From: Ginglymostoma cirratum
Lineage: Eukaryota
Assembly: GCA_024137785.1 (NCBI GenBank)
Contig: JAHRHZ010000025.1
Coordinates: forward strand, 19,039,996 to 19,103,995
Direction: 5' to 3'
DNA length: 64,000 nucleotides
The position numbers and the translations under genes are program-made. Below, piece by piece: positions 1 through 64,000 of this stretch; positions within the stretch are counted from its first letter, which is position 1; every line of letters starts with the position of its first letter. Below the pieces are notes generated by a model. The model did no database searches, was not told the DNA's origin, and saw only the letters and a list, made by a program, of their open reading frames with translations.

Positions 1-545
1 TGTCCAGTCCTGTGTTCTAATTGGCTTTTTATTGGGGTATATTTCCTGCAACCAAGTGAGTTTTAACAAGAAGAGTTTCCTTCATTTTAAACATCATACA
101 GTTTATTATTTATTACTAATTAAATACAAGTTACCTCAGAAAAATAAACATTGTTACTAAGAGGAGAGGACCTAGGATAAAGGTTTCTCCTCCATCAGAT
201 CCTAAGTGATTCTGCCTTTTACTCCACACAAGCCTGTATGACATTATCAGATCGGGTGGATCTTAATGCAGTATCCAATATTAACCGTTTCAGAACCATT
301 ACCTTATGCAGTAGAACTTCAGCAATGTAGACAAGATGAGTGATGTGAAAATGCTGGTTGAATAGTTTTAGATTTCTTACTGTTTGTCTCTGAGCAAGGA
401 GGGTGATATAGTCTCATTCATTCATGGATGTTTTTCTTATGTTTTAACTTTGGATCGTGGTTTTATTCCCAAATTTAATTAACTTCCCCACCTGCCCACA
501 GGTCACACTTTCTAGTACATGAAGAAGCAAGACATCTGTAGGGAT

Positions 546-771
546 TGTAACAAAGTCAGCCAGGTAGACATCATGGAATATGAGATCCCTGATTGGGGCA
601 GTTAATCTGGTGCAATCAGGGAGCCCTGGCTGACAGATATAAACAGGAGTGTCAGAGGTTCTGATCACTCTGAGAGCTGGCTCTGAGGAAGCTGAATCAG
701 TGTCAAGGACTTTCCATGTGTAAATGAACAGTGACTTGGTGATGGATACCAGCCTCTGTGGAGGAATGTCA
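546..771 (+). mobile_element. Probable solo LTR (~225 bp) of an LTR retrotransposon
   Basis: Begins TGTAAC and ends CA. TATAAA at 638-643, paired CCAAT-like boxes and a degenerate polyA-like signal near 721. No clear TSD. Confidence 0.55.
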
Positions 772-1072
772 GCAACAATTGTAGCATTGGATCACAACGC
801 CTTGATCCTTGAAACTGGTCTATTTTTTGAATTGGGCATATCCAAATGCACTCTTAGTTGCCTGTGACAATCGCTGCACTGAATCAGGAGGGAATGAGGC
901 TAAAACCAAATTGTTCCCATCGCAGATACAGCAATGGTTCTCAGCACACCAGCTCTTTCTGTTGTATTGTATGCAAAAGTAACTCCATTCCAGGAGAACC
1001 CAGGACAATTTGGGCTGGGGGGGAGTTGGTATAGACCTTGTTCTGAGGGCTGGTTGAGGAATATTGTCGATT

Positions 1073-2143
1073 TAGAAACATAGAAGATAGGAGCTGGAGG
1101 AGGCCATTTGGCCCTTCAAGACTGCTCTGCCATTCTTCACGATCATGGCTGATTGTCCAACTCAACAGCCTAATCCTGCTTTCTCCCCATAACGTTTGAT
1201 CCCATTTGCTTCAAGTGCTACATCGAGTCACCTCTTGAATACATTCAATGTTTTGGGATCAACTACTTCCTCAGGTAATGAATTCCACAGGCTGAAATGT
1301 CTCCTCACCTTCGTCCTAAATTGTCTACCCCGAATCCTCATGCTGTGACCCCTGGTTCTAGACACACCCACCATTGGGAACATCCTCCCTGCATCTACCC
1401 TGTCCACTCCTGTTAGAATTTTATAAGTATGTTTGAGATCCCCCCCTCATTCGTCTGAATTCTAGCGAAAACAATCCTAACCCAGTCACTCTCTCCTCAT
1501 ATGTCAGTCTCACCATTCCCGGAATCAGCCTTGTAAACCTTCACTGCACTCATTCAAGAGCAAGAGCATCCTTCCTCAGAAAAGGAGACCAAAACTGCCC
1601 ACAATATTCTAGATGTGGTCTCACCAAGGCCCTGTATAATTGCAACAACACATCCCTGTTCCTGTACTCAAAATCTCCCGCAATGAAGGCCAACATACCA
1701 TCTGCCTTTTTTACTGCCTGCTGCACCAGCATGCTTACTTTCAATGACTGGTGCACGAGGACACCAGATCCCACTGCACACTCCCCTCTCCCAATTTACA
1801 GCTGATCAGGTCAGCATCTGCCTTCTTGTTTTTGCTTCCAAAGTGAATAACCTCACATTTATCCAAATTATACTGCATCTGCCATTGATCTGTCCACTCA
1901 TGCAACCTGTTGAGATCATGCTGAAGGATCTTAGCATCCTCGTCACAATTCACCTTCCCACCCAACTTGGTATCATCTGCAAACTTGAAGATGTTACATT
2001 TTGTACCCTCATATCCAAATCATTGATATATATTGTGAATAGCTGGGGTTCCAGCACCAATCCCTGTAGCACCCCACGAATTACTGCCTGCCAATTTGAA
2101 AAGGACCCATCAATTCCTACTCTTTGTTTCCTCTCTGTCAACT
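1073..2143 (-). mobile_element. 5'-truncated CR1-clade LINE (RT C-terminus plus 3' UTR), frameshifted
   Basis: Minus ORFs give KQRVGIDGSFSNWQAVIRGVLQGLVLEPQLFTIYINDLD, WQMQYNLDKCEVIHFG and LQLYRALVRPHLEYCGQFWSP. Short-repeat tail near 1073. Confidence 0.93.
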
Positions 2144-2529
2144 AGTTTTCTATTGATTTCAATACACTTTGCTGTGCAATTAAACATGTCATTTCTGACT
2201 TGGTTTATGCCATACTGGGTACATTATTACTCAATGGTCTGTCATGAGACATTTTTTAATTCTACTTTCTTTCCACTATGGTGCCTGATTCTTTTATTTT
2301 CTGTCACCATAATCACCTGATTAATGTGACCACTGTTGCGAATGCACAGCAGAAACCTGAAGAGCCATTATTAATAGTTACACTTCCTGCGCTTGGTTGA
2401 TATTTTCTTTCCAGGATGGCATTTACTGTGAGGTGTGATTAATGATCTGGGTGATGTTAATGCGAATCATTGTTCAACATTGAGACTAAATTATAAAACT
2501 AAGCTGTCCCATCTCAGCTGTGGCAGAGA

Positions 2530-2990
2530 AAAAGAAAGGTTTGCATTGATAAAGTGCATTTCTCATTTTCACGATGTTTAAAATATTTCACTGCCATTAT
2601 AGTATCTTGTAAGTGTAGTCACTGATGTAATGTGGGAAACAAAACAGCCAATTTGTGCATAGAAAGCTCCCACAACAGCAATGTGATAATGACCAGATTG
2701 TCGAGTTTTTGTTTTTATCGATTTTGAGGGAAGGATAAATGATGGCCAGCACATTGAAGATAACAGAAGGAAAATCCCAAACTGGTTTTATGGCATCTTT
2801 TATGTACATCCAAGAGACAAACAGAGCCTCAACTTAATGTCTTATCCGAAAGGCAGCACCTACAACAGAGCAGCTTTCCCTCAGTACTACATAGGACTGT
2901 AAGCCTAGATTTTATACTCAAGTTTCTGCACTGGAACTTGAACCCATAACTTTAGCCGCAGAGAGAAGCAGCTGATCACTCAGCCACAGG
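2530..2990 (-). mobile_element. Degenerate SINE, Deu-domain/SacSINE1-like
   Basis: Reverse complement resembles the copies at 12470-12905 and 29025-29450; the latter has a tRNA-like head. Family name is from recall. Confidence 0.6.
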
Positions 2991-4601
2991 TATTTTAACA
3001 GGGCTTAATACAATTCACCATAAATGAAGAGTGCATATATCTTACAATACTTTAATCTGAAGATGGCAGATATCAGCAATGTTAAATGAAATGTTCATCT
3101 ACTTTTGGAACCCCGTGTCAATGTAAAGCAGTCCTGAGCCAAATCCAAGTCTTTGGAGGGTAAACTGCTCAACAGCAGATTTGAAATCCCATGCCACTCC
3201 AGACCTGCAGTAAGAGTGCGACAAGCAGCCTAGCAACCTGATAGTTTGAAATACACACTCTTGCCATGAATCAAGTACAGCAAGTCAAATTTTTCATTCT
3301 CTCTGTCTTGTTCTGTAATCTCAGAAAGGCACTCATGCAAGCTGACATGACAATTTGTTTCTTCTCAACAGGCCGTGTATGAGTTGATGACTAAGTTACT
3401 GATGAAACCCCAATTTGGACTGAATTTTGTGTAATGTTTGCACGGTAGATCTGTGCTGGACAAGGAACGTGTTAAAGCTGCCCACTTATATTTAATGTAT
3501 ACAGATAGCTACCGCTGAGAGGCATTTGTATTAGATTAGATATCAAGAGGTCAAAGATTAAAGCACTAACCTATTACATGACCAGAAACTCATATATCTC
3601 TTCTAAAAATGGCATCTGATCACTGTTCAACGTCAGTCATATATCAGGAAAACAGGCTTTGCTGTAAAAATGTCATGAATCAAGTCTGTATACTTCTCTT
3701 TATGTTTCTTTCCTCAAGCATCCTTGGAGGAAACACAGTCAGCTCTCACAGGCTGCATCATCGGAATCTCCACTTGAAATCTGCTTCAAAATTTCTGGAA
3801 TTACCATAGCACAACCAGCATTTGATAATGAGAAATTCATCTGTTTTAGGTGTTGGTTGAGAGATAAATCTTGACCAGGACACATGGAAGAACTCTGTTC
3901 TCTTCGTTGAAATGGCGCTATGGGATCTTTTACACGCACCTGTTACGACGTTTTATTATGTCATATTTGAAATGTCAACTTGTTTGTTTCTAAAAATGGT
4001 GCAGGTCAAAACTAACCTGAACTTAATATAGAAACTTAGGCCAGTCTTTGCTCCTGTTCAAGTTTCTCCATGTATTTCTTTGATATCCTGTTTGATTTGG
4101 CTTTGGTTACCCTGTTTGGCTCTATCTCTTGTTTTTTTTTCTTACATCTTCATGCCTCTTTTATCTGGTTTAGAGTTCTCTCAGTCACCCTGAATAGCTT
4201 CTGTTCCTTTGTGACTGAATTGCAATTAGATCTGTATTGATAGCTCAAGGTTGTTCCATAAATGTGATGTAACATGAACCAGGTAACATTCATAGTGCTG
4301 TTAGATTTCTCTTGGTCTATTTTAGAGCATTCTGTTCCAGAAGCTTGCAAGTTTTTTTTGACATGTTACATAAAAGAACAAAGTACTCCCTGCGTGCTTG
4401 AATGGTTCTTCAAAATTACTCATCCAAAGTGACTTTGTACAGTTATCCAACCTCCATTTTCTAAAAGAAACTGTTTTCACGGTGACTTTGAAGATCAATT
4501 TTCAGTGCACTTCTCTTCAAGTGGATGATCCGTACCAGTGTTGATTGGTGCAAATTTTGTTTTTCAGGTTTTTGCACTCAGTCAGCATGAAGTAAACCAG
4601 A

Positions 4602-5760
4602 ATAAAAACCAAAAGATTTGTGGATGATGTAAATCAGAAACAAAAACAGAAATTGTTGGAAAAGTAATTGCTGGAAAAGGTCTGGCAGCATCTGTGGAGA
4701 GAAATCAAAATTAACATTTCAGGTCCAGTGACCCTTCCTCAGAAACAATAGGTGGGAATCATAAGACCATAAGACATAGGAGTGGAAGTGAGGCTATTCG
4801 GCCCATCGAGTCCACTCGCCATTTAATCATGGCTGATGGGCATTTCAACTCCACTTACCCGCACTCTTCCCATAGCCCTTGATTCCTTGCGATATCAAGA
4901 ATTTATCAATCTCTGCCTTGAAGACATTCAACGTCCCGGCCTCCACTGCGCTCCGTGGCAATGAATTCCACAGGCCCACCACTCTCTGGCTGAAGAAATG
5001 TCTCCTCATTTCCGTTCTAAATTGACCCCCTCTAATTCTAAGGCTGTGCCCACGGGTCCTAGTATCCCCACCTAACGGAAACAACTTCCCAGCGTCCACC
5101 CTTTCTAAGCCATGCATTATCTTGTAAGTTTCTATTAGATCTCCCCTCAACCTTCTAAACAAGAATGAATACAATCCCAGGATCCTCAGCCGTTCATCGT
5201 ATGTTAGGCCTACCATTCCAGGGATCATCCGTGTGAATCTCCGCTGGACACACTCCAGTGCCAGTATGTCCTTCCTGTGGTGTGGGGCCCAAAATTGGAC
5301 ACAGTATTCTAAATGGGGCCTAACTAGAGCTTTATAAAGTCTCAGAAGCACATCGCTGCTTTTATATTCCAACGCTCTTGAGATAAATGACAACATTCTA
5401 TTTGTTTTCTTAATCACAGACTCAACCTGCAAGTTAACCTTTAGAGAATCCTGTACTAGCACTCCCAGATCCCTTTGTACTTCGGCTTTATGAATTTTCT
5501 CACCGTTCAGAAAATAGTCCATGCTCGTATTCCTTTTTTTTGTTTTTTTTTTGGTGCCCAACCTATCCTCACCTCTACCCCCACCTATCATTTACTCCTT
5601 ACCCTCTCCCCTCACCCTATCTTCTGCATATAAACTGAAATTTTCCTCGTTCTCATCAGTTCTAAGGAAGGGTGACTTGACCTGAAATGTTAAATCTGAT
5701 TTCTCTCCACAGATGCTGCCAGACCTGCCGATCTTTTCCAGCAATTTCTTTCTTTTGTTT
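4602..5760. mobile_element. Penelope-like element remnant (family B) with inverted pLTR arms, interrupted by a CR1 insertion
   Basis: 4640-4746 is the inverted complement of ~5657-5760. Degenerate TSD gaagtaaaccag/gaagtaatcag. Hammerhead-like core on the minus strand at 4709-4746. Confidence 0.8.
4760..5531 (-). mobile_element. Young 5'-truncated CR1 LINE nested in the PLE remnant
   Basis: Uninterrupted ORF (RDLGVLVQDSLK, LYKALVRPHLEYCVQFWAP, RRLRGDLIETYKIM, TRGHSLRI, FFSQRVVGLWNSLP). 3' tail cataagaccataagacatagg. Confidence 0.96.
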
Positions 5761-5982
5761 AAGAAGTAATCAGGTCAGGTGGTCCATAGCTAATTCACAG
5801 AGTAAAACTACATCCATCATATATACTCATGTAAAAGTTACATTTTTGAAACCAATGTCTTATGCAGAAAATTAAGAGGTTGACCTTTGTGTGGGGAATG
5901 TTACTGAGAGGATTACTTTCAACTAAAATGCACCTATCCAGCAAACCCGACGTGACTAATGAATTAATCCCTAAGGTAATTG

Positions 5983-6290
5983 GGTAGTAGGGTGCCTCAG
6001 CGGTTAGCACTGTTGCCTCACAGCACCGAGGACCCAGATCCGATTCCACTCTTGGGTGACTGTCTGTGTGGTGTTTGCACATTCTCCCTATGACTGCATG
6101 GGTTTCCTCCCAGTTTGAAGATGTGCAGGTTTGGTGGATTGGCCATGCTAAATTGCTTATAGTGTGCAGGCTAAGAGGATTAGCCATGGGAAATGTATGG
6201 TAAGGAGGCGGGTGTCGTTAGGCTGCTCTTTGGAGAGTCAGTTGGGATCTTGATAGGCCAAGTGATCTACTTCTACTTTGTAGGGATTCT
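5983..6290 (+). mobile_element. HE1-like tRNA-derived V-SINE
   Basis: tRNA head (ctcagcggttagcactgttgcctcacagc), V-domain (tgtgtggtgtttgcacattctccc...gggtttcctcc) and a CR1-like 3' end (gtagggattcta). Confidence 0.85.
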
Positions 6291-7144
6291 AATTGGGGAA
6301 GTGGTGCCACAGCAGTTGCTTATTGTGTTTCTTTCTTTGCTCCCTCTATTGCGACTGAGGAGCTTCCTCACCTAGCAACACCCCTTCCCCCAACTCCTCT
6401 CCCCAAGGAGAGGAAGTGGTGGTGTCAGCTGGGCCTGTGGTTTCAATACTGTTTGGTGCAGCAGGGGAAGGAAAAGAAAGGAAACAGTTGTATCTTGGGA
6501 AGCTGTCATGTTGACAGCTCCCAGACTTTGACCCAGGCGCCGATGCACTGATTGCACTGAGCCAGCATTTGCAAAGGCCCAATTGGCAAGCCCTGAGCCC
6601 CTCGTCAGTTCCGAGCAAGACCTAGGGTGACGACAGAGGACGCAAACCTGAGGTATTCATCCAATTAAAGTTCACTCCGGATGTTGTTCCTGCATCCTGT
6701 TTCTGTGCGCACTGTTTATTACTTCTTTCCAATCTGCCAGTTTCTCCCCATTAAAATCCAAATCAATCTGAATTCTTCCTGTCTTAATTGACGAGCAGGA
6801 ACTGGAGGAAATGTGGTAAGTGTAACTTTCTTAATGAGTAATTGATTGAGGTTTTTGATGTGATTGTAGAGGTTATATGGCACCATTTGACTAGTTGTTT
6901 TAATTCCAGATTTTATTCAAGTTTCACCATTTGCCATGGTAAGGTTCAAACCTGCATCCGCAGAGCCTGCGGATCTGAATGACCAATCCAGTCACATTAC
7001 CACTAAACCCCTCACAATCAGAGTGAAGACATTGCAAAAGGAAAAGGTATTAATACAGGAAATGATAAACAGATGGAAGGGACAAAAAGAACAAATTTTA
7101 GAGTAAATCAATAGATAAGACAAAAGGACACAAAAATAATTAAC

Positions 7145-10058
7145 GGATTAAACTAGGGGCTCTGTATTTGGTGCATGTACCCTCCAGAAGAGATCAGATG
7201 AACTGAGAGTGCAAATATAAATAAATAATTATGATCTGGTAGTCATTAAGGAGATTTGGCTACGAGATGACATGGATTGCTAACTAAATATTGAAGGGTA
7301 CAGGATATTTAGGAAGGACAGGAGGCTAGGAAAGGGTGAAGGGATGCTTCTGTGAATTAATGCTGGAATTAGCACAAAAGAAAGGGATGACTTAAGTTCA
7401 GGAAATCAAGATGTGGAAATGGTTTGGGAAGAGCTGAGAAAAGAAAACGGGATGAAGTCATTTGTGGGAGTGGTGTCCAGGCCCACTAAAAATAACCGAA
7501 TGGTAGGGTGAAGCATAAAGGAAAGAAATGATGGGGACAATCATGAGAGACTGTAAAATAATTAGACTGGAAAAGTCAGATAGGCAAATGTAGCCTAGAT
7601 GCAGAGTTCAAATAATGTCTTTTGAGATAGTTTCTTAGAACAGCATTTCTGGAGCTAATGGTAAAGTGTTATGAGATAGAATTAATTCAACTTTTCAAAG
7701 TCAAAATGCTCCTAAGTAGAGGAACCATAATACAACTGAATTTTACATTCAGTTTGAGAGAGAGGAGTGGGTCCAAGACTATATTTTTAAACTTAAATAA
7801 GGGAAATTATGAGGTCATCAAAGCAGAGCTGGCTAAGGTGAATTAGCAAATTAGGTTAAAGGATAGGTCACTAGAGCTGCAGTGGCAGACAATTAACAGG
7901 ACATTTCAGAGTATGGATAACAAATACATTTCAATTTACCATGGAAATTCCAAGGGATTAACCATGATAACCTATAAATTTTAAAATAGTATCAAACTGG
8001 AAAAAAAGGCATGTAATTGTGCAAAGACAGATGACAGGTCAGAAGATTAGACAGAATATTAAAGAACAGCAAAGAATAACAAAACTATTAAGGAGGGAAG
8101 AATTAGATTAATGAGAAAACTAACTAGAAATATAAAAATAACTGATTGCAAAAATTTCTATAAGTATTTTAAAATGAAAGGAGTTACCAAAATAAGTTTA
8201 GTTCCTATGGAAAATAAGTCTGGAGAATTAATAATGGAAAATAACAGCTGTCATTGATGACAATCACTTGCTAATGAGTATGATTGGCCACCTCGGAATT
8301 TCCATGTGACTGGTCATTGGGTTGATAAGTGTCCACGTCTTGATGGACTTCATCCTAAAAGAAGTTGGTAGTTGGCTTTATAAAAAATCCCTATATTTGT
8401 GGAAGGTCTGATTAGTTTGGAAGATAGCAAATGTAACAACTTTATTCAAAAAAGGAGGGAAATAGAAAGCAGGGAACAACAGGCCAGTTAACTTAACATG
8501 TGTCAAAGCGATAATGTTAGAAGGTACATTTCAATAAGATAAAGCAGTGCACTTAGATTATTTCAAAGTAATCAAGCAAAATCAACAGGTTTTATGAAAA
8601 AGAATTCATGTTTAACCAACTTATTGGAAATCTTTGAAAATGTTCATGTGCGTAGATAAAGGGGAACTGGTGGAGGTCCTTGCTTTGATTTCCAGAAGGC
8701 ATTTGATCAAATGCCACATCAAAGTTTGTTGCAGAAAATGAAAGCTCATGGTTTGGGGTGTTGTATATTGGTATGGATAAAAGATTGGCTGACTAAGATT
8801 AAGCAGAGAGTCGACATAAATAGATCTTTATCACATGGGCAAGATATAATAAGAGATGTGCCACAAGGATCGACGCTGGGATGAAAAGTTGGAAAATATG
8901 ATTGCTTAAATTTGCTGATGACCCATAGGTAGGGAGGAAACTTAAGTTGTGAAGAGGATATAAGAAAAATACACAAGTAAGCAGAGATCTGGAAAATGAA
9001 GAATAATTTGTAAAATCTGAAACAGTCAAATTTTGCAGGAAGCATAAAATAAAAATTAATTTGGTGAGAGATTGCAAAGTTCTTAGATGCAGAAGGATCT
9101 GGGGGTCCTCATGCATAAATCGAAGGCTATGGGAAGATACAGAGTGTAACTGAGTAAGCAAATAAAATATTCTCATTTATTACAGGAGGAATTGAATATC
9201 AAACTAGTGACATTATGCTTCAGTTATAAAAAGCACTGGAGAGTGCTCATCTAGAGTACTGTTTACATTATTGGTCATCTTATTTACAGAAGGATGTAAC
9301 TGTGTTGAAGGGAGCTCAAAGAAGGTTTGTTAGACTAATACTTGGAATGAACAGATTAATTTAAGAGGAAAGGTCGGACAGGCTGGGCTTTGTACGCCAG
9401 AGTTCAGAAAGATGACAGGCAAATTGATTGAAGTATATAAGACCCTGAGGGGTCTTGACAGGCTATTTGTCTCCACTCATGTGAGAACCAAGAACTAGAG
9501 GTATCTGTTTAAAAATCAGAGTCATTCATTTAAAACAGAGATGGGGCTTTTTTTTTTATCCTTCTCAGCGGCTCATAAGTCTTTGTAATTATCTTCCTGA
9601 AAAGGTGGCACAAGCATTCTTTGAATAGCTTTAAGTAATAGATGATTTGATTTGATTTATTATTGTCGCATGTACCTAAGTGCAGTGAAAAGTTTTGTTT
9701 TGCATATAGTACTGCAGATCATACCATGCAAAGATACAAAGATCAAAGGGCAATTGAACAGTGTGAGGAATACAAAGTTACGGCTGCAAAGAAGGTGCAC
9801 AAAAAGCATTTTTTTTTTAATTTGAGAGGCCCATTCAGAAGTCTAATAACAGCTGGGAATAAGCTGTTCATGAACCCGTTGGTATGTGTGTGTAAGCTTT
9901 TGTATCTTCTGCCTAGGTGAATAGATTCTTGGTTTCAAAATAAAGGTAAAAACTTAAAAATGTGGAGTCATCAGATTAGCCTGATCTTATTGAATGATGG
10001 AATGGAGACAAGAGGCTGAGTAGCCTATTTAAGCTCCTAATTCATTTGTCTCTATTTG
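7145..10058 (+). mobile_element. Old CR1 LINE spanning most of ORF2 (APE endonuclease + RT) and the 3' UTR, heavily mutated
   Basis: EN-like NNYDLVVIKEIWL and LNIEGYRIFRKDRRLGKG (~7225-7340). RT motifs DFQKAFDQMPH (~8687), VPQGSTLG (~8858) and KFADD (~8908). Confidence 0.92.
9642..9918 (-). mobile_element. 3' fragment of a Rex1/Babar-type LINE nested in the CR1
   Basis: (GATTT)n tail followed by attgtcgcatgtacc...gtgaaaag, shared with the copies at 17196 and 36292. Confidence 0.75.
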
Positions 10059-12099
10059 TAAGATGGCAACGACTTACTAAGGAGCTACCACTGCTCCCAA
10101 ATTAAGGATAAATTGTTGATAACATTATGAGAAGTCAAAATATATTTTTAAAGAAGACTACTCTTAGAACCATTTGCACTGTGGCCTGTAAATTAAAATT
10201 TAATTTGGCACACAGGGGCAAGAAAGCATCCAGAGGTCTCTCATTCTCAGTTAAGTGCCCACCAGCCTGCTTTCCATCAAATGGTTGGAGGAGTTAAAAT
10301 TGAGTACAATATCTATCAATAAAAGCTCTGTTGATAGTAATTTACTGATCTTATAAGGAACACCCTTCAACCCTCCAATCAGTTTGTGAAGCTTTCAAAC
10401 CTGAACATTATAAGCAAGTATAAATAGAATAATTTTATATAGAAAATATTTAGAATTCTGAAAATCCTATCCAAGATTAGTCACATCATAGAACAACATA
10501 TTCATAGCCATGGGTTATGATTATTGGAAACAGATGCATCACAATTATTTGAACAATTTTCAGTTTAAGACCTTGTGTGAACTTAACAAGTTATTTGCAT
10601 AGCTAAAAAAGATGCAACTGGTATCGATTTGTATGGTAAAAAGGTTTCTCACAGATTTATAAATAACAAGGCAACTAATCATTACTGACTGCATATGCAA
10701 CAAGATTGCAACACATCAGCAACCAGTTTCATGTGTCGAAACATTGTCACAAGCCGCTGACATGAGGATTAGGTTTTTATCTTGACATAACTGACAAAGG
10801 CTAAATGGATTAAGTCAAATGAAAGCAATTGGTAATCATACTAGCAAAAGATACTGAACTTCTTAAAATTTTCATCTTAAATTCCACGTCAAAAATGAAA
10901 TAGATAGTGACTGGGGCAGAAACTCAAAAATGTTGTGCCTGTCCGAAAGGCATAAAATGGGTGCAACACATGATGAAGCTATTGCTAAACTGGTCAGGGC
11001 TTTTATTTTTAGGGAACCGTGGTGCCAAATAAAATGAGTCCAGACTTCACCTCAATATTGAAATGAGATTTCTCTAACCATTTCTGCCTAGATTCTTCAA
11101 TTAATTAAGTATCTAGTCCCACTTTGATTAGCATTTCCAGACTTTTTGCTGGTTTGCTAGGCCACAGGTTCTCTGAAAGGCAGCCCCATTATCCAAAACA
11201 TATGCTAATTCTTGTTTTTGTGAAGTTAGAAGGAGCAGACAGGCTTCCTGTAGCTCTACAAAGTGACTACAGGCCTGTACTAACCCTTATCTACATCTCC
11301 ACTCCCAAGCAACCTCTCAGCCCTGGATACCACTGTGACCCACATGGTGCCAACCAGACTAGATAGGCCCTGATTCCTCCCAATTATGACATTTAAGCCA
11401 GAACACAAATTTGTTTGGTCCACCTCTCAATTCTTGTATGCCATTGTTATAATCCTTCAGTGCAGTTTGGGCTATAAACTATGTTAGCCACTAGAATTGT
11501 AGGAATTTGGGTACAAGAGACATTTCTTTAGCTTCTGATGTTACTTTCTCAAATGCTTCAATCTGGTTTGTATTGATGATACCTGGAGGCACATGACAGA
11601 ATAGTTTCCCTTGCAGAAAAGCCTGAATTGGGAACAAGCATTTCTTATAATAATTACAAGAGTGTTTTTTTTTTAAATCAAGAGAAAAGTGAGCAAGCCT
11701 GGGATGATTAAGAATACAAAAAAAGATAATTATTGTGGGAATTCAGGAAAAATTAGAAATTGTCAAACATCTTTAAGAGGATTCAATTTTAAAGCTCAAC
11801 CTTTTAATTTTTATCATAATAGGTTAACTTCATTTTTTTAAATATATGAATTGAACTCTCAATCAACAAGCTATAACCAACTGTTATTGTAGGCATTCTG
11901 ATGAAAGGTCACACATATCCATGGGTATTGCCAGCTCTGTCGAGCAATTCCTGCAATTTTTTTGTGTTTTTTTACATGTTACTGCAACCCAACAACACGT
12001 TGACAATTATTTTTCCTCTGTCCGTGATACCTTCACATTTACTGGCCTGTTTTGATCACTGTTTAAAGTCCAGCCTGACAAATAATAACTTGCTGTTAT

Positions 12100-12440
12100 A
12101 CTGTGATTGAATGTATTAAAACCAAGATACTCCACTGAAGTGTTATCAAACAATATTTGGCATCAAGCCACATTTAGTGATATTAGAAGGTGACCAAAAT
12201 CTTGGTCAAAAGTGGATATTAAGGAGACACTTCCAATAGAAATGAGTGGCAGAGAGTATTAGGGAGGATCTTTCAAAGTTTAGAGTCGAAAGGCAGCTAA
12301 AGATATGGGCGCCAATCATGAGTAAAGGAAATTGAAGGGTTGCAGAACTGAATGTGGTTGCAGACGTAGCCAGGAGACCAAGGAAGGATATGAGCACAAA
12401 TATGAAAATTTTAAAGGTAAGGCTTTTCTGGAGAATGAGT
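12100..12440 (-). mobile_element. L2-type LINE 3' fragment
   Basis: Similar to 18650-19000 (gaccaaaatcttggtcaaaag...aggcagctaaaga). Confidence 0.55.
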
Positions 12441-12469
12441 CAGTGTATGTCAGCGGTGACAATTATTTG

Positions 12470-12905
12470 CGAAGTTTTCAAAACCAGGACTTTGCCCTTG
12501 CATCTCTGGGACCTGTGCTCAAATCCAAATCAGGCATAATGGTTCTCTGCTGTCCTGTTAAAATTACATTTGAAAGCAGTGCTGAGGGTATGCTGCATAG
12601 TCAGATGTGACATCTCTCAGATAAGAAATTAAACCAAAAGGATGTCCAATGTCATGGGTGGTTTTAAAAGATTCTCTGACACAATATGAAGAAAGGAGAG
12701 CTCTTCCTGATATTGTGGCCAATATTTTTCTCTCAAGTAACATCACTAAAACAGATCATTATCACAATACTATTAGTTAGATATTGTTACGTGCAAGTTG
12801 ACTACATTACAACAGCCGATACACTTCCAAAAGTATTCAATTGGCTGTAAAGTGCTTTGAAGCATCCTGAGGTTTTGAAAGATGCTATATAAATGAACAT
12901 TTTCC
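12470..12905 (+). mobile_element. Deu-domain/SacSINE1-like SINE
   Basis: Similar to 29025-29450; ends gatgctatataaatgaacattttc. Confidence 0.6.
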
Positions 12906-13189
12906 TTTATGTGGAATGAGGTTGAATAGCCAAGCTTGGTTTCCAAAGGGTGTGAGTTCATAGTACAAAACATTGAATTTTGCTCCATCTAGATGTCTAC
13001 GAAGTTCATCCACAAAAGGCTTATTGAATTATTGTGAAGAGTGTCAATGTATGGTTATGATATTTTTCCCCCATTTTGATGCCCAACATCAGAAAAAACC
13101 ATTAGCAGGTCAGGAAAAAAAGAGAGGCTAAATGCTTCATTACAACATTTTGCATCCTTTTTGTTCATTCAGCGTACTGAGCAATCTGT

Positions 13190-13860
13190 TCATAGGAATA
13201 TAGGAACAGGAACAGACCATTCAGCTCCTCGAGCCTGTCCTGCCATTCAATGAGATCATGGCTGATCTTTGGCCTAACTCCACATACCTACCTTTGGCCT
13301 ATATCCCTTAATACCTTCATTTAACAAGAATTTATCTATCTCAGATTTAAAGTTAACATCTGATCTAGCATAAACTACCATTTATGAAAGAGAGTTCCAA
13401 ACCTCTACCACCCATTGTGTGCAGAAGTGCTTCTTCACATCTCTTCTGAACAGTTGGATACTAATTCTCAGACTATGCCCCCAGTTCCAGAATCTCCAGC
13501 AAGTGGAAATAGTTTCACTTTATCTACCATCTCTTTTCCTGTCAATATCTTGAAGATTTCAATCAGATCACCCCTTAACCTTTTAAATTCTAGAGAAAAT
13601 AGGCCTCATTTGTATAATCTCTCCTTATAACTTAATCCCTGAAGTCCAAGTATCATTCTTGTAAACTGATGTTGTGGTCTGTGCAAGGAGAATATATCCT
13701 TCCTAAGGTCTGGTGCCCAGATCTGCGCATAGTTCTCCAAGTGAGGTCTAAACAGCGTTTTGTATAGCTGTAGCATAACTTCTGTGTCTTTACATTCCAG
13801 TCTTCTCAATATAAGAGTCAGCAATTTCTTGATTATTTTCTGCATATGGTCATGGATTTC
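13190..13860 (-). mobile_element. CR1 LINE 3' fragment
   Basis: EVMLQLYKTLFRPHLENYAQIWAP in ORF 13606..14043; tail cataggaatataggaacagga. Confidence 0.9.
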
Positions 13861-13879
13861 CCTTTTTCTCTTTCGTCCC

Positions 13880-14030
13880 TTCACTCCTGCCCTTTCCTGC
13901 ATTTGCAATTGTTTCCAACCCTGTTGCATCTGTAACATCTTCCAGTTCTGATGAATGTGACTGGCCTGAAGTGGTAACTCTCTCTGCAGATCAAGCTTGA
14001 CCTGTTGAATGTTTCCAGCTTTTGCTGTTG
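13880..14030 (+). mobile_element. Degenerate PLE pLTR fragment
   Basis: agttCTGATGAatgtgactggcctGAAG...taactctctctgcaga resembles family-B pLTRs. Confidence 0.5.
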
Positions 14031-14169
14031 ATGGAGGCGGCATAAATTCTTGGGGAAGATTTGTTGAATGTGAAGGCTGGTGGGATGGAAAGTACTGTTA
14101 AGACTTAACAAAATTATGGTTTTGTAGGGATGGGAACATGGTATTACAACTGGCGAGTTCTTTGCACGG

Positions 14170-14285
14170 ATATTCTCCAATCAACCTGTTCAGAGATGTT
14201 ATTGCACACTTCTGGAGCAGGTAGGATTTGACACCCATTCTCCCAGCCCAGAGGTAGGGACATTACCACTGCACTGCAAGAACAT
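14170..14285 (-). mobile_element. Short (~115 bp) tRNA-derived SINE
   Basis: Same family as 27085-27195(+), 45860-45950(+), 47490-47585(-) and 49560-49650(+). B-box-like ttcaagtcc in the better-preserved copies. Confidence 0.6.
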
Positions 14286-15199
14286 TAGTTGATTAAGGAA
14301 ATCACACTTTACTGAGAACTGAAGAAGTATTGAAGCTACTTGAAAACTTCGCTTGAAGCACAGTGAACAGAGCTTTAAAACAGTATCTCTGTAAGTGAAA
14401 TTGATGGGAATAGAAAATAGGCTTCTTTAACTGCACGGGGCTGCCCAAAATAACCATATGCTGTTTAAGTTATGGGGTCTGTATTTCATCTATCTCCACC
14501 AGTCAAATGTGAATACTCTCTTTTTCTGTCAATGCACAATGAATACTTTCTTTAAAATAAAGGACAGAAAGATATCTTGATACATTGGGGCCAACGGTGC
14601 TGCAATAGGTATAAATGGGAAAATCTGTTAAAGAGTTAAATGCATACGATTCAGAAATCTAGTGGCGAATTGCAAAATCTTTGGAGAGGAGCCTTCTGTG
14701 TCAACGAGACCACGGACCATTGCCAAGGAGCATTCTTGGTGTCAGTCCACAAAGATAAAGAAAAACTGGTCACTGTCCTAAACTATGTTCAGATGCCAAA
14801 AGACAAGGCTTCTGGAAAGTTCTTGCAAAGATGACATGTTGAAAGATTATAAAAAGAAGTGTTCTGAAAAGTTAAAAATAACTTAAGGCAATGAAAAGCA
14901 CAACTGTGAGAAGGGCTAGTCCTCAACCTACTTTCCAGTATCTGTTTAAGGATGTAAATAGCTATAAGAGGACTTTATTTCTCATAACAAAATCATAAAA
15001 TCATAAAATTAACTTTGCCCAGCTTAGAATTTCAGGCCCATTTAATACACCTCATCCTGAAGTTAATAAGAGAACAATGGCAAAACCAGACTGAATAATT
15101 AGCATTGCAATCAAATTTGGGAAAAAAAAATCCTATGTAAGTGTGACCATGGTGCACTATTTTTCCCCAAAATTCTCAATGTCTCTGCAGAAAGAGGCA

Positions 15200-15630
15200 T
15201 AGTCAAATACATCTTCTCCTCCAATATTCCTTCTCTATTATTCAGCTGAGTGAGACTGTCCCTGCCTGGTTCTCACCTTATCTGTCAGTCATAGCAAGAG
15301 AATCTTTTGCAGTGATATCTCTTCACTCTCTAAAGCTGCTACCTCTGGATCCTCCAAAAATCTAATCCTCGCACCTCCTCTACTTCTCGCCGACATGTTA
15401 TTTCTGAGTGACATTATATGATAACATAAAGAAATGACCAAATGTACGCAAGTGTCATGCAACTCTTTCATCAATACCTCTCCCAAACCCAATCACTCTG
15501 TTGTCAGAATGCTTGTCCAGTCCTAGATTTCCTCTAATTAATCAGAAGGTAGGCCAACATCATTGTCTTTCTCCGGTCACCAACTTCGTTTCCTCACCAT
15601 CAATTCCATCCCCCTCCCTGGCCATTATCT
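15200..15630 (+). mobile_element. L2-type LINE RT fragment
   Basis: Degenerate similarity to the minus-strand L2 copies at 18600-19655 and 37030-37935. Confidence 0.5.
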
Positions 15631-15842
15631 AAGGACATTATTATAATAGTTAACACTGGAGATAACAAAAAAAAGGTTCAATGTGGATCAGCTGAGGCAA
15701 AAATGGAGATGCACAAGGTACAGAAATGAAAGCAGGCAGTCTTTGTATGGAGGAAATATGGGGGAAGAATCTCAATTCACAGCCAACTAGAGTAAAGAGT
15801 TGTCAACAGTCTCGATGCAAGTTTAACTGATAGATTTTGTAT

Positions 15843-16507
15843 CAGAGATAAAAGGTACTGCAGATGCTGGAGAACCCAAGACAACAAGGTGTGGGGCTGG
15901 ATGAACACAGCAGGCCAAGCAGCATCATAGGAGCAGGAAAGCTTGCCGTTTCGGGCCTAGACCCTTCCTTTTTGCAGTTGGAGATGAAGGGGAGGTCGAG
16001 GGAGGGTAGGAGGCCTTGGGGTGGTGTCCAGGAGGAGNNNNNNNNNNNNNNNNNNNNNNNNNNNNNNNNNNNNNNNNNNNNNNNNNNNNNNNNNNNNNNN
16101 NNNNNNNNNNNNNNNNNNNNNNNNNNNNNNNNNNNNNNNNNNNNNNNNNNNNNNNNNNNNNNNNNNNNNNNNNNNNNNNNNNNNNNNNNNNNNNNNNNNN
16201 NNNNNNNNNNNNNNNNNNNNNNNNNNNNNNNNNNNNNNNNNNNNNNNNNNNNNNNNNNNNNNNNNNNNNNNNNNNNNNNNNNNNNNNNNNNNNNNNNNNN
16301 NNNNNNNNNNNNNNNNNNNNNNNNNNNNNNNNNNNNNNNNNNNNNNNNNNNNNNNNNNNNNNNNNNNNNNNNNNNNNNNNNNNNNNNNNNNNNNNNNNNN
16401 NNNNNNNNNNNNNNNNNNNNNNNNNNNNNNNNNNNNNCAAGCTTTCCTGCTCCTATGATGCTGCTTGGCCTGCTGTGTTCATCCAGCCCCACACCTTGTT
16501 GTCTCTG
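15843..16507 (-). mobile_element. PLE (family A) with tail plus inverted pLTR arms around a 400-N gap
   Basis: 15879-15945 is inverted at 16438-16505. 15-bp TSD taactgatagatttt at 15824-15838 and 16508-16522. Confidence 0.88.
16038..16437. other. Assembly gap, 400 N
   Basis: Run of N. Confidence 1.
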
Positions 16508-17195
16508 TAACTGATAGATTTTAATTGCTATTACAAACCAACAACTTCATCAATTCTTGAAAATGAGACACAGAGATAGAAAGTAAAATTAGATGACCCC
16601 TATTAGGCACTGCATTAAATAGACTAGCATGGAAAATTTTAATAGTAAGCCAAACATCTTGCATTGTTTTAAGAAACTGACATGGAATGCTGTAAACTCA
16701 GACCACAAGTGAACTTGCATTGCAAAATAAAATGCTGCTAATGATGAAAAGCATCATCAGTTAAGTGGCTGGAAGAATCTGGTGCTAAAGTGGCTGGTTA
16801 CCAAAAACAATAATATTTACCACACTGAAGAACATTCACTTTACTTCTGAGAACCCAGGTGAGTTATAATCTAATTTGCTTGACTGTATTGGGTTTGCTA
16901 ATTTGCTTTTTTTTTAAATAAACTCACTGTTTGTCTAAAGGCACACACTTTTCATTACCAGGCAGAAGAAAAAAAGACATGTTTCTCTGAAAGTACAGTT
17001 TTTACATGGTTAGTGATCAACAGAAGCAAAAGATTTGCCAAATTCTTCAAATAAAAACTTCTGCTTGACTTCCTAAAGAACATAACATCTTCATGTACTA
17101 AGGATTTTTGAAGATGCTCTACAACCAAGGAATCATTTTTGAGGTATAGTCATACCAATGCAATTACAGGCACATCTAGCAGCTAAATTTAGTCT

Positions 17196-17925
17196 ATTGA
17201 TTGATTGATTGATTGATTTATGGTCACATGTACCAAAGTACAGTGAAAAGCTTTGTTTATGAGCAGTATTGGCAGATCATAGTATGCAAGGATGTACAGA
17301 TCAAAAGTTGTGCAAAACCTTAAACAAAGGCATACAGGTTACATTGCACCGGGCGTGTGCTAGGCGAGAACAACATTAGCAAGATCAGCATTATTTCAGT
17401 CTAGAAAGTCCATTCGTCAGTCTAACAAGGACCGGGAAGAATCTGTTTCTGAACCTGCTGGTGCTTGTGTTCAAGCTTCTGTATCTCCTGCCTGATGGAA
17501 GAGGTTGTAGGAGATCGTTACCAGAGTGCGATGGATCTTTGATGATGTTAGCAGCCTTTACACAGCAATGAGCTGTGTAATTGGAGTCTATTGATGGGAG
17601 GTTGGCTTCAGTGATGATCTAGGCTGTGCACACAACCTTCTGTAGTTTCTTATTGTCCTGGACAGAGCAGTTGCCATACCAGGCCGTTATGCACCCAGAC
17701 AGTATGTTTTCTATGGTGCATCTGTAGAAGTTGATGAGGGTCCATATGGACATGCCAAATTTCCTGGGTGACCTGAAGAAAAAAGAGGTGTTGTTGTGCC
17801 TTCTTGACTGTCACATCTACACAGGAAGTCCAAGACAGGTTGTCGGTTATCGTCACTCCAAGGAACTTTCCACTCTCCACCTTCTCAGTCTCAGTTCCGT
17901 TGATGTAGTGTTCTCCTCCTTCCTT
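17196..17925 (-). mobile_element. Rex1/Babar-type LINE 3' fragment inserted into a Deu-type SINE (17050-18235)
   Basis: YINGTETEKVESGKFLGVTITDNLSWTSCVDVTVKKAQQHLFFL; (ATTG)n tail at 17196-17218. Confidence 0.88.
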
Positions 17926-18599
17926 TCTGATAAAGTAACAAAGTTTAGGTAAAAACAAATGAGAGATAAATGGCCAAGTAACCTGTTTGCTCGTATTGGT
18001 TGAAAGACTAGTATTCCTGATTTTTCTTTGAAGAGTGTAGAATCTATGTTCATTCACCTATAAAACACAAGTCTCGGCTTAATATATGATCAAAAGACAG
18101 CACATCCAGCAATGCAGCATTCCTTAAGCATTGTGACAAAGTGTCCGTCTAAGTTGTGTGCTCTGTGCCTCTAATGAAGCAAAAATCTACAACTTCCTCA
18201 CACTTACAGTGCTCTCCCTGAACAAAGCTGACAATTGTGATTCACCTCTCTATAACCTGATTTTAAATTAAATTCAGACCAATAGAATGAAAATCCTTGC
18301 AGAATGAGGCAGGACAGTCTTTTGAAAATGGAATACTCAACTCTAAACACTGGTTATTACATATGTAACTTACAATCACATGTGGAAAAATTATGGAAAT
18401 GGTTAGTATCGGAACAGATATTTTTCTGATGTTGCACTTTATATGTGCATAAGGAATTTAGCCTGCATCTGGCTGTGTTATATGTGGTAATAAAACAATA
18501 TGTATAAATTATTTCCATCCACTGACACTTTTTATTTTGATGAGCAAAAATAGTCAATAAAACATATATAAAATAACATGCTGTAAATCATTAATGGCC

Positions 18600-19655
18600 T
18601 TGAACTGAAACAACGTCTCATTATATAGAATATTTAATCCAATAAAATGGCCCAAGGTGCTTCATAGAGGCATTATAAAACAACATGAGACACTGAGCCA
18701 GAAAACACAATATTAGGACAAATAACCAAAAGCTTGATCAAAAAGGTAGGCTTTAAAAAGCAGCTTAAAAGAAGAAGGTAAACATTTGGAGAGACTCAGA
18801 GAAAGGATTCCAGACAGTTAAACCTAGGCAGCTGAAGCCATACTCACCAGTGGTGGAGTAACTAAAGCAAGGGATCTCCAGACATAAATGAGTTGACATC
18901 TTTGTGGGTCATGGGGCCGAAGCAGATTCCACAGATAGGGAGATATATGAAGCCTTGCAGTAATTTAAAAAGCAAGATGAGAATTTTAATACCAAGGTCA
19001 CTCAACCAGGAGCCAATGTAAGTCAATGAGTAGACAGGTACACTATGTGAATGAAAAGTAATATGAGTAAAGACACATGAAGTAGAATTTCTGAATGACC
19101 TGGAGTTTAAGCAGGATAGAATAGGGGCAGTTCAATAGGAGTGCACTGGAAACAGTAGTCAAGTCTAAATGTAACAAATGCATGAAAGAGTGTTTCAGCA
19201 GCAGGAGTTAAGGCAGGAGCGAAGATGTGTAATGTTACGGACATGAAAATAGGTGGTCTTACTGACAGTATGATATATGATCATTGTAAGAAGCTCATCT
19301 CAGGACCAATATGACACCAAGTTTACGGTCTGGTTTCCTCTCATTCAATTGCTCGGGAAAGGGATGGAGTTAATAGCTAGGGAAATAATTTTGTAGCTGG
19401 GACAGAATACAATGACTTTAGTCTTACCAACATTCAATTGTTAAAAAAAAGTAACTCATGCATTATTACATGTACCATATAAGTTCTGATAACATAGCAG
19501 CAGTAAGAGATAGAATGAGATGGAGGTGAGTTAGAGCTGGATGTCATCACTGTCAGGCGAAACTTAACACTGTGCTTTCAGATAACATTGCTGAAGGGCA
19601 GCATGCAAATAGAAAATAAAAGGGAGCTAAGGATAAATCCTGGGAGGACACTAAA
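18600..19655 (-). mobile_element. L2-type LINE fragment
   Basis: Degenerate RT/3' region similar to 12100-12440, 33120-33580 and 54940-55290. Confidence 0.65.
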
Positions 19656-20620
19656 AATTTTGACGTGGTAGTATGATGTTAAGTGATGATTACAATGATT
19701 TCAAATTTTATGAAGTGACTAGTACCAGTTTATTTATTACATTTTGCTGATTGTTTTAATTCTTCATAATTTAAGGATAGCTGCTCTGATGCAGTGCAAA
19801 AATTACACTGGAGAGCAATTTTTAGCATGTCTGTACTCCTTTGGACATATCACGTTAGTTCTCTCTGATGTAAACAAGTTCCATTTAATTTTACTGGTAC
19901 TGTTTTCTTGTACGATGCATTACATTTTCACATTAAATGTTGTTACACTTTCACAAGAAATTCCCTCAGTGGTATCATAATTGATATTGTTTACACAAAA
20001 GTATAGAATACAAGAGAGCCTCTATGAGAATATACAGGGCGTCCTCTCCTTTATGTATCTACAAAATGTTACATTTGAGAACATATTCTGTGCCCTTTAT
20101 GTTTATTGATAATAATTTTCAGGTTGCCATTTTCATCCTACTTACAATTTCTCGGCATATTGGGAACCATTGGATATGATTATCTCCTTTATTCTTGCTG
20201 TGCTCAATCCCAAAAGGAAATAAATTGATGCAGCATTAACTTCTTTATTTGGTAATCTATTCTGCAAATAGAACCATGATAGTGTTAAATTATTTTGATC
20301 TAGTCCTACAAAAGGCTTGTTAATTTTAAACTTGTCTTCCCATGATGGTATTGCTAGTAAAACTTTGTATTAGATATAGTCTTGAAACATCAAAGCTTTC
20401 TATTCAATTGCTTTAGATGCAGGATGCTTTGTATGGTTAATACATTTACGTATTCAAATGACTTTTTAACTGCACAAACCTGTTAGTCTTTGCACAGGCC
20501 ACTTCAAAAACCTATGATTTACGGGGAGGAGGGGAAGGTAATCATAATTTTAAAATATTACTCCGTACAATTGCAGCTAAGTAATTAAAATAGCAGTGAA
20601 CTGAAGAGTGATGAAATCAC

Positions 20621-20718
20621 GAGATAACGAGGTGTAGAGCTGGATGAACACGGCAGGCCAAGCAGCATCAGAGGAGCAGGAAAGCTGATGTTTCGGGCCT
20701 AGACCCTTCTTCAAAAAA
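20621..20718 (-). mobile_element. Single PLE family-A pLTR arm
   Basis: gagataacgaggtgtagagctggatgaacac...tttcgggcctagacccttcttca; hammerhead core mutated (TTGAAGA). Confidence 0.85.
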
Positions 20719-20904
20719 TGATGTAAACATGATGTTTTACTGGTCTGGAATCATGATGTTTTACTGGTCTATCCTCCTTTAAGGCATTCATTAAAATCTA
20801 ACTCTTTGACCAAATCTGACCTCTTATCTCATGTTGCTCATTGTTGACTTTTGAATGATAGGCTTTTGTGAAATGCCTGGTATCTTTTACAATATTTTAA
20901 AGTA

Positions 20905-21130
20905 ATTGGTAAAAGAAGCAACAAAAGACATAATTGAAAATCATTTCACACATTGAATGGTTTGATCTGGACTACTTTACCTGAAAATGTGGTGGAGGCA
21001 GGTAGAATGGAGACATTTTAAGAGGAGACTAAATTATTATCTAAAAAAGGAAGAATGCAGAGCTGTTGGAAGAAGACAGGGTAGCAGCACGAGGTAAAGT
21101 GCCCCTTCAAAGGGCAGGACAAAAGGCTTG
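20905..21130 (+). mobile_element. Degenerate CR1 3' fragment
   Basis: tttcacacattgaatggtttgatctggactactttacctgaaaatgtggtggaggcagg resembles the FFxQRVVxxWNxLPxxVVEAG region. Confidence 0.6.
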
Positions 21131-21639
21131 TGCTATAACTATTCTGCAACATATATGCAAGTTGTTATGATATATTGTGACATTGAGGTTTGTTGAATAA
21201 AACTTGACTGCATGATTACCCTAAACCTATTTGAACTACAGCAATGTGTATGCCTTGATGTTAATCTGTAACTGTGGAATACATGAAAGTATATTCCATC
21301 CTCTCCAATCAAAGACCTCAAATTCCTTCATCGTTACATCATCACAGGCAAATTAAGATCGTATCCCTTCCACATCGTATGTTGCATTCATAAATCAGCA
21401 CAGTATCTATAATCATTTATAGAGAAGGAATTTGTTAGTTCCTGAAGTGTAAGATTTTAAATCCACCAGCACTACTATCAGGTCATGAATTGAGCTGCCA
21501 ATCAAACATTGCGATCAGGTATCATCTGGCCATTCTGTGTACAGTGACCTTGTAAATTGACTGAAGGCTGCTTCCATTTGGTATTTGAATGAAATTCTAA
21601 CCGTGCTGCTTTCGAAATGTTGGCTGTACTCGTATTTTA

Positions 21640-23900
21640 TAATTACTGGCAGACTGGGTGGGGTGGAGTCGAAGTACTGTTCTAATCGACCGCACATCGT
21701 AATCAACTATAGATTAGATCCGTGATCCAGAAACTTAACTAGGTTAATATTTGCAGCTCCAATAAGGCGTACATTTTACATATGCGTGTGTACAAGCGAG
21801 AGAGCTTTCAACTCAGGAAGGAACCACAAGCTAGAACACAAACACACGTATTTCACTTGGTGCCAAAAGTACAGTCACTATTTGGAAAGTTCAAAAAAAT
21901 AGCATTAGTCTCTCCCTCCATGGTTCCTTAGCACTTAGTTATCACGTGTAGTTCGTTACTGCAGTAAAACATCGAACACTATCCAGTTTGAAGAAAATCT
22001 ACTGAAACCCTCGATCGACAGTGAACAGCCGTGCTTGGAATCCAAAGGCTCCATTACTTGTCCTAACAACAGTTATTTGATAGTCTTGATCACATTCAAG
22101 ACAACGAAAAGACTATTAAAGCAGAGTTACGGGGAAAGTCCAGGTTCTGTTTTTGTTTTATTCGCAAAAATATTCACGATTGTGGGTGCTTATTGGTTCC
22201 AATTTCCTCCCAGCCGTGTGAGGATTTTGAATTGCCTGCCTGGTGCAGTAATCCCAGGTTCCGTTCTTTGTCTCTCCCTTTGCTCCATGTATTGGACTTG
22301 GCAACGCCGCCAGAATGCAAATACATGGTATTGTTGTGGAGCGGGCCACTCGCTCCAGACAGGAGGGGTGGCGGCTGGGCTAGACAACAGAAGTCGGCAG
22401 AAGACACTCCTTTTTAGAAAGCGGTACGGACAAGCGGTCACGATTTACACCAAATAAACTCTCACTGCAACCAAGAATGGACGCCTTCTTAAATCTTAAT
22501 AGATGCAGTCGACATTGACCGTGCCTCCTTCGCCCGGCGCCGCAATGGTAAAGGCAAAGTCGCTGTCTTGGTACCCGGTACAATTGTGTCACTGGTGAAA
22601 CCTTGCACAGAATGACGCGGTGTGGATGTGTGAATTACAAGGGAATTCCTGTCTTCTGACTTGATTTGAACCGAGCACCTTTTGCAGCTCACAAATATTG
22701 CTTTATTTGCCTTTATCGCTTCGTTTTCGTTCCGGTAAGCGGCACGATACTTATTTTTGCTTAAAATGCAATTATTGGATGATAAACTTGCATGAATTGT
22801 ATTCAGATTGTCAGATTTAGGAAGCAGTTGTCACATTTTTATTTCTTCTCCTTCTGCTTAAATCTCAACGAAGACAATACCCTCTCTATCATAGCTCCCT
22901 GTTCCAGCAACCACACATAACCGACCGGTTTATTTCAATCCAATTGCTGTCAGTTTCACGAATGCAGGACAGCGGTTCCCGGCTCGGATTAATTCAGAAG
23001 CGAGTCAGCAAATTGCAATTAAATATCACGGGGCTAACTGGTGCCAAGCAGAGAAATTGCGATGAAGTAATTGTAGAAATGCAGGCATGTTTATTTAAAC
23101 AAAAAAGGCTTTGTGGCTGGAGTTTAAAAAATCGTACCTCCTCCCCACCCTCCAACAGATTTGTGTTATGTTACGTGGAATAGCTCCAACTAAAATTTTG
23201 AGTTCTCCTTAGTGACTGTATGGAAATCACATGCATTTGTACATCATGTGATTTAAGTTATTCCCCCGCACCCCGAGCGAAACGTGTGGTGCTGTGTTAA
23301 ATGGTAGGTTGGAGAGAGAGGGAGGAAAAAAAAAACCGCGTCAGGATATATTTTTGTCTTGGCGTAAAGGGTTTTTCCAGATCTTAAGTGAAGTTGTCTC
23401 GTCTGAGTAGTCCTATTATTTGACCATTTTATTTCGTGATGTTGTAATTGTGCATAGCACCGTGTTTAATTTTAAATTGACTTTTTAAAGCAATGTGCTT
23501 ACGGTACAGCAACTGAAAACGACCTGATCCCACACCTGACCGCGACTGCCTTTTTATTGCGATATATCGGAGTTATTTTCTTCCTATAATTGGCCTCGCC
23601 ACTGCACACACTCGAACTGTAAATATTGGTTCATTCTACATTTTCCAGCTGTTTTTCGAAACTCAAACTTCCCCTAAAAGATTTTTCTTTTAAATATTTG
23701 TCTTCGTATATGATCGTTATTGGCTCTTCAGGCCAACAATAATTGGGATTTTCCTGGGAGGCTGCTTTCCTGGAAGAATCTGTCATTCAATTTCCCATTT
23801 AAAAGAAATATTCCGTTTGGGCATGTTGCCGCCTGGGCGGATTAGCTCTTGAAGCGAATACACCACAGCCTGTTTTAAAGGTAATAATGTTACACTATTA
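21640..23900. promoter_or_regulatory. CpG-rich promoter region (CpG island-like)
   Basis: Sharp rise in CpG density against a CpG-depleted background and no recognisable repeats. E-box CACGTG at 21943-21948, ATTGG/CCAAT boxes ~22192-22295, GC-rich tract ~22340-22380. Confidence 0.8.
22340..22734 (+). other. Probable non-coding first exon (5' UTR) of an unidentified gene; start approximate
   Basis: Consensus donor CCG|GTAAGC at 22734/22735 in the CpG core. The ATG-initiated frames I traced all close before the donor. Confidence 0.6.
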
Positions 23901-24289
23901 TTCTATCAAGTCGTGCTCTGTGATTCAAATAGTCAGTACGCCTCAAAATGCTTATATCTGAAGAGCTTTGAAAGTTGCGATAAATGTCTTTTTTTTTTAA
24001 AGAATCAGTTTGTAGGAGTGAATGCAATGAACTAAAAGGGAATTTCATAGCAACGTTAATGGAACCATCCATTGTGCCATTTTTCAAATAGAGACTTGCG
24101 TTTTATTTAGTGTCTTTTGGCACCTTACGAATGTTAACTGCGCCCCCCCCAAAAAAAAAGCACTGCTTCAAGAAGGCATCCCATCATCACCACCAGTGAT
24201 GAGCAATAAATGCTGTCAACGGGTGATGCACACGTCCCTTGAATTTTTTTTTAAAAATGGGATGCCTCAAGCTTCTCGGGCAATGAGAT

Positions 24290-24600
24290 AGTTTAGAAGT
24301 TGACACTTAGAGGAAACGCACAGCAAACCCCTATACTTGAACTGCATAACGATTGGATAATCTGTTTCAGGAATGATGTTTAGCAGATCAATTTTGGCTA
24401 GGACAGTGAGGATAATTTCCCTGCTATTTGTCAAAATAGTGCTATTGGATCTTTGACACCCTTCCCAGAGGGCAAATGTTGCTTTGTTTAATGTCTGTTT
24501 TGAAAGACTGTATCACTGTCAGTGCACTGTCTCAGTATTGCATTGTTGTAGTGGCCTAAATTTTAAATATAGCTACCTGACTTACAATCTGGTACTGTGG
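24290..24600 (-). mobile_element. Deu-type SINE, degenerate
   Basis: Similar to 2600-2950. Confidence 0.5.
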
Positions 24601-26486
24601 CTGATGTTGCTGTTTTAAGTATTGATATTTCTCAGTTAGAAGGGGTATATGTAAAGAAAGTTATGGTATTGTCTCTCGTGCTTTTTCAAATTCTAAAACT
24701 ATAGGCTTCACTTGGAAGCCCTCTGTCTTTTGCAGGATATTTTTTAAAATATGAATATTTAATTAAACTTTGAGTTGGTGCATTCCAATATAATATTGTT
24801 TGAAATTTTCTTTCCTGAAGAAATCCCACGATTCTTTTGAATACTGGCCCCATTTGTAGGGAGAGATTTTCCAATACTCACTGGCCCTCGTAGGGGACAG
24901 GGAAGGATGTTTTTGAGACAGTATAAAGGTAATTTGTTGATGAAAGCAGCAACTGAAAGAAATGTAAACAAACACAACATAACTATTTATTTTCTGCAAA
25001 CTTCATTCATCATAGTATTGAGGAGTTAAATTCCATCACTTGAATTTAACATATCTGGAGAAAGGGCGAGTTTTAATGAAATATTATCATTATTCTTTAG
25101 AATATTTGTTTTTACATACTATAATTTTGTCAGATTTCAGAACAGTGTGGTATGCAAGGGAATTGATTCTTAAGGTGACCATTTTCTCCCTTGAGATTGG
25201 TATCTGGCAGATGCTGCCCGGCATGATTTGGAAACTGCAATGCACTGGTAGAAGTACAGTGTGAGGCTTTAGTGGCCTTGATTAGAGAAATTTTGTGTCT
25301 GTGATGAGTTTGGCTTTTCTGACCACTTTCCCCATTGCCCACAGGGCAAGGAATTGCCATCAAAGGCAGGGGCACGTTTGATGATTGAATAGCTTGACCT
25401 GTGAAACTGGTGAGTGTCAGAGATGCATGGATGAGAAAGATCCCAGTTTTGATTCTTGAACTGTGCTGCATCAGCACTTCCCAGGAAGATCATTATAAAG
25501 TTGCTAAAATTGTTCTTGCTGTCCTTGAATTAGAGAAATTGCAGGGGTGCATGTAAATGTGATGACCGCAATTGCTCTCTTCTCCATTGTCAAATTCTCT
25601 GCTAACACCAGCTGTGTAAGTATCCGCCTGAGTAATGAGTGACCATTGACGTAGTGAAGGGTGTGAGACACTGTAGTTCAACACAAGGTTAAGGTACAAA
25701 TACTTTTTGTAGCATCCTGGTAGAAGTATCAGTCTCCCAACTGATAGAGATCCCAATTAATCACTATAGTTGTGCATTAAGTCGCATATATAAAAGGTGG
25801 TCAATGCGCATGGCCCCTATTTGTATTATCAGTTGACATATTACTATCACCATGAATTCAAGGAAGGGCACTTTTTTAAAAAAAGTCAGTTTTTTTTTTT
25901 TTAGTAAGTTATATTTGTATTGTAATTAAGTGCTTTTGGACTGTGTATTAGGTACAACACTAGCTCATCCAGCTTGCTGTATTTATAACTTCACAGCCAG
26001 GATCCATTCAGATAATTTTCATCTATTTCCTTTCCAGCTGTTAATGACAATGTTCATTGATAATGTAGCTGTGCAGATGTGGGAGTATTATCCTAAGTGA
26101 CAGTGGAAGCAAAATTTGAGCACTGTTCTTTGAAAATGTGCTCCATAAACTGAGAAATGAAAACCTGTGATAACAGTTGGGAGGAGAGATTTTTATTGGA
26201 ACATGCATGATTTTCATATTTAACTGGAGTACTTTAGCAGAGTTTGTTCTTTATGGTTAACTCTTCTACCTGAAATCCATTCACGATTGCATTGACATAA
26301 CTTACATCAAAATATTTGCACAGGAAACCTATTATTGTACAGAACAGTGCCTTTTTATCCACAAGACTACTAGAATGATATTCAAATTAATAAACTTATT
26401 TTTAAAAGCATTTCTGCGGCAGAAATGCTTTGCGTGAACATGCCATAGTGACTAAAAGCTTACCACAAGGTAGTATCAGGCTGTAT

Positions 26487-26685
26487 AATAAAAGCAAATT
26501 TGTGTGGATGCTATAAATCTTAAATAGAAATACCATACTGGAGAAATTCATTAGGCCTGACAACATTTGTGGTGAGAGAAACAACAGTTAGCTTGGAAGT
26601 GTCATCTTGAGCTCAAAACATATAACTCTCTCTCTGTCTTTCCTCAGAAGCTACCAGACCTGAGTTTCTCCAGCATTTTCTGTTT
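26487..26685. mobile_element. Old fold-back PLE family-B mini-element
   Basis: ctggagaaattca...ggcctgacaac is inverted to gctaccagacctgagtttctccag. Confidence 0.7.
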
Positions 26686-27084
26686 AGTTTAGTTTAGTAT
26701 CATACGGTCCCTCTGGAGTAGAAGTAGAACTTGCAACTTAGATTGGGGCGCTGTTACTGATGGTTATAATTGAATCCACCGTACAGTTTGAGACCAATTT
26801 TGTGTTATAACAAAGGAGCCATATTCAATGAATAAAAGTCTCATTTATGTTCTGTAATTTAACTGGGTATGAGTTTATTGGAGAATCTGTTCGACTAATA
26901 ATTGTAATCTGGTAGGATAAGAACGTAGTTCCGTCAAACCCTGTACTTTTTTATTATTTTTGATGGATGAAGGTGAGTGACCTTGGAATTTCAAGAGCTC
27001 AGGTTTGAATAATCCCATTCTTTAATAGGCCTGATTTGTCCTGAGTGTCTTACTTTTTGCATTTTAAAACAAACAGAAGGGGCA

Positions 27085-27195
27085 CTTATGATACTGAGGT
27101 AGTGTGCCGACTCTGACCAAGTAACCCCCATTCAAGTCCCACCTGGTCCAGAGGTGTGTCGGAACATCCCTGTACATGTTGACGTAGAAAGTATG
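27085..27195 (+). mobile_element. Short tRNA-derived SINE
   Basis: ttcaagtcccacctggtccagaggtgtgtc; same family as the copy at 14170. Confidence 0.6.
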
Positions 27196-28489
27196 TAAAA
27201 CACACAGACTCAAAAAAAAAAAAAAAAAAGTGGTTTATATTGCCTGACCCAAAGCCAATATTCCCACTAAGAAAATGTTCTTTTGAGAGCTCTAGTGCTA
27301 CCTTGATAGCAAACTGAGGTACCAAGATTTTTTGTTTGTCTGAAAAGAATGAGTAATGTCCTTTTCTTATAAATTTAAACAAGACAAGGTAAAGCTTGTA
27401 AGCTGCCGTCCATTCACTCCAATTACTTTTGCTCAGTCTAATATTACCCCTGATAAGACAGGATGAACAAATAAGTGATTTAACTATTGGACATCTTTTG
27501 CTATTGTGTCCTCAACCGGGAGGAAGTGATCCAATTTGGCATCCAAACTATGAATCAGAAAACTGTTCTGAAGTCTGTCCTGTTGGACTGGTGTTACCTT
27601 GTCAGAGTACAGTGCAAAGCCCATTGATCTGCAACAAGAAGATTCACGCTTGTTATGACAGTGATGTTAGTATTGGTTGTAGCTCAGAGGAAGTTCCACC
27701 TGAGTTGCTGGGTTTTGACACGAAGTTGAATGCACAATAGTTTGTGAATATTAGATATTTGGGGCAATTAAGAGAAATGTTAAAAGTTGCAAATTGCCTC
27801 AATTGCAAGATGTTTTATGCCATTTTGTCATTAGCCTCCCAAACACAGGAGCTGGCCATCATCTGTTCCATTGTTGTGAAGAATTACATTTGTGCTGATA
27901 AACCAAATTGAGCAAGCTGCAGAAAGCTTGGGACATACTGCAAATAACGGTGAGATGAATGTTCCTGCCATGCCATCAGATGTGTGCCTCTTTGCATCTT
28001 CCACCTCGCCTACCATCTAACCTGTGTTCTCTAAATTCCTTTCTGTACTTAACTCTTAATTTGCCCCATTTATTCTCTGCTCTTCCTCTGCCTTTCTCAT
28101 TTGAAGGAGACAGTTATCCAACAAATTCCCTGATGACCTGTGGACCTCGTCATTTAGAGCTGTCCCTCCCAACAGTGTGCTATAAACTGTTTTTCTCTAC
28201 TCTCGGCTCAAAAAAAGTAATCTAACAAATTGTGTGCCGTGAGATGCCCTGTTCCAGCAAATTCTGGCTAATTCTCTTCTCTCCCTCTGTTATTCTGCTA
28301 TACCTGGGCATTCCCATTGTGACTTCCTGTGCCCCAAATTTATGGCACTTTGTCACAAAGCTGCATATCTTTTTTTTAAAGATATTTGTGTGTAGATGAC
28401 ATTGTAGTTTCACCATTGCTAATTTTGTTTTTGCATTTGTAGCTCAAGGGAGGGTGCACGACATCGTCATTACCGATTAGCACAATTAG

Positions 28490-28900
28490 CAGAGGCCTTT
28501 TTCTCCTGGAGCGTAGGAGACTGAGGGGTGACTTTATAGAGGTCTGTAAAATCATGAGGCATAGATAAGGTGGATAGCCAACAGGTTTTTCTCATGGTAG
28601 GGGAGTCTAAAACTAGAGGGCATAGGTTTAAGGTGAGAGGGATGAGATACAAAAGGGTCCAGAAGGGCAATATTTTTTCATACAGGGTGGTGAGTGTCTG
28701 GAATGGGCTGCCAGAGGTATTGGAGGAGATGAGTACAGTGTCGTCATCAAAGAAACACTTGGAGAGGTACATGAAGGGGTAGGTACGGAGGGATATGGGC
28801 CAAACGTAGGCAAATGGGACCAGATTTAATTGAGAATTGGGCAGCGTGGACAAATTGGGCCAAAGGGCCTATTTCCACACTGTAAACCTCTATGACTCTA
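28490..28900 (+). mobile_element. CR1 (HER1-like) LINE 3' end
   Basis: GESKTRGHRFKVRG...FSYRVVSVWNGLPE; tail ctctatgactcta. Confidence 0.92.
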
Positions 28901-29024
28901 TAAATGACAGCTTTCTCTTTGTTTTAATTAAGAACATTGCTGGAAGAGTCTATTGTTAAAATGCTGTTCATTCTCGCAGTTAGTTCTACTCTCTGCTTCT
29001 TCCAGACAAGAATTTTAATAAATG

Positions 29025-29450
29025 GTGTCACATTGTGGCTCAGTTGGTAGCACCCTCACCTCTGAATAACAAGAAGCTAGGTTCAAGTCTCACTACAGGA
29101 TTTTTTAGTGCCACCTTTAAAACTGACACTTCAGTCTAGTGCTGAGCAGTACTTCACTGTCAGAGGTGTCATCTTTCAGAAGAACTGTTAAACTGCGGCC
29201 CCATCTGCTTGTTTATGGGGATGTTAAAGATTCCTGGCACTTTTGAAGAAGAGTACGGAGTGTTATTCCCAATCCTCCATCAATATTGCAAAAACAGATT
29301 ATTTAGTCATTATCACATTTCTGTTTGTGAGAGTATGCGGAGTACAAAATGGCTGCCACACTTCCTATATTAAAACAGTAACTACACTTCAAAGAACATC
29401 ATAAAGCACCTGAGACACCTGGTGGTCTTGTCAAGTGTTCCATTAATGTG
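29025..29450 (+). mobile_element. tRNA-headed Deu-type SINE
   Basis: A box tggctcagttgg, B box ggttcaagtc; body shared with the other copies. Confidence 0.75.
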
Positions 29451-32400
29451 TGATGGAATTCGTAACATTTGCACTCATTAGTACCATGCGAGTCAGTAAT
29501 CTGGAAAATTGTAACATTCAGGGAAGAGAGTTCCAAGGAGTTGTTACCTTTTGACAGTTCAAAAATATTACTTGTGTTTAATACTGCCTACGATCAAGGG
29601 CAGGACTTCTTACAAGATTTTTAATAGATCTTTCAAAGTAGTTTTTAAAAAAGATCACTGAAGGGCAGTTAGGGATTACAGTCAGGTGGAGATAGTGGGG
29701 TACTGTCAGAGATGCAAAAGTAGACTTAATGCAAAAAAATTAAGTTGTGTTGGGGCTTAGGGAGCATCGCAAGAAGTGCTGAATAGTCCAGTGCAGTTAG
29801 GACTCTGGAAGTTCTCTGATCTAGTAAGTGCAGGTATGTGTTGGAGTAAGGCTCAGGAAATTTCTGGAAGTTACGTGGCACCAAGGAAAATACCACTTGA
29901 TAAATGGTACTTCACTGCTGCCGAGAGTGAGGGTTGAAAAGCCCCTGGATGTATCTGAGTAACATTACAACTCTTGGGTGGAGGAAAGAGATAAGGGGTA
30001 GCAGTAGCTTTGGTAAATCTGAAATTGTAACAGCGCGTAAGTGCTGGATTACTCCAGAAACCAGGAGAGTGTAGTCTGAGGAAAGGAGGATGAAGTTGAG
30101 ACAATCGATAATGGTTTGGCTTTGAGTGAGTTCTGAAACTGAGCCTTCAAAGGAGAAGAATTGGAATCCTTTGTCTGCTTTTAAGAAACTTTGAACCACA
30201 GTGACATTAACATTTGGGTTTGTAGAGAAATCCGTGGGATCTGACTTGACTGTATTTGCTGTTTGGGCACCATGGAGATGTTCAACCACGGTTTGTCTGT
30301 TACTGATATTTAGCTTTGGTTAAATCTGGAGGTGGACCTTAGTTAATTGGTTGGCTTGATGACTACAGTGTGGTGCAGAATAAGGCCAGCAGTTTGGGAT
30401 CAATCCTCATACTGACTATGGTAGCTCATGGAGGTGAGAGTTCTTGCTGTGCCCTATGTTTGTGGAGTAACTATCCTCAGCTATAAAGGACTGATCATCT
30501 CTTTTTTTTCTAATCAAGAGACATACCTATATTACTTGTAGACTATGGATCCATATGAATTCTGGATGTTATATACAGAATAAATATAATGGTTTACTGC
30601 TCCAACATTCTACAGTAAAGTTTATTGTAGTTTATTCAAAACTTTGGAATATTGAGGCTTTAGTCTTTTTTAGAAAGTACCTAGGATATTACATTTTGTT
30701 TTGTTTTCTTTTCCAAGTTGCTGCTCCTTAGTCACATTGTAACAAATTTGGTGGATTAGGTTGGATCCAGTGCAAGTCTTCTCTTTTGGTCCTGCATTTT
30801 CATGATATGGTGAATCCTACATGACTGCAGTGACTGTACTTTCCTCTTTAAAGAAAAGAAAAACTCCAATTTGCTTCGTGTAATTAAAAAACCAAAGTAT
30901 CCTGAATGAAGAGTGCAGGATTGATGAAAGCTAGGGCTTTGAAAATAGGTTAATTTAATCATCTGACCACTTGATTTGGACAGAGTGCATAAACAGGACG
31001 GTTAGTTTTCAGCTGTAAAATACATGAAGTACAAACCTCTTTCACGATGAAATGAATCTGTTGCATTGAATATTTTCTTTCAGCAAAGTCATGGAAAATA
31101 AGTTGCCTAGGTGGCTTATCCCAATGAAAATGGCAGTTCATCAATTTTCAGAGCACATGCAAATAAATTCTAACTGCAATATTGATTTTTCTTTCATAAC
31201 TTTTATAGCAAATTATCTTGCAGTATTGGCATTATGTCACTGTCAACTAGAGCTTTGTAGCAATTATTAAAAACTTTTATTGACTCTGCAATTGGCAGAG
31301 ACATGACTTGGATCGAAGCCTGCTTGTTGAATATCTTTGATAGCAGGGCAGTGGTGCTGATCTGACAGTTCTGTTAGAGCCAGGGCAGTCACAATGGGCT
31401 GAATTGCTACCCAAGCTCTGATTCCTGATTCTACGGGTGAACCTGTATTGGACAATTTCAAGGTTTACCCTTTGAAATATATTCTTGCATCACAATTTGA
31501 CACCTTTTAACTCTCAAAGGTATGTTGGATTTCTGAAGCTTGCTTCCAGAAGTAATGGGGAAGTTTTGTGGTGGCAATATCTTGAAGCATTTCACAGACC
31601 TTGTTTCAAAGATAAGGGCCATACGCCTTTTTTTTTTCTCAAGATGACTTTGTTAATAGTAAACATATAAAATCAAGGCAAAAAGCAAGATGTCAGGCTT
31701 GGCCTTGTTTTAATAATCTATCTATCTATATAAAAATACCTTTCTTGCATCTGGCAACAAAAAAATTATTTCTGGGGAGATAGCAGAGTCCAAACATTGA
31801 AGAATCTGGTAAGGCTGGGATGACACCTCCCAAATATATTCATCAATATAATAAATCTGACACTAATTGTGCATGTGCTCAAAATAAATTTAAGTTTAAA
31901 GTTAACAACCATTTGGACTTAAAATATAGCACAACATCCTCAGGTGCTTTGCAGACTGAAATGGCATACATGGTCTTTTGCTCCATCCTTCACTGTAGCC
32001 TTAGTTGGGACTGATAGACCTAATGATTTGGGTGGGAAGATACCAAGCAATGAAAGGTGTGTGTATAATAGCTTAAACAATGATCTGTAAATTTTGTAGC
32101 ACGGGTCATCACCAGATCAGCTTGACAGTCCAAAGGCAGGCCCTTGGTGATTATCTACAGGTAGAGTAAGGTCCTGAGACTGTCAAACAGGATTGAATCC
32201 TGTGCTAACCAGATGTCTGGCCAGCTGAGCTATCTGTTCACACCCCTGGCTAGAAATGCCTATAGTGGGTTGCCTGGGTTTAGCTAACTGTATGCCCAAC
32301 CTTTAACTTCATACTGAAATGATGATAACCTCAAAGCAGTGATGAGATGTTGGAAACCTAAATCGTCTCTGGATACAATAGTGACTTGGATCTGAAATAT

Positions 32401-33119
32401 GTCATTGAGTGGGGAAAAAAATTGTTCTGTGTCTAACTGCAGTAACATAATTGTTTGGTTAAAGTGGAAAGTGTTACATTCTTTGGCACTAACATTCTGT
32501 ATTTTTAATAAGTCTAAAATTCATAAAAAGAACAGAGGTTACAGAAGGCAGAATTGTCACTTCAGCAAAAAACAGATGAAAGTTTCACAAGTAGAATTCT
32601 AAGATCTATACAAAATATGCGTTCACAGAATTAAACATCTGACATGTCGGGCTGCCTTCTGGAATGTTCCTTTTTAAGACTTCCTGCACCATCTTAATCA
32701 ACGTTGCACAGAAATACCTGCCGTAATGGAAAGGACTAGTGCAGCCCACATCAAAATGTGAGGATTTGTTTTATTTAGCATCAAACTTGTTCCAAAAAAA
32801 ATGTCCAGCCAATTTAGTAACTAACTGCACCTTCGAAGATTTTTTAAAAAAAATTAATTCAAAGTTCTGGGAGCGGGTGGAAAAGAAACTGCATTAGTAT
32901 CACAGCAGTCTTCCCATTGGATTTGTAAAGCAGTTTAACTCGTTGTTCTAACATGCACTCAAATATTTTTAATTGATTTAAAATTGGATTTAGGGGCTCT
33001 CTTTTTAGTAAAAAATGACTTATGATTGTTTGCATTTATGGTTGAGTAGGATGTTTGAGGCAGGCAATGGAACACCTTCAGTTTTGGCTGGCTTCAATCA
33101 GCATTAACAATTCCCAAGG

Positions 33120-33580
33120 AAGATTTAAATCAAAATGGGCAGGAACAGACCATACGGTCGATCAAACCAGCTGAAAAAGTTGGATGCCTAAAGCAGCATC
33201 ATTTGATGTCTGTTACCAAACAGAAATGTATCATCTTGGCAAAGCCAATTTGGAGAAGAAAATTCTGATTTGAAGATTGTAGTTAGGGGGTCAGACTAAG
33301 GAGAACATAGGTCTAGGGAGGGAGGAGGTGTGGAAGGATTTTAAATAAATCAGAGTCATTTAAACTGTGACATTGTTCAATTGAGAATGAGTGGTGAGAA
33401 CGCAGGACTAACCAGCGAGTGGGTCTTGATTCAGGATATAGATGAGCTTTGGATAAGTTCAAGGTTATGGTTGGTGGAAATTGTTAAGTTGGCCAGGAGA
33501 ACATTAAATTGATCAAGTCTAGAGGTAGTAAATACCTAAGGGCTTCAACAGCAAGTGAGCTGAAGCAGGGCAGATTTGGT
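33120..33580 (-). mobile_element. L2-type LINE fragment
   Basis: caagtctagaggta...ttcaacagcaagtgagctgaagcagggc matches 19160-19220. Confidence 0.55.
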
Positions 33581-34699
33581 GAGGTTACCAAAGCATGTGG
33601 CCTTTGTGCAGACAGGTTTCCCACTGCATATCTACCTCTTGACCTGACACTGCCAGCAATTTGGTTCTGCTTCGAGAGTTCCAGGGTGAGGGCTGGAGTC
33701 GACTAGGGAACAGAGCATATGGATAGAAGATGATTATGGGCTGAGGTCAACAAAAACTCGCCAGTATTAATTCCTGAGAATTTCATGGAGGGTTTCTGTC
33801 TAAGATCTGGAGAGTTATCTCGTGCAGTTCTCTGATCGTTATGGATACACCACGCTGCTTCAGCATCCCGCTCACTAACAGTAAGGTACTTGTCATTGCT
33901 GGGAGGTTTGCTACTGGAGCAATATTTCAAGCCCAGCTATGCCCCTGGCCAATTGCTGCCATCCACAAATAACCCCTCGCGGTGCACATCATGGGAGGGA
34001 AATAGAAAAAGATCGCTTTTGAGGGCATGTAGGTGGCATGGGTGACTCATCATTAGAAATAGAAGCTGAGTTTTACAAATGTATTGCTACTTTACATCAT
34101 CACCAGTCTGACTGACAATGTAACAACAGCTGCAAGAATTAATGTACACAGGCAGCCTTTCCCTAGCACCATACCATGTTGAAACCCTATCCAATGGAGT
34201 GCTAATCTTTCCCTAAAGCTCAGTGTAGCATAACATCTGGTCACTGTGGGCACGTGAAGACATGTTGGAAATTCTTTAAACACCTGAAAAATTGACTTTT
34301 TTTTTAAAAATTGAATGCCCAGATAAATGGGGGGATAAAACAAAAGGGTCGTACTTGCTTCTGGGAATAAACAGCAGCTGCTTATCTTTCAAGTGTCAAC
34401 AAATTTGCAATACATGAATGATCACTTTTCCCAATTCTGATCAATTGGAATAAGTGTTAATTAAATCCTGTCTGGTTTTTTTTTGCACTGGACAACGTAA
34501 GACTTGTTCATGCTCAACGTGATGTTAATCCCACCACTTTCCCAACCTTTGATGTTTGGCACACCCACTCATTCTCTGAAGCAGTGATGCAGAGCACAGC
34601 ATTTAAAGATTACATCTGTTGCACTGCGATGGACCCACCCCTTCAGGAGGCCCATCTGCTTCTCCGTGGCCCTGCAAGAATTTGCTGAATTGTGCTGTA

Positions 34700-35250
34700 T
34701 TTGGTCAGTCAACATGTTGCATAATGGAGTCATCAACTGTGAATTGCAAAGGGTAGGCTTAGTCTCTAAATAACCATCCTTTATAAAGCATCAGGCCTTT
34801 GAGATGAAGCAGGGACGTGAGTTCTCGCGGATGAAGGAATCGTGGCGGCTTCCAGGGTCCATAGTGCAGACCTCTGAGATGCGCTTCCAATGATTTGAGA
34901 TGACTTGTAAATTGATGAAATGTAACTGTTTGTCTTGTGCTGCATTACAGTATGGCACTTGTCACTACAACATGTAAAGCAGGTAGTACTTCCCCTGTAA
35001 CTGGAGAAGCCAGCTATGTTGACAAAGATCTGTGCCTGAGTTGGTGCATTAACCTGTCACTGGGAGAAAACGGTGTGATTGTCAGCAATTGATCAATAAT
35101 CACCTTGATACATTTTGTGGATTGAGATCCCACACGGTCTCCCTGTGGATCCATGGAAGCAGCCAGTTGCATAAAAGCTCAGTGCGGCTGTCACCTTGAT
35201 GGCTGCCAGGAAAGGATGGTCACCCACTCCAGTTGGCACAGTTCTCTGAC
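34700..35250 (-). pseudogene. Decayed PIF/Harbinger (HARBI1-like) DDE transposase
   Basis: Hand translation gives IKVTAALSFYATGCFHGSTG..CGIS, then FVNIAGF, INLQVISNHWKRISEVCTMDPGSRHDSFIRENS and GWLFRD*AYPL..LMTP, in canonical order with stops and frameshifts. Confidence 0.88.
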
Positions 35251-35726
35251 AGTGCCCCAGAGCATCCTCCGCCTGTGGTGTCAATACACCTTGCTTCACT
35301 GGGGGAAATGGCATCAATGATCATAGTGAGTGGGGCCTCTGTCCCACCTCCACATCCTGAGGGGACTTTTGGCAGCACCCTCTTCATGAGCAGGCTGCTG
35401 GGCAGCTCCTGGAGGTTGTTACTGGTCCTGGGCTCACTGATACATTGATTCCTCTGCAATATCACTGCATCTTTGAACAGCAGCCACAGCAATGGGAACC
35501 CCTGCTGCGAATGAAATTGTGCCTTCATAATATGAGCTGTCAGCATCTCGCTCAAATGATAGTATAAATCGAGGACGATGCTAAACTGGGACTTGCAGAA
35601 CTCCCAAAAAGGAGGGCCATGGACTATCTCTATGTGGATTTTTTTTGACTGAGGATCTATTCTGTGTGTTGCATAAAATCGCAAAAACTGTATGATTGAC
35701 GAAACTTTGCAGTTTCCCACATGACT

Positions 35727-35786
35727 CCTCACCAATCTCTGACTCAGTACTAGGCCCCTCGCCAATCTCTGACTCAGCACTGATCA
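35727..35786. repeat. 30-bp tandem duplication (2 copies)
   Basis: cctcaccaatctctgactcagtactaggcc / cctcgccaatctctgactcagcactgatca. Confidence 0.9.
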
Positions 35787-36291
35787 CCCTGAGTGGCTGG
35801 TTTGGTCGCGGCCCACTCTCCAGGCGTCAATGATACGAAACCCTGGAAGGCCCCAAGCAGATGACTAATTGTTCCAAAGTCCCTGGACTGACAGTGATGA
35901 TGCCTCTGACTGGGGGAACTGGCTGACTAATGACGGTTTGACTGAGGATTGATCTCTTTGACTGTACCATTTGGTTGAAGTCATATGCAGTGTGTTTGCC
36001 ACATAAATTGCTGGTACGTGGTGTAGTTGTGGTGTTGACATAGCATGGTACTGTACAGCAACACATTCGCCTCCCTGACTGATCATTGCCGATAGCTGTG
36101 ACAAGCTGTCTGGCTTTGCATTTGCACTAAAAGGCAAGACAGAACTATTGTGAATGTGTACACTCTGAATGAGGCAACAACCCTCAGAGAAGCAAAGCAA
36201 GACAGATACTGCCAGCACCCAAGTTGGCTCACTGAGTAATTGCTAAGAAAACAAAGAGCCCTGACATCCATCCTGCCCTGGTTCATGAAAT

Positions 36292-36990
36292 TTAATTTGA
36301 AGTGATTTATTTTTGTCACATGTACTGAGATACAGTGTAAAGTATTGTTTTGCATGCTATCAAGACAAATCATACCTTACATAAAAAGGTAATAGAACAG
36401 AGCGCAGAATATAGTGTTACAGCTATTGAGAAGGTGCAGAGAAAGAATCTTTCTAAGATGAAGGGTCCATTTATAAGTCTGATAACAGTGGAGAAGAAGC
36501 TGTTTTTTAAAATATGTTGGTATGGGTTTTGAAACTTTTGGATATTCTGCCATATGGAGGGATCTTTGATTCTGTTGGCTGCTTTGCTGAGGCAGCGGGA
36601 AGTGTAACGGAGTCAATAGAAGGAAGGCTATTTTTGTTTTAAATGCACTGGGCTGTATTCACAACTCTCTGTAATTTCTTGCGGTCTTGGCAGAGCAGTG
36701 GCCATACCGAGCTGTGATGCATTTGGCTAGGATGCTGTATATGGTGCATCTACAAACATTGGTGAGAGTCATTGCGAATGTGCTGAATTTCTTAGCCTTC
36801 TGAGGAAGTAGAGGTGTTTGGTGTGTTTTCTTGACTGTAGCATCGACGTGGGTGAACCAGGATAGATCCATAGTGATTGTTACACCAGGGGCTTGCCCTC
36901 TGCTCCACTTCTTGAAGTTGATGACTAGCTCCTTCATTGTGCTAATTTCTGGGGAGAAATTGTTGTCTTCATACCATGGCACCACCTAAT
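36292..36990 (-). mobile_element. Rex1/Babar-type LINE 3' fragment
   Basis: WYEDNNF...MKELVINFKK...GVTITMDLSWFTHVDATVKK...CTIYSILAKCITARYG; same 3' UTR as the copy at 17196. Confidence 0.88.
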
Positions 36991-37029
36991 AAATAGGGCA
37001 GGATAGATAATCATAAGATACTAATAAGT

Positions 37030-37935
37030 ATAAATGGGCCTTTCACTACTCGCTAGCAAGATTCCCATTTTGCCATCCAAATCTTTGCATGTTGTTCTGT
37101 GGCTGGGAAGACGCCACCCAATTTCTACTTATTAAATATGGGTAAGCAGCCTTTTTATAACTTAGTAAAAATGGAGGGATCAAGAGAGCCGGTGCTATGC
37201 TAAAGTAAGTGTCATCAATGTAGATGTACACAGACCACTGAAAGTACATTAGAGGGGTTTCACGTAGCTGAGAAATTGGAGACCCCAGGAAAAAGCCCGA
37301 AGGGAGACTGGAGGTAACAGGGCAGCTTTTGAAAGGAAAGTGATTGTAGGTCATTCTCTAGCTGTGGTTGCGTACATATAAGTATGGAATCTGTTGGCAG
37401 TGAAGGATGGTGGGGTCAAGGCAGTGGACAGGATGAGGAGGGATAGTTTGCCTCTGTGGCACTTAGTTAGGATGTCAACTGTGACTTTGATAAAGAGCCA
37501 TTTCGGCACCCTGGGTGAAGAATTCGCACACAGAGTCGCAGGAAAGCGGAGTCTGATTTTTGTGAAACAACAGTGCATTGAAGAACTTTGGAGAGGGTGT
37601 TTAAAGGTTGAGGAGAAAAAGTTTGACATTTATTTTTTGAGGTGACTTTATGGCAGTCATTTGGAAGGATAGCTCCTGTGAAGAGAGAGGCCTTAATAAT
37701 AAACGTGGGCGTGTTTGGGTGTTGGGTGGCGCACACTTCAGTTAGAAACCAGGTCAGTGCAGCAGGAATTGGGTCCTGTTGGCAAGGTGACCTCTGAGAC
37801 GGTATGAGAGAAGGTTGCACTACAGGAGCGAGCTGTAAAGGACAAGTGATCTGGTAAACTAGGGGAGCGAATGGAAAGAGGCAGAGCATCTGATTTAATT
37901 CTCAACCTATAGTGGTAAAGTCATGAGCTCCTCAT
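37030..37935 (-). mobile_element. L2 LINE RT region, degenerate
   Basis: LFIKVTVDILTKCHRGKLSLLIL matches the L2 TETALxKVxNDIL motif; IYIDDT matches the YADD region. Confidence 0.8.
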
Positions 37936-38694
37936 AACTTCTGTAGACTTTTTTTTTGTAGATCTGTCTCCAGCTCTTCATTCTTCCCCACCCCCCCGCC
38001 ATTCCCGCTCAACCCATGTGCATGTGCATGCACACAGTGGTCAATAGGAGTATAAATTTGTCTTTGGCTGACTATTTTAAAATAGCATTAGTTCAATCAC
38101 TGAGTCTTTATGCGTCTCTATTTTGAATAAACCAGCTTTTTAACCCTTTGAGTTATTAAGGTTCAGCAATTAAAGAAGCAATGGTTTCAACTTGAGCTCT
38201 CAAGATGTACCATTTTTGCATCAATATGACATTTTTCCATCTACCTGATCTGACTCTCCTCCTGAATTACATAGATGTCAATTTAATGTCAGTCAATGCC
38301 TTTATTAGGGGTAATCTTCTGCCATGGGTTCTATGCTATCTGTAACACAGCCATCAGTAAGAAAAAAGGATTAAAGGTCTTGCGTAGAAGAGTTATTATG
38401 AAAGTTAAACTTCTGGGAGTTGGATTGAAAGTAACTATGTAGATAGTGAAGCCAGTATATTAGAGAAATTGGATAGCTCTTACTTAAACTTGGCATAGGC
38501 AAGATTGGCTGATTAACCACATCCTGTGCTTTTAATACTGAATGATTCTTAATTGTCTTAGCTGAATTCTGTCATTAGTTCATAGAAGCTTATATTAACC
38601 CAGCATTGAGAGAAGAGGGAGATCCTGCAAGCCTAGTCGTTTTTTTTTGTTTTTTTTTGTTTTGGCATCGGAAGTAGCAGCAAAACTTCCCAAT

Positions 38695-38852
38695 GTACAA
38701 AAAAAAGCTGTGGATGTTGGATCTGAAAGAAAAGAAGTGTAGAAATTGTTGGAAAAACCCAGCAGGTCATCAGAACCAAGAAGTGATGTCACTGTTTCAG
38801 GTACATTGAATTTGCTTTTGCTCTACTGATGCTGCCAGACCTGAGTTTCTGT
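38695..38852. mobile_element. Old PLE family-B fold-back remnant
   Basis: aaagctgtggatgttggatctgaa...aaacccagcagg / gatgctgccagacctgagtttc. Confidence 0.6.
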
Positions 38853-39559
38853 TCAGTGTATCTGGCATTAACACCTGTTGAGAATAACTAATGTTGGGTG
38901 TAGTTTCAGTCTAACATTACAATGGAACAGAAGTGTTAGCTGAATTCCAATATACTGCGCCCTATAGTTATTGCAAAGATTTTGTTTTTGAAAATTCTGT
39001 TAATCTGATATTGATGGCCTGATAAGGTGACTTGATTTTGTTTGGCATTAAATTTGTTGCAAACAAACAGCAACATGACTGGTAATAGAATAATATTGTG
39101 GTTGGCTGTACGCTAGAATATGGCTTTGGAATTAAATCTTTATGCAAAAGAAGCCCCTAGCCTCCCCATTTTGTTTAGATGGTGAATTCTCTGAGAGGAA
39201 CTGGGAAACTTCCATTCTCACTTTGCTCCAAGTTCTTTGATCTTGAATATGACAGCATGAACGCTATATGGGGCCATTATGTTAGGGAGCAAAATGTCTG
39301 TGTGGATCTTGTGAAGCTGATTGCTATCCTGAGATATTTGCCAGAACGTGTCTGTAGATGTAGGGTGAGGATATTGTTATGGTTTCTCTTACTCCCTGCT
39401 GTAGGCTATTTCTGTATTTTTTCATGCATGAGGAATGGCCACTTAGGATGTACTGTAAGTGGACGGTGCCTGTGTGGAACTGTGTGCCTCAATGCTGTCA
39501 ACCTATTCAGGAGAAAATGGGAGACGATGGGGAATTTTCATTTGAGATAAAGGATTATC

Positions 39560-40165
39560 AAAATTCTGAGGGTTACCATTAACCAAAAACTGAGCTGGAC
39601 TAGTCGTATAAATACTGTGGCTACAAGAGCAAGTTAGAAGCTAGGCATACTGCGGTAAGTCACTCTTCTCCTGTTCACTATCTACAGGGCCCAATTCAGA
39701 AGTATAATTGAAAATTCCCCACTTGAATGAGTGCAGTTCCATGAACACTCAAGCTTGGTACCATACAGGACAAAGCAGCCCACTTGATTGGCACTGCATC
39801 CACTCCCCCCTCCCCCACTGCTTAATGGCAGCAGTGTGTACCATCTACAAGATGCACAGCAGAAATTCACCAAAGATCCTTAAACAACACCTTCCAAATG
39901 CATGACCACTTCCATTTAGAAGGACAAGGGCAGCAGTTATATGGGAACCCCCAAACGCTCTCTTCTAAGCTGCTCCTGACTTGATAATATATCACCATTT
40001 CTTCACTGTTGCTGGGTCAAAATCCTGGAAACTCCCTCCCTAATGACATTGTGGGTTTACCTACAGTAAATAGACTGCAGCAGTTCCAGAAGGCAGGTCA
40101 CCAACATCTTTGCAAAGGATGAGATAGGGAATAAATGCTGGCCCAGCCAGCAATACCCACATCAC
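39560..40165 (+). mobile_element. Non-LTR retrotransposon 3' part (CR1/L2 group, distinct family)
   Basis: INQKLSWTSRINTVATRAS..LGILR and IYRAQFRSIIENSPL; ends aataaatgctggcccagccagc. Minus-strand relatives at 44835-45990 and 61430-62010. Confidence 0.75.
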
Positions 40166-40961
40166 AGAATTAATTTTATTAAAAATGGAGAATGTAGTGT
40201 TATAGCAGTTGAAGCTAAGGTCACAGCTGTAACTACAGGCAATGAATTTTCCCAGTGACTGACTGAGAATGGAGACAAAGCACTCAACTTGTTCCAGGAC
40301 TGAATCTCTTGAAATCCTGTTGCAAATTTAGAAGCTTGTTGTTGGATTCCTTGCTAATTTGTTCATTGACCTAAACAGTTATGAAACTGCCTGATTTGTT
40401 TTTTTTTAAACTTCCTTTTACTTCAGCAATTGAAGATCCTTAACTGTCCATTTGTTGGATTTAGTGTCTTATGATCTGTTTTCATGAGCCAGGAATGTTG
40501 AGTTTACAGTGGGACTGTGGCAGCTGGGTATGCTATCTATTATTCTAAGAAACATTAGAGCCTCTCTCACTGCAAGCCAAAATGGCTGAATTCTGTATTA
40601 GTGCTGTTTTCATGCTGACAAATCTTGACTTTGGGATTCTTGTATTTTTAAGTGGAAATTCTGGGGAATGGAGGTTTACAAATTGTCTGCCTCTTTCAAA
40701 TTCTGATCTTCTTCCTAATGCTCTCCTGGAGGCCAGTAGAGACACTTTTTTTGTTTTTCCCCATGTATAACCAATTGATGGCTCAATGCTATGGGATGTT
40801 AGAGGACAGACAGTACAGTTTGTGTTGTTTTTAAACTTGTTCTTTTTGGAAATGTGTGCAACACTGGAAAGGAAGGCTTTGGTGACCACATTATATAACT
40901 GGAGGCTTGTGTACGAATGGCAATTTCACTTCCCTAAAGCACGTTAATGAATCAGTGACAA

Positions 40962-41240
40962 TCTTCCCTACCTACACTCACCTTTACTGGCTCCATCCCC
41001 GCCTCTTCGACTTGTCTGCCTCCTCTCCACCTATCCTCTCCTCTATCCATCCTCTATCCGCCTCCCCCTCTCTCCCTATTTATTTCAGAACCCTCTTCCC
41101 CTCCCCCATTTCTGATGAAGGGTTTAGGCCCGAAACGTCAAGTTTTCCTGCTCCTATGATGCTGCTTGACCTGCTGTGTTCATCCAGCCCCATGCTTGTT
41201 ATCTCTGATTCTCCAGCATCTGCAGTACCTTTTATCTCTG
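40962..41240 (+). mobile_element. Young PLE family-A 3' end (pyrimidine-rich leader, pLTR, tail)
   Basis: 41113-41238 is nearly identical to the reverse complement of 42699-42821. Confidence 0.9.
41108..41143 (+). ncRNA. Minimal type-I hammerhead ribozyme motif (PLE-type)
   Basis: attt-CTGATGA(41112-18)-a-GGG-tttagg-CCC-GAAA-cg-TC-aagt. Stem I attt/aagt with one G-U pair; palindromic ACGT at stem III; predicted cut after C41139. Confidence 0.8.
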
Positions 41241-41379
41241 AACATGTTTCATGCTTTTTTTTTTCTAATCGACTAGCTCCAAAATACTTTGACATTTAAA
41301 CAGACCCCTGAGATTAAATGGATTGACAGCAAGGAAGAGTTGCAGTCACACTCCAAACAACTGGACATCTCAAAACACT

Positions 41380-41740
41380 TGGCAGTTAATGGTAGCCAAT
41401 TTGTAAGCAACCTGCTGCCACAAGTGGCAGATGATTGTGTGTGTGTGTGTGCGCGTGCGCGCGGTTGGTTTTGTTTCCATGATAGTGATTGTGGAATAAA
41501 TATTATCCAAGGTGTCAGGATAATACCATTGCTCTTCTAAATTGTGCTACGGGACCTTTTATATCAAACAGAGAGCAGATGGGGCCTTGTCTTAACATCT
41601 CATCTAAAAGCCAATATCTGTATCGTTGCAGCACCTTCCACGATGTTGATGCATTAGCTGTAATTTTATGTTCTCTGATCCTGGAATGGGATATGTACCC
41701 ACAAGCTTCTGACCCTCCAGCAAAGGCATTGACTAAAACA
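41380..41740 (-). mobile_element. Deu-type SINE containing a (TG)n/(CG)n tract
   Basis: Similar to 2640-2990. Confidence 0.55.
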
Positions 41741-42821
41741 GGAGGCTGTTTTGGCATTATGCTTGGATTGCAAAAGAACTGGACTTTGGGTTGCTTAGTC
41801 TGTTTTAGCCTTTTGCTTTCTTGCATTCCTATACTTGAAATTTAAATTTTATTTTACTAATCAGCAGATATAATTGAAATGAAGGCATGGCAGTAATAAA
41901 ACAACAAAAGGAGTCCAGTTTAATGTGGATGGCAGAGGAGGCTTTTAAAAATGTGATTTCTGGTATCCTGCTGTGTAGGGAGAATGGCTGGCTGCCTCGA
42001 GCAGATCGTGTGAATGATGACCTTTTTAAGGTAGTTTCAATGAACTAGGAAACTCCAGTTTGGTTGCACAGTTTATAGTTAACAGTCCCTTATCAGGACC
42101 CAAATGCCCTGACTTCTAATTTCTCTCACTATAAAAGAAATGCATATTGTGAAAGTCTGAGTTGTATTTTGAAGTAAGCAGCATGATGGTTGTGCAAGAA
42201 GGAATTTTTTATCTTGGGGACTAATTTTCTTTGGTGACCCACCGCCCCCCCCCCCCCCCAAGGGTGATGGCAAACTGCCTGAGTGCATGGGATGGAACGT
42301 CACATGGGATGACTTCATGAAACAAACTTGACAGCTTTTTCTTATCTTGTAGCCAAATCTAGTTAATGCCTTTTTTTTTGAAGAGTGAACAAAAGTGGGA
42401 ATCTGATCTGACTTATTCCTGGCGGTTGCCAAAAACACTTTGCTGTCTAATCCAATCCAATTCACTTTGAATTAATCAAGATGGGATTTGCCCGTGACGG
42501 TCAATATTTGGCCAGCAAGTGGTGATTTTTAATTGAGACTCCAATAATTATCCTGAAGAGAGAATTTCTAGATTTTATTAAATTGTTAGTGGGATACTAC
42601 TTGAGAAATTTAACTGCAATTTATATTACTTTGGTTGTTTAATGGTAAATTCAGAAATTGGCATGTTTCCATCAGATTTACATGAGCACTTCTATATAAG
42701 AGATAAAAGGTACTGCAGATGCTGGAGAATCCGAGATAACAAGCATGGGGCTGGATGAACACAGCAGGTCAAGCAGCATCATAGGAGCAGGAAAACTTGA
42801 CGTTTCGGGCCGAAACCCTTC

Positions 42822-43221
42822 NNNNNNNNNNNNNNNNNNNNNNNNNNNNNNNNNNNNNNNNNNNNNNNNNNNNNNNNNNNNNNNNNNNNNNNNNNNNNNN
42901 NNNNNNNNNNNNNNNNNNNNNNNNNNNNNNNNNNNNNNNNNNNNNNNNNNNNNNNNNNNNNNNNNNNNNNNNNNNNNNNNNNNNNNNNNNNNNNNNNNNN
43001 NNNNNNNNNNNNNNNNNNNNNNNNNNNNNNNNNNNNNNNNNNNNNNNNNNNNNNNNNNNNNNNNNNNNNNNNNNNNNNNNNNNNNNNNNNNNNNNNNNNN
43101 NNNNNNNNNNNNNNNNNNNNNNNNNNNNNNNNNNNNNNNNNNNNNNNNNNNNNNNNNNNNNNNNNNNNNNNNNNNNNNNNNNNNNNNNNNNNNNNNNNNN
43201 NNNNNNNNNNNNNNNNNNNNN
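42822..43221. other. Assembly gap, 400 N
   Basis: Run of N. Confidence 1.
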
Positions 43222-43228
43222 CTTCATC

Positions 43229-43264
43229 ATTTCTGATGAAGGGTTTCGGCCCGAAACGTCAAGT
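43229..43264 (+). ncRNA. Minimal type-I hammerhead ribozyme motif (PLE-type)
   Basis: attt-CTGATGA(43233-39)-a-GGG-tttcgg-CCC-GAAA-cg-TC-aagt; predicted cut after C43260. Confidence 0.8.
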
Positions 43265-43928
43265 TTTCCTGCTCCTATGATGCTGCTTGACCTGCTGTGT
43301 TCATCCAGCCCCATGCTTGTTATCTCAGCACTTCTATATACTTGACTGCCATTGTTTCTTTGTTCATGCATTTTTGCTTTTATGCAGGCAAATTCATTTG
43401 TGTTCCTAAAGGCTGCAACAGTGTTGACCACTTGTGAATGGTGGTTATGTGATATTGGTAGTATTGCTATGTAGTGATGGAAAGGTTTGCCACGTTCATT
43501 GTTGAATGCATCTATCATGATTAGAGTGCATGACTCTGTCGTTGTAACACTGTGCTTTTCCACAGCTGAAGGAGTATCGCCTTGTTCATGGTCATGGAGG
43601 GCAATGAGAGCCAAGAATTTTCCCTGCAGCTCTGAGTCACTCCTGGCCACTTGTAATAATGTGGTCTTGGGTGGGGAGGAATAGAGATTTTGCCTTTTGA
43701 TTATCCAGTGGACTTTTTTTCCAAGATACTTTTTTATTTTGTTTTCTCAAGCTTTCCCCCCACTCATATGTACTCTTCCTTAATGGAAGGAATTGCCCGC
43801 AGCTCAACACCATCCAGATTTGGCATCGCATCTTCTAATTTAAACATGGACTCCTTCCACTGGTATACTGTGCCCATCTACAAGATGCACTGCAGAAACT
43901 CTGAAAGGTTTCTTCAACAGCCCCTCCT

Positions 43929-43932
<4 letters not shown>

Positions 43933-43962
<30 letters not shown>
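43933..43962. repeat. (GT)n microsatellite
   Basis: About 15 GT units. Confidence 0.97.
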
Positions 43963-43965
<3 letters not shown>

Positions 43966-44834
43966 GTGTAATGGTAAATTCTTGTCATGTATATGATTGT
44001 ATGTACATATAATGGGTGCACTTTCTTAAAGGCATGTAACAATGTTACCCACAAAGGTGGGAAACAAACTCCCTTCGAAGTGCTTGTGAAATCATTGTTG
44101 GCGTAGGTAGTTGGGCTCCAATTTTAATTCCCATGATCGGGTAGTGCGTTGTCTTCAATGCATTATCCATTGACACAACAATAAGGCTGGGACTATCTTA
44201 ACTGCAGGACTTTTTTTTTAACTAAAGTCTTGTTGGTCTGTTCCTCTTGCTGCATGATGAAATGTGAAAAGAAACCTGACTCTCTTCTCATCATGATTCC
44301 TTCATAAATTGTTCAGCCTCACACAACCCACAGTGACTTCTCTGTTCATGCCAAATTTCAAATTTGAGTTTGGCCTTGAGTATATTAACCAGTGGATTTT
44401 TTTCAAGACTATTTTTTGTTTTCTCAAACTTTTTCCAAAGGAAAACACTGCATTCTTCAGATAGGTACCTTTTTCTTGGTCAGGAGGGCAGATTAAAATT
44501 GATATGGATACTAAAAGGGTGAGAAAAGGTTGAATAAATTGTCTGGCAGCACATGAATGACTCTGCTTTCTTTTTATCTTCTGCTCAGGTGGTGTTGGAT
44601 TATATATCCTTCAACCAGCAAATGAATAATATTTTCCAGTAATAGAAGTGTAACATTGCAGTTGTTAGCTTTATGTTGGGGCATTATAGATTAGTGGTGC
44701 CAAATGAAGTGCCACGTAGATAGCAGGTATACATGTACTTTTTATTGCTGTGTTCAGGCTTTAGGTAGCTGCAATGGTTTGTGTACTATTCGCCTCATTG
44801 TACCTATTTTAATTTGAATTTAACAATTAATTTT

Positions 44835-45990
44835 TTTTTTTGCTATTCTTTCATGGGATATGGATGTCACTGGCAAGGTTGAAGTTTGTTAATCCCTAAT
44901 CGCCTTTGAGAACATAATGGTGAGCCATTGGTTCAAGGCAATGTAATTCATCTGGTACAAGTTAACCTACAGCGCTGTTAGGAGGAGTTCCAGTACTTTG
45001 ACCCAATGATGGACAAAGAACAGTGACTACAGTTCAAAGTCAAGATGCCTCAGAGGGTAACTTTGCCCTTTACCTAGTGCCCCGTGACCTTAACCACCTA
45101 GAAGTGTTTGGAAGTTGCTGTCAAAGGAGGGTTCATGAGCTGCTGCAGTGCATCTTGTAGCCATCAGTGTAGCCTGTTGCCACTGAGCTGGTGGTGGATG
45201 GAGTGAATCTTTGTAATAAAACAAAGAACCGTGGATGCTGGAAATCTGAAACAAAAATAAATTGCTGGAGAAACTCAGCATGTCTAGCAACACCTGCGGT
45301 GAGAAAGCAGTTTTGATAAAGGGTCACTAGACCTGAAAATCTGACTGATTCTGTTTTCTCTTAACAGATGCTACCAGACCGACTGAGTTTCTCCAGCAGT
45401 TTCTGTTTTTGACTGAATCTTTACATTGAAGGATGGGGTATTGATTAAGTGTGCTATATTGACGTGGGTGATATTTTATACTGAGGCTTCAGTATTGGAG
45501 CCACACCCATCCAAGCAACTTGACAGTCTTCCATCACCTTCCTGGCTTGGATTTAGATGATGGACAGGTTAGGTGGGGAGTTACACAGCACAGAATTCCT
45601 AGCCTCTGACCTGCTCTTACAGCCACAAATTTGATAAGGCTAGCCCGGTTCAGGTTTTAGTCCGTGGCAACTAATAGAATGTTGATGGTGTTTCAGCAAT
45701 GACAATGCCATTGAATGTCAAGGGGATGTGATTAGATCCTGCCTTGTTGGCGATGGTCCTTGTCTGGAAGCTGTTTGGCACAAATTATGTTTCCACTTAT
45801 GGGTCTAGACCCAAATGTTATCCAGGTTTTACATGGACTCTGGCTTCAATAACTGAGGAATCCCTGGTTCTGAGCTAGGAGGCCTGAGTTCAAGTCCAAG
45901 CTACTCCAGTGGTGGGCAGTAACACTGCTAAACAAGTTGATTGGAAAATATCTCAGGCATTGCACTGGCGCTGAACATGATGCAATCATC
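44835..45990 (-). mobile_element. Degenerate non-LTR retrotransposon (same family as 39560) with nested PLE and SINE
   Basis: gctgctgcagtgcatcttgtag is the reverse complement of ctacaagatgcacagcag at ~39845. Confidence 0.7.
45216..45410. mobile_element. Fold-back PLE family-B mini-element
   Basis: Inverted arms (tgctggagaaactcag / ctgagtttctccagca); degenerate TSD gagtgaatctttgta / gactgaatctttaca. Confidence 0.82.
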
Positions 45991-47106
45991 AGGCCTTACC
46001 ATAGTAAGGATGACCAATTTCCTCCTCTAAAAATGAACAAGTCACTAACAACAATTTATGGCAGTTCCATGGCTCTAATACTGAGATTAGCTTTTAGTTC
46101 CAGGTTTTAATTTGTTGCTCCCGGGCTGGTGTTCTAGGATTCTGAATTATGAGCCCAACAAAAATAATAGCACGCCACTTTCACAAGTTTGTTTTCTGTC
46201 TTCCATTCTATTTTTATACTGAGGCATGTGATATTAGATATGTCTACATTGAAGCAATTTATTTTAACTTGTGCTTTTTATATAGAAAAAAAGCACAAAT
46301 GTACAGCCATCATATGGACAGTAAAACAGCTCAGGCTGTGATGAATGACTGCTGATATTCCCACTTTCTTTTGAAAATATAACTCTGGCTGTTTGGATTT
46401 TCATTTTTTTGTACCTGACAACCCTGGAAAGGTTAGTTCCTCGCTGGCCATGAGGCAATTGATCAGAATGACAGGACACTTGTGGAAGCCATTTTTCATA
46501 TCGAAGAGACAACAAGACAAACAGCAGGGAGCTCACAGCTGTCAGCACATTTGCTCATTTTGTGTCATTAACCATAACTCTACATTTGACAGTCTCCTGG
46601 CCATCTGTTGTAAGTTCCTGGCCCTTCTTGCATTACTTGCAACTTGTTTGAATAGATTGCACACCCATTTAGAAGTCTTTTGAAATTGAGATTCACTGCT
46701 TTGCTCCAATCTATATTTTCTCCAATTTCTCTTTTAACTTTTGTGAAGTTCTTCTCGTAGTCTGCAGACTTTTGAAGCCAATTTGGTATCTTTTACATCC
46801 TTTTCTTGTATCACTTGTTCTTATGTCACAACAGTGCTTGCGGTTCTAAATATTTCATTTTATTATGAAGACTTTTGGGACAAAGTCTTGATTGATGGAC
46901 AAATGTGCATTTAAGCAAATTTCTTCAATTATGTAGTTATTATGCACAAAGGGCTGGGAACTAATTCTTTGTGAATGTGCACCCAGGATGCCACGTTTAC
47001 TGCTGCATTACTGTTGGTTTCTGGGCAATAACATATCAATCCACCTGCTCCATGGAGAACTGAGAGAAGTACAATCAATGAAGCTCCTAAATTTTGAGTC
47101 TGCATT

Positions 47107-47225
47107 GAACAGTACAGTACAGGAACAGGCCTTTGGCCCTTGATGTTGTACCGAACATGACGCCAAATTAAACTAGCCCCTTCTGCCAGCCCTTGGTCCA
47201 TATCCCTCCGTTACTTGGATATTCA
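47107..47225 (-). mobile_element. CR1 3' terminal fragment
   Basis: gaacagtacagtacaggaacaggcctttggccc is a typical CR1 3' end read in reverse. Confidence 0.65.
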
Positions 47226-48486
47226 TTACTGAGAATAGACTGCATTTCAGCTTGTAATGTTTGTATGCCATCCTCGAATGAGTTTGAATAAAATCATTGG
47301 CACAGGCCTAGGAAAGTTATCACTTCATTAAAGGATTATTGTGTTGTAAAATATGGGGTAAAAACTTTTTTTTTTAGTACATAACCTCGAGCAACAGGAA
47401 TTTCCAACGCTACATGTGTAGCCTTAAGAAATAAGGTCAGAGATACATAAAAAGCAGTTTGTAGCAAATATTTATACAGTAATTATTTTTCATCAAATTA
47501 TTCAGATGTTATGACATACCTTTTGTGGCAGGTAGGACTTGAACTTGAATCGTCTGGCTACACTACCACCACATCACAAGAGTTCCTAAGGAGATATTTA
47601 TATGTTTATACATGCCTAATTTAATTTGAGCAGCAAAGGTGCAAGGATTTATTTTGTCTGGAGGTTTTGGTCAAGGAGCATCAGTCATGAAAATTCTTCC
47701 TTTTTATTTTTAGCAATGCCTTTGGAGACATGCCCTGATTATCTGTTGTTCGTTTAGCTACATTTCTTTTGGAACAGTTTTTTTTTAATGCCATGAATAA
47801 CATTCCGGAAGGATTAATTTGCTTTCAACAGGAAGTTACAGATTTTAATAAGATTTTATGAGATCTATCGGGAATTTAGCTTCTCATTAAACCTTACTCA
47901 TCTGCAGTTTTTTTTATAGCCTATGCCTATGACATACCAACTCATGCCTAGTGTTTCCAATGAAAGCTAAGGCAGGATCAAATCCTACTGAATGCAGTAA
48001 TGATCATGCATGACTGTGTGAACATGGCAGAGCTGAGAGGCTGTGACCTCCATCTACCTCTATCCAAGTGGTGCATTCTCCATGGCAACATCTCAACCAC
48101 CCAGAGGCTATTTGCCAACCAATCAAACTTCACGCCCCCCCCCATGCAAAATAAAAATGGTTACTTTCCTTTTACATTTGCTATCTTACAGATTATCCTG
48201 ATAAAGCTTTGTGTCTTACATCCAACAAAATGTCTCTTTCTTCTGCAATGCACAAATTGAAGTTTAAAAGAAAGCAATAAAAGGGCAAACAATGAATGCT
48301 TGAATTTTGAAATGGAACTGGGAAACACTTGAAATACTCAAAAACAGAGAGAAACAGAGTTAATGTTCTGTGTTAATGAAAGGACACAAACCTGAAACAT
48401 TTTAATCTTGTTTCTCTCTAAAATAAGTAGCTGAAATTTGACATAGGAATCCAAAATGTTGAATGTGATTTCTGAGGAAGGATTTA

Positions 48487-49265
48487 GTTCTGTGGATGCT
48501 GGAGATCTGAAATACAAACTAAGCCCTTGAGAAACCGTGCAGGTTTGGCAACCCCTCTGGACCGAGAAACTGAGTTAACGTTTCAAGTCCAAATGTGGCT
48601 TTTCTTCAGAATTGAAGGGGCTGGAAAAATGACTGCAGTTATGCAATGGAAAAGTGAGGTGGAAGAGGAAATGGAGCAATAAGTGCATAAACAAATGGCA
48701 ACATGAATGCAAATGGTAGAGGACAGGAATAAGTGAATATCTAAGTGTTAATATCTGATAATAGGTCTGCTTTACTGAGAGCAAACCTGTGTAAAGAAAT
48801 AGTGGAGAGGTAGGGACGGGGTGGGTTGTTGCAAAATGGTGGGCAGCACCCTGGTCTGCACTTGATGTTGAGGCCTGAAGACTGTGAAGCCCCTATGTGG
48901 AAATTTAAGTGCTGTTCCTCCAGCTTGCATTGGGCTTCACTGGAACTCTGCAGTAGGTGTAGGACAGAAATGTTAGCATAAGTTCAAAATGGTGTTAAAA
49001 TAACAGCAACTGGAAGGTTTGTGTCATTTCTGAAGAAAGAGCAGAGGTGGTACACAAAACAGCCCCACAATCTACGTTTGTTCTCACCAGTGTATAGCAA
49101 AGCATGCTCCTGGCATTGAGTGAAGTAGATCAGAATGGACAAAGTACAGGTGTATCACTGCTTTACCTGGAAGATGTCTTGGATGGTCCTTGGACGGTGA
49201 GGAGGAACCTTTTATCCATAACTGCTGCTGCCATACCTGCTGAGTTTCTCTGGCACTTTGCACCT
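48487..49265 (-). mobile_element. PLE family-B remnant: GIY-YIG C-terminus, then pLTR with hammerhead-like core
   Basis: EAQCKLEEQHLNFHIGASQSSGLNIK at ~48860-48940. Minus-strand CTGAAGA...GAAA-CG-TT-aact at 48573-48613. Partial inverted arm at ~49225-49260. Confidence 0.82.
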
Positions 49266-52200
49266 CTGAAATATTAACTTTACTGGACATCGCTGATAAA
49301 AAAAGATACCTCCTGTGCATTTCTGTTGTATTCTATTATGAATCAACGGACTTGGGAGGGGGTGTAAGTGACATTAAAATTATTTTTCCTGTAAGGATCA
49401 AAAATCTGTTTTTGGTTAAATACCGTGTTAAATATATATCTTGCAAACATCTCCCAGACTAAGTGTGCTGGCATTTACAAATGTTGGCATTTAGTTCGGT
49501 TTTACTAATCAGTGGGAACGAATGTCTGTGTACAGATGAACTTGATTAGGGTCTTGCAGTGCTGTGATTAGTGTCCCTAAGTCTGGGTCAAGTTGTACTT
49601 GGCCTGGAGATGTTTCATAATATGTCCAGTTGGCTTAATTACAAATATTATCTTTCTGAAAAATTAGTTTGGTTTGCTGCTTTTGACTGTCTTTCTAAAT
49701 CACTATCTCTGGATTACATAGCAGCACATGACTCGGGTCTTTTAACCCTCAAACTTAGTCTGTCCATTTAGCTTTCACAGGCCTTTTCCCTTAATGTTTC
49801 TCTTGAGCCCTGACGCACACTTCCACCTACCTTCTCACAGATGCCTGTACTACATGGTGGTTGATGGGTTTGTCATGTTCCTGGAGGCTTTCTCACATTA
49901 CCACCTGCCTCCTGCTTTTCCACCACCTCTCTGCTGCTGTTCACTGTTAACAGGCTCAAACTTGAGAGATACTGGCTACACTTTTACGAATATAGCGGGA
50001 ATAGACACTTCATCCCAATAGTTTGTTTGATTCATAACTGTCAGTCATGTGTTCTCTCTTCCTATGTCCTGTACTACTTGCAACAAATTTGTCAAAAAAA
50101 TAGTTTGCAGTAACTGGTGTGAGATTAATCTGTTTTTATTTAATTTTTGAGGGCTCTGGGATAATGCTTGGGAACATTACTAACCTTGGTTCAGTCAAGT
50201 CCTGAGAAATATGTAAATTAAGTCTTGACCTCTAGCACTGCTGGGCTACCACAGCATTGTTTTTGACAGACCCTCTTGTATCAAATGGTGATACAGCAGA
50301 ACCCCACCCTTCAGTGTTGGGGGTCATTGTTCTTCAAGTAGCCTGATTCCTTTGCACTTGCTGCTCATAGCTGTTGTGTTTCCCTGCCCGTTGTGCTGTT
50401 TTGCTTGCTGAGTTGCTTTATTTGTCTTGCTATTAGGCAAAATAGCCGCTTCCTTTAAAATACATGCTAACCACAAACTTTGCCTGTCTCCCTTGGAATA
50501 TTTGAGTGTCATTGATACCGGTGCATCCCTCTGTTTTTTGTGGAGGTTGGATCCTATTCTTTCAATGTGGCATTAGGGTTGACATCCTTCTGGGATTGCC
50601 CTAGAATCTCTAGGAATTGAAAATGCAAGAAGACCCACTGACCTCCTTGGGGGGTGGTGCGGGGAGAAAGTATAATAACCTTCCTTTGAAAATTTAATAA
50701 CAAAACAATTAGAGATGAGATGATAAGGCTAATAGCCAAATGTAAACTCGTGAGTTAATAAAAATGTTTGTTTATTAAGTGGCATGGAAAAGCGTATTGT
50801 GAAGATTGATGAATATTGGGCAACCGAGGTAGGGATGGAGCCAGAAAAGGTCAAGTGATGAAACCACCAGAGTTGACAACCAAAGGTAGCATGCAGGAAA
50901 ATGTCTGCATGTTCAGTTATGGTGTACCTTTTTATACCATCAGCCGTGTACTGAAACAGTCCTACCTAGGCATGTTTGAAAGAAAGTTTCTTCCGGAGCA
51001 CAGAATTCCCAGAGGAAGCTATCACGGAATTCTGTGCAGTTGTGCAGCCAGATGAAAATCACTTTCCATGTAGGAACTATTGTGTCAAAGGTAGTTCAAG
51101 TCATAGATGCGCTTAACTATTGGTATTTTGCTCCTTCTAAGCAATGAAAGGAGATATCTGCCAAATATATTAACATAATTCTAATTTTTGCTTTGAGGGT
51201 AGTATTTTAAATGTTATAATTGTATTCGGAAAATCTGTCTTAAAAATGTTTTGTGCGATCGTTTCATTTATATATTTATGATCCAAAATTTTTGGCAGTA
51301 TTCAGGAAAAAAAACCCAGCAGTTCTTAAATTGACCATACTTTCTATCCTCCTTCCATGATGGTCTTGACATGAATCTATGTAATTCCCTGATAGCCAAA
51401 GCTTAAAACTAAATACATTGTTTGACTTGTCCTCTTGTGGTCATCTTGTTTATATTGCTCAGAACACGTTGCCTTCCAGTGATCTGATTGATCTCCTGGG
51501 GAACCGTGCAATCTGTGATGCTGTAGTTACTCACGGATTTTCACTTTCTTTGGGTAGTGGCGATTGCTCTCAAATTTTGTCTCTTTCCAGCCCTACTGCT
51601 TTTAATGACATCTGTCAGAACTCCAGATTCCTCCTTTAACTGCTGGCCTTTCTCATCTCCTGCCCAAGAAAGAAACTCTTTGTTTATAATTAAAAATGCT
51701 GAATTCTCTGCTCCAATCATTTGACACAAACTTTTTAAAAAGAGGAATGCAGCCTGTCTGTGCTCTGATCCAAACTTGCCAGCTAATTCCTTCCAGCTGT
51801 GACCTTCTGCTCAATCCTTCCCTCCCACTAGCAACTCCAAGTGTTGAACTTCTGCTCTCACCACACTGACCTTGAATACTTTGGCTTTACTCCCTCCCAC
51901 TACTGCTCTGGGACTTGGAGCCTCAAATAGCTGAGGAGCAAGTTAACCTCCCAGGAGAGTAGAGCTGACTAAATCTCTTCTACTGAGCGATAATGTGTTT
52001 ACTTTTCATTACTGACCTTAAACTGCATGGAAGATCGATGTACCTTTTTGTGTTTCAGATTAATAGAGGTGTGGCTGAGACAGCAGTGTATCTGACCATA
52101 GGACCAAATCTGCCCGTTGTCAATGTCCTCATGGTTAAACTTGTCAATCCTTAATGGTTTTTGGAACCGAGCCAATGTGCACACCTATACCTCCAGCAGC

Positions 52201-52544
52201 TGCATAATTGAAAATCAAACTTTAATTAGACAACATTTTTCACCACCTCCAGTGTACCAATGCTTGCAATCAATAAGGTACTTGGCAAAAGTAGTCACTG
52301 TTGTAATGTAGGAAATGTGAGTTTCTGAATGATACGACTGCCTAGTACTTTTTAACGGTGAAATAATTGTGAATGCACTTTTATAATAAAATGAACAATA
52401 AAAATTGAACTGAATGCAGTATATAATAATGCTGATAATTGGTGCAATATGGGATTACTGAGCTAAAACCAGCTAGATATTTGCATTTAAGTACAGCCCA
52501 TTAATACCATTCATTGCTGTGTACACTCCACCTCTGTACATCTG

Positions 52545-52890
52545 TCAGAGTCATGGAGTCATACAGCACAGAAACAGATCTTTTGGTCCAAACAGTCCAT
52601 GCCAAACATAATCCCAAACTAATCTAGTTCCTCCTGGCTCATATCCCCCCGGCCCCAAACTTTTCCTAGTCATGTACTTATCCAAATGTCTCTTAAATGT
52701 TGCAATTGTACCAGCGTCCACCACTTCCCCAGGAAGTTCATTCTACATGCGAACCACCCTCTTGGTGGGGGCAGGAATGGCCTCTTTTGTCTGTCTTAAA
52801 TCTCTCTGCTTTCACCTTTTTAAAACTGTGCCCCCTAGTCTTCAAGTTTCCGTCATCCTAGGGAAAAGACAACTACCACTAACTCTACCT
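52545..52890 (-). mobile_element. CR1 3' fragment
   Basis: Tail agagtcatggagtcatacagcacagaaacag; reverse-complement similarity to 28490-28900. Confidence 0.85.
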
Positions 52891-53014
52891 TGACATTAAC
52901 ACCACAGCTCCCTTTATCACAAAAACAAAACATCACTAGTGGCACCATTTGCTACATTTCCAGCGTGTTCCTTGATCTAGAGTCTGTGCTTTAGCAGATC
53001 CAGGAAAGTCTCCT

Positions 53015-53102
53015 AGATAACAAGCATGGGGCTGGATGAACACAGCAGGTCAAGCAGCATCATAGGAGCAGGAAAACTTGACGTTTCGGGCCTAAACCCT
53101 TC
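53015..53102 (-). mobile_element. Single young PLE family-A arm
   Basis: Reverse complement of 41117-41204; stops at acccttc inside the hammerhead motif. Confidence 0.9.
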
Positions 53103-53876
53103 TAACTGGTTCCGTTCCTCACTTAAAATGTTGCACTCCAGAGCTCTGCGTTCACCTTTGCTCTCAACTGTTCCCTGGCCATCAAATGCCCCAAACTCTC
53201 CATTATCTGGAGACATTGCTAATTGTTGCTTGCATGGCAAGGCCATATCAGGTGACCCCAATCAAACAGGTGTTCATGTGTACCAGGAATTACGAAAAGC
53301 ACGGCTACATGGGTTAAAAAGTATATTCCAGGAAATAATGAAAATACGTTTGAGATATTGGAGAGGCAAAATTGAAAGGTGGCCAGGAGGAGAAGTATAG
53401 AAAAGGTAAAGAAGAGTAAAGGCAAACAGGAGGATGGAGATGACAAAGGCTCGGAAATGAGAGGTTAAAATCAGCAAGCGGAAAGAACAAACTGAGTGAG
53501 TTTTGCAGGAATGTCAAAGGAGCTGACAGAAAATAAGATTTTGAAAATGATAGCACTGGGGGATGTCTTTCGGATGAGGAAAAGACTATTATGCAATTCT
53601 GCAATGTCACTGCTGAATAACAAACACTGCTGCATAGAAGGATTTACTTTTTTGGTAGCCATTGTTATTCTTCAGGGATTGTCAAGGAGTTATTATAGTG
53701 ACTAAAATGTATTCTTTAACTGGTGATTGCTACTTGCCGACAACTGGTGTCCCAGTAATTGCACTGCAAACATTTTAAAATCCAGATGAACTGCATCTGT
53801 GGAAATTGCATTAATTTGTTGGAACTTAATATGTAACTCTAGAAGTTGAGGCCTTGCAGAGTAACTATCTCAAATC

Positions 53877-54079
53877 GAGATAACAAGGTGTAGAGCTGGA
53901 TGAACACAGGCCAAGCAGCAGCATAGGAGCAGGAAAGGTTGATGTTTCGGGCCTAGACCCTTCATCCCGAAACGTCAAGCTTTCCTGCTCCTATGCTGCT
54001 GCTTGGCCTGCTGTGTTCATCCAGCTCCACATCTTGTTATCTCTGATTCTCCAGCATCTGCAGTACCTATTATCTCTCA
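53877..54079 (+). mobile_element. Complete ~200-bp fold-back PLE family-A mini-element
   Basis: 14-bp TSD aactatctcaaatc at 53863-53876 and 54080-54093; inverted arms; tail on the right. Confidence 0.92.
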
Positions 54080-54939
54080 AACTATCTCAAATCATTTGCT
54101 GCTGCAGAGAGAATGTGGGAATAAGTTTGTCGTCATTCTTTCACAGTTGAAGATGCAAGAGCTAATGTTATCAACATGTCCATCACTGACACTAAAGCTG
54201 TGCTATTATCACAGCCACACTTAGCTGCTCATCTTTTACAAATTCTTCATAGATTTGTTGCAAGTTTTTTTTAAAGTCTACAATGCCTGTATTGCCATTA
54301 TAGTTCTTACTCTGCAAACTCTGACCTCTGCTCTTATACAAAGTCCAGACACTTGGGTGAGCTGTTAGAATGTTCATGCTGACAATAGAAGGACTACTTG
54401 ATGACAGGTAGTATACTGTATTAAGGGATGGATGAAAGAGAAACACAATAGAGTGAAAGAAAAATATGTCGGCATAGTCGCTTCTTTGTTTCACTGGCAA
54501 CCTTTTTTATCCAACTTCCACCTTTCATAGATTAGACCCAGTCGATGTAAAGATGGAAAGAGTCTAATCTTGGAGCATTTAAGTTCAGACAGAGCAAATT
54601 TTAAACGTGCCGAGTAACACATGAATCTGAGTGAAGGCAGGTTGCATTTATCTCCTGAATTATTTGGATACTTTTCATCACTCAAGAATCTTCTAAGTTG
54701 TATTTGGAACAAAGATGAAACGTGGGGATGGAAGCTAATTGCTGGTGCTTGCAGATAAGAGTGCGAAGGTATAGGAACACAGCAGGCCAGGTAGCATCAG
54801 AGGAACAGGAAAGTTGATGTTTCGGTTGGACCCTTCTTTCAATAACACAAACTTGTCTCTTTAATGCGTCTTTTTAACTTAAGTATTCCATGGGTCTTCG
54901 CAGGAACTAGTTAAAGTTTACCTAGAGATAGTTGCTGAG

Positions 54940-55290
54940 GTAGTGAAAAGCTTAGTCAGAGGGAGTGTTTAAAGAGGTGCCTTAAGAGAGAGGATTAGGC
55001 AGAGACATGGTGTGCTTAAGGCCCAGGAGACTGAATGCATGGCCACTGGTGATGGGGCAATTAAAATCAGGGATTTTGAAGAGGCCAGAGTTAGAGGGCA
55101 ACAGATACAGTGGATGACTGTGCATCTAGGTGAGATTACAGATAGGAGGGTGCTGTGTAACAAAGGATTTTCAGATCGAGGATAAGAAATTGAGTTGTTA
55201 AAGTACAATTTGATAATTGGTTAGTGAGTACAGCGGTGATGTGTAAATGGGTTGTGGTGTACTTTAGGACACAGGCAGCCAAGTTTTGTA
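54940..55290 (-). mobile_element. L2-type LINE 3' fragment
   Basis: Similar to 12190-12440 and 18720-19080. Confidence 0.5.
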
Positions 55291-58200
55291 TGATGGCAAT
55301 TTTATGATTTTCCAAAGCCTATGCTCTGGAAGATGGTGTTTTAAGGTCTGTGTAATGTCAACTCCAGTCTGTCAGAATAGCTTCTTACTGTGCTTTGAAC
55401 TTCCTAAATGCCTCAATCATATTATCAACAGTCATTATCCTATTCTGTTTTTTCAAAAAGTTGTTCTTTCTGTTTATTTGTGCTAAATTTAATTTTTGCT
55501 AATTTGAAATTTTCTCCTCTGGCCCTCAGCACCTCTAAATGCAATTGTATAATATTTCCAGTGTTAGCCATTCATCCGATTTGCCAAGCATGTTTAACTT
55601 TTTGCTCTGCTGGGTAATACAGTGCTTGTATGTACTTGTATCCACAGACTGGTCCAAACCTGAAATTCCCCTGCTTGAATTACCTCCGCCTTCTCATTTG
55701 AAGTGAGATGGAGGGCTATCAAATGTGTGCATCACTTCTTTCTGCATTAGTCATTCTATGTACTCCAACTTGTTTGTGTTAATGCTCCCTGCGAGCTGCT
55801 TCCTGTCCTATTTCAGCCTCTAGCTTCCCCCTAAAGCACCTTTTTTTTGATATGTTGTTCAAGTAATCGCGGTGGTAGCAAGCTTATCATTCTAGCAACT
55901 CTGGTCAAGAGAATTTTTCCTTATTTCTCTACCGGATTTTTGTGAATATATCTCATTTCATGGCTCCTGGTTTGGGTCTACCCCATGACAGGATATACCT
56001 ATTCTATGTCTATCATGTTAATTAAAAGCAAAATACTTTGTATGTTGGAGTTCTGAATAATACTGGACTCAAAATATTTAACTCTGTTTCTCTTTGCTAA
56101 GATTTTTCACCACTTTCTATTTATGGCCTGTTAGAACCCTTTGATAATTAATTATAAAAGACCTCCACTAAGCTAGTAATCACTTTTTAGCCTATCTTTT
56201 TCTAGAAAAGAAGTCCCAACCTGCTCAGTCGTCTTGTGATAGGTGTACGTTTTTGCATCCAAGTCAACAGATGCTTTTCAGTACATTTGAGTATCTGACT
56301 GTAACAGGGTGGGGAGAGACCAAGGAGATTAAGTCTCCTTGTTTGGCTGGTGCAGGGAATCTTAGAGGGAATGAAGTTAAATAGAATATGGTTGGCAGTA
56401 TGACTTGCCTGTGATTAATTGCAGAAGTAATTATTGAACATCACTACTCGTGATTAGTTTTAGTGAAAGTCTGTAAAATGGTAAGTGGTAAAATGAATAG
56501 TTGCTGGCCTATGGGGCCATGTAATTGTGATGATAATTGTGCTGATATTCACAATGGTAATGCAAACTGTTTTGTTGTTGGGGTAAAATAGTTGGAGTTG
56601 CTCTGGAGTGAAAATACAGTGGTGCCTAGTGTTTTGGCATGAGATTGGAAATCTAGTTGCAAGTCAGGCCTGAACTGGGCAGCCTGAGTTGAACCAGAGC
56701 CCTTGTTTAAATAACATAGGTTCATTTCCAGAGGCTGCTCCTGAGGCTTTAAACTTTCGATTCCCTTGGCTCATTGGAAATGGTGCTTAGGGCGAAATGA
56801 GATTAGGAGAAAAGATCACGGCAGACCTGTTGATGATTCCTGAGTAATTGGGGTGGTTCAGGCTTGACCCATCTCACTTGCTACAAGCCTATTTTGGTGA
56901 AGGGACCGTAAAACAGATACTACCCCGTCTTTCAAAATGTAAAAGACTAGCATCTATTTTAGATGGTTGCCTGGAACTTCAGAACATTGATCTGACACAA
57001 TTTGGTCTCTTATTTGATTCCTTGGTGGTGGGAGGCAGGATGTTGGTCCTGAAAATTGCCTTGCTGCATCCAATAAAACTAGTATAACGAGATCGAATTT
57101 CTACTGTTGTGGATTTGAGGTTGGGTTGAATTGATTTCCAACAAATCAGGTATCCTTTGTGTTGGCATGAGTTGTGAAGTTTAAGTTGTAAGATTTTATT
57201 GTGTTTGTGAATACAAGCAGGTAACGTTTGAAATACTTTGTATTATAGGGATCTTGGGCTTTGTGCTCCCTTTTTTTATTGTTACCATGGTGTCTGTACT
57301 GCTGTGTCCTCATGTGCTTTTGATACAGTAAATCACTGTAGCAACGCCCTATGTCCAGTGTTTTCTCAGCTGACGAGACATCTGGCCATGCACTGTGCCT
57401 TACAGGGATGATCCCTTGTTTGTGTGCAGAGATGATTAGGTCACGTGTAAATGAATATGCTTTCAGAAACACTAGATATTAGTTGAATTCACACCATTTT
57501 TGTTCCAGGGTTAGGGGAAAGGGGTGATCAAGTGTGCAACCAGGTGCTAAACAAAGCATGGCTGCAGTTCAAAATTTGCAATGCACATTGATATCATCAA
57601 AACAAATACACGCTTCAGAAAATTTTACAATGCAATCACAAGTTTGATATTGCTTTGATAAAATGGTTTGAAGTTTTTATCCATTCCCACTACGGATGGT
57701 CAGGCCCATGCAAATTATTCTACAATTGAAATTTAGCAAAATACTAGAGCTTAGTCTTATGAGACTAGGTGATGTAATTGTGGCATTGAGATTTGATGGG
57801 GTAGATGCAGAAAAAAAGCAATAGATTTGCTTTCTGATCTGTACTTAACTAATCTCACTCTGGATAATGGTTTTGGTGGTACTACAATTTGATTCAATGT
57901 CTCCCTGGCCCCCTTGGCGGTGGGGTCAATCAGATCCAGTGCTGTTCAGCGAACAATAGTATGGACTGGGACAGGATAGGCAACAATGGATCATGTGGTG
58001 AATGACCTACACACTCACTCATCCTTGTTCATGTGAAGCCCTAACCCTAATTGTAACTCAAAGTTGTCTGGAGGATTGTACAACTTTACGAAGATCAGGG
58101 CATAATGGAGAAACTGATCAAAACTAAAAGATTTGAGGACTATATCTGAATTAATTGATTTTTTTTCCTGTAACGTTTTTTGAGACAAATGAAATAATTT

Positions 58201-59627
58201 GCAAGGAGAATATATGCAGTTCTGTTTTATAGAGAGCCATTACTTTGAGGACTGTCACAAATTTGAAACACTTTTTGAGGTTGCTCTTGCTGAATGTATA
58301 TGTTATGTTTTGGGACTAGTAAATGGTAAATTTGACATTAATCCTACCTCATTTGTACGCAATTTGCAAATATGGACTTTTTGCCTCTTGAAACCTTGAT
58401 GCATGTTCAAGTGCTTTGGTGTTTCACCCTTAGTGTTTTATGCAGCCCCTCAGAATAGGGCTGGGTATAAAAGCTGTTCCACCATTCCTAAAGCAATTGC
58501 AGTGAAAATGTTGAATGTGAAAATGAGAAATCTTGCAATAAACATTTAAACCTGGGTCTGTAGCAATTGTTATGTTTGTTTTACTACATTACTTAAAACT
58601 GCTGCCAATCCACTGGTATTACTGTGCCAAATCTTTTGTCTCTGACCAGAATGGATTAGTCTACGCTGATACCTTCCTGAATCAATTATCCAGGGATGCT
58701 TTATCATTATAATTTGAAGAGATTAACCTCCAGCATTCTAAACCATACACACACATTCATTAACCTATTACATCAATTTCATAAAATTCTAATAAAAATC
58801 TCCTGAGCCTTACAAAAGTACGCCCCTTCCTGACACTTGTGATTTTTGAACCAAATTCTTTCCCCCCAGAACACAAAAATCTCAAGGTGCCACTTAAATA
58901 ACAATGACAACTCATTTCGGATCAGCTAGATTGAAGTGTCTTCACTCATTGCATGATTGTTGGATTGTCAATGGACTCTGCATTAGCACAACTATGATAA
59001 GAACCATCTGTGTTGGTCAGAACAGCTCACTTAATTTCATTAGAGGGCTCAACTGAATTAAGAGGCAATTTTGAGTAGGCTTAAGGAGCTTGAGTATCTA
59101 TTAGCAAGGTTTGCATAAATAAGAATTTGAGAGAATGAACAATGTAAGTATATAAGGCTGACACCCTACATGTAGGGAGTGAAATCACTAAACATTAGTC
59201 GGTAGTTGAGGACCAAAACACTATCTTATTCATGAGTGCACTTATTTATTTCAATTTCCTTTCTCGGAGGTCTAAAAACAGCACTTTGAAACTTTCCAGC
59301 AGTAACTTTGAGTATAATTGTTTCAATATCTCTTTCTCTCTGCTACTTTTCTCCTCTTCTCTCTCCCTACCCCCACCCTCCCATTTTTTTCCCTTTCCTA
59401 CCATTGCCTTGATAGGTGATAAGTACATATGAGAATGAGGAGAAGGTGAGGAAATTGCCTTAAAAGTAAAATGTAATTTTTTTCCAATAATCTGCTAAAC
59501 TATAATAGGTGACCTTTGGATTTCTTGATGGTAGTGCATAAGGAAAGAAAATCTAAGTCCTAGCATATGTCGGAGAGCCTTAAGGTGACAGGAATTCACT
59601 GTTCACAAATGCATCAGTTTCCATATG

Positions 59628-59799
59628 AGACAACAGTGCGGAGCTGGAGCTCCATAGCAGGCCAGGCAGCATCAGAGGAGCAGGAAAGCTGACGTTTCGG
59701 GTCGGGAGCCTTCTGAAGAAGCATCAACTTTCCTGCTCCTCTGATGCTGCCTGGCCTGCTGTGTTATTTCTGACTCCAGCATCTGCAGATCTTGCTACC
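59628..59799 (+). mobile_element. Fold-back PLE family-A-related mini-element
   Basis: agcaggccaggcagcatcagaggagcaggaaag is inverted to ctttcctgctcctctgatgctgcctggcctgct. TSD tcagtttccatatg / tcagtttccgtgtg. Confidence 0.88.
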
Positions 59800-60542
59800 T
59801 CAGTTTCCGTGTGTATTGGTTGTGCCCATCTCTACTTCGTATAAGGAGAGCAAAACGGCACACAGTATTCACAGTATGATCTCACTACTGTCTTGTAGAA
59901 CTGAACCATAAACTGACTTTTGCATTCAATTCCTCTCAATAAAGGATAGTATTCTATGAAGTAACTTAATTACTTGCTGCACCTTCATACTAACATTTTG
60001 TGAACTATGCGCTAGGCCACCTGCATTTGGAATTCCTTGGTGATTCTCAATTAATTATGGCTTTGCTTTTTTTAAAAAAATTCTAACTGTCCAGGTGAAC
60101 AAGTTAACAATTTTCCATATTATATTCATCATCAGATTTCCACCCAATCAGTCAACTTATCCACAGTATAGCCATCTGTAACCTCTAACTTCCTTATGCC
60201 CCCTTCACAAGATATTTTACCTGTCTCTTGTGACATCTGCATTCATGTAAGTAACTGATTTTACTTAGTTAAAAGCTAAGACCCGAATCTGTAAACCTCT
60301 CCTAATTTTGAAGTACCTACCTCCTACCAGGATACCTAATGCCACAGCCGAAGACAATATGAAAATACACACAATTGAATGTTGCACAATAGGTTTTAGT
60401 TTGGTGTGCGATGCCAGCAAGAAAGTTGCCTTTCTTACCTCAAGAATCAAACAAAATGATTTGATCTTTGGTTTTCTAAGAACATGAGATGTGCAGTACT
60501 GAAGTAATCTAGCCTTGTTCTGGAGTTAGAAAATTTCAATTT

Positions 60543-61954
60543 ACTTTCAAATAAGCAGAAAATATTTTGGCAATTTGTGGAAAGGTGATACCGAAATGCA
60601 AAGTGAAACTTCTTTAAAAGAATAATGTGATTAGGCTTGGGCCTTCTGTGTTACGTGATATTTTCAAACTAAGGTCACAGAGTTGACAAACTAATACCTT
60701 GCTGTTTGCTTTGAAGTGGACTCTAGCATTCAGGTTATGTATAGGATCTAAACAAAAAGCCGAAGAACTGTGGATGCTGGAAAATAGAAATTGCTGGAGA
60801 AACTCAGCAGGTCTGGCAGTATCTGTGAAGAGAAAGCTGAGTTAACAGTTCAGGCCCACTGGTCCTTCGGTACCTTCATCCACAGATGTTGCTAGAGCTG
60901 CTGAGATTTCGGAGCAATTTTTCTGTTTCTGTAGAGAATCTATTTCAGTATAACTGTTTGCCAAGAATCTTGGAACGGTGAATCACTAAATACATCTCAA
61001 CATTTTTATATATCTTTTTGAAAATACCTTTTCTCCCCCCTGCCAAGTGCAAATAGCTTTATACTGCAAGAGCACATAGTTGACAAGTTAGAGCATATTC
61101 CCCTGCTGGTTTCACTATCAGTGAATGTGTATTGCATGCACTGAACTAAACTGCTACTTCTGCCATAAGGCATCCATGAAATGACCTGATTGAATGAAAT
61201 TGAAATTTGTGGGAATTAACTATTTACTTGTTTTAGCATTGTGGAATTTGATCAGAGACTTTTCTTTTCTGCTTAATGACCTGGCAGCTAGATGAATGAT
61301 TGACTTCTGTTATGTTAAATTTCTGTCCATATAAGTGTTTTATTATGTTTAAATATTGTTGTTTGTCAAGCAACACTTGACCCAACTGATTATGGGTCCA
61401 AGTAAGACAGCGGCTTTGACTTATTGTTTTATTAAAAGGTCATTTTTGGAATGTGGATGTTGCTGTATGGCCAGCATTTTTTTCTTTGGCTCCTCTCTAA
61501 CTGCCTTTGAGAAGCTGCTGGTGGTGATAGGCTTCAGTCTTGAATCACCATAGCCTCTTCGTAGGTGGACCCACCATCGCATTCGGGCTACCCAAGATTT
61601 TGACCCAGTGACAGTGAAGGAACAATGATAACATCCTGGCTTGGAAAGATGTAGTGTGAATTCGAGAGGAGCTTGTAAATGGTGGCATTCCCATGTATTT
61701 GTTGACTTTGTCCTTCTGGATGATGATGATTTGTGGGCTAGGAAGATGTTGTCTGGATCTTTGGTGAACTTCTGCTCCGTATCTTGTAGGTAGTATACAC
61801 TGCTGCTTTGAATGTGACCTTTACTTAGTTTGAAAATATCACGTAACACAGTAAGCCCAAGCCTAATCACATTATTCTTTTAAAGAAGTTTCACTTTGCA
61901 TTTCGGTATCACCTTTCCACAAATTGCCAAAATATTTTCTGCTTATTTGAAAGT
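60543..61954. repeat. Inverted duplication of ~137 bp: 60543-60679 vs 61813-61954
   Basis: Compared base by base: identical except 2 mismatches and one 5-nt indel. Confidence 0.97.
60750..60930. mobile_element. Fold-back PLE family-B mini-element
   Basis: agaaattgctggagaaactcagcagg / ctgctgagatttcggagcaattttt. Confidence 0.78.
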
Positions 61955-62010
61955 TTGTTTGCCACTTAAATAGCTAGCCCAGGTCTGTTTCTGGTCAACA
62001 GTGACCCTCA
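61430..62010 (-). mobile_element. Degenerate non-LTR retrotransposon 3' part (family of 39560), interrupted by the inverted duplication copy
   Basis: Parallels 44850-45190 before 61813 and 45620-45670 after 61954. Confidence 0.65.
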
Positions 62011-62850
62011 AGAGTCAACACAGTGTGGAGCTGGAGAAACACAGCTGGCCATGCAGCCTCAGGATCGTGGATGATTTTGGTCAGGACTGGGGAGGGGGAA
62101 GGGAGCTGGGATGGTGATAGGTGGATGCAGGTAGAGGTAGTGGGGATTGGTCAGTGGGAAGGATGGGGCAGATAGGTGGGAAAGAAAATGGACAGGTTGT
62201 ATCATGTCAAAGTGGGGGGAATGAGAGAAAGTGTTGGGCATGGGATGAGGCTAGGGATGGAGAGATTTTGAAACTAGTGAATTCTGTGTTCTGGGCTGTA
62301 GGCTCCCGAGGTGGAATATGAGGTATTGTTCCTCCAGTTTGCGTGTGGCATCATTGTGGTACTGGAGGAGGCCCGGGATGGATGTGTTGACCAAGGAGTA
62401 GGAGGGGGATTTGAAATGGTTAGCACCTGGAAGGTGTTGATTTATAGCGTACAAAGTGAAGATGCTCCAGGAATCTGTCGCCAAGCCTACACTTGGCCTC
62501 CCCGATTGTAGAGGAGGCCACATCCGGAGCAAGGGATACAGTAGACCAGGTTGAAGGATGTACAGATAAACCCCTGTTGCATATAGAAAGTTTGACTTGG
62601 GTGAGATGGAGGTGAGGGGGGAGGTGTAGGGGCAGGTGTAGCACCACCTGCGGTTGCAGGGAAAGGTGCTGGGTGTGGTGGGATTAGTGGGCAGTGTGGA
62701 GCAGATAAGGGAGATGTGGAGCGAACGGTCCCTACAAAAGGCAGATAGGGGTAGGGAGGGAAAAATTCTTGGGGTCAGATTGTAGGTGGTGGAGGATCAT
62801 GTGCTGGATGCAGAGTTTGGTGGGATGGTATGTGAGGACCAGGGGATGCT
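62011..62850 (-). mobile_element. Penelope-like element 3' part encoding a decayed GIY-YIG endonuclease
   Basis: Across frames: NLVYCIPCSGCGLLY, IGEAKCRLGDRFLEHL and ANHFKSPSYS...GLLQYHNDATRKLEEQYLIFHLGSLQP. Family-A-like pLTR piece at 62011-62062. Confidence 0.92.
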
Positions 62851-63077
62851 GGTGTCCTTACCATCATGAACTGTTGATATCTGCTGTAACTTGGAAATCT
62901 CAGCCTATCTTTACAATTTGGGAAGGTAGTTCGAGGGTTGTTACCCAAAAGAATACTTCAGCCTGGTGTTCTTGCCCTTTGTGACAGACAAAAGACAGGG
63001 AGTCAACTCAGAAGGGATTGTTTAATCAAAATCTATTTAACTCTTTAGATGCCAATACTCAATATAAAACATACACT

Positions 63078-63340
63078 CATAGAATCTTTTCAGTGTGGAG
63101 GCAGGTCATTCGGTCCATCGAGTCCACGCCAACCCTCAGCATCACACCCAGATTCTCTCCCTTACCCTATCCTTATAATGCTGCCTTGGACTGTGGGAAG
63201 GAAGCTGGAGCACCCAGAGGAAACTCACGTTGCACATTCTCTCCAGTGTCTAACTCCACACACAGTTGCCTGAGGATGGAATCGAAAGAGTCCCAGGCGT
63301 TGAGAGGCAGCAGTGCTAACCACTGAGCCACCATGCTGTC
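63078..63340 (-). mobile_element. HE1-like V-SINE
   Basis: Reverse complement reads gcatggtggctcagtggttagcactgctgcctctcaacgcctgggact...ttcgattcc (A and B boxes); CR1-like tail. Confidence 0.85.
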
Positions 63341-64000
63341 TTTGTAACACTTACTTCTTTCTTCATCTAACTTAAACTCACTTCACTTGACTTGACTTAA
63401 TTCACGTTAAACCTGAGCTTTAGCTTGAAACAAATACTACCCTGATTTGAGCGAAATGGCCAACTTCTGCTCTCGGCATAGATCTTGCCTCTTGGCTCTT
63501 TGTCTTCAAAGATAACTTCAAGGTATGTGCTTCTCAAATGTTGGTTTCTGCTGATTCCTGCAAAATCCTTTGTTAGTAACTTTTATCAAGTGTGCTCACT
63601 TTCCATAAGCTTCTCTCATACTTAGCCAATGAATTGATCAAACCTAATCACCAATGTTTTTGATCCCAGCCAATGGAGTTTACTGGTAAACAACTCTCAA
63701 ATGTTTATACCAAGTCATAAACAGTCACATGCCATGCTCCATATAAAGTCAGAGTGATGCCAGTATGTCTAGTAGACCACCGTGACATCTTGCTTATTTG
63801 GCCAACACAGAAAACTGCAGGTCACTGTTTACAGCACAAGTCACATGTTCTGGCTGCAGTTTTAAGAGGTTGGAGTTTAAACTAGCTTGACCAAAGTTCC
63901 CAGCGTGCTTGCTTGATTGTCGCTTTTAACAGTCTCCTGGCCATTTTTGCTGGCTATCTGACTGCAGGGTATTTGCAAATTCTGTAGCAAGACATTGAAT

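Follow-up and report, generated by a model that had tools for sequence, protein, structure and literature searches.

Two Penelope-like hammerhead fragments in intron 1 of a PKI gene of Ginglymostoma cirratum are predicted to be inactive passengers

Among the closest described systems are the minimal hammerhead ribozymes of metazoan Penelope-like elements (PLEs). According to the available portions of Cervera and de la Pena (2014; PMC4209133), single minimal hammerheads do not cleave and dimers have low activity, and pairs on opposite strands, 100-700 bp apart, had already been noted. Cleavage of dimers was reported by Lunse et al. (2017), as related in the accessible part of the review PMC6765202. 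In an anole PLE, the hammerhead was cleaved only in the presence of the protein made by the element, and insertion did not need cleavage (PMC11167929). PLEs typically show an inverted 5' copy, a tail on one side only and difficulties in assembly (PMC8557442, PMC3846280). Here, we analyzed two such hammerheads in a 64,000-nucleotide stretch of the Ginglymostoma cirratum genome (termed the window, to which positions refer unless another stretch is named). We consider it very probable that they belong to two PLE pseudo-LTR fragments that entered intron 1 of a PKI gene as separate insertions, and that both are inactive passengers as predicted from folding.

Hammerhead 1 (41108-41143) and hammerhead 2 (43229-43264) both lie on the plus strand. 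Direct inspection of the sequence found the core CTGATGA at 41112 and at 43233, with an extra A after A9, the segment GAAA-CG-TC, and the palindrome ACGT in place of stem III. Stem II of both cores is GGG/CCC, with 4 bp including a U-G pair, and the loops are UUAG and UUCG. Stem I comprises 4 bp (ATTT/AAGT; 41108-41111 with 41140-41143 in hammerhead 1), one of which is a U-G pair. Cleavage is predicted after 41139 (41139/41140) in hammerhead 1 and after 43260 (43260/43261) in hammerhead 2. Both copies thus show the features of minimal type-I hammerheads of PLEs, namely CUGANGA / GAAA / UH, G10.1-C11.1, the extra base after A9, no helix III, and a palindromic 15.1-16.1 stretch, which is ACGU. 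The original prediction had claimed two full minimal cores with a 4-bp stem I and a palindromic ACGT, and all these parts are present as read. It had placed the cores ~2 kb apart; the distance as assembled is 2,121 bases, 400 of them N, and the real distance is probably ~1.7 kb.

The suggested check against type-I hammerhead models gave a divided answer. The Rfam hammerhead covariance models had no match at the gathering score within the window, and none to E 10 in 40900-43400. A minimal-hammerhead descriptor matched here, and it gave 23 matches in 76 random 10-kb stretches of the same genome (760 kb, of which 231 kb are N, leaving 529 kb), versus 0 in the reversed control; therefore, the motif is real and above chance. 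In 12 hand-picked copies, 85% of the helix cells are paired, a value equalled by 50 of 500 shuffles and hence not clearly above them. Helix I is 77% paired and helix II 93%, with U-G/U-A swaps in both.

The 29-nt core has 54,965 exact copies in the 4.36-Gb genome, compared to 0 for the control. Copy 1, which carries hammerhead 1, spans 40966-41242 on the plus strand and is a 5'-truncated 3' end of the element, consisting of a pyrimidine-rich pseudo-LTR, the hammerhead and the tail. It shares 98-100% identity over ~275-280 bases with dispersed copies on many contigs, as judged from the 40 top-scoring candidates out of 1,236. Elsewhere in the genome, longer sister copies continue upstream of the same pseudo-LTR into a frame encoding a reverse transcriptase (RT) and a GIY-YIG endonuclease. 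Pfam RVT_1 was detected in the sister stretch L042 (E 1.7e-7) and GIY-YIG, above the cut-off, in L041 and L044; a single 465-residue frame of L041 holds both the RT motif YIDD and GIY-YIG. The frames of L041, L042 and L044 overlap and are near-identical, and each possesses a C-x4-C-x2-C linker that fits the CX2-5CxxC RT-EN linker defining Neptune and Nematis. The longest frames observed measure 388-483 residues. No relative of the element's protein was found by PDB sequence search. Copies that run past the tail are partial tandems (1,021 exact matches) and reach a likely start codon ~70 bases beyond the tail start; none of 30 such loci held a full-length copy. Together with 5' truncation, the inverted 5' copy, the one-sided tail and the TSD, these are hallmarks of endonuclease-positive PLEs. 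By its sequence, the family belongs to the endonuclease-positive PLEs, and the linker motif points to the clade Neptune or Nematis. This bears out the earlier assignment of the cores, with their extra A and palindromic stem III, to Penelope-type pLTRs, as the sister copies carry RT and GIY-YIG. All 11 core bases are retained in 21 of 28 young copies, so that the intact cores reflect youth.

An older related repeat is also present in the window, with pieces at 4678-4744/5660-5726, 45198-45409 and 60760-60868, including inverted pairs; its minus-strand core at 4742 is hammerhead-like but decayed. Two 131-base inverted arms at 60543-60673 and 61824-61954, 98% complementary and 1,150 bases apart, are unrelated to the PLE pseudo-LTR.

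No TSD was found around copy 1. The second insertion is bracketed by a 14-bp TSD, with a left copy at 42685-42698 and a right copy at 43327-43340. It begins with the antisense arm on the minus strand, which ends in a 33-base tail. The original prediction had located this arm at 42733-42821; it is present, and its true extent is 42699-42821 (123 nt). A 400-N assembly gap follows (42822-43221), located where the two arms of the inverted repeat meet and likely not real sequence. The plus-strand half, copy 2, occupies 43222-43326, where the inversion junction (43222-43228) is succeeded by a tail-less pseudo-LTR piece that begins at the hammerhead 5' edge and stops 33 bases earlier than the tailed half. 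The arm matches copy 1 over 123 nt at 98% and copy 2 over 89 nt at 100%. Because the TSD brackets both halves, the arm and copy 2 read as a single head-to-head insertion (42699-43326). Just 3' of it, at 43567-43670, a splice-acceptor-like stretch is followed by an open frame, which has no Pfam match.

The 400-N gap is likely an artefact: its flanks overlap by 4 bases, the right flank already contains the inversion junction and opens with the reverse complement of the core, which continues the left arm, and the same sequence recurs on both sides of same-sized gaps in four other stretches (L048, L050, L051 and L052). The arm would then abut hammerhead 2 in a hairpin of ~93 bp, a closure that is deduced from the flanks rather than read. 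Alternatively, the gap might hide real element sequence, possibly including a minus-strand hammerhead, in which case insertion 2 would be a longer inverted structure instead of a tight hairpin. Inverted insertions of 2-4 kb do exist in the family, and the overlap here is only 4 bases; nevertheless, the continuation of the left arm into the right flank and the repeated flanks at the four similar gaps make this improbable. The alternative is purely structural and is compatible with the passenger reading, since the forced dimer described below is disfavored by +69 kcal/mol even with the gap left as N. Long PLE insertions of this inverted type, with one arm tailed and the other not, were observed at L041:4428-8309, L042:5878-8446 and L043:4233-6436.

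The arrangement is generic for the element family, because head-to-head pairs recur in random stretches (14 among 76 matches) and because intron 1 contains 16 family fragments, 8 sense and 8 antisense. In 10 of the 14 pairs exactly one arm is tailed, and in none of them are two. Among the first 100 cores listed, 16 head-to-head pairs were found within 2.6 kb and 3 same-strand pairs within 2.5 kb; independent placement alone is expected to yield ~870 same-strand pairs genome-wide. The same head-to-head design appears twice more in the window, at 15842-16507 with a 15-bp TSD and a second 400-N gap, and at 53873-54080 with a 14-bp TSD and without a gap. No locus-specific sequence, as looked for in a CPEB3-like domestication, was found, the identity to other genomic copies being 100% over 280 bases. 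Head-to-tail units each carrying a hammerhead, which characterize retrozymes, are absent between the two cores, where unique intron sequence and the inverted arm lie. A further head-to-head stub of the same family occupies 59636-59790, and solo truncated pieces with incomplete cores lie on the minus strand at 20615-20717, 53015-53102 and 54775-54825. In another stretch, a FYVE zinc-finger exon (L046:5814-6428; PF01363, E 2e-17) is located ~1 kb from a palindromic PLE stub.

The host gene encodes a kinase inhibitor (PKI). Its coding exon (L058:5989-6306; PF02827, E 3e-18) is situated 56 kb beyond the window and has 100% identity to proteins of sharks and rays that bear the names PKI beta or alpha-like. 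The non-coding exon 1a spans 21740-22734 on the plus strand (5' limit approximate), with the donor CCG|GTAAGC at 22734/22735; it is covered by RNA contigs of X1 over 21740-22736 and of X3 over 22362-22736. Splicing of exon 1a to the PKI coding exon was seen in 5 raw reads of X24 and in contigs of X1 and X3. An alternative exon 1b (23327-23880, plus strand; donor AAG|GTAATA at 23880/23881) is represented by one contig only, a 583-nt contig of X1 that lies on 23327-23882 and on the PKI coding exon. Intron 1 extends from 22735 to 64000 and on to contig position 19160089, with GT..AG ends, and measures 97,360 bases as assembled, of which 10,400 are N. The earlier proposal that the cores are intronic and sense to a gene starting at ~22.3 kb is therefore borne out, as exon 1 is spliced across both of them into the PKI exon. 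Five descriptor matches fall in intron 1, four of them sense (one without stem I), which are too few to test a bias; a third intact sense core lies beyond the window at window coordinate 94036. Cores of the same intron other than hammerheads 1 and 2 were recorded at L054:8999-9127, L056:1-91 and L057:6015-6213, one being antisense, one intact sense and one sense without stem I.

Several other candidates around this gene were examined. Twelve candidate exons from a strict splice-site scan were not confirmed, and the scan missed the real exon; a candidate exon ending in ATG, with its donor near 22548, was rejected, since the reads place the donor at 22734. Pfam analysis of the 148 plus-strand ORFs of the window from 21.5 kb on gave no credible match, apart from a weak DASH_Ask1 hit below the cut-off. 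The exon 1 region at 22288-22734 is long and non-coding and has several upstream ATGs, and PKI has two alternative first exons. Upstream of exon 1a, reads opposite to PKI at 21500-22163 and 16958-17149 (minus) suggest a divergent transcript. A minus-strand ORF upstream of PKI has a weak match to a TFIIS helical-bundle (Med26) domain, below the cut-off (E 0.0014), and no PDB match.

The genomic copies were examined for a footprint of cleavage. Nested exact counts over the whole genome gave 89,729 copies of the sequence from the cut site on, of which 87,062 (97.0%) extend two bases across; the adjacent four bases, taken as a control, are retained in 89.1% of copies. No excess of copy ends was found at the cleavage site, with 3% lost over 2 bases in these counts; therefore, uncleaved RNA was the source of the integrated copies. 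At the 5' edge of stem I, copy numbers drop from 52,053 to 38,350 to 30,622 over four bases, a loss of 41%, which is ~30% above the control rate, part of which may be T-run variation at junctions. Ten of 23 usable copies that run into the ORF reach the hammerhead 5' edge, and 6 of these 10 stop there; in the random stretches, ends beside N or stretch edges were dropped before the 5'-end count, and 62 of 76 were kept. Moreover, 800 RNA reads diverge at 41109, and copy 2 itself starts at the hammerhead 5' edge. The pile-up suggests that the element RNA likely begins at the hammerhead, the 5' edge of which lies in what we take to be an initiator-like context. Two other origins of the pile-up were rejected: insertion into older copies at ATTT, as insertion 2 lacks the upstream part of the pseudo-LTR and its TSD is host sequence; and a spliced 5' exon, as there is neither an AG before the edge nor shared upstream sequence. 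The pile-up was not found in the PLE literature texts consulted, and Fig. S2 of PMC11167929, other supplements or Repbase/Dfam may show it.

The motif is covered by abundant family RNA in X24, with ~3,000-5,000 reads for each direction. Reads of the repeat are equally frequent in the two directions, compared to 6:1 for the PKI exon, which is consistent with passive read-through; unique intron depth in X24 is near zero, and the repeat reads are family-wide. An A>G difference at 41169 in RNA was rejected as editing, being a DNA subfamily variant.

Insertion 2 could have arisen by priming on both strands, a model taken from another species' enzyme. The element endonuclease would nick both target strands, 14 bases apart, as the anole enzyme does in vitro; each nick would serve as primer for reverse transcription, which would begin at one or the other of the two start sites on either side of the tail; and both cDNAs would run to near the RNA 5' end at the hammerhead 5' edge before being joined head to head. 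Such junctions were read as self-priming by Arkhipova et al. (2013; PMC3846280).

The predicted folds speak against activity, keeping in mind that these energies are nearest-neighbour predictions that ignore tertiary core contacts and proteins. A single core is predicted to adopt a non-ribozyme hairpin at -9.3 kcal/mol, and the isolated active dimer reaches -5.1 kcal/mol, whereas a pair of misfolded monomers reaches -18.6. When the 2.1-kb region is folded with a closed gap, the arm pairs with 89 bases of copy 2 and with 33 bases of the copy 1 tail, which places hammerhead 2 inside the predicted hairpin. Forcing the active dimer costs +72 kcal/mol relative to the minimum fold with the gap closed, +69 with 400 N, and +35 with the arm removed, so that the two-core dimer is predicted to be disfavored and the idea that one pre-mRNA supplies an active self-cleaving dimer found no support. 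The original prediction had also proposed that the arm could sequester either copy as a switch. Either pairing is indeed possible, the two states being predicted to lie 0-6.5 kcal/mol apart; however, each leaves only one hammerhead free whereas the dimer needs both, and hence both arm states are predicted to be off. During transcription, hammerhead 1 would be free for ~1.6 kb until the arm is made, and once more when the arm has folded on copy 2, so that it might meet a partner in trans. Being transcribed just before hammerhead 2, the arm would form a duplex of ~93 bp with copy 2, or else it would pair with copy 1. Only one hammerhead would be free in each of these states, and since a minimal hammerhead has no stem III without a partner, the intron is predicted to be spliced out uncut. 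The published cleavage tests agree in direction with these folding predictions.

An alternative with a small chance of being right is that hammerhead 1 is sometimes cut in trans with the help of the element's protein, so that an active element would reduce PKI output; the partner could be element RNA, a different transcript, or the third sense core, which lies 50 kb further downstream. Its core is intact and in sense orientation, it is predicted to be free while the arm folds on copy 2, and the family RNA that might serve as partner is plentiful, as given above. The protein-assisted cleavage of a PLE hammerhead in vitro, described in the available sections of PMC11167929, and the depletion of Xenopus retrozymes from introns, stated in the accessible part of bioRxiv 10.64898/2026.07.22.740005, also lean this way. 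Against it, the dimer is predicted to be unfavorable even in isolation, the fragments in intron 1 have no strand bias, and the genomic copies lack a cleavage footprint. Sites with many read starts or ends were not found in X24, a weak indication given its poly(A) library and family-wide reads. The spliced PKI mRNA, seen in 5 reads and 2 contigs, is compatible with cleavage of some transcripts. Extended to the genome, it seems very unlikely that the protein of an active element helps tens of thousands of intact sense intronic hammerheads to pair in trans and cut pre-mRNA; if true, this would amount to a transposon-protein-dependent attenuation of host genes genome-wide, PKI included. Should sense cores cut host introns, a new cost of PLE activity would follow.

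An intramolecular dimer of both cores that cuts the intron and is switched by the antisense arm is hardly credible: the two intact sense cores are separated by ~1.7-2.1 kb, the arm has two pairings of similar energy, and mouse Cpeb3 mRNA is tuned by an intronic ribozyme (PMC10919898), but one core is paired in both arm states with the dimer predicted at +69 to +72 kcal/mol, the arm belongs to the same insertion as copy 2, the layout recurs throughout the genome, and the copies are near-identical to family members and therefore too young to show selection.

As two of ~55,000 intact cores, the hammerheads give the locus itself little weight, and the family is more useful. Its copy number is high enough to read the insertion mechanism from counts, and these counts support, from the side of the genome, the in vitro finding that PLE insertion uses uncleaved RNA. 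An RNA start at the hammerhead, in addition to priming at the 5' tail copy, suggests how stubs of 100-130 bases may form; this would explain the solo and opposite-strand minimal hammerheads littering animal genomes.

Similar to the metazoan PLE hammerheads of PMC4209133, both cores have no helix III, a palindromic 15.2-16.2 stretch, an extra base between 9 and 10.1, G10.1-C11.1 and a short helix I, and such hammerheads occur mostly solo in truncated copies. They differ in the elasmobranch host, in a helix II of only 4 bp, and in copy number, with 54,965 exact cores for one subfamily group compared to ~4,000 in coelacanth and ~9,000 in Xenopus. Like the CPEB3 ribozyme (PMC10919898; bioRxiv 2022.09.22.508989), the locus presents a self-cleaving motif in sense orientation within an intron of a regulatory gene; however, CPEB3 is HDV-like, conserved and self-sufficient (PMC10919898), whereas here young, multi-copy transposon pieces would need a partner. 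Non-LTR retrozymes (bioRxiv 10.64898/2026.07.22.740005) are likewise non-coding PLE-derived units with type-I hammerheads, but they form head-to-tail tandem arrays, compared to two independent insertions, one of them head-to-head, at this locus. The Anolis Poseidon element PAc (Frangieh et al. 2024, PMC11167929) has two start sites bracketing the tail, corresponding to the two 3'-end classes here, and uses unprocessed RNA as template, matching the absent cleavage footprint. In contrast, the PAc ORF starts inside the hammerhead, whereas the likely start codon here lies ~70 bases past the tail start, and the linker here has a Zn-finger-like motif. A further comparison is with PLEs of the Neptune/Nematis type, which share the order of RT then GIY-YIG, the CX2-5CxxC linker, 5' truncation, a 30-40-base tail on one end and assembly gaps (PMC8557442, PMC3846280), as well as partial tandems, the inverted 5' copy and the TSD (Craig et al. 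2021; Arkhipova et al. 2013). Compared to these elements, both arms of the insertion described here are only ~100-130 bases long and extend from at or near the hammerhead 5' edge.
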